In this document: positions 1 through 8,083 of the stretch, in pieces | Numbering within the stretch: the stretch's first letter is position 1 | Layout: each line of letters opens with the position of its first letter | IMG/VR virus record: IMGVR_UViG_2695420847_000016 | Span: 1-8,083 of that record | Length of the DNA: 8,083 nucleotides | Strand: one strand, 5' to 3' | Source of the DNA: a virus | Taxonomy: Duplodnaviria; Heunggongvirae; Uroviricota; Caudoviricetes | The notes under the pieces: generated by a model | Databases searched by the model: none | What the model was told of the DNA's origin: nothing | What the model saw: only the letters and a program-made list of their open reading frames with translations | Program-made: the position numbers and the translations under genes

Positions 1-500
1 CGCGTCGTTCTCTGGGATTACCGGCGGAAAAAATCCGCTCCGTATACCGTGAAAGCGACATCATACCGGGAGAACAGACCGCCACCAGCATACTGAAGCA
101 GCGCACAAAAAATATTGCGCTACCGCCTCACACCCACCAGCAACAGAACCCACCACAGGAAAAGACGGTGGTCAGCATTGCCGTTGATCCGGAGTCTCCG
201 GAATCCTTCATGAAACGACCTAAACGTCGCCTCTGGGTAAATGAGAAATACACACGCTGGGTAAAGACACAGCCGTGTGCGTGTTGTGGTAAGCCAGCGG
301 ACGATCCTCATCATCTGATTGGTCATGGTCAGGGTGGAATGGGAACAAAATCCCACGATATTTTCACGCTACCGCTGTGTCGGGAGCATCACAACGAGCT
401 TCATGCGGATCCGCTGGCGTTCGAAGAAAAGCATGGTTCCCAGGTTGATTTAATTTTTCGTTTTCTTGATCACGCTTTTGCAACCGGCGTGCTCGGGTAA
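1..500 (+). CDS. Phage zinc-finger protein of the YdfU/YbcO (DUF968/DUF1364-like) type; 5' end lies outside the window
   Basis: The frame is open from base 3 to TAA at 498-500; the ORF track shows only the internal GTG at 168. The C-terminal part has a Cys/His pattern (CACCGKP...HH...GTK...CREHH). The gene sits directly upstream of rusA, as in lambdoid nin regions. Family assignment is from motif and context, not a search. Confidence 0.6.
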   Translation, partial: RRSLGLPAEKIRSVYRESDIIPGEQTATSILKQRTKNIALPPHTHQQQNPPQEKTVVSIAVDPESPESFMKRPKRRLWVNEKYTRWVKTQPCACCGKPADDPHHLIGHGQGGMGTKSHDIFTLPLCREHHNELHADPLAFEEKHGSQVDLIFRFLDHAFATGVLG

Positions 501-512
501 AAGAGGTTACTG

Positions 513-884
513 ATGCGTATAGAGTTTGTTTTGCCTTACCCGCCGACGGTGAACACCTACTGGCGACGTCGTGGCAGCACATATTTTGTATCAAAAGCCG
601 GTGAGCGTTATCGCCGGGCTGTGGCGCTTATTGTTCGCCAGCAGCGGCTGAAATTAAGCCTGTCCGGACGGCTGGCAATAAAAATTATTGCAGAACCACC
701 GGATAAGCGCCGCCGTGACCTGGACAACATTCTGAAAGCACCGCTGGATGCGCTGACGCATGCGGAAGTGCTCATTGATGACGAGCAGTTTGATGAAATC
801 AATATTGTGCGCGGTCAGCCTGTGCCAGGTGGACGGCTGGGCGTGAAGATTTACGAAATCAGAGGTGGTAACGATGGCGCGTGA
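513..884 (+). CDS. rusA: RusA Holliday-junction resolvase (crossover junction endodeoxyribonuclease)
   Basis: 123-aa ORF with AAGAGG 5 nt upstream of ATG 513. The protein has the RusA-type acidic core ([20 protein letters not shown]) and length matching E. coli RusA. Confidence 0.88.
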
Positions 885-1245
885 TATCCAGATGGTTCTT
901 GAGCGATGGGGGGCATGGGCAGCAAATAATCATGAAGATGTAACATGGCCCTCGATAGCTGCTGGTTTTAAAGGATTAATCCCGACTAAAGTGAAATCAC
1001 GTCCTCAGTGTTCTGATGATGACGCCATGATAATTTGTGGTTGTATGGCACGATTAAACAAGAATAATCAGTATTTGCACGATTTGTTGGTGGATTATTA
1101 CGTAGGTGGAATGACATTTATGGCTCTTGCACGTAAGCATAGATGTTCTGATGGGCTTATTGGTAAAAGGCTTTATAAAGCGGAAGGTATTATTGAAGGA
1201 ATGCTTATGGCTCTGAATGTCCGGTTAGATATGGATATGCGGTAG
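874..1245 (+). CDS. Late-gene antiterminator Q, short (about 125 aa) Q family as in DLP12-type prophages
   Basis: ATG 874 is preceded by AGAGGTGG (861-868) and overlaps the rusA stop (ATGGCGCGTGA). The sequence [25 protein letters not shown]...CGCMARL matches my memory of QuuD-like Q proteins. The track start GTG 865 is probably too far upstream. Confidence 0.8.
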
Positions 1246-1336
1246 GGATATATAGTGATGAGGGTTATGTTTTCTGTGTTTATAATTAACATGTTTATTT
1301 TTTGATGGTCATGTATTGTGGAAGGTAGATAAAATG

Positions 1337-1365
1337 TTGCCTGGTGAATTGAAAATATTGATAAT
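1337..1365 (+). promoter_or_regulatory. Candidate sigma70 promoter (TTGCCT-N17-GATAAT) in the AT-rich spacer between Q and the CPBP gene
   Basis: Hexamer match with 17-bp spacing, about 30 nt upstream of the CPBP ribosome-binding site. It could be the PR'-equivalent late promoter or a cargo promoter. Sequence match only. Confidence 0.25.
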
Positions 1366-1396
1366 CAATCTTCATCATTAAATAAAAGGAGTGCTT

Positions 1397-2215
1397 ATGT
1401 GGATTGTGTTAGTACTGTCACTGTCAACTCTCAGTTGGCATAAGGTAGTGGCTTTTTCATTGTTGACGGTGTCTGTTGTCCTGGCTGTGCTTAATGATAT
1501 TATTGATTGGTCGGTGTTATTTTTTGTTGCTACAATCGTTTTTTTTATTATTTTGAAGTTCAACTGGAAATATAACGCCTGGGCTAAATCTATATATGAA
1601 GTTGGCATAGTTTTATCAGCCATAGCATTATCTTTCCATCTATGGCCAGGGTTTCACAATCCTGTAGTGCTAAATTCTGTTACTGTTGGCCCTCAAAGTA
1701 CTCCCTATACAATGTATTTTAATTTTGATAAAGCGCTGGTGCCATTTTTGTTAGTCCTGTGTACATCTTCTTTGTTTAAAAAAGAAGTAAAATCAGAAGT
1801 GTCTTTGTGGAAGTGGGGGGCTCTGTCGCTCTCTGTTCCTCTTATCCTGTTTTTGGCTGTTTTTTTTGGTGGATTAAAGCCAGAGATTCATTTTCCTGAG
1901 TGGTTGCCAGAGTTTATATTGGCTAATTTGTTTTTTGTGTCTCTGGCAGAGGAATCATTATTTAGAGGGTATATTCAATCACGGCTATCAGAAGTAACGT
2001 CTCCATTGGTTGCATTAATTGTGGCGGCTTTGTTGTTTGGTTTTTATCACTATTCAGGTGGTGCTTTACTTGTATTATTTGCCACGTTATCTGGTGTTGT
2101 GTATGGATTGTCATGGATGTGGAGTGGGCGTTTGTGGGTTGCCACCCTTTTCCATTTTGGTTTGAATCTGTGTCACTTGTTATTCTTTACCTATCCATTT
2201 TTAAAACATAATTGA
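1397..2215 (+). CDS. CPBP-family (CAAX protease / Abi domain) intramembrane metalloprotease
   Basis: AAGGAG (1386-1391) lies 5 nt before ATG 1397; the track start GTG 1391 is 2 codons upstream. The protein is a multi-pass hydrophobic protein with all three CPBP motifs: EExxxR (LAEESLFRGY), FxxxH (FGFYHY) and HxxxN (HFGLNL). The gene is markedly AT-rich compared with the rusA/Q backbone. Confidence 0.8.
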   Translation: MWIVLVLSLSTLSWHKVVAFSLLTVSVVLAVLNDIIDWSVLFFVATIVFFIILKFNWKYNAWAKSIYEVGIVLSAIALSFHLWPGFHNPVVLNSVTVGPQSTPYTMYFNFDKALVPFLLVLCTSSLFKKEVKSEVSLWKWGALSLSVPLILFLAVFFGGLKPEIHFPEWLPEFILANLFFVSLAEESLFRGYIQSRLSEVTSPLVALIVAALLFGFYHYSGGALLVLFATLSGVVYGLSWMWSGRLWVATLFHFGLNLCHLLFFTYPFLKHN

Positions 2216-2295
2216 TTTTTTCTATGGTTTTAAATTTATAAGACTGAAAAATAGCAGGACGTGACATTTGCATGAAAAATATGCACGGCAAAGCA

Positions 2296-2309
2296 TTTAC
2301 GTACGTAAA
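2296..2309. promoter_or_regulatory. Perfect 14-bp palindrome TTTACGTACGTAAA, candidate operator
   Basis: Exact reverse-complement symmetry, in the intergenic region between the CPBP gene and the small winged-helix ORF. Function is inferred only. Confidence 0.2.
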
Positions 2310-2356
2310 AAATCAGGTATGCTGTTAAGAGTGGTTATTTCGCCGCATAGCTTGAC

Positions 2357-2378
2357 CCCGCCTCTGAGCGGGTTTTTT
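2357..2378 (+). terminator. Intrinsic terminator downstream of the CPBP gene
   Basis: CCCGC-CTCTGA-GCGGG hairpin followed by TTTTTT. Confidence 0.5.
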
Positions 2379-2501
2379 GTGCCCGCAAAGTAGCGCAGTG
2401 CGTTAAATGTGCTGGTAGTTATTAATACAGGTCTTTCAGCTTGCTGGCTTTTTCGGCAAGAGTTATTGGTGTGTCACGTTAACCGGAAAGGGTAAAAAGA
2501 C

Positions 2502-2699
2502 ATGCTGAAACAGCAGGATATGACAGAAACCGCCAGAGTTGTGTTTGATGAATTAAGCGTCACCGAACCGGCGACAGTCGGGGAGATTGCGCAGAATACT
2601 TACCTTTCACGCGAACGCTGCCAGTTAATACTGACCCAGCTTGTTATGGCGGGTCTGGCAGACTATCAGTGCGGTTGTTACAGACGCCTTCAGTCCTGA
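2502..2699 (+). CDS. Small winged-helix DNA-binding protein, PapI/FaeA-like (65 aa)
   Basis: ATG 2502 has a GGAAAGGG purine tract upstream. The segment TVGEIAQNTYLSRERCQLILTQLVMAGLA resembles the PapI/FaeA recognition helix region. Only the last ~49 nt are repeated in the second module (4573-4621), so the intact gene is unique to module 1. Confidence 0.5.
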   Translation: MLKQQDMTETARVVFDELSVTEPATVGEIAQNTYLSRERCQLILTQLVMAGLADYQCGCYRRLQS

Positions 2700-2770
2700 A
2701 GGCTTTTTTATTTGTGGTAAATGGGCGGCTGGTGGGTGTTAGCGGCACCTGTCAGTCCTTTGCTTATGTG

Positions 2771-2801
2771 TTGATGATAATTTACCTTTTGGGGCTATAA
2801 T
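2771..2801 (+). promoter_or_regulatory. Candidate promoter for the AraC-family gene (TTGATG ... TATAAT, 19-bp spacer)
   Basis: Perfect -10 hexamer TATAAT at 2796-2801 and a TTGATG -35-like hexamer at 2771-2776. Spacing is suboptimal. The same motif is conserved in copy 2 at 4690-4720. Confidence 0.25.
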
Positions 2802-2836
2802 TGAACTAACCAATTGCTAATGAAAGTAAAATTATA

Positions 2837-3550
2837 ATGGTTGTTGTCTGTTCAGTTATCATGGTTTGCTCCCCAATTAATATTTTTCTTGAAAAGGATA
2901 CGTTGTCACTTAAGCCCGGCTCAGTCGTTCTGGCCACCAAATGCATCAGGGCGCTTTTCCTTATGCATTATGGCAAAGTTAAAATTTTCGATATAAACCA
3001 TTCCATAGTAAGTCAATATCTGGAAATTCAGCATAAGCTGACAAGAACTCATCTGACTGACGTTCCGCTTTATCTGTCACTGGAACCCAACAACCCTGCG
3101 TTGGCTGAGGCTTTAATTACCAGCCAGAGATTTTCCGGAGATACCACGGATATGTTTCTTATGATGGCATGCCTGTCGCTGTTTGAATCAGATGAACGGA
3201 TATTATTATTTTTAAGTGGATGTTTATCCAGTATAAGTACCAAAGTCAGGGCGATAATTCAGACAGATATATCAGCAAGCTGGACGCTTGGTGCGATTGC
3301 GTTACGCCTGCATATGAGTGAGAGTTTGTTAAAGATAAAACTGAAAAATGAAGGGCACATGTTCAGTCGCTTGTTGCTGGAAGAGCGGATGCGTGTTGCT
3401 GTGAATATGTTATGTTCCCGGCATGGATATGGACAGGCTGTAGCAGAAAAATGCGGTTATTCAAGCTGGTCCTACTTTATTTCTGTATTTCACCGCTATT
3501 ATGGCTTCCCGCCAGACAGATATGTATCCAGGCAAGGGCTTGATTATTGA
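2837..3550 (+). CDS. AraC/XylS-family transcriptional regulator (prophage-encoded, paralog 1)
   Basis: 237-aa ORF with a C-terminal double HTH typical of AraC family (WTLGAIALRLHMSESLL ... YGQAVAEKCGYSSWSYFISVFHRYYGFPPDRY). AT-rich. The start could instead be ATG 2861. Confidence 0.8.
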   Translation: MVVVCSVIMVCSPINIFLEKDTLSLKPGSVVLATKCIRALFLMHYGKVKIFDINHSIVSQYLEIQHKLTRTHLTDVPLYLSLEPNNPALAEALITSQRFSGDTTDMFLMMACLSLFESDERILLFLSGCLSSISTKVRAIIQTDISASWTLGAIALRLHMSESLLKIKLKNEGHMFSRLLLEERMRVAVNMLCSRHGYGQAVAEKCGYSSWSYFISVFHRYYGFPPDRYVSRQGLDY

Positions 3551-3578
3551 TTTTCATCTGATTATTATTTTTTGACCC

Positions 3579-3654
3579 GGCCCTTTAGCTCAGTGGTGAG
3601 AGCGAGCGACTCATAATCGCCAGGTCGCTGGTTCAAATCCAGCAAGGGCCACCA
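3579..3654 (+). tRNA. ileZ: tRNA-Ile2 (anticodon CAU, lysidine type), 76 nt with encoded CCA
   Basis: Cloverleaf built by hand: acceptor GGCCCTT/AAGGGCC, D-stem GCTC/GAGC, anticodon loop CTCATAA, T-loop TTCAAAT. Close to E. coli ileX rather than elongator tRNA-Met. The symbol is by analogy with the Stx-phage tRNA cluster. Confidence 0.8.
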
Positions 3655-3661
3655 TCACATA

Positions 3662-3738
3662 CCGCCATTAGCTCATCAGGAAAGAGCGCCAGCTTTCGAA
3701 GCTGGTTGCGCGGAGTTCGGGTCCCCGAAGGCGGTCCA
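3662..3738 (+). tRNA. argN: tRNA-Arg (anticodon UCG), copy with stem and T-loop irregularities
   Basis: Anticodon loop TTTCGAA between the CCAGC/GCTGG stem. It carries an A-A mismatch in the acceptor stem, an A-C mismatch in the T-stem, and T-loop TTCGGGT (G at the usually conserved A58). It may be impaired. The symbol is by analogy only. Confidence 0.6.
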
Positions 3739-3751
3739 TTATCTGTATCCT

Positions 3752-3828
3752 GCGTTGTTAGCTCAGCCGGACAGAGCAATTGCCTTCTAAGCAATCGGTC
3801 ACTGGTTCGAATCCAGTACAACGCGCCA
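3752..3828 (+). tRNA. argO: tRNA-Arg (anticodon UCU), canonical copy
   Basis: Acceptor GCGTTGT/ACAACGC, anticodon loop CTTCTAA, T-arm ACTGG-TTCGAAT-CCAGT, encoded CCA. Resembles E. coli argU-type tRNA. Confidence 0.85.
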
Positions 3829-3842
3829 CACTTATTTTCCCT

Positions 3843-3868
3843 GGCTCGCTTTTGCGGGCCTTTTTTTT
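3843..3868 (+). terminator. Intrinsic terminator after tRNA cluster 1
   Basis: GGCTCGC-TTTT-GCGGGCC hairpin (one G-U pair) followed by a run of 8 T. Confidence 0.6.
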
Positions 3869-3933
3869 AAATATCTCACAATTCAGGCGGTTGACTGTTG
3901 TCTGGTTTGCGGGGAGTTTGTTAAAAGAAACTG

Positions 3934-4041
3934 GCATGGTGAATCCCCCTGTGCGGAGGGGCGATCAGCAACCAGGTATATGGGATAATCGCGGATTCAG
4001 GTGCTGATACTGAATTCACCGGGAGGCACCCGGCACCATGC
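3934..4041. repeat. 108-bp dyad-symmetric element, copy 1 (100% identical to 6548-6655)
   Basis: Base-by-base comparison shows the two copies are identical. Ends are inverted repeats GCATGGTG...CACCATGC, with internal inverted repeats GGTGAAT/ATTCACC and CCCCT/AGGGG. Flanking sequences are only loosely similar. Confidence 0.8.
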
Positions 4042-4101
4042 TTTGCCACAAAAGTGTTGTTTCTGTTTTTCTCAAACTATCATCGTTATCCCTTTATTTC
4101 C

Positions 4102-4128
4102 GGCTGCGCATGGCGTGGCCTTTTTTTT
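4102..4128 (+). terminator. Intrinsic terminator upstream of the nanS-p fragment
   Basis: GGCTGCGC-ATG-GCGTGGCC hairpin with two wobble pairs, followed by 8 T. A related hairpin recurs at 6800-6825. Confidence 0.45.
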
Positions 4129-4214
4129 ACGACCAGCCACTGGCAGATGGCCATCCTGTAATTTGATTCCGGTTCCGGCTTTTTAACTCTGTTCCTGTAC
4201 ACGGGAGAAATTCG

Positions 4215-4739
4215 ATGTCGATTAAACATTATGATGTTGTCAGGGCGGCGTCGCCGTCAGACCTTGCGGAAAAGCTGACACATAAACTGAAAGAGGGCTG
4301 GCAGCCGTTTGGTAGTCCGGTGGCCATAACCCCTTATACCCTGATGCAGGCGATTGCAGCAGAAGGTGATGTGGTGGTCAGTGGTGCAACTGAGCCGGAG
4401 TGGTACTACGTCATCGTACTGGCCGGGCAGTCCAATGCCATGGCTTACGGTGAAGGGCTTCCGCTGCCGGATTCATACGATGCTCCGGATCCGCGTATTA
4501 AACAGCTGGCGCGCCGCAGTACAGTGACGCCGGGTGGGGCTGCCTGCAGATATAACGATATTATTCCGGCACGGGTCTGGCAGACTATCAGTGCGGTTGT
4601 TACAGACGCCTTCAGTCCTGAAGGCTTTTTATTTGTGGTGAATGGGCGGCTGGTGGGGGGGCGACACCTGTCAGTCCTTTGCTTATGTGTTGATGATAAT
4701 TTACCTTTTGGGGCTATAATTGAGCTAACCAATTGCTAA
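4215..4739 (+). pseudogene. nanS: 5' fragment (about 119 codons) of a nanS-p-type sialate O-acetylesterase gene fused out of frame to the edge of module copy 2
   Basis: The N-terminal sequence is near-identical to the ORFs at 6922 and 7548 up to ...RYNDIIPA (through nt 4570). From 4573 the DNA is the repeat also found at 2651 onward, so the ORF tail (RVWQTISAVV...) is read-through of sequence that is noncoding or in another frame in copy 1. Confidence 0.6.
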
Positions 4740-4755
4740 TGAAAGTAAAATTATA

Positions 4756-5469
4756 ATGGCTGTTGTCTGTTCAGTTATCATGGTTTGCTCCCCAATTAAT
4801 ATTTTTCTTGAAAAGGATACGTTGTCACTTAAGCCAGGCTCAGTTGTTCTGGCCACCAAATGCATCAGGGAGCTTTTCCTTATGCATTATGGCAAAGTTA
4901 AAATTGTCGATATAAGCGAATCCGTCGTAAGTCAATATCTGGAAAGTCAGCATAAGCTGACGAGGACTCGTCTGACTGACATTCCGCTTTACCTGTTGCT
5001 GGAACCCAACAATCCTGCGTTGGCTGCGGCTTTAATTACCAGCCAGGGATTTTCCGGAGAGGCCACGGATATGTTTCTTATGATGGCCTGCCTGTCTCTG
5101 TTTGAAACAGATGAACGGATGTCATTGTTTTTAAGTGGATGTTTATCCAGCATAAGTGCCAAAGTCAGGGCGATAATTCAGACAGATATATCAGCAAGCT
5201 GGACGCTTGGTGCGATTGCTCTACAGTTGCATATGAGTGAGAGTTTGTTAAAGACAAAACTGAAAAATGAAGGGGGCATGTTCAGTCGCTTGTTGCTGGA
5301 AGAGCGGATGCGTGTTGCTGTAAATATGTTATGTTCCCGGCATGGATATGGACAGGCTATAGCAGAAAAATGCGGTTATTCAAGCAGGTCCTACTTTATT
5401 TCTGTATTTCACCGCTATTATGGCTTCCCGCCAGACAGATATGTATCCAGGCAAGGGCTTGATTATTGA
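4756..5469 (+). CDS. AraC/XylS-family transcriptional regulator (paralog 2)
   Basis: 237 aa, same length as paralog 1, with 23 amino-acid differences by manual alignment. 17 of these fall in the N-terminal 135 residues. Confidence 0.8.
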   Translation: MAVVCSVIMVCSPINIFLEKDTLSLKPGSVVLATKCIRELFLMHYGKVKIVDISESVVSQYLESQHKLTRTRLTDIPLYLLLEPNNPALAAALITSQGFSGEATDMFLMMACLSLFETDERMSLFLSGCLSSISAKVRAIIQTDISASWTLGAIALQLHMSESLLKTKLKNEGGMFSRLLLEERMRVAVNMLCSRHGYGQAIAEKCGYSSRSYFISVFHRYYGFPPDRYVSRQGLDY

Positions 5470-5497
5470 TTTTCATCTGATTATTATTTTTTGGCTC

Positions 5498-5573
5498 GGC
5501 CCTTTAGCTCAGTGGTGAGAGCGAGCGACTCATAATCGCCAGGTCGCTGGTTCAAATCCAGCAAGGGCCACCA
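5498..5573 (+). tRNA. ileZ: tRNA-Ile2 (anticodon CAU), second copy
   Basis: Identical in sequence to 3579-3654. Confidence 0.8.
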
Positions 5574-5582
5574 TATTACATA

Positions 5583-5659
5583 CCGCTATTAGCTCATCGG
5601 GACAGAGCGCCAGCCTTCGAAGCTGGCTGCGCGGGGTTCAAGTCCCCGATGGCGGTCCA
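5583..5659 (+). tRNA. argN: tRNA-Arg (anticodon UCG), canonical copy
   Basis: Acceptor CCGCTAT/ATGGCGG (one G-U pair), anticodon loop CTTCGAA, T-arm CGGGG-TTCAAGT-CCCCG fully paired, encoded CCA. Confidence 0.75.
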
Positions 5660-5672
5660 TTATCAGCATCAT

Positions 5673-5749
5673 GCGTTGTTAGCTCAGTCGGACAGAGCAA
5701 TTGCCTTCTAAGCAATCGGTCAGTGGTTAGACTCCACTACAACGCGCCA
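5673..5749 (+). tRNA. argO: tRNA-Arg (anticodon UCU), copy with atypical T-loop
   Basis: Same acceptor and anticodon arm as 3752-3828, but the T-arm is AGTGG-TTAGACT-CCACT. The stem change is compensatory; the loop has A in place of the conserved C56. Confidence 0.65.
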
Positions 5750-5762
5750 CACTTATTTTCCA

Positions 5763-5786
5763 GGCTCGCTTCGGCGGGCCTTTTTT
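5763..5786 (+). terminator. Intrinsic terminator after tRNA cluster 2
   Basis: GGCTCGC-TTCG-GCGGGCC hairpin followed by TTTTTT. Confidence 0.6.
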
Positions 5787-5918
5787 GTATCTGCGCCACG
5801 CCCGGCGCATATCAACCACAGAGCCTTTCGGGGGTGAGCTTACGGAGTGGTCAGTGTGACTTTCTCTGTGGGCAGATCGCTCCCGGGCGTTGGCTCACCC
5901 ACCCAAAGGAACGTCACG

Positions 5919-6350
5919 ATGTTTGGAATCTTCAAAAAGAAAACCCGCAGAGCGGCAGCGGAAATTAAAAAGTTTGAGAAACGCGATCTGGCACAGGCGG
6001 TGATTAACGCTGCATACCTGGTGGCCTATGCAGATGGTGAATGCGAGGCATCCGAGAAAGCGAAGATCGAACAGGTCTTACGTAATCAGCCTGCGTTGTC
6101 TGCGTTTACCTCGGAAATTAATGCGATTAGCGCAACCATTATCGGTCAGCTGGATACCAATTTTAAAATTGGTCGTCGTGCCGCGTTACGCGAGATTGAG
6201 GATGTGAAACACGATACGCGTGAAGCGGAAGATGTGCTGGATGTGGCGGTGGCCATTGCGGAGGCAGACGGCGAAATTGAGCCGGAAGAGCGCAAGGTGC
6301 TGGAAGAGATTGCCGGTGTTCTGGGTCTTCGTCTGGAGAATCACCTGTGA
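5919..6350 (+). CDS. TerB-family (tellurite-resistance TerB-like) protein, 143 aa
   Basis: ATG 5919 has AAAGGA 8 nt upstream; the track start GTG 5847 is probably not used. Two acidic DG-containing repeats (AYADGECEASEKAKIEQVL and AEADGEIEPEERKVLEEIAGVLGL) match the layout of plasmid TerB as I remember it. Confidence 0.7.
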   Translation: MFGIFKKKTRRAAAEIKKFEKRDLAQAVINAAYLVAYADGECEASEKAKIEQVLRNQPALSAFTSEINAISATIIGQLDTNFKIGRRAALREIEDVKHDTREAEDVLDVAVAIAEADGEIEPEERKVLEEIAGVLGLRLENHL

Positions 6351-6514
6351 CGGTAAAACTGCGCCTGGCTGTGGCTGCACTCCTGCTGTTTCTGGTGGTG
6401 ATGGTGGATCTCACCAGCAGAATCATGTCGGTGCTGGCGGATGGGGTGCTGGTCTGCGGCATTGTGGTATTGCTGTGGCCGGTGATAAAAAGAAACAGCC
6501 TGCATAATGCTTGA
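6347..6514 (+). CDS. Hypothetical small hydrophobic protein (about 55 aa, two predicted membrane-spanning segments), translationally coupled to the TerB-like gene
   Basis: Not in the ORF track. GTG 6347 overlaps the TerB stop (GTGA) with GGAGA 7 nt upstream; an alternative start is ATG 6401. The frame runs to TGA 6512-6514 and encodes ...LRLAVAALLLFLVVMVDLTSRIMSVLADGVLVCGIVVLLWPVIKRNSLHNA. Confidence 0.35.
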   Translation: MTVKLRLAVAALLLFLVVMVDLTSRIMSVLADGVLVCGIVVLLWPVIKRNSLHNA

Positions 6515-6547
6515 TTTTTTTGTTTGCTGTTTATTAAAAACACTTCT

Positions 6548-6655
6548 GCATGGTGAATCCCCCTGTGCGGAGGGGCGATCAGCAACCAGGTATATGGGAT
6601 AATCGCGGATTCAGGTGCTGATACTGAATTCACCGGGAGGCACCCGGCACCATGC
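6548..6655. repeat. 108-bp dyad-symmetric element, copy 2 (100% identical to 3934-4041)
   Basis: See copy 1. It lies 267 bp upstream of the nanS-p start at 6922. Confidence 0.8.
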
Positions 6656-6680
6656 AAGAAAAAGAATGTGCATGCAAACA

Positions 6681-6706
6681 TGCCCCTCTCCGGAGGGGCA
6701 TTTTTT
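6681..6706 (+). terminator. Intrinsic terminator
   Basis: TGCCCCTC-TCCG-GAGGGGCA hairpin (8 bp) followed by TTTTTT. Confidence 0.6.
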
Positions 6707-6712
6707 ATGGGT

Positions 6713-6737
6713 AAAAAATGCCCGAATGGGTTCGGGC
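6713..6737 (-). terminator. Possible minus-strand intrinsic terminator facing the one at 6681-6706
   Basis: GCCCGAA-TGGG-TTCGGGC hairpin with AAAAAAT on its 5' side on the + strand, which is a T-run on the minus strand. No minus-strand gene is evident to its right. Confidence 0.3.
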
Positions 6738-6799
6738 AATAGCATGAGATACTGATATTGTTGTGTTGTTATCGTGTGGATTTTAACCAGGGTTTATCA

Positions 6800-6825
6800 G
6801 GCTGCGCAACTGCGTGGCCTTTTTT
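6800..6825 (+). terminator. Intrinsic terminator in the nanS-p leader
   Basis: GGCTGCGC-AACT-GCGTGGCC hairpin followed by TTTTTT; a diverged homolog of the hairpin at 4102-4128. Confidence 0.5.
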
Positions 6826-6866
6826 CATTTCTTGGGCTGTAGTCCCCGTGTGTCATTCAGGCTTCC

Positions 6867-7492
6867 GGACTACAGCCCACTCCATATCTGATTTAATACA
6901 CTATCCCGGCCGGGAGGAATAATGACATTTAAACATTATGATGTTGTCAGGGCGGCGTCGCCGTCAGACCTTGCGGAAAAGCTGACACACAAACTGAAAG
7001 AGGGCTGGCAGCCGTTTGGTAGTCCGGTGGCCATAACCCCTTATACCCTGATGCAGGCGATTACAGCAGAAGGTGATGTGGTGGTCAGTGGTGCAACTGA
7101 GCCGGATTGGTACTACGTCATCGTACTGGCCGGGCAGTCCAATGCCATGGCTTACGGTGAAGGGCTTCCGCTGCCGGATTCATACGATGCTCCGGATCCG
7201 CGTATTAAACAGCTGGCGCGCCGCAGTACAGTGACGCCGGGTGGGGCTGCCTGCAGATATAACGATATTATTCCGGCCGACCACTGCCTGCATGATGTGC
7301 AGGATATGAGTACGCTGAATCATCCGAAGGCAGACCTGAGCAAAGGGCAGTACGGCTGTGTCGGCCAGGGCTTACATATTGCCAAAAAACTGCTTCCGTA
7401 TATCCCGAATAACGCGGGGATCCTGCTGGTACCATGCTGTCGTGGTGGTTCGGCATTCACCCAGGGCGCGGAGGGGACATTCAGTGCGGACA
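6867..7492. repeat. Tandem duplication unit 1 (626 bp: 55 bp of leader plus the first ~190 codons of nanS-p)
   Basis: The sequence from 6867 recurs from 7493 with a constant offset of 626 bp to the window end. At least four single-base differences were seen, for example at 7205/7831, 7250/7876, 7268/7894 and 7396/8022. Confidence 0.85.
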
Positions 7493-7548
7493 GGACTACA
7501 GCCCACTCCATATCTGATTTAATACACTATCCCGGCCGGGAGGAATAA
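6922..7548 (+). pseudogene. nanS: nanS-p-type sialate O-acetylesterase, N-terminal 190 codons ended by the tandem-duplication junction (208-codon ORF)
   Basis: GGGAGGAATA lies before ATG 6922. The protein has a DUF1737-like N-terminus and the start of an esterase domain with a GQSN motif (VLAGQSNAMAYGEG). After ...TFSAD the frame runs into the duplicated leader (RTTAHSISDLIHYPGREE, stop). Confidence 0.55.
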
Positions 7549-8083
7549 TGACATTTAAACATTATGATGTTGTCAGGGCGGCGTCGCCGTCAGACCTTGC
7601 GGAAAAGCTGACACACAAACTGAAAGAGGGCTGGCAGCCGTTTGGTAGTCCGGTGGCCATAACCCCTTATACCCTGATGCAGGCGATTACAGCAGAAGGT
7701 GATGTGGTGGTCAGTGGTGCAACTGAGCCGGATTGGTACTACGTCATCGTACTGGCCGGGCAGTCCAATGCCATGGCTTACGGTGAAGGGCTTCCGCTGC
7801 CGGATTCATACGATGCTCCGGATCCGCGCATTAAACAGCTGGCGCGCCGCAGTACAGTTACGCCGGGTGGGGCTGCATGCAGATATAACGATATTATTCC
7901 GGCCGACCACTGCCTGCATGATGTGCAGGATATGAGTACGCTGAATCATCCGAAGGCAGACCTGAGCAAAGGGCAGTACGGCTGTGTCGGCCAGGGCTTA
8001 CATATTGCCAAAAAACTGCTCCCGTATATCCCGAATAACGCGGGGATCCTGCTGGTACCATGCTGTCGTGGTGGTTCGGCATT
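7493..8083. repeat. Tandem duplication unit 2 (partial; runs off the window)
   Basis: See unit 1. Confidence 0.85.
7548..8083 (+). CDS. nanS: nanS-p-type sialate O-acetylesterase (prophage paralog), 3' end outside the window
   Basis: ATG 7548 overlaps the TAA of the truncated copy (TAATGA). The reading frame is open to the window end, and the sequence is ~99% identical to 6922-7457. Confidence 0.7.
   Translation, partial: MTFKHYDVVRAASPSDLAEKLTHKLKEGWQPFGSPVAITPYTLMQAITAEGDVVVSGATEPDWYYVIVLAGQSNAMAYGEGLPLPDSYDAPDPRIKQLARRSTVTPGGAACRYNDIIPADHCLHDVQDMSTLNHPKADLSKGQYGCVGQGLHIAKKLLPYIPNNAGILLVPCCRGGSA

Follow-up and report, generated by a model that had tools for sequence, protein, structure and literature searches.

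The 8,083-bp window (the whole stretch of DNA that was analysed) is most probably a draft scaffold that joins three contigs, each from the late region of a lambdoid prophage; two or three such prophages, paralogous and Stx-negative, would be involved, all of one attaching-and-effacing-type E. coli (probability about 0.87). The window corresponds to the entire contig CYAO01000067.1, one whole draft scaffold, and the public record holds an N at positions 4571 and 7492, where the window displays an A. The scaffold thus consists of three pieces (1–4570, 4572–7491 and 7493–8083) joined via single-N gaps, and it is at 4571 and 7492 that nanS-p is interrupted and the module begins anew.

4571..4571, no strand: scaffold gap 1 (public record N, window A)
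7492..7492, no strand: scaffold gap 2 (public record N, window A)
7493..8083, + strand: piece 3 (55 nt 5' of nanS-p, then the nanS-p 5' part from 7548; third paralog)

As both positions are N, neither junction was sequenced, and neither the 4571 junction nor a contiguous match across 7492 was found in 5,426 complete E. coli genomes, GTDB representatives or IMG/VR. The ends of each piece fall within exact repeats. The segment 2650–3869 is repeated at 4572–5789 with 93.7% identity, and piece 3 is 99.3% identical to 6867–7457 (4 mismatches, the initial 336 nt exact); the 6.3% divergence of these 1.2-kb units and the four differing sites of the nanS-p copies mark them as paralogs and rule out a fresh duplication. 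Given that the breaks coincide with N, the three nanS-p starts and the second copies of the AraC gene and the tRNA triplet would derive from two or three paralogous prophages. The first-pass annotation had described 1246–6921 as a single slot between Q and nanS-p; because of the N, this interval crosses a scaffold gap and blends parts of two prophage late regions, and its cargo list combines the contents of two prophages linked through the N at 4571. The display of a single N as A also creates chimeric ORFs, here with products of 174 and 208 aa. Short draft scaffolds of repeated prophage modules can mimic novel loci with stacked cargo, and caution is advised.

Piece 1 would be an Sp4-type module comprising Q, CPBP, the 65-aa ORF, psrA, ileZ-argN-argO, an empty stx site, STnc100 and nanS-p:

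1..500, + strand: DUF968 gene, 3' part, cut by the contig start (PF06147, E=5.8e-58; counterpart Sakai ECs_1082)
513..884, + strand: RusA Holliday-junction resolvase (PF05866, E=1.1e-15)
874..1245, + strand: late-gene antiterminator Q (PF06530, E=4.9e-52; 122/123 identical to Sakai Sp4 ECs_1084)
1397..2215, + strand: CPBP (CAAX/Rce1-like) intramembrane protease cassette (PF02517, 70.6 bits; 271/272 identical to Sakai ECs_1085)
2318..2500, + strand: non-coding block common to phages with different Q alleles (alignment A2)
2502..2699, + strand: 65-aa conserved phage ORF (phrog_331, E=6e-37)
2837..3550, + strand: psrA ortholog, AraC/XylS regulator (236/237 identical to the extended Sakai ECs_1087 ORF)
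3579..3828, + strand: tRNA triplet 1, ileZ (CAT), argN (TCG), argO (TCT) (ARAGORN, Rfam, Sakai ileZ1/argN1/argO1)
3870..3915, + strand: empty stx-equivalent site (alignment A1)
3905..4077, + strand: STnc100-family sRNA gene, copy 1 (RF02076, 108.1 bits vs gathering score 47)
4215..4570, + strand: nanS-p 5' fragment, end of piece 1 (PF08410 DUF1737; 356 nt)

A Q-family antiterminator directly 3' of RusA/DUF968, with ileZ-argN-argO located 3' of Q, is the arrangement of a lambdoid late region. The Q, CPBP and AraC assignments of the first-pass annotation were borne out by PF06530, PF02517 and AraC HTH matches. The translated CPBP gene contains the family motifs EExxxR, FxxxH and HxxxN (AEESLFR, FGFYH, HFGLN), its cassette has a low G+C content (34–40%), and its position is occupied by a WYL-domain cassette in locus L007 and by nothing in Sp11 or PPyecE_EH1910. 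The block 2318–2500, which contains an intrinsic terminator at 2357–2372 (terminator scan), is a candidate tR' region; homology to Stx2a phages begins at about 2323. No convincing candidate for the late promoter PR' emerged in the window, and Rfam gave no match to a PR' transcript. The 65-aa ORF, which Stx2a phage L003 and Sp11 also possess, had been called a small winged-helix protein; the ORF exists, and it is possibly a TrmB-like winged helix, with a weak TrmB match of 17.8 bits that falls under the 25.6 cut-off. A promoter-like site (2774–2801, 10/12 match) is located 5' of psrA, and a terminator hairpin (3843–3860, terminator scan) follows triplet 1.

Piece 2 would be an Sp11-type module comprising the 65-aa ORF, a psrB-type gene, ileZ-argN-argO, tciA(TerB)/tciB, STnc100, a convergent AgvB gene and nanS-p, and piece 3 would be the start of another nanS-p copy:

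4572..4621, + strand: second 65-aa gene copy, 3' end, opening piece 2 (59 nt identical to 2650–2708)
4756..5469, + strand: psrB-type AraC regulator (234/237 identical to Sakai Sp11 ECs_2191)
5498..5749, + strand: tRNA triplet 2, ileZ-argN-argO (ARAGORN, Rfam)
5919..6350, + strand: TerB/TciA-like protein (PF05099, 59.1 bits; phrog_632; 139/143 identical to Sakai ECs_2190)
6347..6514, + strand: DUF3927/TciB-like small protein (PF13064; phrog_1470, E=1.9e-28)
6519..6712, + strand: STnc100-family sRNA gene, copy 2, full length (RF02076, 142.7 bits, E=2.1e-32)
6713..6774, - strand: AgvB anti-GcvB sRNA gene (RF02702, 96.5 bits vs gathering score 56)
6922..7491, + strand: nanS-p 5' fragment, end of piece 2 (PF08410 and weak SASA; 570 nt; contiguous in L007)
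7548..8083, + strand: nanS-p 5' fragment, piece 3 (536 nt)

From 4572 onward, the 65-aa 3' end and the genes following it are contiguous in L007 at 99.9% identity. Piece 2 as a whole aligns without interruption to a complete genome at 99.9% identity, piece 1 matches at 99.4%, and the encoded proteins are 97–99% identical to those of Sakai Sp4 and Sp11. One tRNA triplet had been reported; there are two, one each in pieces 1 and 2, the second followed by a terminator at 5762–5781 (terminator scan). The ileZ-argN-argO tRNAs supply decoding of the rare codons AUA, AGA/AGG and CGA/CGG.

Both AraC-type genes can be assigned to the Psr/PatE regulators by their HTH_18/HTH_AraC matches and near-identity to characterised PsrA (ECs1087), the product of ecs1087 in Sp4 (PMC13502914). 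The psrB-type copy is 90% identical to the psrA copy of the window, 91% identical to PsrA and 99% identical to Sp11 ECs_2191, and the published identity of PsrA and PsrB is 90% (PMC10877973). On account of the prophage content and the 90% relation to PsrA, ECs_2191 of Sp11 is probably PsrB (Z2104). In O157:H7, the PsrA/PsrB orthologs activate gadE/yhiF and hdeA, leading to more acid resistance, and damp LEE type III secretion (PMC10877973); judged by these O157:H7 orthologs, the psr genes of the window may have the same role.

The nanS-p start at 6922 used as a landmark in the first-pass annotation is real (DUF1737/SASA), but none of the copies is intact: the window holds three 5' fragments, the first of them inside the claimed slot. 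A complete NanS-p (about 616 aa, with DUF1737, a full SASA and a C-terminal domain) is not encoded in the window, where the SASA match reaches 18 bits, under the cut-off. The copies end at contig ends, which is not evidence of pseudogenes, and the last 170 nt of the 4215–4570 fragment are identical to 7108–7277. NanS-p esterases release usable sialic acid.

Tblastn searches of the window with Stx1A/B and Stx2A/B gave a best E value of 0.2 and at most 22 bits, in agreement with the earlier statement that no stx-like ORF is present in any frame; stxA and stxB between argO and nanS-p, which define an Stx-converting phage, are thus missing. The stx-equivalent site is confined to the interval between argO and STnc100 (alignment A1). 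In piece 1 it is empty, the argO terminator adjoining sequence found 3' of stx2B in Stx2a phages, and this junction occurs in 1,020 of the 5,426 complete E. coli genomes. In piece 2 it is filled by TerB/DUF3927 (alignment A1), a junction present in 793 of the 5,426. The two genes overlap by 4 nt and form a TerB/TciA plus TciB cassette; of what had been called a TerB-like pair, the first member is TerB (PF05099) and its partner is not TerB-like but DUF3927/TciB-like. CPBP, the 65-aa gene and AraC, previously placed at the stx position, all lie upstream of the tRNAs; moreover, the 65-aa gene occurs in Stx2a phages, and a Psr-type AraC gene (89% identical) is found alongside stx2AB (stx2k) in phage phiSTEC1575-Stx2k. 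On this comparison, the interval from Q to nanS-p divides into no fewer than three sub-slots that are independent of one another, one next to Q, one before the tRNAs and one after argO; the last is the stx position and the only stx-equivalent one.

The region is already known: its two modules have near-identical counterparts in Sakai Sp4 and Sp11, and the moron site at which these prophages exchange cargo has been described (PMC4104026). Sp4 of E. coli O157:H7 Sakai (ECs_1082 to ECs_1088) has the order of window 1–4570, namely DUF968, RusA, Q, CAAX/CPBP, small ORF, psrA, ileZ-argN-argO and nanS-p, and in EDL933 psrA is z1789 in O island OI-50. Sp4 differs in the short stretch from the STnc100 core to nanS-p and retains the STnc100 terminator hairpin, whereas copy 1 of the window lacks this 3' hairpin and its nanS-p is cut at the contig end. 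Sp11 (ECs_2189 to ECs_2193; the pchB prophage) has the order of window 4572–7491, with the 65-aa ORF, psrB-type regulator, tRNAs, TciA/TerB, DUF3927 and nanS-p, and a near-identical prophage of the Sp11 type in strain Z1323HEC0108 shows 99.9% DNA identity to 4572–7491. Sp11 is annotated with ileZ5 and argO5 only and no argN, whereas piece 2 has all three tRNAs; unlike in Sp11, the Q-proximal part of the piece 2 prophage falls outside the window. Stx2a-converting phages (such as Stx2_EH1910; Sp5/933W type) and phiSTEC1575-Stx2k share Q, the 65-aa ORF block, ileZ-argN-argO and an STnc100-like block, followed by holin and endolysin, and their cassette boundaries coincide with those of the window, at the argO terminator and at the STnc100 block; nanS-p is common to the window and the Stx2a phages but absent in the Stx2k phage. 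At the site that is empty or filled by TerB/DUF3927 in the window, these phages have stx2AB (plus iraM). In Stx2_EH1910 and PPyecE_EH1910, whose Q alleles differ from that of the window, a DNA methylase takes the place of psr. The window thus contributes copies from a further strain to a virulence-regulatory hotspot that is already well characterised (PsrA/PsrB, AgvB, STnc100, rare-codon tRNAs and NanS-p).

Tree et al. 2014 (PMC4104026) described a moron site downstream of PR' in which cargo CDSs are followed by convergent sRNAs just 5' of a conserved phage ORF, an organisation given for Sp3, 4, 5, 9, 10, 11, 15 and 17. In the window, the convergent pair is STnc100 and AgvB and the conserved ORF is nanS-p, with no substantive difference. 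From the literature and the anatomy, the region may be seen as a moron zone extending from Q/PR' to the lysis cassette, in which self-contained cassettes, each bringing promoter-like and terminator elements of its own, would lie between conserved linkers (the block that precedes the 65-aa gene, the tRNA/argO terminator, the core of STnc100 and the 5' end of nanS-p) and would be swapped by homologous recombination in these linkers between co-resident prophages. In line with this, psr, tRNAs and sRNAs are flanked by promoter-like and terminator-like sites, alignments A1 and A2 show common flanks and identical cassette boundaries, and relatives carry alternative cassettes at the same places (L003, L004, L007, L010 and L011). 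The earlier view of a cargo-swapped relative of an Stx phage late region holds insofar as this is a lambdoid late region with other cargo and no toxin; it is neither a single slot nor new.

A real tandem within one prophage, in which illegitimate recombination stacked the Sp4-type (psrA) and Sp11-type (psrB/tciAB/AgvB) modules plus a 626-bp nanS-p repeat, appears improbable to us. If true, a single phage would have a pair of psr genes and a pair of tRNA triplets, a direct snapshot of a moron hotspot gaining payloads by duplication rather than replacement. The order of the pieces was set by the scaffolder, which implies that some read pairs connected them; the contig was reported in 2 samples, which are possibly non-independent, and late regions of prophages do recombine (PMC4104026; bioRxiv 10.64898/2026.05.13.724894). 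However, both junctions are unsequenced N positions, two independent non-homologous joins within 3 kb, each truncating nanS-p, would be needed, both junctions are absent from all other genomes and phages searched, and the 6.3% divergence of the copies means that the duplication is not recent.

The same late regions could in principle belong to former Stx phages that had deleted stxAB rather than to relatives with other cargo, as their backbone (65-aa ORF, tRNAs, STnc100 and nanS-p) is common to Stx phages and a Psr-type regulator is found together with stx2k. We regard this as very improbable: an stx remnant at the protein level is absent, and the empty site is a clean junction conserved, like the TerB junction, in hundreds of complete genomes, although the direction, gain or loss, is not readable from sequence. 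That the window lacks structural and lysis genes would fit a non-phage chromosomal island with phage-like genes, but every close relative is part of a full lambdoid prophage that also has integrase, replication, Q, lysis, terminase and tail genes, a context that refutes this reading and leaves it a negligible chance. The lysis genes predicted beyond the right end are indeed present as holin, lysozyme, Rz and terminase directly downstream in the closest complete genomes, which serve as a proxy only, since the window is the entire contig. A lysis cassette and terminase genes follow nanS-p in every close relative.

Two STnc100 copies and an AgvB sRNA gene had been missed in the first-pass annotation. 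All three score above the gathering thresholds of their covariance models, and AgvB equals the consensus at 62/62 positions and abuts STnc100 in convergent orientation at the moron site. In O157:H7, for which cargo functions have been published (PMC10877973, PMC13502914, PMC4104026, PMC10462455), AgvB sponges the core sRNA GcvB.

The order of features along the plus strand was established from an ORF listing, Pfam, ARAGORN and Rfam, and is as follows:

1-500, plus strand: DUF968 gene, its 5' side cut by the contig start
513-884, plus strand: RusA gene
874-1245, plus strand: Q antiterminator gene
1397-2215, plus strand: CPBP/Rce1-like protease gene, G+C 34-40%
2502-2699, plus strand: 65-aa ORF
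2837-3550, plus strand: first AraC-type gene
3579-3828, plus strand: first tRNA triplet, ileZ(CAT)-argN(TCG)-argO(TCT)
3905-4077, plus strand: STnc100-family sRNA gene of piece 1
4215-4570, plus strand: first nanS-p 5' fragment
4572-4621, plus strand: final 50 nt of the 65-aa gene, repeated
4756-5469, plus strand: second AraC gene
5498-5749, plus strand: second tRNA triplet
5919-6350, plus strand: TerB gene
6347-6514, plus strand: DUF3927 gene
6519-6712, plus strand: full-length STnc100 of piece 2
6774-6713, minus strand: AgvB
6922-7491, plus strand: second nanS-p 5' fragment
7493-8083, plus strand: third occurrence of the nanS-p upstream region and 5' part

These searches bore out the genes named in the first-pass annotation, and the sequence features identified there are genuine. 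A tblastn search with Stx1A, Stx1B, Stx2A and Stx2B (query proteins taken from phage records) yielded nothing better than a match of E = 0.2 and 22 bits, confirming the earlier statement that the window carries no stx. PADLOC returned no meaningful defence-system match for the CPBP, 65-aa ORF, AraC, TerB and DUF3927 proteins. Instead of the one tRNA triplet and single nanS-p described at that stage, there are two triplets (3579-3828 and 5498-5749) and three 5' portions of nanS-p (4215-4570, 6922-7491 and within 7493-8083); the repeat structure and the sRNAs had been overlooked.

Comparison of the window with itself revealed 93.7% identity between 2650-3869 and 4572-5789, 97.3% between 4202-4570 and 6911-7277, and 99.3% (4 mismatches) between 6867-7457 and 7493-8083. 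The window spans the whole of contig CYAO01000067.1 (8,083 bp) of the draft assembly GCA_001283385.1 and differs from the public record at only two positions, 4571 and 7492, where the record has N and the window A; these are the exact points at which nanS-p breaks off and upstream sequence restarts. Each of the three pieces delimited by them (piece 1, 1-4570; piece 2, 4572-7491; piece 3, 7493-8083) begins or ends within a repeat that is exact over 59 to 336 nt. Neither junction was found in 5,426 complete E. coli genomes, GTDB species representatives or IMG/VR, while in complete genomes piece 2 (4572-7491/2) has one contiguous match of 99.9% and piece 1 a match of 99.4%. Taken together, the Ns at the junctions, the repeats at the piece ends, the absence of the junctions elsewhere and the contiguous matches of the pieces indicate that the "contig" consists of three contigs derived from late regions of paralogous prophages, which were linked end to end by a scaffolder, possibly one of the SSPACE type that may have written the single N. 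Real illegitimate recombination, considered in view of short similar motifs and an orphan A at each junction, was dropped because both orphan bases are N in the public record, and it is very improbable that the scaffold order physically exists. The interval 1246-6921, initially read as one cargo-swapped stx slot, combines a complete cargo zone with the greater part of a second zone from another prophage, and the "alternative cargo in one slot" is a composite produced by two N gaps. The N-to-A substitution also creates two spurious gap-spanning ORFs, 4215-4739 (174 aa) and 6922-7548 (208 aa), both of which are included as proteins in the existing gene calls for CYAO01000067.1 and are artefacts; an exact-protein look-up gave no match for the 208-aa chimeric ORF. 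The nanS-p copies of pieces 2 and 3 differ at only four sites (7203/7829, 7233/7859, 7251/7877 and 7395/8021), three of them within 50 nt, a pattern consistent with a third paralog, or with nanS-p copies that have undergone patchy gene conversion.

Piece 1 corresponds to the late region of prophage Sp4 of E. coli O157:H7 Sakai (ECs_1082 to ECs_1088), with 122/123 identical residues in Q, 271/272 in the CPBP protein and 236/237 in the AraC protein (ECs_1087); psrA is ECs1087 in Sp4 (PMC13502914). Piece 2 is a region of the Sakai Sp11 type, its AraC protein being identical to ECs_2191 at 234/237 and its TerB to the "TciA/TerB-like" ECs_2190 at 139/143 residues. The two AraC proteins of the window are 90% identical, the published identity of PsrA and PsrB is 90% (PMC10877973), and we infer that ECs_2191 is PsrB. 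PsrA and PsrB raise GadE and YhiF, by which type III secretion is repressed and acid resistance increased (PMC10877973). Only ileZ5 and argO5, without argN, are annotated in Sp11 (L009 29652-29904); all three tRNAs are kept in piece 2 and in the prophage of strain Z1323HEC0108, both near-identical to Sp11. At least 80% of the window is covered in 538 complete genomes, and in every complete relative the region sits within a full lambdoid prophage, where holin, lysozyme, Rz and terminase genes come after nanS-p, so that the downstream lysis genes and remainder of the phage anticipated in the first-pass annotation were found by proxy. The underlying modules are already known, being near-identical to long-characterised O157:H7 prophage regions and present in hundreds of complete genomes.

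To place the stx-equivalent site, the argO-to-nanS-p interval was aligned for piece 1, Sakai Sp4, piece 2 and one Stx2a phage. All four share argO with its terminator hairpin on the left and the STnc100 core on the right, whose two copies in the window match at 100% across 108 nt, and the motif TCACAATTCAGG..TTGAC, which directly follows the argO terminator in Sp4 and piece 1, lies 3' of stx2B in the Stx2a phage. By these shared flanks and this motif, the stx-equivalent site is empty in piece 1 (3870-3915) and occupied by TerB and DUF3927 in piece 2 (about 5790-6528). Among 5,426 complete genomes, the empty junction is present in 1,020 and the argO-TerB junction in 793. The first ~25 nt past the argO terminator (TATCTGCGCC...; window 5790-5815, Stx2a phage locus L003 ~6490-6515) occur both in the TerB cassette and upstream of stx2 but not in the empty site, suggesting a left-end linker common to these two cassettes. 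Phage Evi (L011 2382-5303) carries the TerB/DUF3927 pair between Q and holin without annotated tRNAs or nanS-p, indicating that the cassette travels independently of those landmarks.

CPBP, the 65-aa ORF and psr are separate sub-slots upstream of the tRNAs. The interval from Q to the conserved block (window 1246-2317; L007 5881-6700 in strain Z1323HEC0108) is variable: the window and Sp4 have the low-GC CPBP protease there, strain Z1323HEC0108 has a WYL-domain protein together with a small ORF, and in Sp11 and PPyecE_EH1910 it is empty. The 65-aa ORF also occurs in Stx2a phages, and in Stx2_EH1910 and PPyecE_EH1910 the place of psr is taken by a DNA methylase. In phage phiSTEC1575-Stx2k (L010 5121-7802), which has no nanS-p ahead of holin, stx2AB is directly preceded by the 65-aa TrmB-like ORF, an AraC regulator of the Psr family with 89% identity to the window PsrA, and the tRNA triplet. 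Since psr lies in a tRNA-upstream sub-slot and co-occurs with stx2AB in this phage, the AraC regulators are not an alternative to the toxin, contrary to what had been proposed.

Conserved linkers delimit the cassettes, whose contents vary while their boundaries stay fixed. Upstream of each psr gene lies a promoter-like element with a 10/12 match (2774-2801 and 4693-4720), and terminator hairpins follow CPBP, the 65-aa ORF, argO and both sRNAs. This arrangement suggests that co-resident prophages would trade payloads through homologous recombination within the linkers, and that the payloads may be expressed in the lysogen from the cassettes' own signals. A consensus scan for PR' gave several AT-rich matches after Q (1306-1378) and no convincing one ahead of the conserved block that starts near 2318. 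This non-coding block (2318-2500, with an intrinsic terminator at 2357-2372) is common to phages with different Q alleles (123, 126, 185 and 273 aa), a conservation that would be unexpected if a Q-specific qut/PR' lay inside; the block may include tR'. The moron site seen here (the cargo insertion site between Q/PR' and the lysis cassette), downstream of PR' and with convergent sRNAs, has been described in Sp3, 4, 5, 9, 10, 11, 15 and 17 (PMC4104026), and nanS-p is known from Stx and non-Stx prophages alike (PMC10462455). Genes for TerB and sialate esterases are already known to lie next to STnc100 and AgvB (bioRxiv 10.64898/2026.05.13.724894), and AgvB counteracts GcvB and supports growth in bovine rectal mucus (PMC4104026). 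Just upstream of nanS-p, piece 2 carries a convergent pair of STnc100 (6519-6712, plus strand) and AgvB (6713-6774, minus strand); piece 1 has a single STnc100 copy (3905-4077, plus strand) without a terminator hairpin and no AgvB.

Follow-up and report, generated by a model that had tools for sequence, protein, structure and literature searches.

PsrA-type and PsrB-type AraC-like regulator genes on a lambdoid prophage contig, and a separate small phage gene in front of them

The two AraC-like genes described here very probably encode a PsrA-type and a PsrB-type regulator, carried as morons in a cargo slot of lambdoid prophages. According to this explanation they are xenologs of the chromosomal regulators GadW, YdeO and AppY that would raise acid resistance, lower LEE expression and be expressed, in all likelihood, autonomously, while the 65-aa ORF in front of them is a separate gene. 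The two AraC genes are already-described regulators of a known system, and the published picture is left unchanged. The window, by which we mean the whole stretch of 8,083 bp that was analyzed, is one entire draft contig (CYAO01000067.1 of GCA_001283385.1). It contains two successive modules with an AraC-like gene each, and the features to which we refer are as follows.

2502..2699, + strand: conserved phage ORF of 65 aa with a three-helix HTH core, phrog_331 (ORF list; phrog_331 match with E=6e-37; NCBI name 'TrmB family transcriptional regulator').
2686..2713, + strand: intrinsic-terminator-like hairpin GCCTTCAG-TCCT-GAAGGC followed by a T-run (terminator scan; consensus match only).
2771..2801, + strand: sigma-70 promoter-like site ATGATA-16-TATAAT with 10/12 matches, the top score in 1150-4250 (consensus match only; putative function).
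2837..3550, + strand: gene for a PsrA-type AraC-like regulator (copy 1) of 237 aa (Pfam HTH_18 and HTH_AraC; 236/237 identical residues to Sakai ECs1087, as an extended ORF, and to EDL933_RS06220).
3579..3828, + strand: tRNA cluster ileZ, argN, argO, directly 3' of the psrA-type gene (ileZ anticodon CAT, called Met by ARAGORN; ileZ1/argN1/argO1 in the Sakai annotation).
4215..4571, + strand: 5' fragment of a nanS-p type (DUF1737/SASA) esterase gene (Pfam DUF1737, self-BLAST and junction sequence).
4572..4621, + strand: 3'-terminal 50 nt of a second small ORF, stop codon included, 100% identical to 2650-2699; the remainder is missing in this contig.
4756..5469, + strand: gene for a PsrB-type AraC-like regulator (copy 2) of 237 aa (Pfam HTH_AraC and HTH_18; 234/237 identical residues to EDL933_RS10010).
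5498..5749, + strand: second ileZ-argN-argO tRNA cluster (tRNA calls).

The first-pass annotation had described the 65-aa ORF and the 237-aa ORF of module 1 as neighbors on the + strand, and both are present at the positions given above. It had also attributed the longer ORF to an AraC/XylS-family regulator on a prophage, which was borne out for both copies. Within residues 155-230, HTH_18 scores 36.6 bits in copy 1 and 39.8 bits in copy 2 (cut-off 33.6), and HTH_AraC scores 35.4 and 50.3 bits, respectively (cut-off 26.6). Both proteins thus have the hallmark of the family, a C-terminal DNA-binding domain in which about 100 residues contain two helix-turn-helix motifs, and the upstream DUF968, RusA and Q genes mark the surroundings of copy 1 as lambdoid prophage DNA. 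The suspicion that these regulators belong to the Psr/PatE class can now be sharpened to named members, since a comparison with characterized AraC-like regulators of prophages yielded near-identical relatives of PsrA and PsrB.

The links between genes and the names psrA and psrB were taken from two reviews (PMC10877973, PMC8565820) and from a 2026 paper by the group that described the Psr regulators (PMC13502914). These sources disagree on the psrA locus, which is z1789 on OI-50/CP-933N in the reviews and ecs1087 on Sakai prophage Sp4 in PMC13502914. No psr homolog was detected, either in the annotation or with tblastn, in the 50 kb retrieved for Sakai Sp6, nor in CP-933N of the corrected EDL933 assembly over its first ~41 kb, which amounts to all but roughly the last 7 kb of this prophage. 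The psrA gene was found instead in Sakai Sp4 and in the matching EDL933 prophage, where EDL933_RS06220 encodes a protein identical to ECs1087. For psrB, the reviews (PMC10877973, PMC8565820) give z2104 on O-island 57 (EDL933 1,849,324-1,929,825) and 90% identity of its product to PsrA. EDL933_RS10010 (1,905,274-1,905,987) lies inside this published range, and no other AraC-like gene was found in the 50 kb of OI-57 that were examined; the PsrB assignment is accordingly one by position within the OI-57 coordinates, not by the z2104 sequence itself. ECs1087 and EDL933_RS10010 are identical at 215/237 residues (90.7%), and this difference of 9.3% fits the published value for PsrA versus PsrB. Because copy 1 differs from ECs1087 at a single residue and copy 2 from the OI-57 gene product at three, we assign copy 1 to the PsrA type and copy 2 to the PsrB type on the basis of close identity to the characterized proteins. 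The two window proteins share 214/237 residues (90%) with each other, 17 of their 23 differences fall within the N-terminal 130 residues, the dN/dS is 0.43 and both genes are intact. Cluster look-ups returned generic names only, with no Psr or CP-933 labels. The RefSeq name is merely 'helix-turn-helix domain-containing protein', and correct identification as Psr therefore matters for annotation.

The genetic surroundings agree between the window and the reference prophages. Positions 1-4041 share 99.5% DNA identity with prophage Sp4 of O157:H7 strain Sakai. Upstream of module 1 lie the 3' end of a DUF968 gene, RusA, the Q antiterminator and a CPBP/CAAX protease gene, and each AraC gene is followed by the ileZ(CAT)-argN-argO cluster and then by fragments of nanS-p type esterase genes; TerB and DUF3927 genes are also present after copy 2. 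Sakai Sp4, the matching EDL933 prophage and ML35 all share the order DUF968, RusA, Q, CPBP, small ORF, AraC gene, ileZ-argN-argO and nanS-p, and each has a PerC/Pch regulator gene a few kb further downstream. In Sakai, the small ORF is ECs1086 and the AraC gene ECs1087, and these are followed by ileZ1-argN1-argO1, nanS-p and then pchA. The association of Psr regulators with lambdoid prophages and Pch (PerC-family) genes was thus also recovered, the PerC-family gene being located 4-7 kb downstream in ML35, Sakai (pchA) and EDL933, a distance that the short contig does not reach. In OI-57 of EDL933 the order small ORF, AraC gene, tRNA genes and nanS-p is retained, the genes of the antiterminator region differ and the CPBP gene is lacking. 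Phages with a different gene content extend this comparison. In phiP27 and Stx2_EH2201 the small ORF is followed by a DNA methylase gene, tRNA genes and stx2, and in phiSTEC1575-Stx2k by a psr homolog, tRNA genes and stx2k. Since either psr or a DNA methylase gene is found between the small ORF and the tRNA genes in different phages, this slot is a variable cargo position, and psr looks like a self-contained moron. The genes for Psr and the DNA methylase are interchangeable in this slot, which some Stx phages have close upstream of stx.

Both AraC-like proteins can be aligned end to end with GadW of E. coli K-12 (35% identity, E=1e-39 to 1e-41), and full-length homology extends to YdeO (31%), AppY of the DLP12 prophage (29%) and ECs0287 (37%). 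The DNA-binding domain is 39-41% identical to that of GadX. Among solved structures, this GadX domain (3MKL) also gives the best match, with E=4e-19, and Rns, CsvR and ToxT come next. An assignment to YdeO or GadX as such was considered and rejected. The NCBIfam profile of YdeO aligns with residues 1-229 at 104-108 bits versus an equivalog cut-off of 348, and the GadX profile scores 87-90 bits versus a cut-off of 500. As these scores are far under the equivalog cut-offs, the window proteins are paralogs or xenologs of YdeO and GadX rather than orthologs. An N-terminal MxVxCSVI motif is common to the window proteins, GadW, YdeO, AppY and ECs0287, and this supports the start that gives 237 aa over the one that gives 195 aa in the Sakai annotation. 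Almost all members of the family come from E. coli and Shigella, and their identity ranges from 99% down to ~39%. The AlphaFold2 model of the AraC-like protein is poor (pLDDT 60.8), and a strand-rich N-terminal domain followed by helices is only suggested by it. ECs0287, which is located on Sakai Sp1, the equivalent of OI-8, is probably PatE (z0321, OI-8/CP-933H). An identification of the window genes as PatE was rejected, as they are only 37-38% identical to ECs0287 and occupy a different prophage position; at this level of identity to the probable PatE, the window genes are best named Psr.

Purifying selection indicates that the 65-aa ORF is a real gene. Its dN/dS is 0.06-0.19 relative to four phage and prophage homologs, and 295 database relatives are distributed over E. 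coli, Shigella, Salmonella, Klebsiella, Citrobacter and Buttiauxella. Both ORFs had been called AT-rich, a description that holds for the AraC genes (42-44% GC) and fails for the small ORF (51% GC). An AlphaFold2 model of the 65-aa protein (pLDDT 77.6) has three core helices and a C-terminal helix, and the predicted three-helix HTH core is consistent with a small winged-helix domain. In Pfam, sub-threshold matches were obtained to TrmB, MarR_2, DprA_WH and HTH_20. Membership of the TrmB family, as implied by the NCBI name, was not accepted at 17.8 bits versus a gathering cut-off of 25.6 (E=0.003), with MarR_2, DprA_WH and HTH_20 scoring similarly. A search of the NCBIfam models gave no match. 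The small protein had also been labeled PapI/FaeA-like, and this label could not be upheld. The Pfam model FaeA (PF04703) did not match at E<=0.1, while the PefI control did so at 1.7e-23, and an hhalign comparison of the profile of the 65-aa protein with PefI gave a probability of 5.6%. No PDB entry was returned by phmmer at E<=10, and Foldseek against the PDB gave nothing significant, with all E-values at or above 0.3; the best superpositions were onto varied small winged helices (PefI, the IclR-type PcaR and Z-alpha), which amounts to a generic winged-helix resemblance. Within the window there is neither a fimbrial operon nor a PapB-like partner, so that the genomic association typical of PapI/FaeA (a fimbrial operon, a PapB-type partner and a Dam/Lrp phase-variation switch) does not apply. 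A role in a defense system was likewise dismissed, as PADLOC found no match for the small ORF, Psr, the CPBP protease or TerB.

Across loci, the neighbors of the 65-aa ORF are Q, the CPBP protease gene, psr or a DNA methylase gene, tRNA genes, and stx or nanS-p. In Stx2_EH2201 no other annotated ORF stands between Q and this ORF; elsewhere, among the lambdoid prophages and Stx phages that were examined, the cargo slot begins directly after it. We conclude that it is a separate, independent and conserved gene of the phage backbone whose product has a small winged-helix-like fold. We consider it unlikely that this protein is an uncharacterized regulator, either of late transcription or of the next cargo slot downstream with its psr, DNA methylase, tRNA or stx genes; if it were, the state of the phage would be linked to the expression of Psr or of Shiga toxin.

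The AraC gene and the small ORF had been presented as a regulator pair. They do adjoin, and a 1201-bp query comprising the small ORF and the AraC gene was found as a full module (at least 80% coverage) in 725 of 5,426 complete E. coli genomes. In these genomes, as in phiSTEC1575-Stx2k, the genes are adjacent and on the same strand, and both proteins have folds of a DNA-binding type, which would suit a functional two-gene regulatory unit, for instance one of co-regulator and activator or of anti-activator and activator. Several observations argue against such a unit, which we regard as very improbable. The two genes are separated by the terminator-like hairpin and a distinct promoter-like site. 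The hairpin overlaps the stop codon of the small ORF and, in an alignment of the upstream regions, is kept in module 2 at 4608-4634; the promoter-like site is located ~35 nt upstream of the psr start codon and is identical in module 2. The small ORF also occurs without psr, namely before the DNA methylase gene in phiP27 and Stx2_EH2201, and 22 Stx-type phage records, among the matches listed, match only the small-ORF part of the query. Of the E. coli genomes, 2,154 match the query region and about two-thirds of these are without the full module. Moreover, the small ORF beside psrA is frameshifted in Sakai (ECs1086) and in EDL933 (EDL933_RS06215, annotated as 'frameshifted'), although psrA from O157 strains has been reported to be functional. 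Finally, the probable patE gene ECs0287 has no such neighbor. The small ORF is therefore not an obligate or dedicated partner of psr, and the two genes are to be seen as adjoining and separable.

With the small ORF set apart, the mechanism that we favor can be outlined as follows. The psr genes would be morons of lambdoid prophages, inserted in a slot between the Q antiterminator leader and ileZ-argN-argO, upstream of nanS-p and the lysis genes; in other phages this slot is taken by the DNA methylase gene just upstream of stx. Over its full length, each Psr protein is a xenolog of GadW, YdeO and AppY, the chromosomal regulators of the GAD island, and consists of a putative strand-rich N-terminal domain and a DNA-binding domain with a double HTH, for which GadX is the closest relative. 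Expression of psr is most likely autonomous, as the hairpin would close the small ORF and transcription would start anew from the promoter-like site about 35 nt upstream. In the lysogen, Psr would bind the gadE and hdeA promoters, and levels of GadE and YhiF would rise. This rise would in turn lead to more glutamate-dependent acid resistance and to indirect repression of the LEE-encoded type III secretion system. Psr regulators have been reported to induce GadE and YhiF and to repress type III secretion, PsrB and PatE to bind the region from -132 to -45 of the hdeA promoter, and PsrB to bind the gadE promoter (PMC10877973, PMC8565820). We infer the activity of the window proteins (activation of gadE, yhiF and hdeA, and repression of LEE) from this published work on PsrA, PsrB and PatE by way of their 98.7-99.6% identity to PsrA and PsrB, and their placement in a clade with GadW, YdeO, AppY and PatE fits the published mechanism. 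Psr regulators are one route by which prophages rewire core stress and virulence circuits of E. coli, with acid resistance turned up and type III secretion turned down.

The position of psr, which comes after Q and a conserved leader block containing terminator-like hairpins, also allows for a quite different role, in which psr would be a late gene transcribed from pR' under Q antitermination. The Psr proteins would then serve the lytic program of the phage at phage or host promoters and would not be regulators of lysogenic conversion. It is in line with this that psr has the same direction as the tRNA, stx or nanS-p, and lysis genes, so that a Q-modified polymerase would read through it after induction. 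We nevertheless judge a lytic role to be most improbable, because psrA deletions are reported to have phenotypes in lysogens that were not induced, because attachment and the HnrS/Hha pathway are reported to exert regulation, because a cryptic or defective state is common among the carrier prophages (IS elements interrupt Sakai Sp4), and because psr is preceded by a promoter-like site of its own.

The arrangement of the two modules within the window requires separate consideration. As the first-pass annotation had noted, the small ORF is intact in module 1 only, and what is left of it in module 2 are the 50 nt at 4572-4621. The nanS-p type fragment at 4215..4571 is cut at codon 119 and fused to this tail. 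At the junction 4571/4572 there is a microhomology of 3 nt only, plus one extra base. A second junction, at 7492/7493, has a microhomology of ~7 nt, and there a 626-bp segment of the 5' region of nanS-p is repeated in tandem with 99.3% identity. The junction 4571/4572 was found in none of the 5,426 complete E. coli genomes and, in an exact-pattern scan, in no IMG/VR contig and no JGI metagenome contig. For the junction 7492/7493, the best-matching complete genomes among the matches listed gave only two separate alignments, with a distance of 626 bp from one to the other. In the complete genomes of EDL933 and RM12581, a module of the copy-2 type has an intact small ORF. Taken together with the absence of the junction 4571/4572 elsewhere, this means that the loss of the small ORF is a property of the contig and not of the PsrB-type module. 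The tandem layout of modules 1 and 2 and the truncated small ORF are peculiar to this contig.

This layout is either a chimeric assembly of several prophages or a strain-specific rearrangement. In the latter case, the succession of a psrA module, a truncated nanS-p gene, a truncated small ORF, a psrB module and the 626-bp nanS-p repeat would be real, and two psr paralogs would reside in one prophage. The short microhomologies speak for this, as a simple mis-join in the assembly graph would have a long shared k-mer, and so does the fact that the contig is on record for 2 samples. We still hold a real rearrangement to be somewhat doubtful in view of the distribution of the two junctions described above. 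In addition, the whole 8-kb contig consists of multi-copy prophage DNA and its ends are repeats, and the chimeric product of 174 aa is recorded for this contig only.

Finally, the window was compared with the known systems to which its genes are related. The 65-aa protein resembles PapI, FaeA and PefI in its size, and its model can be superimposed on PefI (2JT1) with a TM-score of 0.65 and an rmsd of 1.5 Å over 50 columns; the Foldseek E-value is, however, 0.5, and equally good scores are obtained for winged helices of the IclR and Z-alpha types. PatE, in the form of ECs0287, is likewise a prophage-borne AraC-like activator of the same acid-resistance promoters and a full-length homolog with the same N-terminal motif. 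It differs from the window proteins in its length of 247 aa, in its location at the far end of a degraded prophage beside an IS fragment, outside the slot between Q and the tRNA genes, and in that it lacks a small winged-helix neighbor. The closest resemblance is to PsrA (ecs1087, Sp4), with 236/237 residues in common and the same order of Q, CPBP protease gene, small ORF, psr, ileZ-argN-argO and nanS-p, with pchA nearby. The single substitution is T135 in the window protein versus A135 in Sakai and EDL933; moreover, the small ORF is intact in the window and frameshifted in the two reference strains, and the product annotated in Sakai is shorter, with 195 aa versus 237 aa here. Copy 2 resembles PsrB (z2104, EDL933 OI-57) in a similar manner, with 234/237 identical residues and with tRNA genes, TerB, DUF3927 and nanS-p following in both. 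Besides the three substitutions, the difference is that EDL933 has an intact small ORF and two tRNA genes, whereas the window has the 50-nt remnant and three tRNA genes. With GadW, YdeO, GadX and AppY of K-12, the window proteins share homology over the full length or over the DNA-binding domain, and the published targets overlap (gadE, hdeA). Unlike these regulators of the GAD circuit, the window genes are prophage-borne and multi-copy.

Copy 1 of the two AraC-like regulator genes in the window (2837-3550, plus strand) encodes a protein that is 100% identical to the PsrA-type protein of E. coli ML35 (positions 6438-7151 of the ML35 locus), and in ML35 a PerC-family gene is located downstream of the regulator gene. 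According to two reviews (PMC10877973, PMC8565820), psrA is z1789 and is carried by OI-50/CP-933N, while a 2026 paper (PMC13502914) designates psrA as ecs1087. No psr homolog was present in the 50-kb stretches of the OI-50/CP-933N prophage that we examined in the current Sakai (Sp6) and EDL933 assemblies, and ecs1087 was found in Sp4 and in the EDL933 counterpart of Sp4.

The following features of the window surround the regulator genes:

1397-2215: CPBP/CAAX-type intramembrane protease gene (272 aa), between the antiterminator gene Q and the conserved leader
2323-2500: conserved leader block; three hairpins, one of them strong and accompanied by a T-run (2357-2372)
3905-4077, plus strand: sRNA STnc100, copy 1 of 2, Rfam match above the gathering score
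6519-6712, plus strand: sRNA STnc100, copy 2 of 2, Rfam match above the gathering score
6713-6774, minus strand: AgvB, single copy, Rfam match above the gathering score

The protease gene has a GC content of 38%, its product was assigned to the uncharacterised phrog_13291 and had no match in PADLOC, and phage Stx2_EH2201 lacks the gene at the corresponding position. It looks like another inserted moron. In Stx2_EH2201 the same leader block begins 38 nt past the Q stop codon, and for this type of Q the block may be the short-transcript region, pR'/tR'. Both STnc100 copies are situated upstream of nanS-p genes, on the strand opposite to AgvB, a prophage anti-GcvB sponge sRNA. The tRNA genes at 3579-3654 and 5498-5573 were called tRNA-Met (CAT) by ARAGORN, whereas they are tRNA-Ile (ileZ) in the RefSeq and Sakai annotation, which with a CAT anticodon implies lysidine modification.

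The entire contig is made up of multi-copy prophage DNA and contains two abrupt junctions with microhomology of only 3-7 nt. At 4571/4572 the tail of a small ORF is fused to a 5' fragment of nanS-p, an arrangement that was contiguous in none of 5,426 complete E. coli genomes. At the second junction, 7492/7493, a tandem repeat begins that comprises 626 bp of the 5' region of nanS-p; in the best-matching complete genomes this junction was not contiguous and was present only as two pieces.

The slot occupied by psr was also compared among Stx phages:

phiSTEC1575-Stx2k, 3924-4637: psr homolog (89% identical), directly 5' of the tRNAs and stx2k
phiP27, 3949-5007: DNA methylase gene
Stx2_EH2201, 3451-4509: DNA methylase gene

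This slot carries a psr homolog on the Stx2k phage and a DNA methylase on the Stx2e and Stx2a phages.

Follow-up and report, generated by a model that had tools for sequence, protein, structure and literature searches.

PsrA and PsrB, the closest described relatives of the regulators considered here, are AraC/XylS proteins encoded on prophages of O157:H7 Escherichia coli and share 90% identity (PMC10877973, PMC8565820). Psr proteins activate gadE/yhiF, and in the case of PsrB also hdeA, so that acid resistance is raised, and they indirectly repress the LEE type III secretion system (PMC10877973 and PMC8565820, citing Tree et al. 2011 and Yang et al. 2015). The activities of the two proteins overlap on gadE/yhiF, and PatE, also an AraC/XylS protein encoded on a prophage, likewise regulates genes for acid resistance (PMC10877973). 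In strain Sakai, the name psrA belongs to ECs_1087 (PMC13502914). The two proteins, their approximately 90% identity, their location in prophages and the linked ileZ-argN-argO tRNA genes have all been described already. In Stx and lambdoid phages, these tRNA genes are a source of decoding capacity for the rare codons AUA and AGA/AGG.

Our window, the whole 8083-nt stretch of DNA that was analysed, proved on comparison with the public record to be the entire draft contig CYAO01000067.1 of assembly GCA_001283385.1. Across 8083 nt the two sequences differ only at bases 4571 and 7492, where the public record has N and the window A, and these two Ns sit precisely at the two points where the contig ceases to be collinear with complete genomes. 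At 4571, a nanS-p fragment meets the tail of orf65, which produces the apparent left breakpoint of the second of two AraC-tRNA cassettes. At 7492, nanS-p meets its own upstream region, the junction of an apparent 626-bp tandem repeat within nanS-p. Since the Ns fall exactly on both breaks, the record consists of three pieces joined without sequence evidence, and the positions of the Ns suggest that they are scaffolder joins. The program SSPACE inserts one 'n' where an overlap is expected but none is found, and exact repeats are typical break points of short-read contigs. The piece ends all lie within exact repeats present elsewhere in the scaffold (170, 59, 336 and 62 nt); the last 170 nt of the first piece exactly repeat 7108-7277, and the first 59 nt of the second exactly repeat 2650-2708. 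The initial annotation, which described a diverging AraC and three-tRNA module present twice, had dismissed an assembly artefact, a position that the single-N joins at 4571 and 7492 and the repeat-bounded ends (59 to 336 nt) contradict. It had also placed the left breakpoint of the second copy inside nanS-p. That copy does begin right after a 356-nt nanS-p fragment, but the breakpoint is a single-N scaffold join. No sequence spans this junction, so the physical adjacency of the copies is not upheld, and the determined bases that a genuine tandem segmental duplication should show across its junction are absent at 4571 and at 7492.

The first piece (1-4570) is a late-regulatory region of a lambdoid prophage, with all of its genes on the + strand. 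It begins with the 3' part of a DUF968 (NinG-like) gene (168-500; Pfam DUF968, E=5.8e-58), in a gene order shared with Sakai Sp4 and O145 RM12581, followed by the RusA Holliday-junction resolvase (513-884; Pfam RusA), the Q antiterminator (865-1245; Pfam Phage_antitermQ, E=4.9e-52), a CPBP (Rce1-like) intramembrane protease (1391-2215; Pfam PF02517, with the same annotation in relatives) and orf65 (2502-2699), whose hypothetical product of 65 aa weakly matches a TrmB-like HTH. RefSeq homologues of the Q antiterminator start at the equivalent of position 874. The orf65 product is WP_000917737.1 in RM12581 and Z1323HEC0108, two relatives with a single copy, and the last 50 nt of orf65 are the opening bases of the repeated block. 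The psrA-type cassette, copy 1 (2650-3866, + strand), contains the regulator AraC1 (2837-3550, + strand). Consensus scans place terminator-like hairpins at 2686-2703 and 3843-3860, and promoter-like sites at 2774-2801, before psrA, and at 3540-3568, before the tRNAs. Downstream lie an STnc100-family sRNA match (3905-4077, + strand; Rfam RF02076, 108.1 bits, gathering score 47) and a 356-nt 5' fragment of a nanS-p gene (DUF1737/SASA esterase; 4215-4570), with which the piece ends.

The second piece (4572-7491) opens with the putative psrB-type cassette, copy 2 (4572-5786, + strand), which has the internal layout of copy 1 and encodes AraC2 (4756-5469, + strand). Genes for a TerB/TciA-like protein (5919-6350) and DUF3927 (6347-6514), both on the + strand, were identified by profile matches and by an order shared with relatives. 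They are followed by a second STnc100-family sRNA match (6519-6712, + strand; Rfam, 142.7 bits), a match to the AgvB (anti-GcvB) prophage sRNA on the opposite strand (6713-6774, - strand; Rfam RF02702, 96.5 bits, gathering score 56) and the 5' portion of another nanS-p gene (6922-7491, + strand) at the end of the piece. The third piece (7493-8083, + strand) contains the upstream region and 5' end of nanS-p in a third allelic form; it is 99.3% identical to window 6867-7457.

Both 237-aa proteins are AraC/XylS regulators with two HTH motifs and Pfam matches above cut-off covering residues 155-230 (AraC1: HTH_18, 36.6 bits, cut-off 33.6, and HTH_AraC, 35.4 bits, cut-off 26.6; AraC2: 39.8 and 50.3 bits), and both are nearly identical to the O157:H7 Psr proteins. 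AraC1 matches the extended ORF of Sakai ECs_1087 at 236 of 237 residues, the sole difference being T135 in place of the A135 of Sakai PsrA, and the two loci share the order DUF968-RusA-Q-CPBP-orf65-psrA-ileZ-argN-argO-nanS-p. AraC2 is WP_000301785.1 (237/237), an accession also present in Z1323HEC0108 and O26 RM10386, and it is identical at 234 of 237 residues to the EDL933 AraC protein at 1,905,274 (WP_000301797.1), in the stretch taken for OI-57. Its identity to PsrA (90.3-90.7%) is in line with the published PsrA-PsrB figure. AraC2 is therefore probably a PsrB-type protein, an assignment that draws on the estimated place of z2104/OI-57 in resequenced EDL933 and on the published 90%, not on a named PsrB sequence. 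The presumed PsrB locus of EDL933 (z2104, OI-57) has the same downstream order, TerB-DUF3927-nanS-p, as copy 2, although it carries two tRNAs (Ile, Arg) rather than three and the PsrB-type proteins differ at three residues. The position of both regulators also agrees with that of psr genes, in the late region of lambdoid prophages downstream of Q, and the order Q, psr, tRNAs, nanS-p and holin/lysozyme recurs across the relatives inspected. PatE (z0321; Sakai ECs_0287, prophage CP-933H/Sp1) was rejected as a counterpart, since just 89 of 249 residues are identical to either copy. Unlike the window proteins, it lies in another prophage context without a tRNA cluster.

Each cassette carries three tRNA genes, so that the AraC and three-tRNA module is indeed found twice, with a 237-aa AraC/XylS ORF and tRNA(CAT), tRNA-Arg(TCG) and tRNA-Arg(TCT) in each block. 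In copy 1 these are an ileZ-type tRNA (3579-3654, + strand; anticodon CAT, annotated tRNA-Ile in RefSeq; Rfam 72.5 bits), an argN-type tRNA-Arg(TCG) (3662-3738, + strand; 42.9 bits) and an argO-type tRNA-Arg(TCT) (3752-3828, + strand; 70.1 bits). The argN allele looks degenerate, with stem mismatches and an atypical T-loop. In copy 2 (5498-5749, + strand; ARAGORN, Rfam) the corresponding genes are ileZ (5498-5573), argN (5583-5659) and argO (5673-5749). All six were found by ARAGORN, their Rfam scores (42.9 to 72.5 bits) exceed the tRNA gathering score of 29, and with their cloverleaf folds they are predicted to be functional ileZ, argN and argO genes. Anticodons, order and position downstream of Q are those of Sakai ileZ1/argN1/argO1. 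In Stx phages the tRNA cluster precedes stx, whereas in the window it precedes nanS-p directly or TerB-DUF3927-nanS-p.

Comparison with complete genomes was used to place the three pieces, each of which matches a single-copy prophage layout at 99.5 to 100% identity. The first shares 99.5% identity with Sakai Sp4 across 1-4041; F8704-2, whose nanS-p is uninterrupted, matches 3578-4570 at 99.9%. The second is 99.86% identical to Z1323HEC0108 and collinear with it in one alignment; that genome departs from the window beyond 7492, and the third piece matches it at 100% at 7296-7886 of the same locus (L003). In complete genomes, either cassette is found as a single copy within its prophage, flanked by the Q antiterminator region on one side and the nanS-p/lysis genes on the other, and the single-copy relatives that were sought by comparative genomics were found (for example RM12581 and Z1323HEC0108). 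In strains ML35, FWSEC0002 and 99-3311 both cassette types are present (>98% identity), each in its own prophage, with 400-670 kb between the two. With a 361-nt query across the junction at 4571, none of 5,426 complete E. coli genomes gave a match covering at least 80%, and the best matches end at the junction. The exact junction string had no match in IMG/VR or the GTDB representative genomes, and the chimeric 174-aa ORF across 4571 is on record in CYAO01000067.1 only, so the junction was not recovered independently in any of these collections. A single match elsewhere with two AraC annotations was rejected, as it is one psr gene split by IS1203.

Our preferred explanation, to which we assign a probability of roughly 0.88, is that a psrA-type and a psrB-type cassette of two different E. 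coli prophages are adjacent only because a scaffolder bridged separate contigs with a single undetermined base, and we regard the tandem as almost certainly produced by scaffolding. The window would then be a short-read draft scaffold of three repeat-bounded contigs that stem from late-regulatory regions in two or more different lambdoid prophages of one E. coli strain and were placed end to end over single unknown bases. The scaffolder appears to have linearised paralogous repeat branches. Single-N joins at collinearity breaks, repeat-bound ends and a repeat contig made up entirely of prophage are also what short-read scaffolding artefacts look like in E. coli with multiple prophages. Each cassette comprises a Psr AraC/XylS regulator, preceded by a terminator and a promoter-like site and followed by the tRNA genes ileZ, argN and argO and another terminator. 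With the cassettes coming from two prophages and joined only by scaffolding, the arrangement would be ordinary.

The main alternative, which we regard as improbable, is that the tandem exists in the isolate: two resident prophages would have undergone illegitimate recombination, or exchanged unequally when co-induced, so that a truncated nanS-p was fused to the orf65 tail and the psrA and psrB cassettes came to lie 1.9 kb apart in one prophage, with the Ns as merely uncallable bases. That the scaffolder chose this order suggests some read-pair links. EHEC lambdoid prophages also recombine often, as the psr allele of RM12581, a clean PsrB/PsrA/PsrB mosaic, illustrates, and neither junction (4571, 7492) has meaningful microhomology, as would be expected of illegitimate joins. 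Against this, both rearrangement points are the only two Ns in the contig, the piece ends fall within exact repeats, and the junction is missing from the genome collections searched. A true unique junction would normally be assembled through and not left as N. A further 'tandem duplication', independent of the first but marked in the same way, lies at 7492 of this short contig, and one technical cause behind both is therefore far more likely. A correct scaffold order, in which one phage carries both psrA and psrB cassettes with two Psr regulators, six tRNA genes and a nanS-p truncated by illegitimate recombination, we hold to be slightly less probable again.

A mixture of two strains, through contamination or a mixed culture, with the cassettes coming from different genomes, is very unlikely. 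It is conceivable for any draft assembly, and nothing specific favours it here. Because single complete genomes routinely hold both cassette types, contamination is not needed to account for the data.

The divergence between the copies bears on a last explanation. Two colinear, diverged blocks had been reported and are borne out: 2650-3866 and 4572-5786 are 93.8% identical by self-BLAST (1219 columns, 70 mismatches, 5 gap openings), and a global alignment of 2650-3870 and 4572-5790, four bases longer, has 78 differing columns. AraC1 and AraC2 are identical at 214 of 237 residues (90.3%), so the earlier count of 23 differences was exact. The accompanying figure of 17 in the N-terminal half was too high; 15 lie in residues 1-118, 17 are reached only with residues 1-123, and 18 lie in residues 1-135. 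The differences had also been called mostly amino-acid-changing, which holds if changes are simply counted (25.5 non-synonymous, 16.5 synonymous) but not per site, where the Nei-Gojobori method gives dN=0.048, dS=0.112 and dN/dS=0.43 (below 1, Fisher p=0.02). The ratio is similar in the two halves (0.46 for residues 1-118, 0.39 for 119-237), neither exceeding 1, as would be expected under positive or diversifying selection, and synonymous divergence follows the same gradient from N to C terminus (dS 0.133 vs 0.090). The N-terminal excess, approximately two-fold, lacks significance when the protein is divided at its mid-point or at Pfam domain boundaries (p=0.13-0.19), and reaches p=0.04 solely with a post-hoc cut at residue 135. 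These values indicate purifying selection on the psr regulators and largely match the outcome that the initial annotation had said would refute its reading. Local duplication of the AraC and tRNA module followed by positive selection on the N-terminal (effector/dimerisation) domain and specialisation in situ, for which the raw counts of changes and the 18 of 23 replacements in residues 1-135 speak, can be dismissed on these grounds and because alleles found as single copies in other genomes match the two copies at 99.7-100%, which makes the divergence of the copies older than any adjacency. Paralogue specialisation is not borne out by the sequence, and the literature describes overlapping PsrA and PsrB activities on gadE/yhiF (PMC10877973). 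The view that the copies are not a recent duplication and stem from two different phages stands, with copy 1 matching the Sakai Sp4 psrA cassette at 99.67% over 1217 nt and copy 2 matching the psrB-type cassette of Z1323HEC0108 at 100% over 1215 nt.

The divergence of approximately 6% in DNA and 10% in protein would accordingly be the ordinary divergence of alleles between prophages rather than one that arose after local duplication, shaped by purifying selection together with recombination between prophages, in line with the mosaic psr allele of RM12581. The biological weight of the finding is small, given that Psr cassettes are already known. Its value is as a caution: two Ns shown as A concealed scaffold joins, and with the Ns so replaced, separate contigs resembled a diverging tandem duplication with an intragenic breakpoint. 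Where a short draft contig from EHEC/EPEC is made solely of lambdoid-prophage repeats, a check for masked Ns should precede any conclusion about its structure.

Self-comparison of the 8083-nt window confirmed the repeat described in the initial annotation, with coordinates correct to within one base. Positions 2650-3866 (copy 1) and 4572-5786 (copy 2) align over 1219 columns at 93.8% identity (70 mismatches, 5 gap openings); in a global alignment of 2650-3870 with 4572-5790, four bases longer, 78 columns differ. Either block encodes a 237-aa regulator (AraC1, 2837-3550; AraC2, 4756-5469) with a C-terminal AraC/XylS DNA-binding domain above the Pfam cut-offs, and carries three tRNA genes, one with anticodon CAT and two for Arg (TCG and TCT). 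Directly before copy 2 lies a fragment of a nanS-p (DUF1737/SASA esterase) gene, 356 nt from its 5' end.

The arrangement of the two copies was traced to its source record. Across the entire gene index, the only exact match to the chimeric 174-aa ORF at 4215-4739 lies in contig CYAO01000067.1 (GCA_001283385.1). This contig is 8083 bp long, so the window spans it completely; the two differ solely at positions 4571 and 7492, where the record has N and the window shows A. With each N shown as a base, the scaffold joins are hidden from a sequence-only reader. Position 4571 separates nanS-p (to 4570) from the tail of orf65, a 65-aa ORF, with which copy 2 starts at 4572. A second apparent rearrangement has its junction at 7492; in it, the upstream region and 5' end of nanS-p form a 'tandem repeat' with a period of 626 bp (6867-7457 and 7493-8083 are 99.3% identical) that yields a chimeric 208-aa ORF at 6922-7548. 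The sole two Ns coincide exactly with the sole two breaks in collinearity, a coincidence that by simple counting is very unlikely to be due to chance. The record is therefore a three-piece scaffold (1-4570, 4572-7491 and 7493-8083; pieces a, b and c) without determined sequence across the joins. Exact repeats of sequence elsewhere in the scaffold were found at the end of piece a (170 nt), the start of b (59 nt), and the start and end of c (336 and 62 nt). Short-read contigs typically end in such exactly repeated sequence, and some scaffolders put a single N where an expected overlap is absent; the literature yielded no usable account of SSPACE making such single-N joins.

Complete genomes were then compared with the window. 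A 361-nt query over the 4571 junction reached at least 80% coverage in none of 5,426 complete E. coli genomes, with all matches ending at the junction. The junction string was absent from IMG/VR and GTDB representative genomes, and no record in the phage collection covered at least 80% of the window. The query over 7492 cannot discriminate, since its two permuted halves of 150 nt, which normal genes carry 626 bp from each other, were merged into one place. The single-copy relatives sought by the initial annotation were found, and a single-copy layout is the rule in the complete genomes compared. The order in O145:H28 RM12581 is DUF968, RusA, Q, CPBP, orf65, AraC, three tRNAs, TerB, DUF3927 and nanS-p; in Z1323HEC0108, in O26 RM10386 and at 1.905 Mb in EDL933 it is a Q-type antiterminator, orf65, AraC, tRNAs, TerB, DUF3927 and nanS-p. 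Sakai Sp4 keeps this order but lacks TerB and DUF3927. Piece a is best matched by Sakai Sp4 (window 1-4041, 99.5%) and O39 F8704-2 (3578-4570, 99.9%), piece b by Z1323HEC0108 in one alignment (4572-7491, 99.86%), and piece c by the same Z1323HEC0108 locus (7493-8083, 100%). Both cassette types occur together in the complete genomes ML35, FWSEC0002 and 99-3311 (>98% identity), in separate prophages 400-670 kb apart.

Several neighbouring features were also recorded. A CPBP/Rce1-like intramembrane protease gene (1391-2215) lies directly downstream of the Q antiterminator, a position conserved in Sakai Sp4, RM12581 and O111 prophages. Rfam matches to the STnc100 sRNA family (3905-4077, + strand, 108 bits; 6519-6712, + strand, 143 bits) sit between the tRNAs/TerB and nanS-p, and a match to the prophage sRNA AgvB (anti-GcvB; 6713-6774, - strand, 96.5 bits) lies just upstream of the second nanS-p.

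Our analyses indicate, with a probability of roughly 0.88, that scaffolding across unknown bases produced the adjacency of the copies, the nanS-p 'breakpoint' and the second repeat of 626 bp. The initial annotation had disfavoured an assembly artefact, a view that did not survive the Ns at 4571 and 7492 and the absence of the junction from complete genomes; its breakpoint inside nanS-p is accurate in that a nanS-p fragment adjoins copy 2 in the window, but that join runs across the N at 4571. A real tandem arrangement of both cassettes, as the window reads at face value, is on the same evidence highly improbable. The sole 'AraC x2' match, in O111:NM 2010C-3053 (positions 3337-5363 of comparison locus L014), was rejected as a real tandem copy: it is one psrA-type gene that IS1203 divides into two annotated AraC fragments. 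A recent duplication had also been disfavoured in favour of an origin of the copies from different phages, and this was borne out by the Sakai Sp4 and Z1323HEC0108 matches and by the known PsrA/PsrB pair.

The protein homologue search gave nothing beyond generic names ('helix-turn-helix domain-containing protein'); papers and locus comparison were therefore used to name the regulators. AraC1 is identical at 236 of 237 residues to the full ORF of Sakai ECs_1087, named psrA of prophage Sp4 in a 2026 paper (PMC13502914). AraC2 is identical to WP_000301785.1 (237/237) and nearly so (234/237) to the AraC gene in the EDL933 stretch taken as the estimated OI-57 location. Reviews give PsrB (z2104, OI-57) as the nearest homologue of PsrA, with 90% identity (PMC10877973, PMC8565820); AraC1 and AraC2 share 214 of 237 residues (90.3%), and PatE is distant (89/249). 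Judged by these identities and the agreement with the published 90%, the 'diverging paralogues' are the already known PsrA/PsrB pair, AraC2 being equated with PsrB via the estimated OI-57 position. According to reviews, gadE and yhiF are activated by PsrA as well as by PsrB, PsrB additionally binds at the promoters of hdeA and gadE, and the effect is increased acid resistance and indirect repression of LEE type III secretion; deletion of psrA gives a secretion phenotype, and psrB is active when supplied in trans (PMC10877973, PMC8565820).

The psr loci that proved informative lie in Sakai Sp4 and at 1.905 Mb in EDL933. A search of Sakai Sp8, Sp10 and Sp6 and of the potC-adjacent prophage of resequenced EDL933 found no AraC gene; in the latter (NZ_CP008957.1 1625001-1675000) and its Sakai counterpart Sp6, none lies between Q and TerB/nanS-p. 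Reviews place psrA (z1789) on OI-50/CP-933N, and the assignment of this locus in the older EDL933 sequence may itself be a prophage-repeat assembly problem.

The psr genes are under purifying selection. The count of 23 residue differences between AraC1 and AraC2 was reproduced, while the 17 previously assigned to the N-terminal half became 15 in residues 1-118 (17 in 1-123, 18 in 1-135). By the Nei-Gojobori method there are 25.5 non-synonymous differences over 552 sites and 16.5 synonymous differences over 159 sites (dN = 0.048, dS = 0.112), and dN/dS, the check proposed in the initial annotation, is 0.43 (Fisher p = 0.02 against a ratio of 1), with 0.46 and 0.39 for the two halves. The differences are thus 'mostly amino-acid-changing' as a raw count, because non-synonymous sites are more numerous, but not per site, and positive selection on the pair was rejected. 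The N-terminal half also has the higher dS (0.133 vs 0.090). Its excess of replacements is approximately two-fold but not significant, whether the protein is divided at the mid-point (p = 0.13) or at the boundary of the HTH domain (p = 0.17-0.19); significance (p = 0.04) was reached only with a cut at residue 135, chosen post hoc.

Consensus matches outline an anatomy common to both copies: a terminator-like hairpin at the orf65 end (orf65 at 2502-2699; hairpin at 2686-2703 and 4608-4625), a sigma-70-like site (10/12) ahead of psr (2774-2801; 4693-4720), another promoter-like site preceding the tRNAs (3540-3568; 5459-5487) and, downstream of argO, a GC-rich hairpin with a T-run (3843-3860; 5762-5781). 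This fits a self-contained, moron-like expression unit. The ileZ genes are identical (0/76 differences) and the argN genes differ at 9 of 77 positions. In copy 1, argN (3662-3738, tRNA-Arg(TCG)) is mismatched in the acceptor stem (A.A) and at one pair of the T stem, and its T-loop, TTCGGGT, carries G in place of the usually conserved A58; the gene scores 42.9 bits in Rfam vs 56.0 for copy 2, and is possibly a decaying tRNA. F8704-2 is 100% identical over a 289-nt stretch containing this gene, which is therefore a circulating allele. In copy 2, argO (5673-5749) has a T-loop, TTAGACT, with A in place of the usually conserved C56, and its T-stem shows a compensatory pair change relative to copy 1 (C3802G with G3816C).

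In the RM12581 psr allele (positions 8837-9550 of comparison locus L001), diagnostic sites 2-54 are of PsrB type and sites 55-81 of PsrA type, after which 9 of the 11 sites in 91-211 return to PsrB type; the exceptions are a valine at site 103, as in EDL933 PsrB, and at site 202 the AraC1 residue, which is common to EDL933 PsrB. Such a clean mosaic points to gene conversion or recombination among the psr alleles of prophages and shows that recombination of this kind shapes the psr family. The components of the cassettes are already known under either reading of the tandem, artefact or real.

Follow-up and report, generated by a model that had tools for sequence, protein, structure and literature searches.

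Clusters of three tRNA genes are established components of the late region of Stx phages. In the record of phage 933W (NC_000924, positions 21120-21371), ileZ, argN and argO are named between Q and stx2/nanS-p, preceded by the promoter pT and followed by a terminator. Every Stx2a/c/d phage in one published study has a Met(CAU)-Arg-Arg triplet between q and stx (PMC7366253). A codon-compensation model has been proposed for phage tRNAs (Bailly-Bechet, Vergassola and Rocha 2007, as cited in PMC7946995). A second relevant group comprises the 237-aa AraC-family proteins PsrA, PsrB and PatE encoded by lambdoid prophages of EHEC O157:H7, of which PsrA and PsrB have a published identity of 90.3% (PMC10877973).

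Here we analyse a stretch of 8,083 nucleotides (the window), which carries two tRNA gene triplets. Judged by sequence, these are the known ileZ-argN-argO cluster of lambdoid and Stx phages, first named in 933W. We consider it quite probable that the window contains two diverged modules in tandem, produced by the joining of pre-existing haplotypes, in which argN is weakly constrained and the trio supplements rare-codon decoding.

Two tRNA modules in a lambdoid late region

The window comes from a lambdoid E. coli prophage of Stx-phage-like type, and the gene for the late antiterminator Q marks it as late-regulatory DNA (Table 1). The order is DUF968-RusA-Q-CPBP followed further downstream by nanS-p, collinear with annotated prophages. 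The first-pass annotation had described a duplicated triplet of tRNA genes, and this was borne out by ARAGORN, which calls exactly six tRNA genes, all on the plus strand, in two triplets of the order Ile2(CAU)-Arg(UCG)-Arg(UCU), and by self-BLAST, which aligns positions 2650-3869 with 4572-5789 at 93.7% identity over 1,222 nt (6.3% divergence). Spacers of 7 and 13 nt separate the tRNA genes of cluster 1, and spacers of 9 and 13 nt those of cluster 2. Each of the six genes scores above the Rfam tRNA gathering threshold (29 bits; E-values 1e-6 to 8e-15). Each triplet brings its own promoter-like and terminator-like site, the promoter-like sites matching the sigma-70 consensus at 9 of 12 positions, and the reading frames and promoter and terminator signals are intact in both modules.

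Gene order, strand and spacing are like those of the 933W cluster, as is the placement, with Q upstream and nanS-p and the lysis genes downstream. In the alignment with 933W, argN and argO differ at few positions and the spacers and terminator are homologous; the predicted promoters of the window triplets would be the positional counterparts of the putative tRNA promoter pT. Unlike in Stx phages, no stx follows the triplets: after cluster 1 come an STnc100 element and a truncated nanS-p, and after cluster 2 the TerB/DUF3927 cargo genes (a further nanS-p fragment lies at 6922 by Pfam). Also unlike 933W, an AraC-like gene precedes each triplet and the two clusters stand in tandem. The products of these genes resemble PsrA, PsrB and PatE by description (237 aa, AraC-family, lambdoid prophage), and the identity between the two window copies is the same figure as that published for PsrA and PsrB. 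However, the O157:H7 Psr/PatE paralogues sit in different prophages (OI-50, OI-57), whereas the window copies are in tandem.

Table 1. Features of the window, with positions counted from its first nucleotide
Feature	Position	Strand	Basis or remark
Late antiterminator Q	865..1245	+	Pfam Phage_antitermQ, 175 bits; collinear with annotated Q of RM12581 and CB9615
CPBP/Rce1-like intramembrane protease gene (AT-rich cargo, GC 0.38)	1391..2215	+	Pfam PF02517, 70.6 bits
Module copy 1 (65-aa ORF 3' end, AraC-like gene, tRNA promoter, triplet 1, terminator)	2650..3869	+	
AraC-family regulator copy 1 (PsrA/PsrB/PatE-like, 237 aa)	2837..3550	+	Pfam HTH_18/HTH_AraC
Predicted sigma-70-like promoter before triplet 1 (TTGATT-17-TATTAT)	3540..3568	+	Consensus scan
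ileZ copy 1, tRNA-Ile2 (CAU)	3579..3654	+	ARAGORN; Rfam 72.5 bits
argN copy 1, tRNA-Arg(UCG), atypical allele	3662..3738	+	ARAGORN; Rfam 42.9 bits
argO copy 1, tRNA-Arg(UCU), canonical major allele	3752..3828	+	ARAGORN; Rfam 70.1 bits
Predicted intrinsic terminator after triplet 1	3843..3860	+	Homologous to 933W terminator annotated after argO
STnc100-family sRNA element copy 1, without 3' hairpin	3905..4077	+	Rfam RF02076, 108.1 bits
Truncated nanS-p (DUF1737 N-terminus) crossing J1 into repeated 65-aa-ORF 3' end	4215..4739	+	Pfam DUF1737
Module copy 2	4572..5789	+	99.75% identity to single-copy cluster of E. coli E2863 (L123)
AraC-family regulator copy 2	4756..5469	+	Pfam; 90.3% amino-acid identity to copy 1
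Predicted sigma-70-like promoter before triplet 2	5459..5487	+	Consensus scan
ileZ copy 2, same sequence as copy 1	5498..5573	+	ARAGORN; Rfam 72.5 bits
argN copy 2, tRNA-Arg(UCG), canonical cloverleaf, U5·G68 wobble	5583..5659	+	Rfam 56.0 bits
argO copy 2, tRNA-Arg(UCU), T-loop UUAGACU, G50-C64, U16	5673..5749	+	Rfam 66.7 bits
Predicted intrinsic terminator after triplet 2	5762..5781	+	
TerB-family (TciA-like) and DUF3927 (TciB-like) genes, cargo 3' of triplet 2	5919..6514	+	Pfam TerB; annotated in RM12581 and E2863
Full STnc100-family sRNA element	6519..6712	+	Rfam 142.7 bits
AgvB anti-GcvB sRNA	6713..6774	-	Rfam RF02702, 96.5 bits; 62/62 positions identical to consensus
nanS-p 5' region, 626-bp head-to-tail repeat (6867-7492, 7493-8083)	6867..8083	+	Self-BLAST 99.3%

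Origin of the tandem arrangement

Both module copies are at least 99.75% identical to single-copy clusters found elsewhere. Copy 1 is 99.8% identical to two single-copy loci (L014 and L067), and the whole of positions 1-4050 matches the single-copy IMG/VR prophage L014 at 99.7% and O55:H7 CB9615, where the cluster is also single-copy, at 99.0%. On these comparisons, both haplotypes are older than their juxtaposition and circulate as single-copy clusters in different prophages.

The second module begins at junction J1 (4571|4572), which links nanS-p, at about nt 357, with the 3' end of the 65-aa ORF across the microhomology GGC; the sequence just before it (4202-4570) matches positions 6911-7277 at 97.3% in self-BLAST. 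Junction J2 (7492|7493), only 2.9 kb from J1, forms the head-to-tail nanS-p repeat. Both are non-homologous joins with 2-3 nt of microhomology. J1 was not found in 5,426 complete E. coli genomes, IMG/VR, GTDB species representatives or JGI metagenomes, J2 is contiguous in no complete genome searched, and two clusters in tandem occur in 0 of the 5,426 genomes and in 0 of 116 IMG/VR loci examined. Since J1 and J2 are absent from all other sequence searched, the tandem layout may not be biological, and the tandem junction is a private product of recombination or else an artefact of assembly.

An alternative, on balance somewhat unlikely, is that two or more co-resident lambdoid prophages sharing this region were chimerically or wrongly joined in the contig, with no duplicated cluster in any one prophage. 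It would account for the private J1, for a second private head-to-tail junction so close to it, and for the patchwork in which different segments of the window find their best matches in different prophages, and STEC genomes carry many near-identical copies of the region (up to 14 places per genome). However, assembly errors normally fall within shared repeats, whereas the non-homologous joins at J1 and J2, with their short microhomologies, are more typical of real illegitimate recombination; mosaicism is usual in lambdoid prophages, and neither module has lost its frames, promoter or terminator signals. If pre-existing haplotypes were joined, as we prefer, the head-to-tail placement would have arisen via the illegitimate J1 join together with homologous exchange in the conserved STnc100 core, and redundancy across several prophages would let single copies drift.

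Canonical and atypical alleles of the trio

The ileZ copies of the two clusters have the same sequence, as first noted from the DNA, and are also identical to 933W ileZ (100%). ARAGORN, which goes by the anticodon only, labels the gene Met, whereas RefSeq/PGAP types it as tRNA-Ile in thousands of genomes, RM12581 and CB9615 among them. It has C4-G69 and C5-G68, which we take to be TilS determinants, and presumably reads AUA once its CAU anticodon carries lysidine-34. The K-12 host genes ileX/ileY (tRNA-Ile2, lysidine-34) and argU have the same anticodons as ileZ and argO, and presumably the same decoding, but ileZ and argO are distinct genes of phage origin. To our knowledge, K-12 has no tRNA-Arg(UCG) counterpart of argN. 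Complete E. coli genomes contain 7,527 ileZ-like, 5,760 argO-like and 4,142 argN-like places, and 10% of ileZ-carrying genomes depart from the exact ileZ allele.

ArgRS identity depends on A20, C35 and G36 or U36. These elements are present in all four Arg genes of the window, whose D-loops (AUCAGGAAA, AUCGGGACA, AGCCGGACA and AGUCGGACA) put A at position 20 and whose anticodons are UCG and UCU, and the CCA end is kept in all four. Position-by-position comparison agrees with the differences between the clusters described in the first-pass annotation. Cluster-1 argN departs from the canonical cloverleaf and T-loop (paired stems; U54, U55, C56, A58), with an A6·A67 mismatch in the acceptor stem, an A52·C62 mismatch in the T-stem and the T-loop UUCGGGU (G58), while cluster-2 argN is canonical, with 21 of 21 stem pairs standard (one a U5·G68 wobble) and the T-loop UUCAAGU. 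Conversely, cluster-1 argO is fully canonical (T-loop UUCGAAU), while cluster-2 argO has the T-loop UUAGACU (A56, C59, hence no C56), a compensatory swap of C50-G64 to G50-C64, and U16. That each Arg isoacceptor has one canonical copy across the two clusters is true as a description.

Scoring of the six genes, the check suggested at first pass, singles out cluster-1 argN, whose covariance-model score of 42.9 bits falls short of all other tested argN alleles (54-56) by 11-13 bits, but does not rank the A56 argO as worse (66.7 bits; its C56 parent allele scores 67.3 and 933W argO 68.1). The cluster-1 argN changes are all disruptive, with none compensated. Its cloverleaf energy is -20.0 kcal/mol, vs -29.0 for copy 2, and lies 9 kcal/mol above its own minimum-free-energy fold, in which the T arm is not formed. 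It nevertheless scores above the Rfam threshold and is annotated as tRNA-Arg by PGAP. Among the exact matches listed for the two argN alleles and the cluster-2 argO, all are annotated tRNA-Arg, and no pseudogene flag was seen in the two regions where one was looked for, CB9615 (cluster-1 argN) and E2863 (cluster-2 argO).

In cluster-2 argO, A at position 56 means that the G19-C56 tertiary pair cannot form. Its stem pairs are standard throughout (21 of 21), and both argO copies have the same cloverleaf energy (-22.0). The allele is one change, C56A, from a recurrent IMG/VR allele (UUCGACU, G50-C64, U16), and its exact sequence occurs in 76 of the 5,426 complete genomes, across serotypes. It is a minor allele, a single point mutation away from a recurrent allele with a properly compensated T-stem swap. 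The cluster-1 argO allele is the commonest in the survey (38/91). The median number of argO copies in argO-carrying genomes is 2, with up to 11, so redundancy is genome-wide and not peculiar to these two clusters.

A survey of 117 trio clusters, anchored on exact ileZ, places the argN alleles in context; here and in the genome counts, the IMG/VR loci and complete genomes are non-independent samples, many being the same prophage in related strains. The full trio is kept in 59 of the 117 clusters and incomplete in 58, with no detectable argN in 29, and argN alleles of the cluster-1 type occur in 15 of the 59 intact clusters. Nucleotide diversity across the intact clusters rises from 0.016 in argO to 0.070 in argN and about 0.19 in the spacers and flank, making argN about four times as diverse as argO. 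Non-standard pairs account for 3.5% of the argN stem cells, vs 0.4% in argO. The only double-sided compensatory change among the trio clusters surveyed is in argO. In a sample conditioned on ARAGORN still calling argN, the gene is about three times less diverse than the spacers, which suggests that surviving argN is not evolving neutrally. In other prophages the argN slot is seen at every stage of decay, including a destroyed anticodon arm, chimeras and loss. These patterns point to argN as a weakly constrained, dispensable slot of the trio.

The exact cluster-1 argN sequence is the commonest argN allele in E. coli, being present in 560 of the 5,426 complete genomes, which span O157:H7, O55:H7, O111 and O103, while the exact cluster-2 allele is present in only 100. 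The likeliest reading is that this tRNA is weakened or decaying and is carried along by hitch-hiking with ileZ and argO, although the exactness of the allele in 560 genomes could reflect selection, hitch-hiking or clonal sampling. We regard it as improbable that the atypical alleles are functional specialists, in which a changed elbow or T-arm alters modification, stability or susceptibility to nucleases that target tRNA-Arg, or decoys or processing signals. The recurrence of both exact alleles across serotypes would fit such a role, as would the retained ArgRS positions and CCA ends, an argN diversity below that of the spacers and the compensated 50:64 swap, which shows selection on structure in the argO lineage; against it stand the uncompensated damage, weaker cloverleaf and lower score of cluster-1 argN, the decay of its slot elsewhere, the departure of 43% of the genomes of its family from the exact allele (vs 10% for ileZ) and the lack of local demand for its cognate codon. 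We would give very little credence to the more specific proposal that selection keeps cluster-1 argN for a non-decoding role, as a tRNA-Arg anticodon-nuclease decoy or resistant substrate, or as a processing or regulatory element of the late transcript, so that the tandem prophage gains both activities.

The first-pass annotation had concluded that one intact isoacceptor of each type was "therefore kept". In-place duplication of the triplet, followed by reciprocal loss of Arg tRNAs and selection for one intact copy of each, is hardly credible: each cluster does combine one canonical with one atypical Arg tRNA, the defects being reciprocal, but the copies are too divergent (6.3% over 1.2 kb) and too close to single-copy clusters, both haplotypes pre-exist singly (exact argN in 560 and argO in 76 genomes, the inspected clusters of CB9615, E2863 and IMG/VR being single-copy), the tandem junction occurs in no complete genome, clusters whose argN is atypical or missing are in the majority, and a genome may hold up to 11 argO copies. 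The pattern in which each copy seems to have lost a different Arg tRNA is explained by recombination between older variants, with no new mechanism.

Codon use and the role of the trio

Cognate-codon use in the genes next to the triplets was compared with a baseline of 14,790 K-12 core codons, drawn from one 50-kb K-12 segment rather than the whole genome. ATA reaches 29.5 and 21.1 per 1000 codons in the two AraC-like genes, vs 2.4 in the K-12 core, and AGA plus AGG about 25 per 1000, vs 1.9. Enrichment of these codons is 9- to 13-fold in the AraC-like genes (copy 1: 7 ATA, 3 AGA, 3 AGG; copy 2: 5 ATA, 1 AGA, 5 AGG), and among the window's remaining phage genes it is 5- to 7-fold. In contrast, CGA, the cognate codon of UCG, is absent from both AraC-like genes and the CPBP gene, and the window's other phage genes show no enrichment of it. 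The suggestion that the AT-rich cargo uses the codons read by the trio therefore stands for AUA and AGA/AGG, and fails for CGA. Similarly, the codon-compensation model fits ileZ and argO, whose cognate codons phage and cargo genes use more often than the host does, but not argN, whose codon CGA is absent or not enriched and whose slot is the one that decays.

In the mechanism that we propose, which draws on established knowledge (the haplotype origin rests on the sequence comparisons made here), the trio would be expressed both from a dedicated promoter and through Q-antiterminated late transcription, and its tRNAs processed as host tRNAs are. They would supplement the scarce host decoders of AUA (ileX/ileY) and AGA/AGG (argU/argW), and thereby aid translation of AT-rich horizontally acquired genes, such as those of the upstream AraC-like regulators here and stx in Stx phages. 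The argN tRNA (CGA/CGG) would be largely redundant with host tRNA-Arg(ICG/CCG), and this overlap may explain the weak constraint on argN.

The triplets belong to a known, ordinary system, and their import beyond annotation is small. If the tandem is real, one late region would hold two Psr/PatE-like acid-resistance/virulence regulators and six tRNA genes, and the dosage of regulators and tRNAs could rise slightly, as a strain-level curiosity that calls for no new mechanism. More generally, where duplicated genes of a mosaic prophage seem to have decayed reciprocally, recombination between old alleles can have created that impression. The counts also give a working population picture of the Stx-phage trio, in which ileZ and argO are conserved and match the codons of AT-rich cargo, while argN is dispensable.

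Gene content of the late-regulatory region

Genes identified by Pfam and annotated relatives show the window to be the late-regulatory region of a prophage of the lambdoid, Stx-phage-like kind, and its tRNA genes are the known ileZ-argN-argO cluster. The names are taken from the GenBank record of phage 933W, in which the homologous genes lie between Q and stx2/nanS-p, with a putative promoter pT upstream of the trio and a terminator downstream. In alignment to 933W the window ileZ shows no difference, and homology is clear for argN and argO. The CAU gene is typed as tRNA-Ile by PGAP. According to PMC7366253, every Stx2a/c/d phage of that study has a Met(CAU)-Arg-Arg triplet between q and stx, and Stx2e phages have two tRNAs only (Met and Arg). 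The promoter and terminator sites flanking each window triplet are putative, being consensus matches.

With 23 differences over 237 residues, the two AraC-family proteins are 90.3% identical, which is also the published identity of the EHEC regulators PsrA and PsrB, normally encoded in different prophages. The full STnc100 element directly abuts AgvB, and in 933W (locus L125; L-numbers denote surveyed loci with the cluster, mostly from IMG/VR) STnc100 (5778-5983, +) abuts AsxR (5985-6037, -) in identical layout; AgvB and AsxR thus occupy one common slot, convergent with the STnc100 terminator.

Features of the window in order of position (tRNA genes: ARAGORN calls with Rfam tRNA scores)
Feature	Position	Strand	Basis	Location or score
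DUF968 C-terminus			Pfam/annotated relatives	before RusA
RusA	513-884		Pfam/annotated relatives	
Antiterminator Q	865-1245		Pfam/annotated relatives	
CPBP/Rce1-like protease	1391-2215		Pfam/annotated relatives	
65-aa ORF				between CPBP gene and first AraC-family regulator
AraC-family regulator, copy 1	2837-3550			directly before triplet 1
Sigma-70-like promoter	3540-3568		predicted, consensus match	just upstream of triplet 1
tRNA CAT (ileZ), cluster 1	3579-3654	+	ARAGORN	72.5 bits
tRNA TCG (argN1), cluster 1	3662-3738	+	ARAGORN	42.9 bits
tRNA TCT (argO1), cluster 1	3752-3828	+	ARAGORN	70.1 bits
Hairpin and T-run	3843-3860		predicted terminator	just downstream of triplet 1
STnc100-family element, copy 1	3905-4077			after triplet 1
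Truncated nanS-p	starts 4215			after STnc100 copy 1
AraC-family regulator, copy 2	4756-5469			before triplet 2
Sigma-70-like promoter	5459-5487		predicted, consensus match	just upstream of triplet 2
tRNA CAT (ileZ), cluster 2	5498-5573	+	ARAGORN	72.5 bits
tRNA TCG (argN2), cluster 2	5583-5659	+	ARAGORN	56.0 bits
tRNA TCT (argO2), cluster 2	5673-5749	+	ARAGORN	66.7 bits
Hairpin and T-run	5762-5781		predicted terminator	just downstream of triplet 2
TerB and DUF3927 genes				after triplet 2
Full STnc100 element	6519-6712	+		
Anti-sRNA AgvB	6713-6774	-		
nanS-p, second occurrence				after AgvB, window right end

Structure of the tRNA genes and constraint on argN

The six tRNA genes form two triplets, all on the plus strand, and all score above the Rfam tRNA gathering score of 29 bits. 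Sequence comparison, and a standard-cloverleaf map of the Arg genes (77 nt each), confirmed every structural detail of the first-pass annotation. The tRNA-Ile(CAU) genes of both clusters are identical. In cluster 1, argN1 is atypical, with A6·A67 and A52·C62 mismatches and G58 in the T-loop UUCGGGU, and argO1 is canonical; in cluster 2, argN2 is canonical, with 21 standard stem pairs, and argO2 has the T-loop UUAGACU (A56, C59) and the T-stem pair C50-G64 swapped to G50-C64. Of the six Rfam scores that of argN1 is the lowest, well apart from argN2 (table). Among alleles from other prophages, 933W argN scores 54.8 bits, an argN departing by G58 only (RM12581) 54.0 bits, and the argO UUCGACU parent allele (RM12581) 67.3 bits; 933W argO (L125, 4296-4372), with a G at anticodon-loop position 37, scores 68.1 bits, and ileZ of E. 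coli E2863 (L123, 6826-6901), with a T at position 3, scores 69.4 versus 72.5 bits.

Unconstrained minimum free energy folding recovered no cloverleaf, even for canonical argO, and could not tell argO1 from argO2; the energy of the imposed cloverleaf was therefore used instead. This was -20.0 kcal/mol for argN1 versus -29.0 kcal/mol for argN2, and -22.0 kcal/mol for both argO1 and argO2. In argO2, A56 precludes the G19-C56 tertiary pair, which may carry a cost of its own. By these computed scores and fold energies, argN1 would be the sole clearly impaired gene.

Complete genomes contain 7,527 ileZ-like places (3,057 genomes), 5,760 argO-like places (2,288 genomes) and 4,142 argN-like places (1,758 genomes; blastn, 11-nt words). 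In a survey of 117 clusters anchored on exact ileZ, the full Ile-Arg(UCG)-Arg(UCU) trio is kept in 59, argN is no longer detectable in 29, an argN-like body with a UUU anticodon arm is followed by Thr(UGU) in 16, and an argN-5'/argO-3' chimera occurs in 3. In the trios that are intact (59), argN has a nucleotide diversity of 0.070 (a MAFFT-based estimate), argO one of 0.016, and the spacers and 3' flank one of about 0.19. The share of stem cells with non-standard pairs is 3.5% for argN and 0.4% for argO; the sole double-sided compensatory substitution is the argO 50:64 swap. All these figures are descriptive, as the samples are phylogenetically non-independent and the 59 are conditioned on detection. 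Counts, diversity and stem pairs all point to argN as the member of the trio under weak constraint.

Several states of the argN slot were seen. A separate motif count found the argN anticodon arm swapped for unrelated sequence in 26 clusters, most of them within the 29 without detectable argN. In these loci (e.g. L005, L011, L016, L019, L025, L028, L036, L042) the replacement sequence is …AGAGCAGACGACAC… and the acceptor and T arms remain, making argN an outright pseudogene beside intact ileZ and argO; no other state of the argN slot is as frequent in the IMG/VR sample. In the 16 clusters with the UUU tRNA (L006, L038, L039, L040, L052, L080, L086 and 9 others), this gene, called Lys by ARAGORN, directly follows ileZ, has argN-like acceptor, D and T arms, as if only the anticodon arm had been exchanged in the argN slot; tRNA-Thr(UGU) comes next. 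L017, L041 and L081 carry a single chimeric gene (argN 5' half, argO 3' half, anticodon UCU) that is missed by ARAGORN, and apparently arose by deletion between both Arg genes at common anticodon-loop sequence.

Origin of the tandem copies and their alleles

The tandem arrangement is a juxtaposition of two old haplotypes, since the two copies (2650-3869 and 4572-5789) are only 93.7% identical in self-comparison of the window, and each is nearly identical to a single-copy cluster elsewhere. Positions 1-4050 match IMG/VR locus L014 at 99.7% identity and the prophage of O55:H7 CB9615 at 99.0%; 4572-5789 matches the cluster of the bovine strain E2863 at 99.75%, and 4572-7492 matches L121 at 98.3%. 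The left unit changes its best-matching prophage lineage within the STnc100 core (3934-4041 and 6548-6655, 108 nt, 100% identical), which therefore looks like a homologous crossover point. The family model ends in a 3' terminator hairpin that STnc100 copy 1 lacks.

Junction J1 (4571|4572) joins nanS-p, cut at nucleotide ~357, with the 3' end of the 65-aa ORF, and GGC is the only common sequence. At junction J2 (7492|7493), the nanS-p upstream and 5' region forms a head-to-tail repeat of 626 bp (6867-7492, 7493-8083), with 4 mismatches in 591 nt (7203, 7233, 7251, 7395), producing a 208-aa DUF1737-only ORF (6922-7548) and then a new nanS-p start. J1 had no exact match in IMG/VR, GTDB representatives or JGI metagenomes and no spanning BLAST match among 5,426 complete E. 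coli genomes; J2 was contiguous in none of these genomes, the BLAST hits being two-piece matches on the unduplicated 626-bp unit. An exact ileZ retrieved 116 IMG/VR loci, and none of them holds a two-copy cluster.

The juxtaposition arose either by illegitimate recombination, as a private event, or as an artefact of assembly. An artefact would account for two nearby junctions both unique to the window, but the minimal microhomology at the join favours a real event, and we consider an artefact rather unlikely. If real, the tandem heteroallelic arrangement would be a new instance of the known cluster, absent from the databases searched. Duplication followed by decay in place is contradicted by the 93.7% identity and the near-identical single-copy relatives.

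Both atypical alleles are standing variants, against the earlier proposal that one intact Arg isoacceptor of each type was therefore kept. Among the 5,426 complete E. coli genomes, argN1 is exact in 560 (including O157:H7, O55:H7, O111:H8 and O103:H2) and argO2 in 76 (e.g. strains of O111 and O103 as well as E2863, whose A56 argO lies in a single-copy cluster). The argN1 allele family is present in 988 genomes, usually one per genome; all listed argN1 matches are annotated tRNA-Arg, and the single region examined for a pseudogene flag, that of CB9615, has none. The "canonical" argN2 is exact in 100 genomes only. The reciprocal pattern seen here follows simply from the two haplotypes that chanced to be joined. 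That the common, structurally impaired argN1 is maintained for a non-decoding role seems highly improbable.

Because exact argO2 is present in 76 genomes, a sequencing error peculiar to the window is rejected as the source of C56A. An IMG/VR argO allele differs from argO2 at position 56 only (C), and RM12581 argO, whose T arm is that of the same allele (UUCGACU with G50-C64), differs at positions 16 and 56 only. Since G50-C64 occurs with C56 in both, the compensated 50:64 swap is older than C56A and unrelated to it, and compensation for C56A is ruled out as its explanation.

Codon usage and the proposed role of the trio

The codon baseline comprised 14,790 codons of 42 K-12 core genes (per 1000: ATA 2.4, AGA 1.2, AGG 0.7, CGA 2.6, CGG 3.5). 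The two AraC-like genes contain 29.5 (binomial p = 2e-6) and 21.1 (p = 3e-4) ATA and about 25 AGA+AGG per 1000, with zero CGA in both; in the CPBP gene ATA occurs 4 times and CGA is absent. Enrichment extends to the other phage genes of the window for ATA (12.2 per 1000) and AGA (9.2), but not for CGA (4.6, p = 0.25). The suggestion that the cargo uses the cognate rare codons therefore stands for AUA, AGA and AGG, enriched in the adjacent genes, but not for CGA, and codon supply fits ileZ and argO but not argN, which agrees with the relaxed constraint on the latter.

Established knowledge of phage tRNAs and the 933W annotation suggest that the trio would form a small transcription unit, additionally read by Q-modified polymerase, and would help to translate AT-rich genes gained by horizontal transfer, by adding to the host's scarce tRNAs for AUA and AGA/AGG. 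For CGA/CGG, K-12 uses tRNA-Arg ICG and CCG. The argN gene would duplicate existing host capacity for CGA/CGG, and through this redundancy would drift. STEC genomes are multi-copy (argO median 2, up to 11; ileZ up to 12), and with several cluster copies per genome, single-copy lesions such as C56A can persist.

Follow-up and report, generated by a model that had tools for sequence, protein, structure and literature searches.

Organization of the locus

The stretch of DNA analysed here, referred to as the window, is the entire 8,083-bp contig CYAO01000067.1 from a draft assembly. It carries the gene for the Q antiterminator (PF06530; 865–1245), tRNA genes at 3579–3828 and 5498–5749, and DUF1737 esterase genes that start at 4215 and 6922. 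A 108-bp element is present twice, and Table 1 lists both copies with their associated features. The order Q, tRNAs, element and esterase is the same in a RefSeq genome (L001) and in homologous loci.

Table 1. Features of the two element copies and of the sequences around them
Feature	Position	Strand	Remarks
Core, copy 1	3934–4041	+	Structured 5′ domain, STnc100-family sRNA; inside Rfam match 3905–4077
Core, copy 2	6548–6655	+	Identical to copy 1 at every base; inside Rfam match 6519–6712
P1 5′ strand, GCAUGGUG	3934–3941	+	Pairs with 4034–4041 (CACCAUGC); in copy 2, 6548–6555 with 6648–6655
P2 hairpin, CCCCCUGUGCGGAGGG	3945–3960	+	C run, loop U-N-N-GCGG-N, G run; pairing register ambiguous
P3 5′ strand, G-C-G	3961–3963	+	Pairs with 3990–3992 (C-G-C); closes the segment of pseudoknot strand and insert
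Pseudoknot 5′ strand, AUCAGCA	3964–3970	+	Pairs with UGCUGAU, 4002–4008, in the P4 loop
Hypervariable insert	3971–3989	+	15–50 nt in homologues
P4 hairpin, GGAUUCAG-guGCUGAUa-CUGAAUUC	3993–4017	+	
P5 hairpin, CCGGG-AGGCA-CCCGG	4019–4033	+	Invariant; holds Shine-Dalgarno-like GGAGG
Promoter-like extended -10, copy 1, TGtTAAAAG	3919–3927	+	6 nt before the first base of P1; read from sequence
Promoter-like element, copy 2	6511–6540	+	-35 TTGATT 6511–6516, 18-nt spacer, -10 TAAAAA 6535–6540
3′ module, copy 1	4042–4128	+	60-nt U/C-rich linker, terminator GGCUGCGCAUGGCGUGGCC at 4102–4120, U tract; from terminator scan
3′ module, copy 2	6656–6707	+	Linker AAGAAAAAGAAUG... with four A-R-N triplets; terminator 6680–6701 and U tract
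AgvB anti-sRNA gene	6713–6774	-	Rfam RF02702; 96.5 bits (cut-off 56); 62/62 positions agree with the consensus

A repeat search of the window shows a two-copy family of 108 nt in which 108/108 bases are identical, as an earlier note on this DNA had described. The flanks are only loosely similar, also as stated there; global alignment gives 62% identity over 60 nt upstream and 50% over 60 nt downstream. The 5′ regions of nanS-p that adjoin both copies are 84% identical. The element had in addition been placed downstream of a terminator. This is so for copy 1, which comes after a terminator at 3843–3860 that is preceded by tRNA genes, but copy 2 lies directly after a DUF3927 gene and a terminator scan of the window predicts none between the two.

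No complete E. coli genome among 5,426 has an arrangement collinear with the window. For this reason the contig is probably chimeric, and the adjacency of the two copies may represent an assembly join of two prophages. Each of the two loci, taken singly, is common in nature.

Copies with approximately 90% identity are found in 2,834 of the 5,426 complete E. coli genomes, with up to 12 per genome. A single prophage locus can contain up to 4–6 copies with tRNA genes interspersed, and in Pantoea there are tandem copies on one transcript, 120–150 nt apart, with no terminators between them. The surroundings are constant: lambda-like prophages of the Enterobacterales, with Q or the late promoter upstream and the lysis cassette downstream, and phage tRNA genes and further sRNA genes are often found around the element. 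The particular association with nanS-p, suggested by the window alone, does not hold, since lysozyme or holin genes are about as common downstream in homologues. Because the downstream gene varies, the constant context is the position between Q and the lysis cassette, and nanS-p is incidental.

The exact core allele of the window is found elsewhere with three different flank combinations. The identical core with its diverged flanks thus reflects phage mosaicism: the core is under strong constraint and its ends are places of recombination between lambdoid phages, so that one core allele travels with different promoter and 3′ modules.

Family identity

The Rfam scan that the earlier note had proposed as a check matches both copies to RF02076, STnc100, which has a curated gathering score of 47 bits. 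Copy 2 scores 142.7 bits (E = 2e-32) and aligns to model positions 1–206, including the terminator hairpin. Copy 1 scores 108.1 bits (E = 1.5e-23) and matches the full model only in part; 24 terminator positions are skipped, and a different terminator is found at 4102–4120. The 108-bp element thus almost certainly represents the structured 5′ domain of an sRNA from a known family, STnc100, of which the window contains two genes. It is a catalogued family, and therefore the element is real but not new. Four roles had been put forward for it. The small RNA is the correct one, and the cis-regulatory leader and mobile element find no support. The proposal was to fall if the element were a common known intergenic repeat with no link to nanS-p, and as to novelty this is essentially what was found.

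STnc100 ('Gammaproteobacterial sRNA STnc100') is represented in EHEC by EcOnc06, EcOnc27 and sRNA103. EcOnc27/sRNA103 is located downstream of stx2B and EcOnc06 opposite AgvB, and these RNAs are Hfq-crosslinked (PMC4104026; PMC7873438; PMC12711010). The family is also found here in both Stx1 and Stx2 phages. It is among the most abundantly annotated bacterial sRNA families (PMC9029176). Homologues are expressed, Hfq-bound and visible on Northern blots (PMC4104026; PMC5331693; PMC8550237; PMC7873438), as assayed by Hfq-CRAC and Northern analyses (PMC4104026; PMC7873438) and, for PasD, by RIL-seq (PMC8550237). RNA-seq of EDL933 reveals 11 transcribed copies, one of which has been confirmed by Northern blot (PMC5331693). 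Overexpression of sRNA103 altered fimZ and espA levels (PMC7873438). The function entry for STnc100 is '-' both in Rfam and in a 2022 review.

RNA secondary structure

The core of copy 1 has a minimum free energy fold of -45.9 kcal/mol (z = -3.1). Comparison of approximately 90 diverse representatives from about 15 enterobacterial genera shows a predicted five-helix junction, with covarying helices P1, P3 and P4, a loop-loop pseudoknot that also covaries, and two invariant hairpins, P2 and P5. An extended stem-loop had been envisaged earlier. Its outline is correct in that the terminal repeat forms P1, but the fold is the five-helix junction with a pseudoknot. Likewise, among the inverted repeats pointed out before, the terminal GCATGGTG/CACCATGC pair and the CCCC../..GGGG hairpin are real, but the GGTGAAT/ATTCACC pairing is not kept in homologues and is peculiar to the window allele. 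Among homologues, AAT forms an unpaired junction that does not vary, and ATTC is part of the 3′ arm of P4.

Compensatory changes are present in P1, P3 and P4 on an unfitted MAFFT alignment of the 90 homologues. P1 is 90% paired, and 8/8 pairs show compensatory changes (GC/AU/UA/CG). P3 is 95% paired, and its third pair covaries (GC 44, AU 17, UA 11, UG 3, CG 2). The outer five pairs of P4 are 98% paired with 5/5 compensatory. The second P4 pair is G·U in 48/90 sequences, and this points to a + strand RNA. The hypervariable insert has no conserved sequence or length across the homologues.

P2 positions vary in 0 of 89–90 representatives and P5 in 0/90, although the invariance of these exact bases is partly built in because the homologue search patterns required parts of P2 and P5. 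Outside the search patterns, GCGG and GGGGC of P2 are also invariant and the ACC..GGC that flanks P5 is conserved.

The pseudoknot is found at the same place in homologues with different sequences: CCAGUC/GACUGG, GCUAG/CUAGC, CCAGAC/GUCUGG, UUUGAUC/GAUCAAA, AAGCCAG/CUGGCUU and AAGUCACA/UGUGACUU. P4 and the pseudoknot were assigned with a dedicated optimiser, adopted because parsing of minimum free energy folds mis-assigned several lineages, and then with a P4 assignment that is blind to the pseudoknot. With the latter, a pseudoknot of at least 6 bp is formed in 61% of the 90 representatives, versus 10.6% for non-cognate loops. The pseudoknot columns are 52% paired on the unfitted alignment, which is neutral on this point because MAFFT could not hold the P4 loops in register. 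In a further alignment (A1), the P4 and pseudoknot registers are fitted sequence by sequence.

Taken as a whole, the structure is 81.3% paired on the unfitted alignment, compared with 71.5% for shuffles (0/500 as high) and 40–48% for slid partners. With the structure-guided alignment it is 95.2% paired versus 72.4%. It should be pointed out that the structure line of Rfam for STnc100, as given by cmscan, has no pseudoknot and draws the middle region otherwise than the P3/P4 pseudoknot arrangement proposed here.

Putative promoters, 3′ modules and AgvB

Across 175 different homologous loci, the frequency of a TANNNT hexamer is highest at one fixed offset, where it ends about 4 nt ahead of the 8-nt P1 window; in copy 1 the hexamer ends 6 nt before P1. 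The promoter of copy 2 is absent from the consensus scan because its -10 has no final T; transcription of this copy probably starts at approximately 6547–6548. For the homologue PasD1, the RNA-seq 5′ end is the first G of GCATGGTG, i.e. the first base of P1, and the 3′ end is in the terminator U tract. The promoters of the window copies are thus putative and assigned by homology. Terminators follow the element in the 175 loci, and their type differs between lineages. The predicted RNA of copy 1 would extend from about 3934 to 4128 (~195 nt), and that of copy 2 from about 6548 to 6707 (~160 nt).

The A-R-N repeats, as found in the linker of copy 2, are an Hfq distal-face motif (PMC4104026). AgvB is convergent with copy 2. 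An AgvB and EcOnc06 'dyad' has been published (PMC7873438), and copy 2 with AgvB has the same arrangement.

Proposed function and alternatives

The explanation that best accounts for the data overall is that of an STnc100 sRNA gene that is an independent unit and acts in trans with Hfq, and this we consider probable. As judged from homologues, each copy would be an independent 'moron' unit, with a sigma-70 promoter whose transcript begins with the first base of P1. An intrinsic terminator 20–90 nt after P1 would end it, giving a 160–195-nt RNA made in the lysogen. Together with Hfq, this RNA would then act in trans, and its single-stranded 3′ linker beside the terminator would carry the Hfq-binding and target-pairing sequences, as RIL-seq chimeras of PasD map to the last ~50 nt and its predicted seed, UGUGAG, abuts the terminator. 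The compact 5′ domain would stabilise the RNA and perhaps have a second partner as well. The trans-acting mechanism with Hfq, which draws on analogy with these homologues, is itself put forward tentatively. Were the core simply a scaffold, this would not account for the fixed sequence of P2 and P5 over about 15 genera while the other helices covary, nor for the copies that are back to back in some genomes, 120–150 nt apart, with no terminator intervening.

These properties bring up the question of whether the 108-nt core is itself functional, as an aptamer-, decoy- or tRNA-mimic-like domain, with Hfq pairing by the 3′ tail separate or secondary. The invariant P2, P5 and junction bases would then be recognised by a conserved partner from the cell or the phage: a protein, an RNase, a small molecule, or the ribosome by way of the GGAGG in P5. 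Several observations fit: covariation is free in P1, P3, P4 and the pseudoknot but P2 and P5 stay the same; the build is aptamer-like, i.e. a multi-helix junction with helices abutting without linkers and a loop-loop contact; and copies are reiterated, both in the terminator-free Pantoea tandems and among the tRNA genes of single prophage loci. In addition, the abundance of PasD is Hfq-independent (its levels are unchanged in a delta-hfq strain) and GGGAGGC is kept even in the diverged PasD. However, part of the P2 and P5 invariance is imposed by the search patterns, no gene is consistently linked beyond generic late-region genes and no partner is known. The downstream terminator varies by lineage, which leaves no conserved expression platform, and Rfam gives no riboswitch, ribozyme or tRNA match over the element at E≤1. 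The idea is rather unlikely. STnc100 has so far been classed as an ordinary base-pairing sRNA; in this view, the ~105-nt core would be a distinct class of structured RNA that binds a conserved protein, the ribosome or a metabolite, with the 3′ tail a swappable Hfq/seed module; this too we regard as the less probable view.

Action in cis on the late transcript is improbable. The element would here be a processing, stability or antitermination signal for nanS-p and the lysis cassette downstream, or a PR′–tR′ leader similar to lambda 6S and StxS. Its strand is always that of the late operon and its place is between Q and the lysis genes, and by established lambda biology late transcription passes through it once Q is active. 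But the homologous locus L015 has a lambda-type PR′ with the TAACGATGGG pause motif and tR′ (~1600–1668) that precede three STnc100 units with their own promoters and are separate from them, and in the window 2.7 kb separate the end of Q from copy 1; a PR′–tR′ late leader is rejected on these grounds. The regulatory role in the late transcript that had been suggested before is also at odds with the presence of a promoter and terminator in each unit, and homologues accumulate as discrete 160–200-nt RNAs in uninduced cells. The downstream gene varies, and a put-like antiterminator on a constitutive promoter reading into the lysis genes would presumably be lethal in a lysogen.

Still less probable is a feature that functions at the DNA level, such as a miniature mobile element, an ERIC-like repeat, or a protein-binding or recombination site, in which the RNA structure is incidental. 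The terminal inverted repeats, the multiplicity of copies (up to 12 per genome) and the coincidence of mosaic joints with the element ends are in keeping with it, and GTGAATCCCC is common to the element and ERIC. Against this are the compensatory changes that preserve pairing in three helices and the pseudoknot, as well as G·U pairing that is frequent on the + strand only (48/90 at one P4 pair) and would not be selected in double-stranded DNA. The context is fixed, and the strand is that of the downstream lysis or esterase gene wherever a co-oriented one is identifiable, the survey being of co-oriented genes. Neither copy is flanked by a target-site duplication when the sequence is read. A search with the sequences of primers ERIC1R and ERIC2 shows 0 matches to either half of the ERIC central inverted repeat at ≤3 mismatches; only GTGAATCCCC is shared. 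An ERIC relative is rejected on this basis. A miniature inverted-repeat transposable element is rejected as well, as there is no target-site duplication, its context does not vary and its 'inverted repeat' shows the covariation of an RNA helix. With this, the mobile element raised earlier is set aside. The core ends may nevertheless serve passively as recombination joints.

The chance that the element encodes a small protein is negligible: the window allele has two ORFs, one of 23 codons that begins with the ATG at 3936 and one of 42 codons (4038–4166) whose ATG is in the 3′ strand of P1, with GGAGG 11 nt before it, and some EDL933 copies show ribosome footprints (PMC5331693), but both ATGs are lost in most homologues, where P1 is GTGTGGTG, GCGGTG, GTGATG, etc., substitutions track base pairing and not codons, and the second ORF reads through the terminator. 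A conserved small ORF is thus rejected by the homologue comparison.

Significance

STnc100 adjoins Shiga-toxin genes. Variants linked to haemolytic uraemic syndrome are found just upstream of the STnc100 copy of an Stx2 phage (PMC12711010), and by our reading they fall in the STnc100 promoter of that copy; the Stx2-phage variants are at +90 and +103 after stx2B. The structural model can guide mutations, as it offers five helices, a testable pseudoknot, two invariant hairpins and a separable 3′ module; the presence of a conserved core with a variable tail suggests that these be studied as two functions. More generally, where prophage DNA contains a perfect repeat whose flanks have diverged, the repeat can simply be an RNA gene under constraint, located at mosaic recombination joints. 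Here the repeat is further duplicated by a draft contig that is probably chimeric.

Comparison with known RNA systems

In outline the element resembles a class II tRNA. There are five helices in the same order with similar stems (6–9, 4, 3–4, 5–10 and 5 bp), the final hairpin directly adjoins the 3′ strand of the helix that closes the structure, and GG is present in the loop of the second arm. The element differs in having no anticodon loop, T loop or CCA end; its last loop is 5 nt, and the third and fourth arms kiss. The resemblance is in outline only. ARAGORN calls just the six true tRNAs in the window and Rfam shows no tRNA or tmRNA over the element at E≤1, and both identities are rejected.

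Other classes of functional RNA were also considered. HDV-like, twister and hammerhead ribozymes and the known riboswitch classes, compared by eye, are rejected, with no Rfam match at E≤1 and a helix order unlike that of HDV. P2 resembles an E. coli-type terminator. A riboswitch that alternates between P2 and the look-alike terminator GCCCCTCTCCGGAGGGGC is rejected because the terminators of other lineages are unrelated. Tandem copies exist as in type III toxin-antitoxin arrays, but the downstream gene varies (esterase, holin, lysozyme, small ORFs) and such an array is likewise rejected.

Lambda 6S RNA and StxS are similar to STnc100 in that they are abundant short prophage transcripts that come from the start of the late region and end at an intrinsic terminator, and StxS is Hfq-bound. 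In contrast, STnc100 units are not at PR′ but have their own promoters and lie downstream of tR′ (L015), and they are repeatable and have a complex conserved fold.

Closer are PasD1 and PasD2 of EPEC E2348/69 (EcOnc13 in EHEC), which share the position, promoter type, P1, pseudoknot and P4 plan. PasD and STnc100 have been described as structural homologues with a shared ancestor (Zhu, Shabalina, Storz; bioRxiv 10.64898/2026.05.13.724894). PasD1, which came to light independently of the homologue search patterns, reaches only 37.7 bits with the STnc100 model; it has a changed P2 (CCUCC..GGAGG), and of P5 it keeps a 3-bp stem, GCG-GGAGG-CGC. The predicted PasD seed is absent from both window copies.

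The nearest likeness is to STnc100 itself, with no difference of substance. Copy 1 departs from it in that the usual terminator of the family is replaced by a 3′ module of PasD type, i.e. a U/C-rich linker with the terminator GGCUGCGCAUGGCGYGGCC, which PasD1 shares. The window copies agree with STnc100 in covariance model score, in the terminator of copy 2 and in the convergence of copy 2 with AgvB, and they share its context, downstream of Q, tRNAs or stx and upstream of nanS-p or lysis genes.

Identity of the repeated element

The two 108-nt cores are identical at every base, as found both by a repeat search of the window and by reading the two sequences; the repeat is genuine, well past anything expected by chance. 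The divergence of the flanks is also borne out; in a global alignment of copy 1 with copy 2, the 60 nt upstream are 62% identical and the 60 nt downstream 50%. Farther downstream of both copies, the nanS-p 5′ regions are 84% identical (repeat search). The Rfam scan of the window places both copies in RF02076, ‘Gammaproteobacterial sRNA STnc100’ (curated cut-off 47 bits). Copy 2 matches the whole model, including the terminator, at 6519–6712 (142.7 bits), and copy 1 matches at 3905–4077 (108.1 bits). Of the roles suggested in the earlier note, small RNA is thus the correct one.

All 11 STnc100 copies of EDL933 are transcribed, one being confirmed by Northern blot (PMC5331693), and a Storz laboratory preprint of 2026 concludes that two EPEC sRNAs, PasD1 and PasD2, are homologous to STnc100 in structure and descend from a common ancestor with it (10.64898/2026.05.13.724894). 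Tree et al. described Hfq-crosslinked sRNAs that form ‘dyads’ in the interval separating the late promoter from the lysis genes in at least eight prophages of Sakai: downstream of stx2B, EcOnc27 is the partner of AsxR, and EcOnc06 has AgvB as its antisense RNA (PMC4104026, PMC7873438). EcOnc27 is sRNA103 of EDL933 and overlaps an Infernal STnc100 annotation (PMC12711010). In the window, AgvB (anti-GcvB sRNA) is convergent with STnc100 copy 2 and the terminators of both abut; the same spot, 6713–6774, also scores 43 bits for AsxR, under the AsxR cut-off.

The 108-mer occurs at ~90% identity or better in 2,834 of 5,426 complete E. coli genomes, at 7,722 places in total and up to 12 per genome, and is also present in Stx1, Stx2 and other temperate phages. 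The element is a catalogued and experimentally detected sRNA family; it is therefore already known, not a novelty. In a survey of 2022, STnc100 ranks among the sRNAs annotated most abundantly, with ‘-’ given as its function (PMC9029176). The role of this RNA, which is very widespread in prophages, highly structured and located beside toxin and lysis genes, is still of moderate interest.

Features of the window associated with the two STnc100 copies
Feature	Position	Strand	Remarks
Q (PF06530)	865–1245		
AraC-type HTH genes, 237 aa	2837–3550 and 4756–5469		one precedes each tRNA set
Phage tRNA genes, two sets of three	3579–3828 and 5498–5749	+	CAT, Arg-TCG, Arg-TCT
Copy 1 extended -10, TGtTAAAAG	3919–3927	+	start predicted at ~3934 by homology
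Copy 1 core	3934–4041	+	
Copy 1 3′ module	terminator 4102–4120	+	60-nt U/C-rich linker, then terminator and U tract
Copy 2 -35, TTGATT	6511–6516	+	promoter predicted by homology
Copy 2 -10, TAAAAA	6535–6540	+	start predicted at ~6548 by homology
Copy 2 core	6548–6655	+	
Copy 2 3′ module	terminator 6680–6701	+	four A-R-N triplets open the linker
AgvB gene	6774–6713	-	Rfam 96.5 bits, perfect match; directly after copy 2
Duplication joints	near 4571/4572 and 7492/7493		repeat search of the window

RNA secondary structure and covariation

Homologues were collected by two pattern scans, one of IMG/VR (120 loci) and one of a single genome per species (~80 true hits). The true hits of the species scan are confined to Enterobacterales (Escherichia, Shigella, Salmonella, Klebsiella, Raoultella, Enterobacter, Leclercia, Kosakonia, Pluralibacter, Atlantibacter, Cedecea, Trabulsiella, Superficieibacter, Pantoea, Erwinia and Rosenbergiella); the other ~56 matches, in unrelated phyla, are due to chance. 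The 160 distinct cores gave 92 dissimilar representatives, of which 89–90 entered the alignments.

The core folds as a single sequence into five helices, P1–P5, at -45.9 kcal/mol (z = -3.1), and the opposite strand folds at -42.2 kcal/mol (z = -2.4). This structure, taken from the window sequence, was tested on a plain MAFFT alignment fitted to no structure (A2). Covariation across homologues supports it: 81.3% of cells are paired, a level reached by none of 500 shuffles, compared with 71.5% in shuffles and 40–48% when partners are slid by 1–3 columns, and the covariation score is 0.338 vs 0.157 shuffled and 0.08–0.13 slid. On a structure-guided alignment with gaps as N (A1), whose figures lean towards the model to which it was fitted, the full model is 95.2% paired (72.4% for shuffles), with a covariation score of 0.511 (0.149 shuffled, 0.04–0.08 slid).

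The terminal inverted repeat GCATGGTG/CACCATGC is genuine and constitutes P1, which on A2 is 90% paired with compensatory changes at all eight pairs. The C-run/G-run hairpin is genuine as well; the GGTGAAT/ATTCACC pairing, also proposed earlier, is an accident of the window allele and is lost in homologues. P3, a 3-bp helix between the bases that follow P2 and those that precede P4, is 95% paired on A2, and its third pair is GC in 44 sequences, AU in 17, UA in 11, UG in 3 and CG in 2. The outer five pairs of P4 are 98% paired on A2, all with compensatory changes. One P4 pair is G.U in 48 of 90 sequences, and because of this frequent G.U the + strand is the RNA. P2 (C run, U-N-N-GCGG-N loop, G run) and P5 (CCGGG-AGGCA-CCCGG) show no variation among the representatives.

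AUCAGCA, just 3′ of P3 (3964–3970), is complementary to UGCUGAU in the P4 loop (4002–4008). At these two sites homologues carry quite different, again complementary, sequences: CCAGUC/GACUGG, GCUAG/CUAGC, CCAGAC/GUCUGG, UUUGAUC/GAUCAAA, AAGCCAG/CUGGCUU, AAGUCACA/UGUGACUU and CAGCUA/UAGCUG. The pseudoknot columns are 52% paired on A2. They are out of register in MAFFT because loop lengths differ, and the pseudoknot was therefore tested sequence by sequence in 90 representatives, with P4 picked blind to it. At least six contiguous pairs were found in 61%, vs 10.6% with non-cognate loops and ~9% with shuffled 5′ strands; 32 of the 90 reach an empirical p ≤ 0.05, where 4.5 are expected. RNAalifold is not known to predict pseudoknots. 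The consensus of the preprint was made with that program (10.64898/2026.05.13.724894), and the Rfam structure line in the cmscan output for RF02076 has no pseudoknot. As far as can be seen, the pseudoknot and P3 are additions to the known structure.

Promoter, terminator and mosaic flanks

Across 175 distinct loci, TANNNT hexamers cluster at a single fixed offset, with their end ~4 nt before the 8-nt P1 window, often with a TTGACA-like -35 17 nt upstream. An intrinsic terminator follows P1 by 10–40 nt in at least 82 of the 175 under strict scanning, with further cases recognised by eye. The 5′ end published for PasD1 from RNA-seq, NC_011601:1060260, coincides exactly with the initial G of GCATGGTG; the 3′ end of PasD1 is the terminator U tract. 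By homology, the predicted RNAs are ~195 nt (copy 1) and ~160 nt (copy 2).

Two small open reading frames start at ATGs within P1, at 4038–4166 (+, 42 codons) and 3936–4007 (+, 23 codons). They are probably spurious, neither being conserved among homologues. The GGAGG of P5 lies 11 nt before the 42-codon frame, and could be the cause of ribosome footprints reported on some EDL933 copies.

Two variants associated with HUS, +90 (T/C) and +103 (T deletion) after stx2B, have been placed ‘within the predicted sRNA’ (PMC12711010). Both positions map to TTTGTTAAAAAAATTTC, just before P1 of the copy in the Stx2a phage WGPS2 (L122, 2484–2500). This segment appears to be the extended -10 and discriminator of the predicted STnc100 promoter.

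E. coli-type core alleles in IMG/VR differ from the window allele by 0–6 bases, and the exact window allele is found there in three combinations of promoter module and 3′ module. Overall, at least three upstream types and at least three downstream types occur, in most combinations. This is the usual lambdoid mosaicism, in which a strongly constrained segment has the joints at its ends. An identical core with diverged flanks needs no explanation other than purifying selection on the RNA together with recombination or gene conversion.

Genomic context and arrays

The link to nanS-p does not hold generally, as the downstream gene varies and the constant context is ‘between Q and lysis cassette’. 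Downstream same-strand genes at the homologous loci encode nanS-type esterases (34 loci), lysozymes (29) and holins (11 and 9); upstream are DNA methylases (17), PF03589 Q proteins (13), TerB (10) and another Q-like family (9).

A PR′–tR′ leader of the lambda 6S RNA/StxS type is contradicted by one locus (L015). There a lambda-type Q ends at 1533, the PR′ region with lambda's TAACGATGGG pause motif and the tR′ terminator follow at ~1600–1668, and three separate STnc100 units lie downstream (1726–1835, 1987–2088, 2238–2341); each has a promoter of its own, and the first two a terminator as well. Because these units follow PR′/tR′ and have their own promoters, the element belongs to the late operon as a moron-type unit rather than forming its leader. 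In the window, the prophage's PR′ and tR′ should lie at 1246–1390 (+), between Q and the CPBP-protease moron.

Some genomes have 4–6 units in series, with tRNA genes and isrI between them. Tandem arrays of 3–6 cores were seen at L167, L199/L208/L215, L166/L188, L006, L010, L015 and L038, and isrI is interspersed at L038 and L191. Plasmid pAPP145_2 of Pantoea sp. App145 (L167, 1250–1990, - strand) has three cores at 120–150-nt spacing with one terminator after the third; in the other arrays each core has a promoter and terminator. On a Pantoea plasmid (L157, ~2700–6750), ~4 kb lack any ORF of at least 90 aa; a tRNA gene and two STnc100 hits lie there, and the segment may represent a larger cluster of non-coding RNA genes.

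The window as a contig

The window corresponds to contig CYAO01000067.1 (8,083 bp, draft assembly GCA_001283385.1) in its entirety. Positions 2650–3840 resemble 4572–5761, and 6867–7492 equal 7493–8083 exactly. None of the 5,426 complete E. coli genomes has a collinear counterpart; in the best match (96.9% identity) the 8.1 kb are compressed to 5.4 kb. Because of the chained duplications and the lack of a collinear genome, the contig probably arose in assembly as a chimera of at least two prophages from a single strain. Each STnc100 locus is of a real type, but the adjacency of the two is doubtful. The natural gene order is that of O145:H28 RM12581: Q, CPBP protease, a hypothetical gene, AraC-type HTH gene, tRNA Ile/Arg/Arg, TerB, DUF3927, STnc100, AgvB and SASA (nanS-p) esterase.

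A truncated nanS-p′ ORF (4215–4739) straddles the first joint. The PasD-type terminator, GGCTGCGCA..GCGTGGCC followed by a T run, is present at two places on the + strand: 4102–4128, after copy 1, and 6799–6826, downstream of AgvB at the locus of copy 2. The locus of copy 1 resembles that of copy 2 minus the STnc100 terminator and AgvB segment. The CAT tRNA is called Met by ARAGORN and tRNA-Ile (ileZ type) by RefSeq, and the middle tRNA scores 42.9 bits in set 1, far below the 56 bits of set 2.

Proposed mode of action and comparison with tRNA

RIL-seq chimeras of PasD1 involve the last ~50 nt of the RNA, and its predicted seed, UGUGAG, is immediately 5′ of the terminator. This terminator, GGCUGCGCAUGGCGCGGCC, is the one found after window copy 1. 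These data from homologues suggest that pairing resides in the 3′ part. PasD abundance is undiminished in a Δhfq strain, unlike that of PasA and PasB, which fits a compact, nuclease-resistant 5′ domain. The best reading is a two-module sRNA, in which the conserved folded core would confer stability, and perhaps something more, and the exchangeable 3′ tail would bind Hfq and targets.

The main rival reading would give the core a conserved binding partner of its own. This would cover P2 and P5 being fixed in sequence while all else covaries, as well as the stringing of several cores on one transcript; the two-module reading accounts for neither.

A tRNA identity of the core is rejected by all tRNA detectors run on the window (Rfam, ARAGORN). 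The core is without an anticodon loop, T loop or CCA end; the order of its helices is nonetheless similar to that of class II tRNA, and STnc100 copies sit among phage tRNA genes.

Follow-up and report, generated by a model that had tools for sequence, protein, structure and literature searches.

The window analysed here, the whole 8,083-nt stretch of a Caudoviricetes virus (IMG/VR record IMGVR_UViG_2695420847_000016), carries at positions 5919-6514 a gene for a TerB-family protein and a small open reading frame that overlaps its stop codon, which raises the question of what this pair is, whether the small frame is a real gene and what the two products do for the phage. The genes themselves are already known: the pair is the tciA-tciB accessory module of enterobacterial phages. 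Our full explanation, in which tciA and tciB form a cassette that is translationally coupled, membrane-partnered, expressed in the lytic phase and gated by its leader, is one that we hold with slightly better than even confidence. The features on which it draws are listed in Table 1.

Table 1. Features of the tciA-tciB cassette and its flanks in the window
Feature	Position	Strand	Description
Intrinsic terminator hairpin and T-run	5762..5788	+	After tRNA-Arg(UCU); left edge of mobile cassette
Conserved non-coding tciA leader	5790..5918	+	About 130 nt; single copy in window
Leader P0 hairpin (proposed)	5793-5797 with 5804-5808		
Leader P1 (proposed)	5816-5823 with 5864-5871		CCACAGAG with CUCUGUGG
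Leader anti-SD:SD (proposed)	5824-5828 with 5905-5909		CCUUU with AAAGG
Leader P2 (proposed)	5832-5840 with 5892-5900		GGGUGAGCU with GGCUCACCC
Leader P1a hairpin (proposed)	5849-5861		
tciA	5919..6350	+	143-aa soluble TerB-family protein; ATG 5919, TGA 6348-6350
tciB Shine-Dalgarno GGAGA	6335..6339	+	Within last tciA codons (...LENHL*), 7 nt upstream of GTG
tciB	6347..6514	+	55-aa DUF3927 mini-protein, predicted two-helix membrane hairpin; GTG start 6347-6349
STnc100-family sRNA	6519..6712	+	Rfam RF02076, 142.7 bits; right-hand neighbour, outside pair

Identity and layout of the tciA-tciB cassette

The first-pass annotation had assigned the larger frame to the TerB family, and profile searches bore this out. 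TciA matched Pfam TerB (PF05099) at 60.2 bits against a cut-off of 24.4 (E 2.9e-16, residues 26-138), and it matched the profile of the solved Klebsiella TerB 2JXU over almost its full length (E 1.5e-17, residues 13-137 to 19-144). An AlphaFold2 model with a pLDDT of 89.1 was all-helical, with seven main helices and a short C-terminal turn, and its top Foldseek matches in the PDB were the TerB-like proteins 2H5N and 2OU3 (COG3793; probability 1.00 and 0.93), with TM-scores of 0.54-0.62 and weak E-values of 0.02-0.5. Paired A-D-G-E ... E acidic motifs of TerB are thought to chelate metal, and TciA has acidic ADGE-type motifs at residues 38-41 and 116-119 (AYADGECEASE, 35-45; AEADGEIEPEE, 114-124). 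Among 18 homologues E46, D117, G118 and E124 did not vary, and conservation was 90% or more at G40 and E119, as it was at D39 in a 14-sequence alignment. No hydrophobic or transmembrane segment was found in TciA by hydropathy. The ribosome-binding site AAAGGAA lies at 5905-5911, and the ATG at 5919 is kept as MFG... among homologues; a start at GTG 5847 (167 aa) was rejected, as homologues all begin with MFG or MLG and the sequence upstream carries indels of 1 and 4 nt.

The small frame, with its GTG start overlapping the TerB stop and its own GGAGA, could be read directly in the sequence as described. It had been called missing from the list of open reading frames, which holds for the list used in the first pass and does not hold for RefSeq, where it is annotated as 'DUF3927 family protein'. 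TciB matched Pfam DUF3927 (PF13064) at 58.9 bits against a threshold of 25 (E 4.9e-16, residues 3-51) and PHROG 1470 with an E-value of 1.9e-28. This was its sole match in the Pfam scan, which returned no holin family. The two hydrophobic segments previously noted were recovered by hydropathy at roughly residues 5-20 and 26-47, and both ends of the protein are basic (K4 and R6; K48 and R49). D21, D32, P45 and K48 were invariant or near-invariant in 13 diverse sequences, and TciB could be aligned with the proteins of P1, 434, Pollock and D6. Its gene showed a dN/dS of about 0.2-0.5 against diverged alleles, which indicates purifying selection on this small gene. Together with the adjacency and start offsets described below, this shows that tciB is not a chance frame.

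TciA and TciB were 42% and 48% identical to their counterparts in P1, where the genes are annotated as tciA and tciB. The tci names were given in P1 by homology, and the label 'tellurite resistance' likewise comes from homology only. Both families are present in PHROGs, TciA as PHROG 632 (full length) and TciB as PHROG 1470 ('TciB-like'). RefSeq annotates both genes in 802 complete E. coli genomes that carry the full pair; carriage amounts to about one-fifth of complete E. coli genomes, often in several copies, and the median among positive genomes was 4 places. A literature search for tciA and tciB found no paper on experimental function. P1 tciA, tciB and tciC have been scored as non-essential by CRISPRi, and the operon is lost from about half of one P1 subgroup. 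The pair ranks with the most common cargo genes of unexplained role in Shiga-toxin-type and other enterobacterial phages.

In the window the pair is part of a distinct unit, about 730 bp long, made up of a terminator, a conserved leader of 130 nt, tciA and tciB. The terminator scan found AGGCTCGCTTCGGCGGGCCT followed by TTTTTT, and independent cassettes from other settings are homologous to the window from 5762-5790 onward. It is an insertion in the Q-dependent late region, flanked by the phage tRNA cluster and the STnc100 sRNA. The module-1 copy of this region lacks the cassette, about 60 nt separating its tRNA terminator from the STnc100 sRNA, and homology between the two copies resumes at STnc100 (aligned with 3905-4077). 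Both protein HMMs matched the window once, in agreement with the earlier statement that the pair is unique to the region after module 2. To the right, the STnc100 sRNA ends in a terminator at 6680-6701, and sRNAs and a 1.9-kb nanS-p esterase gene separate the pair from the lysis cassette. Neither the open reading frame list nor Pfam scans of the larger frames revealed TerC, TerD, TerZ or TerA in the window, those scans showing only phage, AraC, CPBP and SASA genes. An equivalent of the P1 gene tciC was rejected: the sole candidate, a 31-aa frame at 6507-6602, runs into the STnc100 sRNA and, compared by eye, shares only the M-x-D-F start with TciC-type sequences of P1 and D6. No sigma-70-like promoter was found between the terminator and the tciA ATG, and a promoter of the cassette's own was rejected, as candidate hexamers were not conserved in the alignment.

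The gene junction and a proposed partnership of the two proteins

Pattern scans were poor in diversity: a scan of genome contigs with the DUF3927 alignment gave only 3 loci, and a scan of IMG/VR with the TerB alignment gave only copies of 91-100% identity. Diverse sequences were therefore drawn from a collection of annotated phages and from the second copies of the leader that the retrieved loci contained. In this material the tightly abutted pair was found in lambdoid prophages, P1/D6 phage-plasmids, N4-like phages (Schitoviridae) and Erwinia jumbo phages. It lies between the Q antiterminator gene and the holin in prophages of E. coli and Klebsiella, consistent with the proposed late-region accessory cargo of two genes, and in P1 it is flanked by the C1-operated Pban promoter and ban. 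The N4-like and jumbo phages that carry it we take to be virulent, without a lysogenic state.

The conservation of the pair in other prophages had been put forward as a check, and of 200 full-length TerB loci collected, 193 had a DUF3927 start no more than 10 nt from the TerB stop. In the window the tciA stop and the tciB GTG overlap by 4 nt as GTGA. Offsets of -4, -1, 0 and +1 nt were observed, for example -1 in P1 and D6, 0 in Pollock and -4 in JLK-2012, and most junction variants retain CTGGAG(A/C) and the GTG start (171 of 215 for the latter). Overlapping or abutting genes occur in lambdoid prophages, P1, D6, Klebsiella phages, the N4-like phages Pollock and UTK0002 and Pantoea phage LIET2, and in the Erwinia jumbo phage Asesino an annotated TciB-like frame begins 3 nt after the TerB stop (weak DUF3927 profile match, E 1e-4). 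With both family matches and this geometry kept across unrelated phage lineages, the reading of the locus as TerB plus a translationally coupled small membrane protein is supported.

Translational coupling of this kind would yield TciA and TciB in fixed proportion. TciB, with both termini predicted to be cytoplasmic, could serve as membrane anchor or partner of the cytoplasmic TciA, and the two would make up a minimal phage version of membrane-associated TerB, as in TerB with TerC of ter operons or in the anchored TerB-like domains of DjlA and YebE. This idea is favoured by the lack of a transmembrane segment in TciA together with the two-helix hairpin and basic termini of TciB, by Vibrio phage MS02, whose 38%-identical TerB lies within a mini ter operon, TerD-TerD-x-TerC-TerB, and by a weak similarity of TciA to DUF533/YebE and DjlA. 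Other observations loosen the bond. TerB homologues in Pseudomonas, Vibrio and Sinorhizobium phages were not followed by a DUF3927-like or hydrophobic frame, and phage 434 retains tciB without tciA, so the proteins are not strictly interdependent. Evidence against a tight co-evolution of TciA and TciB comes from near-identical TerB genes that are followed by different, exchanged DUF3927 alleles. Apparent Rosetta-stone fusions of TerB with DUF3927 (P0124, P0186, P0279, P0326 and P0341) were discarded as frameshift or assembly artefacts, as these database 'fusions' read through a third frame or join unrelated N-termini.

The conserved leader of tciA

The leader was more conserved than the coding sequence, with about 80% nucleotide identity to Klebsiella cassettes whose TerB protein was only about 42% identical. 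Its variants differ by indels of 1 and 4 nt, which shows that it is not coding. In the alignment, changes on both sides of a pair were seen in 13 of 32 pairs, compared with 3.9 in shuffles, and 87.5% of cells were paired. Compensatory changes occurred in several helices, including the one between the anti-Shine-Dalgarno CCUUU and the ribosome-binding site. RNAalifold independently predicted this helix and P2, and every helix recurred, with different sequences, in 12 diverged representatives. A helix P3 (5844-5848 with 5879-5883) was dropped as inconsistent across variants. The minimum-free-energy fold of the single sequence differs from the alignment consensus and covariation was collected by both models, so a single nested fold is not supported; we propose that P1 is pseudoknotted with, or alternative to, the stem formed by P2 and the anti-SD:SD pairing.

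Relatives of the leader stand before antirepressor (ant) and KilA-N genes, the kilA-N subfamily having CCUG in place of CCUUU. Rfam gave no match to the leader at the gathering score and none of relevance at E-values up to 1, four diverged copies had no match at E-values up to 0.1, and a literature search with strings of the leader sequence returned nothing relevant. The leader is a folded and, it appears, undescribed RNA that probably gates translation of tciA-tciB. Access to the tciA start would be controlled by the long-range stem in which the invariant CCUUU pairs with the Shine-Dalgarno AAAGG, and a competing or pseudoknotted P1 would modulate this pairing.

Proposed expression and role, and relation to known systems

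During lytic growth, transcription would pass the upstream terminator into the cassette, by Q antitermination in the window and from the C1-controlled ban operon in P1. Its position behind terminators in late or repressor-controlled operons, together with its presence in presumably virulent phages, favours a lytic role over lysogen defence, and we infer that the pair acts as a membrane-tethered TerB module in lytic infection. It would thus serve the infected cell and not the lysogen, most plausibly by conditioning the envelope or the divalent-cation and redox state until lysis. Some expression in the lysogen, through terminator leak-through or an undetected promoter, may occur.

We regard it as unlikely that the pair is instead a module of lysogenic conversion or defence, expressed by the lysogen for tolerance of tellurite or oxidative stress, resistance to pore-forming colicins or phage exclusion. 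The P1 gene names and PHROG labels that suggest such a role come from ter-operon phenotypes, whereas the ter partners TerC, TerD, TerZ and TerA are missing here. Published authors have speculated on phage inhibition or host fitness, but the authors of the D6-like study describe the operon as untested and state that the 'operon is incomplete'. The abundance of the cassette in EHEC-type prophages, at several places per genome, would suit a benefit to the lysogen; the terminators upstream, the late or repressor-controlled operons, the lack of a detectable promoter and the occurrence in N4-like and jumbo phages would not. The phage-defence context raised in the first-pass annotation found no support, as PADLOC-DB 2.0 gave no real match, with none for TciB and a single marginal one for TciA (PDC-S48, E 0.0035 over 35 residues).

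An accessory function in lysis timing, with TciB as a holin- or antiholin-like protein that tunes the neighbouring holin and TciA as its cytoplasmic regulator, appears improbable. Class II holins are small proteins with a two-helix layout, which TciB resembles in size and design, and the pair opens the late genes of Klebsiella prophages and of many from E. coli, 0.5-0.6 kb ahead of the holin. However, P1, D6, Pollock, UTK0002, LIET2 and Asesino have no annotated lysis gene within 0.7-2.5 kb on each side while tciB still adjoins TerB in all six, TciB belongs by Pfam to DUF3927 and to no holin family, and in the window the lysis cassette lies beyond the sRNAs and nanS-p. We likewise give little credence to a functionless hitch-hiker, that is, a decaying cassette spread by recombination in a hot-spot for morons. 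Dispensability in P1 and frequent loss would fit decay, as would prophages in which TerB is truncated or pseudogenised with DUF3927 still there and PHROG 3920, a family of 48-aa TerB remnants. Against it stand the dN/dS of tciB below 1, invariant residues in both proteins across lineages with only 28-50% identity, an overlap geometry retained in at least 6 phage types and a non-coding leader more constrained than the coding sequence.

A broader proposal, which we put forward tentatively and at somewhat less than even confidence, is that the leader is an undescribed portable phage riboregulator, placed just after an intrinsic terminator, and that TciA-TciB is a lytic-phase, membrane-tethered TerB sensor and effector and not a tellurite resistance system. 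The riboregulator, with helix P1 as its switch, would block translation of tciAB, and elsewhere of antirepressor and KilA-N genes, until a cue of the lytic phase, which might be temperature, RNase III processing, a ligand or a protein. If confirmed, the leader would be a new class of translational control that phages reuse before genes needing tight silencing, and a ready-made portable OFF-switch. A lytic-phase, membrane-tethered TerB module, if shown, would correct the misleading 'tellurite resistance' annotation and offer an experimentally simple two-protein entry into the actual function of the TerB domain.

Among known systems, the tciA-tciB(-tciC) genes of P1 and D6 have the same arrangement as the window, a TerB of 141-144 aa and, at or over its stop, the start of a 54-aa DUF3927 protein, with tRNA genes adjoining and an operon under lytic or repressor control. 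P1 differs in its third small single-helix gene tciC, of which the window has no convincing equivalent, in lacking the conserved leader (no match by nhmmer or blastn in the P1 locus) and in its setting, the ban operon as opposed to a lambdoid Q-late region. The TerB of terZABCDE (2JXU) shares with TciA the full-length domain and the acidic ADG-x-E pair, whereas its partners TerC, TerD, TerZ, TerA and TerE are absent from the window and the place of the multi-pass TerC is taken by a 55-aa mini-protein; in Vibrio phage MS02, a TerB of the TciA subfamily does adjoin TerC and TerD. The N-terminal region of DjlA and YebE (DUF533) are TerB-like helical domains at the inner membrane to which TciA is weakly similar, with 23.9 bits for DUF533 and an E-value of 1e-6 for DjlA, both falling well short of the cut-offs for these families (29.6 and 162 bits). 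In the window the membrane element is a separate polypeptide, and a J domain is absent.

Leaders that sequester the Shine-Dalgarno sequence include the fourU and ROSE thermometers, the SAM-II and preQ1-II pseudoknot riboswitches and the RNase III stem of the lambda N leader. The leader of the window resembles them in the U-rich anti-SD, which would form the base of a long-range stem by pairing with the ribosome-binding site, in the second helix that would be pseudoknotted or competing and in its place as the 5' leader of a phage gene. It is set apart from them by having no match in Rfam and by belonging to one leader family that serves the unrelated genes tciA, ant and kilA-N.

Identity and setting of the gene pair

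The TerB gene and the small ORF behind it (tciA and tciB) are a known, annotated and very common gene pair, and the first-pass annotation had read them correctly. The large protein, proposed as a TerB-family member, matched Pfam TerB with 60.2 bits (cut-off 24.4) and the small one matched Pfam DUF3927 with 58.9 bits (cut-off 25). The GTG start over the TerB stop and the separate GGAGA of the small ORF were both seen, and hydropathy bore out its two hydrophobic segments, the TerB protein having none. The pair had also been described as unique to the region after module 2, the second of two copies in the window of a module that consists of an AraC-like regulator and three tRNAs. Each of the two families gave one match in the window. 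The tRNA terminator of module copy 1 is followed within ~60 nt by an STnc100 sRNA, and after copy 2 a stretch of ~730 bp with the pair (5789-6518) separates these elements; since only copy 2 carries the pair there, the description holds.

A 711-bp stretch (5850-6560) was 100% identical to complete E. coli chromosomes. Of the 5,426 complete E. coli genomes, 1,145 matched it, 802 of them across 80% or more of the stretch, and positive genomes had a median of 4 matching places. In the 100% match, a lambdoid prophage late region, the gene order is Q, AraC-like regulator, tRNA-Ile/Arg/Arg, TerB, DUF3927, SASA esterase (nanS-p type), holin and lysozyme. RefSeq names the products 'tellurite resistance TerB family protein' and 'DUF3927 family protein', and PHROGs places both in the moron category, as phrog_632 'tellurite resistance' (TciA) and phrog_1470 'TciB-like inhibition of cell division or resistance to colicin' (TciB). 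The names tciA, tciB and tciC come from the phage P1 annotation, where they were given 'by homology'. No experimental work on tciA or tciB was found in the literature. A P1 CRISPRi screen reported tciA, tciB and tciC to be non-essential, and comparative papers describe the tci genes as morons 'found in the tRNAs region' that are often lost, with predicted resistances only. Five phage types that are unrelated in other respects (this lambdoid prophage, P1, D6, JLK-2012 and Erwinia jumbo phage Asesino) have tRNA genes adjoining tciA-tciB, which may reflect a shared insertion hot-spot, expression timing or function.

Two junctions in the window, at ~4572 and ~7548, were not contiguous in any of the 5,426 complete E. 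coli genomes. At the former, a nanS-p 5' fragment abuts sequence from upstream of the second AraC-like gene; at the latter, 626 bp of the nanS-p start are repeated perfectly in tandem. The window therefore probably reflects an assembly that mis-joined or collapsed similar prophages, or else a rare rearrangement. The cassette (terminator, leader, tciA and tciB) is unaffected, because its sequence and immediate context were confirmed in complete genomes.

Among the neighbouring features, the 5' ends of the AraC genes share a 300-nt repeat of 96% identity. The copy beside the pair has its nearest match in YdeO/GadX (NCBIfam E 4e-31, a score that falls far short of the equivalog cut-off), and these regulators presumably resemble the Psr/PatE-type regulators of acid resistance and LEE that EHEC prophages encode. 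The late-region cargo also includes a gene for a CPBP/Rce1-like protease. Weak similarity to the 3' end of the STnc100 model was seen in the tRNA terminator at 5751-5792.

Features of the window and of fetched comparison loci (L numbers; L003 is phage P1); positions are those of the window unless a locus is named
Feature	Position	Strand	Remarks
tciA	ATG 5919 to TGA 6348-6350	+	143-codon frame, read from sequence
Ribosome-binding site of tciA, AAAGGAA	8 nt upstream of ATG 5919	+	read from sequence
tciB	GTG 6347-6349 to 6514	+	55-codon frame; GTG overlaps tciA stop as GTGA
GGAGA of tciB	6335-6339	+	7 nt before GTG 6347
Leader family copies	5790-5918; L089 574-712; L232 8790-8943; L125 13779-13932; L120 7086-7235; L180 148-277 (-); L005 9207-9323; L177 1374-1491 (-); L197 13874-13993
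tRNA genes beside tciA-tciB	5498-5749; L003 1616-1769 and 3201-3276; L005 4599-4832; L089 94-564; L090 347-433
AraC-family regulators (two)	2837-3550 and 4756-5469		237 aa; each immediately upstream of a tRNA trio
STnc100 sRNA family (two copies)	3905-4077 and 6519-6712	+
AgvB (anti-GcvB) sRNA	6713-6774	-	only after module 2; convergent with STnc100
Intrinsic terminator before nanS-p	6799-6820
CPBP/Rce1-like intramembrane glutamic protease (Abi-type)	1391-2215		274 aa; after Q antiterminator
Repeats at window junctions	4160-4459, 6867-7166, 7493-7792

Conservation of tciA and tciB as a unit

A clear DUF3927 start was found -4 to +1 nt from the TerB stop in 9 of 16 diverse phage TerB loci, namely the window, JLK-2012, phage-plasmids P1 and D6, two Klebsiella phages, N4-like Pollock and UTK0002, and Pantoea phage LIET2. 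At a tenth, in Asesino, a divergent annotated TciB-like ORF begins 3 nt past the stop. Across all fetched loci, a sample biased towards lambdoid cassettes, the DUF3927 start lay within 10 nt of the stop in 193 of 200 full-length TerB genes and was mostly a GTG inside GTGA preceded by CTGGAG. With 133 representatives at 50% identity among 1.84 billion proteins, the DUF3927 family is small. Its named members all belong to Enterobacterales or their phages, and nearly all are free-standing proteins 45-65 aa long; longer 'members' and 'fusions' of TerB with DUF3927 were ruled out as frameshift chimeras. No DUF3927-like partner was found beside TerB homologues in the inspected loci of Pseudomonas, Vibrio and Sinorhizobium phages.

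The dependence between the two genes is not absolute. Some prophages have a truncated TerB beside a retained tciB, and in phage 434 tciB follows a gene for an unrelated membrane protein. In this phage (L002 2606-3838) the intact gene stands without TerB in the same Q-to-lysis position as the pair, flanked by two other predicted membrane proteins of 247 and 62 aa without Pfam hits. Recombination has also occurred inside the pair, since near-identical TerB genes (97-99% in protein) are followed by DUF3927 alleles just 72-80% identical in DNA. One breakpoint was placed at window ~6474-6495 relative to six fetched loci (L029-L031, L041, L044 and L062), and the C-terminal tails differ among alleles (…KRNSLHNA, …KKDMPGS, …KKQNE).

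A structured leader upstream of tciA

Homology between independent cassettes begins at the terminator (~5762-5790), not at the ATG, and in Klebsiella cassettes whose TerB is ~42% identical in protein, the stretch 5790-5987 is still ~80% identical in nucleotides and includes long runs without any change. Leader variants differ by indels of 1 and 4 nt, so the leader is non-coding. The same helix set was formed by differing sequences in 12/12 representatives, with compensatory changes in P0, P1 (a helix, distinct from the phage), P2 and the anti-SD:SD helix. Among the variants were CCACAGAG/CUCUGUGG, CCGUAGAG/CUCUACGG, CCACCGAG/CUCGGUGG and GAAAGU/ACUUUC for P1 and GGGUGAGCC/GGCUCACCC, GAUGAGCCCUG/CAGGGUUCAUC and an 18-bp version for P2; the anti-SD:SD pairing was CCUUU/AAAGG, UCUUU/AAAGG or CCUG/CAGG. 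In a 30-sequence alignment, 87.5% of cells were paired under the proposed model versus 18-53% in register-shifted controls, and 13 pairs had changed on both sides versus 3.9 ± 1.6 in shuffles (observed value reached by 0/500). RNAalifold, which cannot draw pseudoknots, independently predicted the hairpin P0, the pairing of anti-SD with SD, and P2; 15 pairs in its prediction covaried. As P1 crosses the anti-SD:SD/P2 stem, it is a pseudoknot or an alternative state. The minimum-free-energy fold of the window leader (-57.7 kcal/mol, z -2.7) differs from both the model and the RNAalifold consensus, and some of its helices covary too; competing folds of this kind may reflect a switch.

The covariance model found a single copy of the leader in the window. 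Profile searches located the leader or a relative upstream of TerB in Asesino, and more diverged leaders upstream of antirepressor genes (P22_AR_N and ANT/KilAC), small unannotated ORFs and a KilA-N gene in JLK-2012; two related copies are profile-level candidates. A terminator hairpin lay just 5' of the leader in the contexts whose upstream sequence was inspected. Rfam 15 gave no match for the window leader at E up to 1 or for four diverged copies at E up to 0.1, and searching papers for invariant leader strings returned nothing relevant. The leader is the sole element here that is apparently undescribed. The nanS-p (DUF1737 + SASA) gene at 6922 is laid out like tciA, with a terminator and then a leader (6799-6921), whose perfect 12-bp inverted repeat (GGGCTGTAGTCC 6834-6845 with GGACTACAGCCC 6867-6878) precedes a GGGAGGA ribosome-binding site; its sequence family differs from that of the tciA leader.

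Role of the pair and relation to known Ter proteins

An intrinsic terminator directly precedes the cassette, and the interval from this terminator to the tciA ATG showed no promoter-like site. In Klebsiella prophages no other genes stand between Q with a terminator and the cassette, and holins follow; in E. coli prophages the pair has Q, methylase or tRNA genes on one side and the lysis genes on the other. This position and the abutting genes in diverse phages agree with the earlier view of a late-region accessory pair; we consider control of lysis timing by the pair improbable. In phage P1 the pair is flanked by the C1-operated Pban promoter and by ban, and it is also present in Schitoviridae and jumbo phages, which are not known to lysogenise. 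The terminator-first position, the Q and C1 settings and the latter occurrences lead us to favour a role in lytic growth over defence of the lysogen. Lysogen defence or lysogenic conversion, akin to the phage-defence context first suggested, is accordingly unlikely, and PADLOC gave no support for a defence role. The tciB gene has a dN/dS of ~0.2-0.5 versus diverged alleles, and a decaying hitch-hiker appears as improbable as lysis-timing control. On balance, we lean slightly towards a lytic-phase, translationally coupled module of TerB and a membrane hairpin, in which translation of tciA would be gated by the structured leader RNA.

The TciA profile aligned along virtually the full domain with 2JXU, the solved structure of Klebsiella TerB (E 1.5e-17), and the AlphaFold2 model of TciA was confident (pLDDT 89) and all-helical, with the TerB-like structures 2H5N and 2OU3 as closest neighbours; its two ADGE…E acidic motifs are conserved. 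TciB is basic at both ends (K4, R6; K48, R49), and its short loop, VDFTSRIMSVLADG, is conserved, D21 and D32 being near-invariant. The positive-inside rule predicts that TciB has both termini on the cytoplasmic side, on which TciA would also lie. The phage P1 proteins are 42% (TciA) and 48% (TciB) identical to those of the window. A TerB 38% identical to the window TciA occurs in a mini ter operon (TerD-TerD-hypothetical-TerC-TerB) of Vibrio phage vB_VpaP-MS02 (L239 36-3426), and its clustering with TerC indicates that phage TerBs of the TciA subfamily can work with a Ter-system membrane protein; in enterobacterial phages, the 55-aa TciB hairpin may take this role of membrane partner or anchor for TciA.
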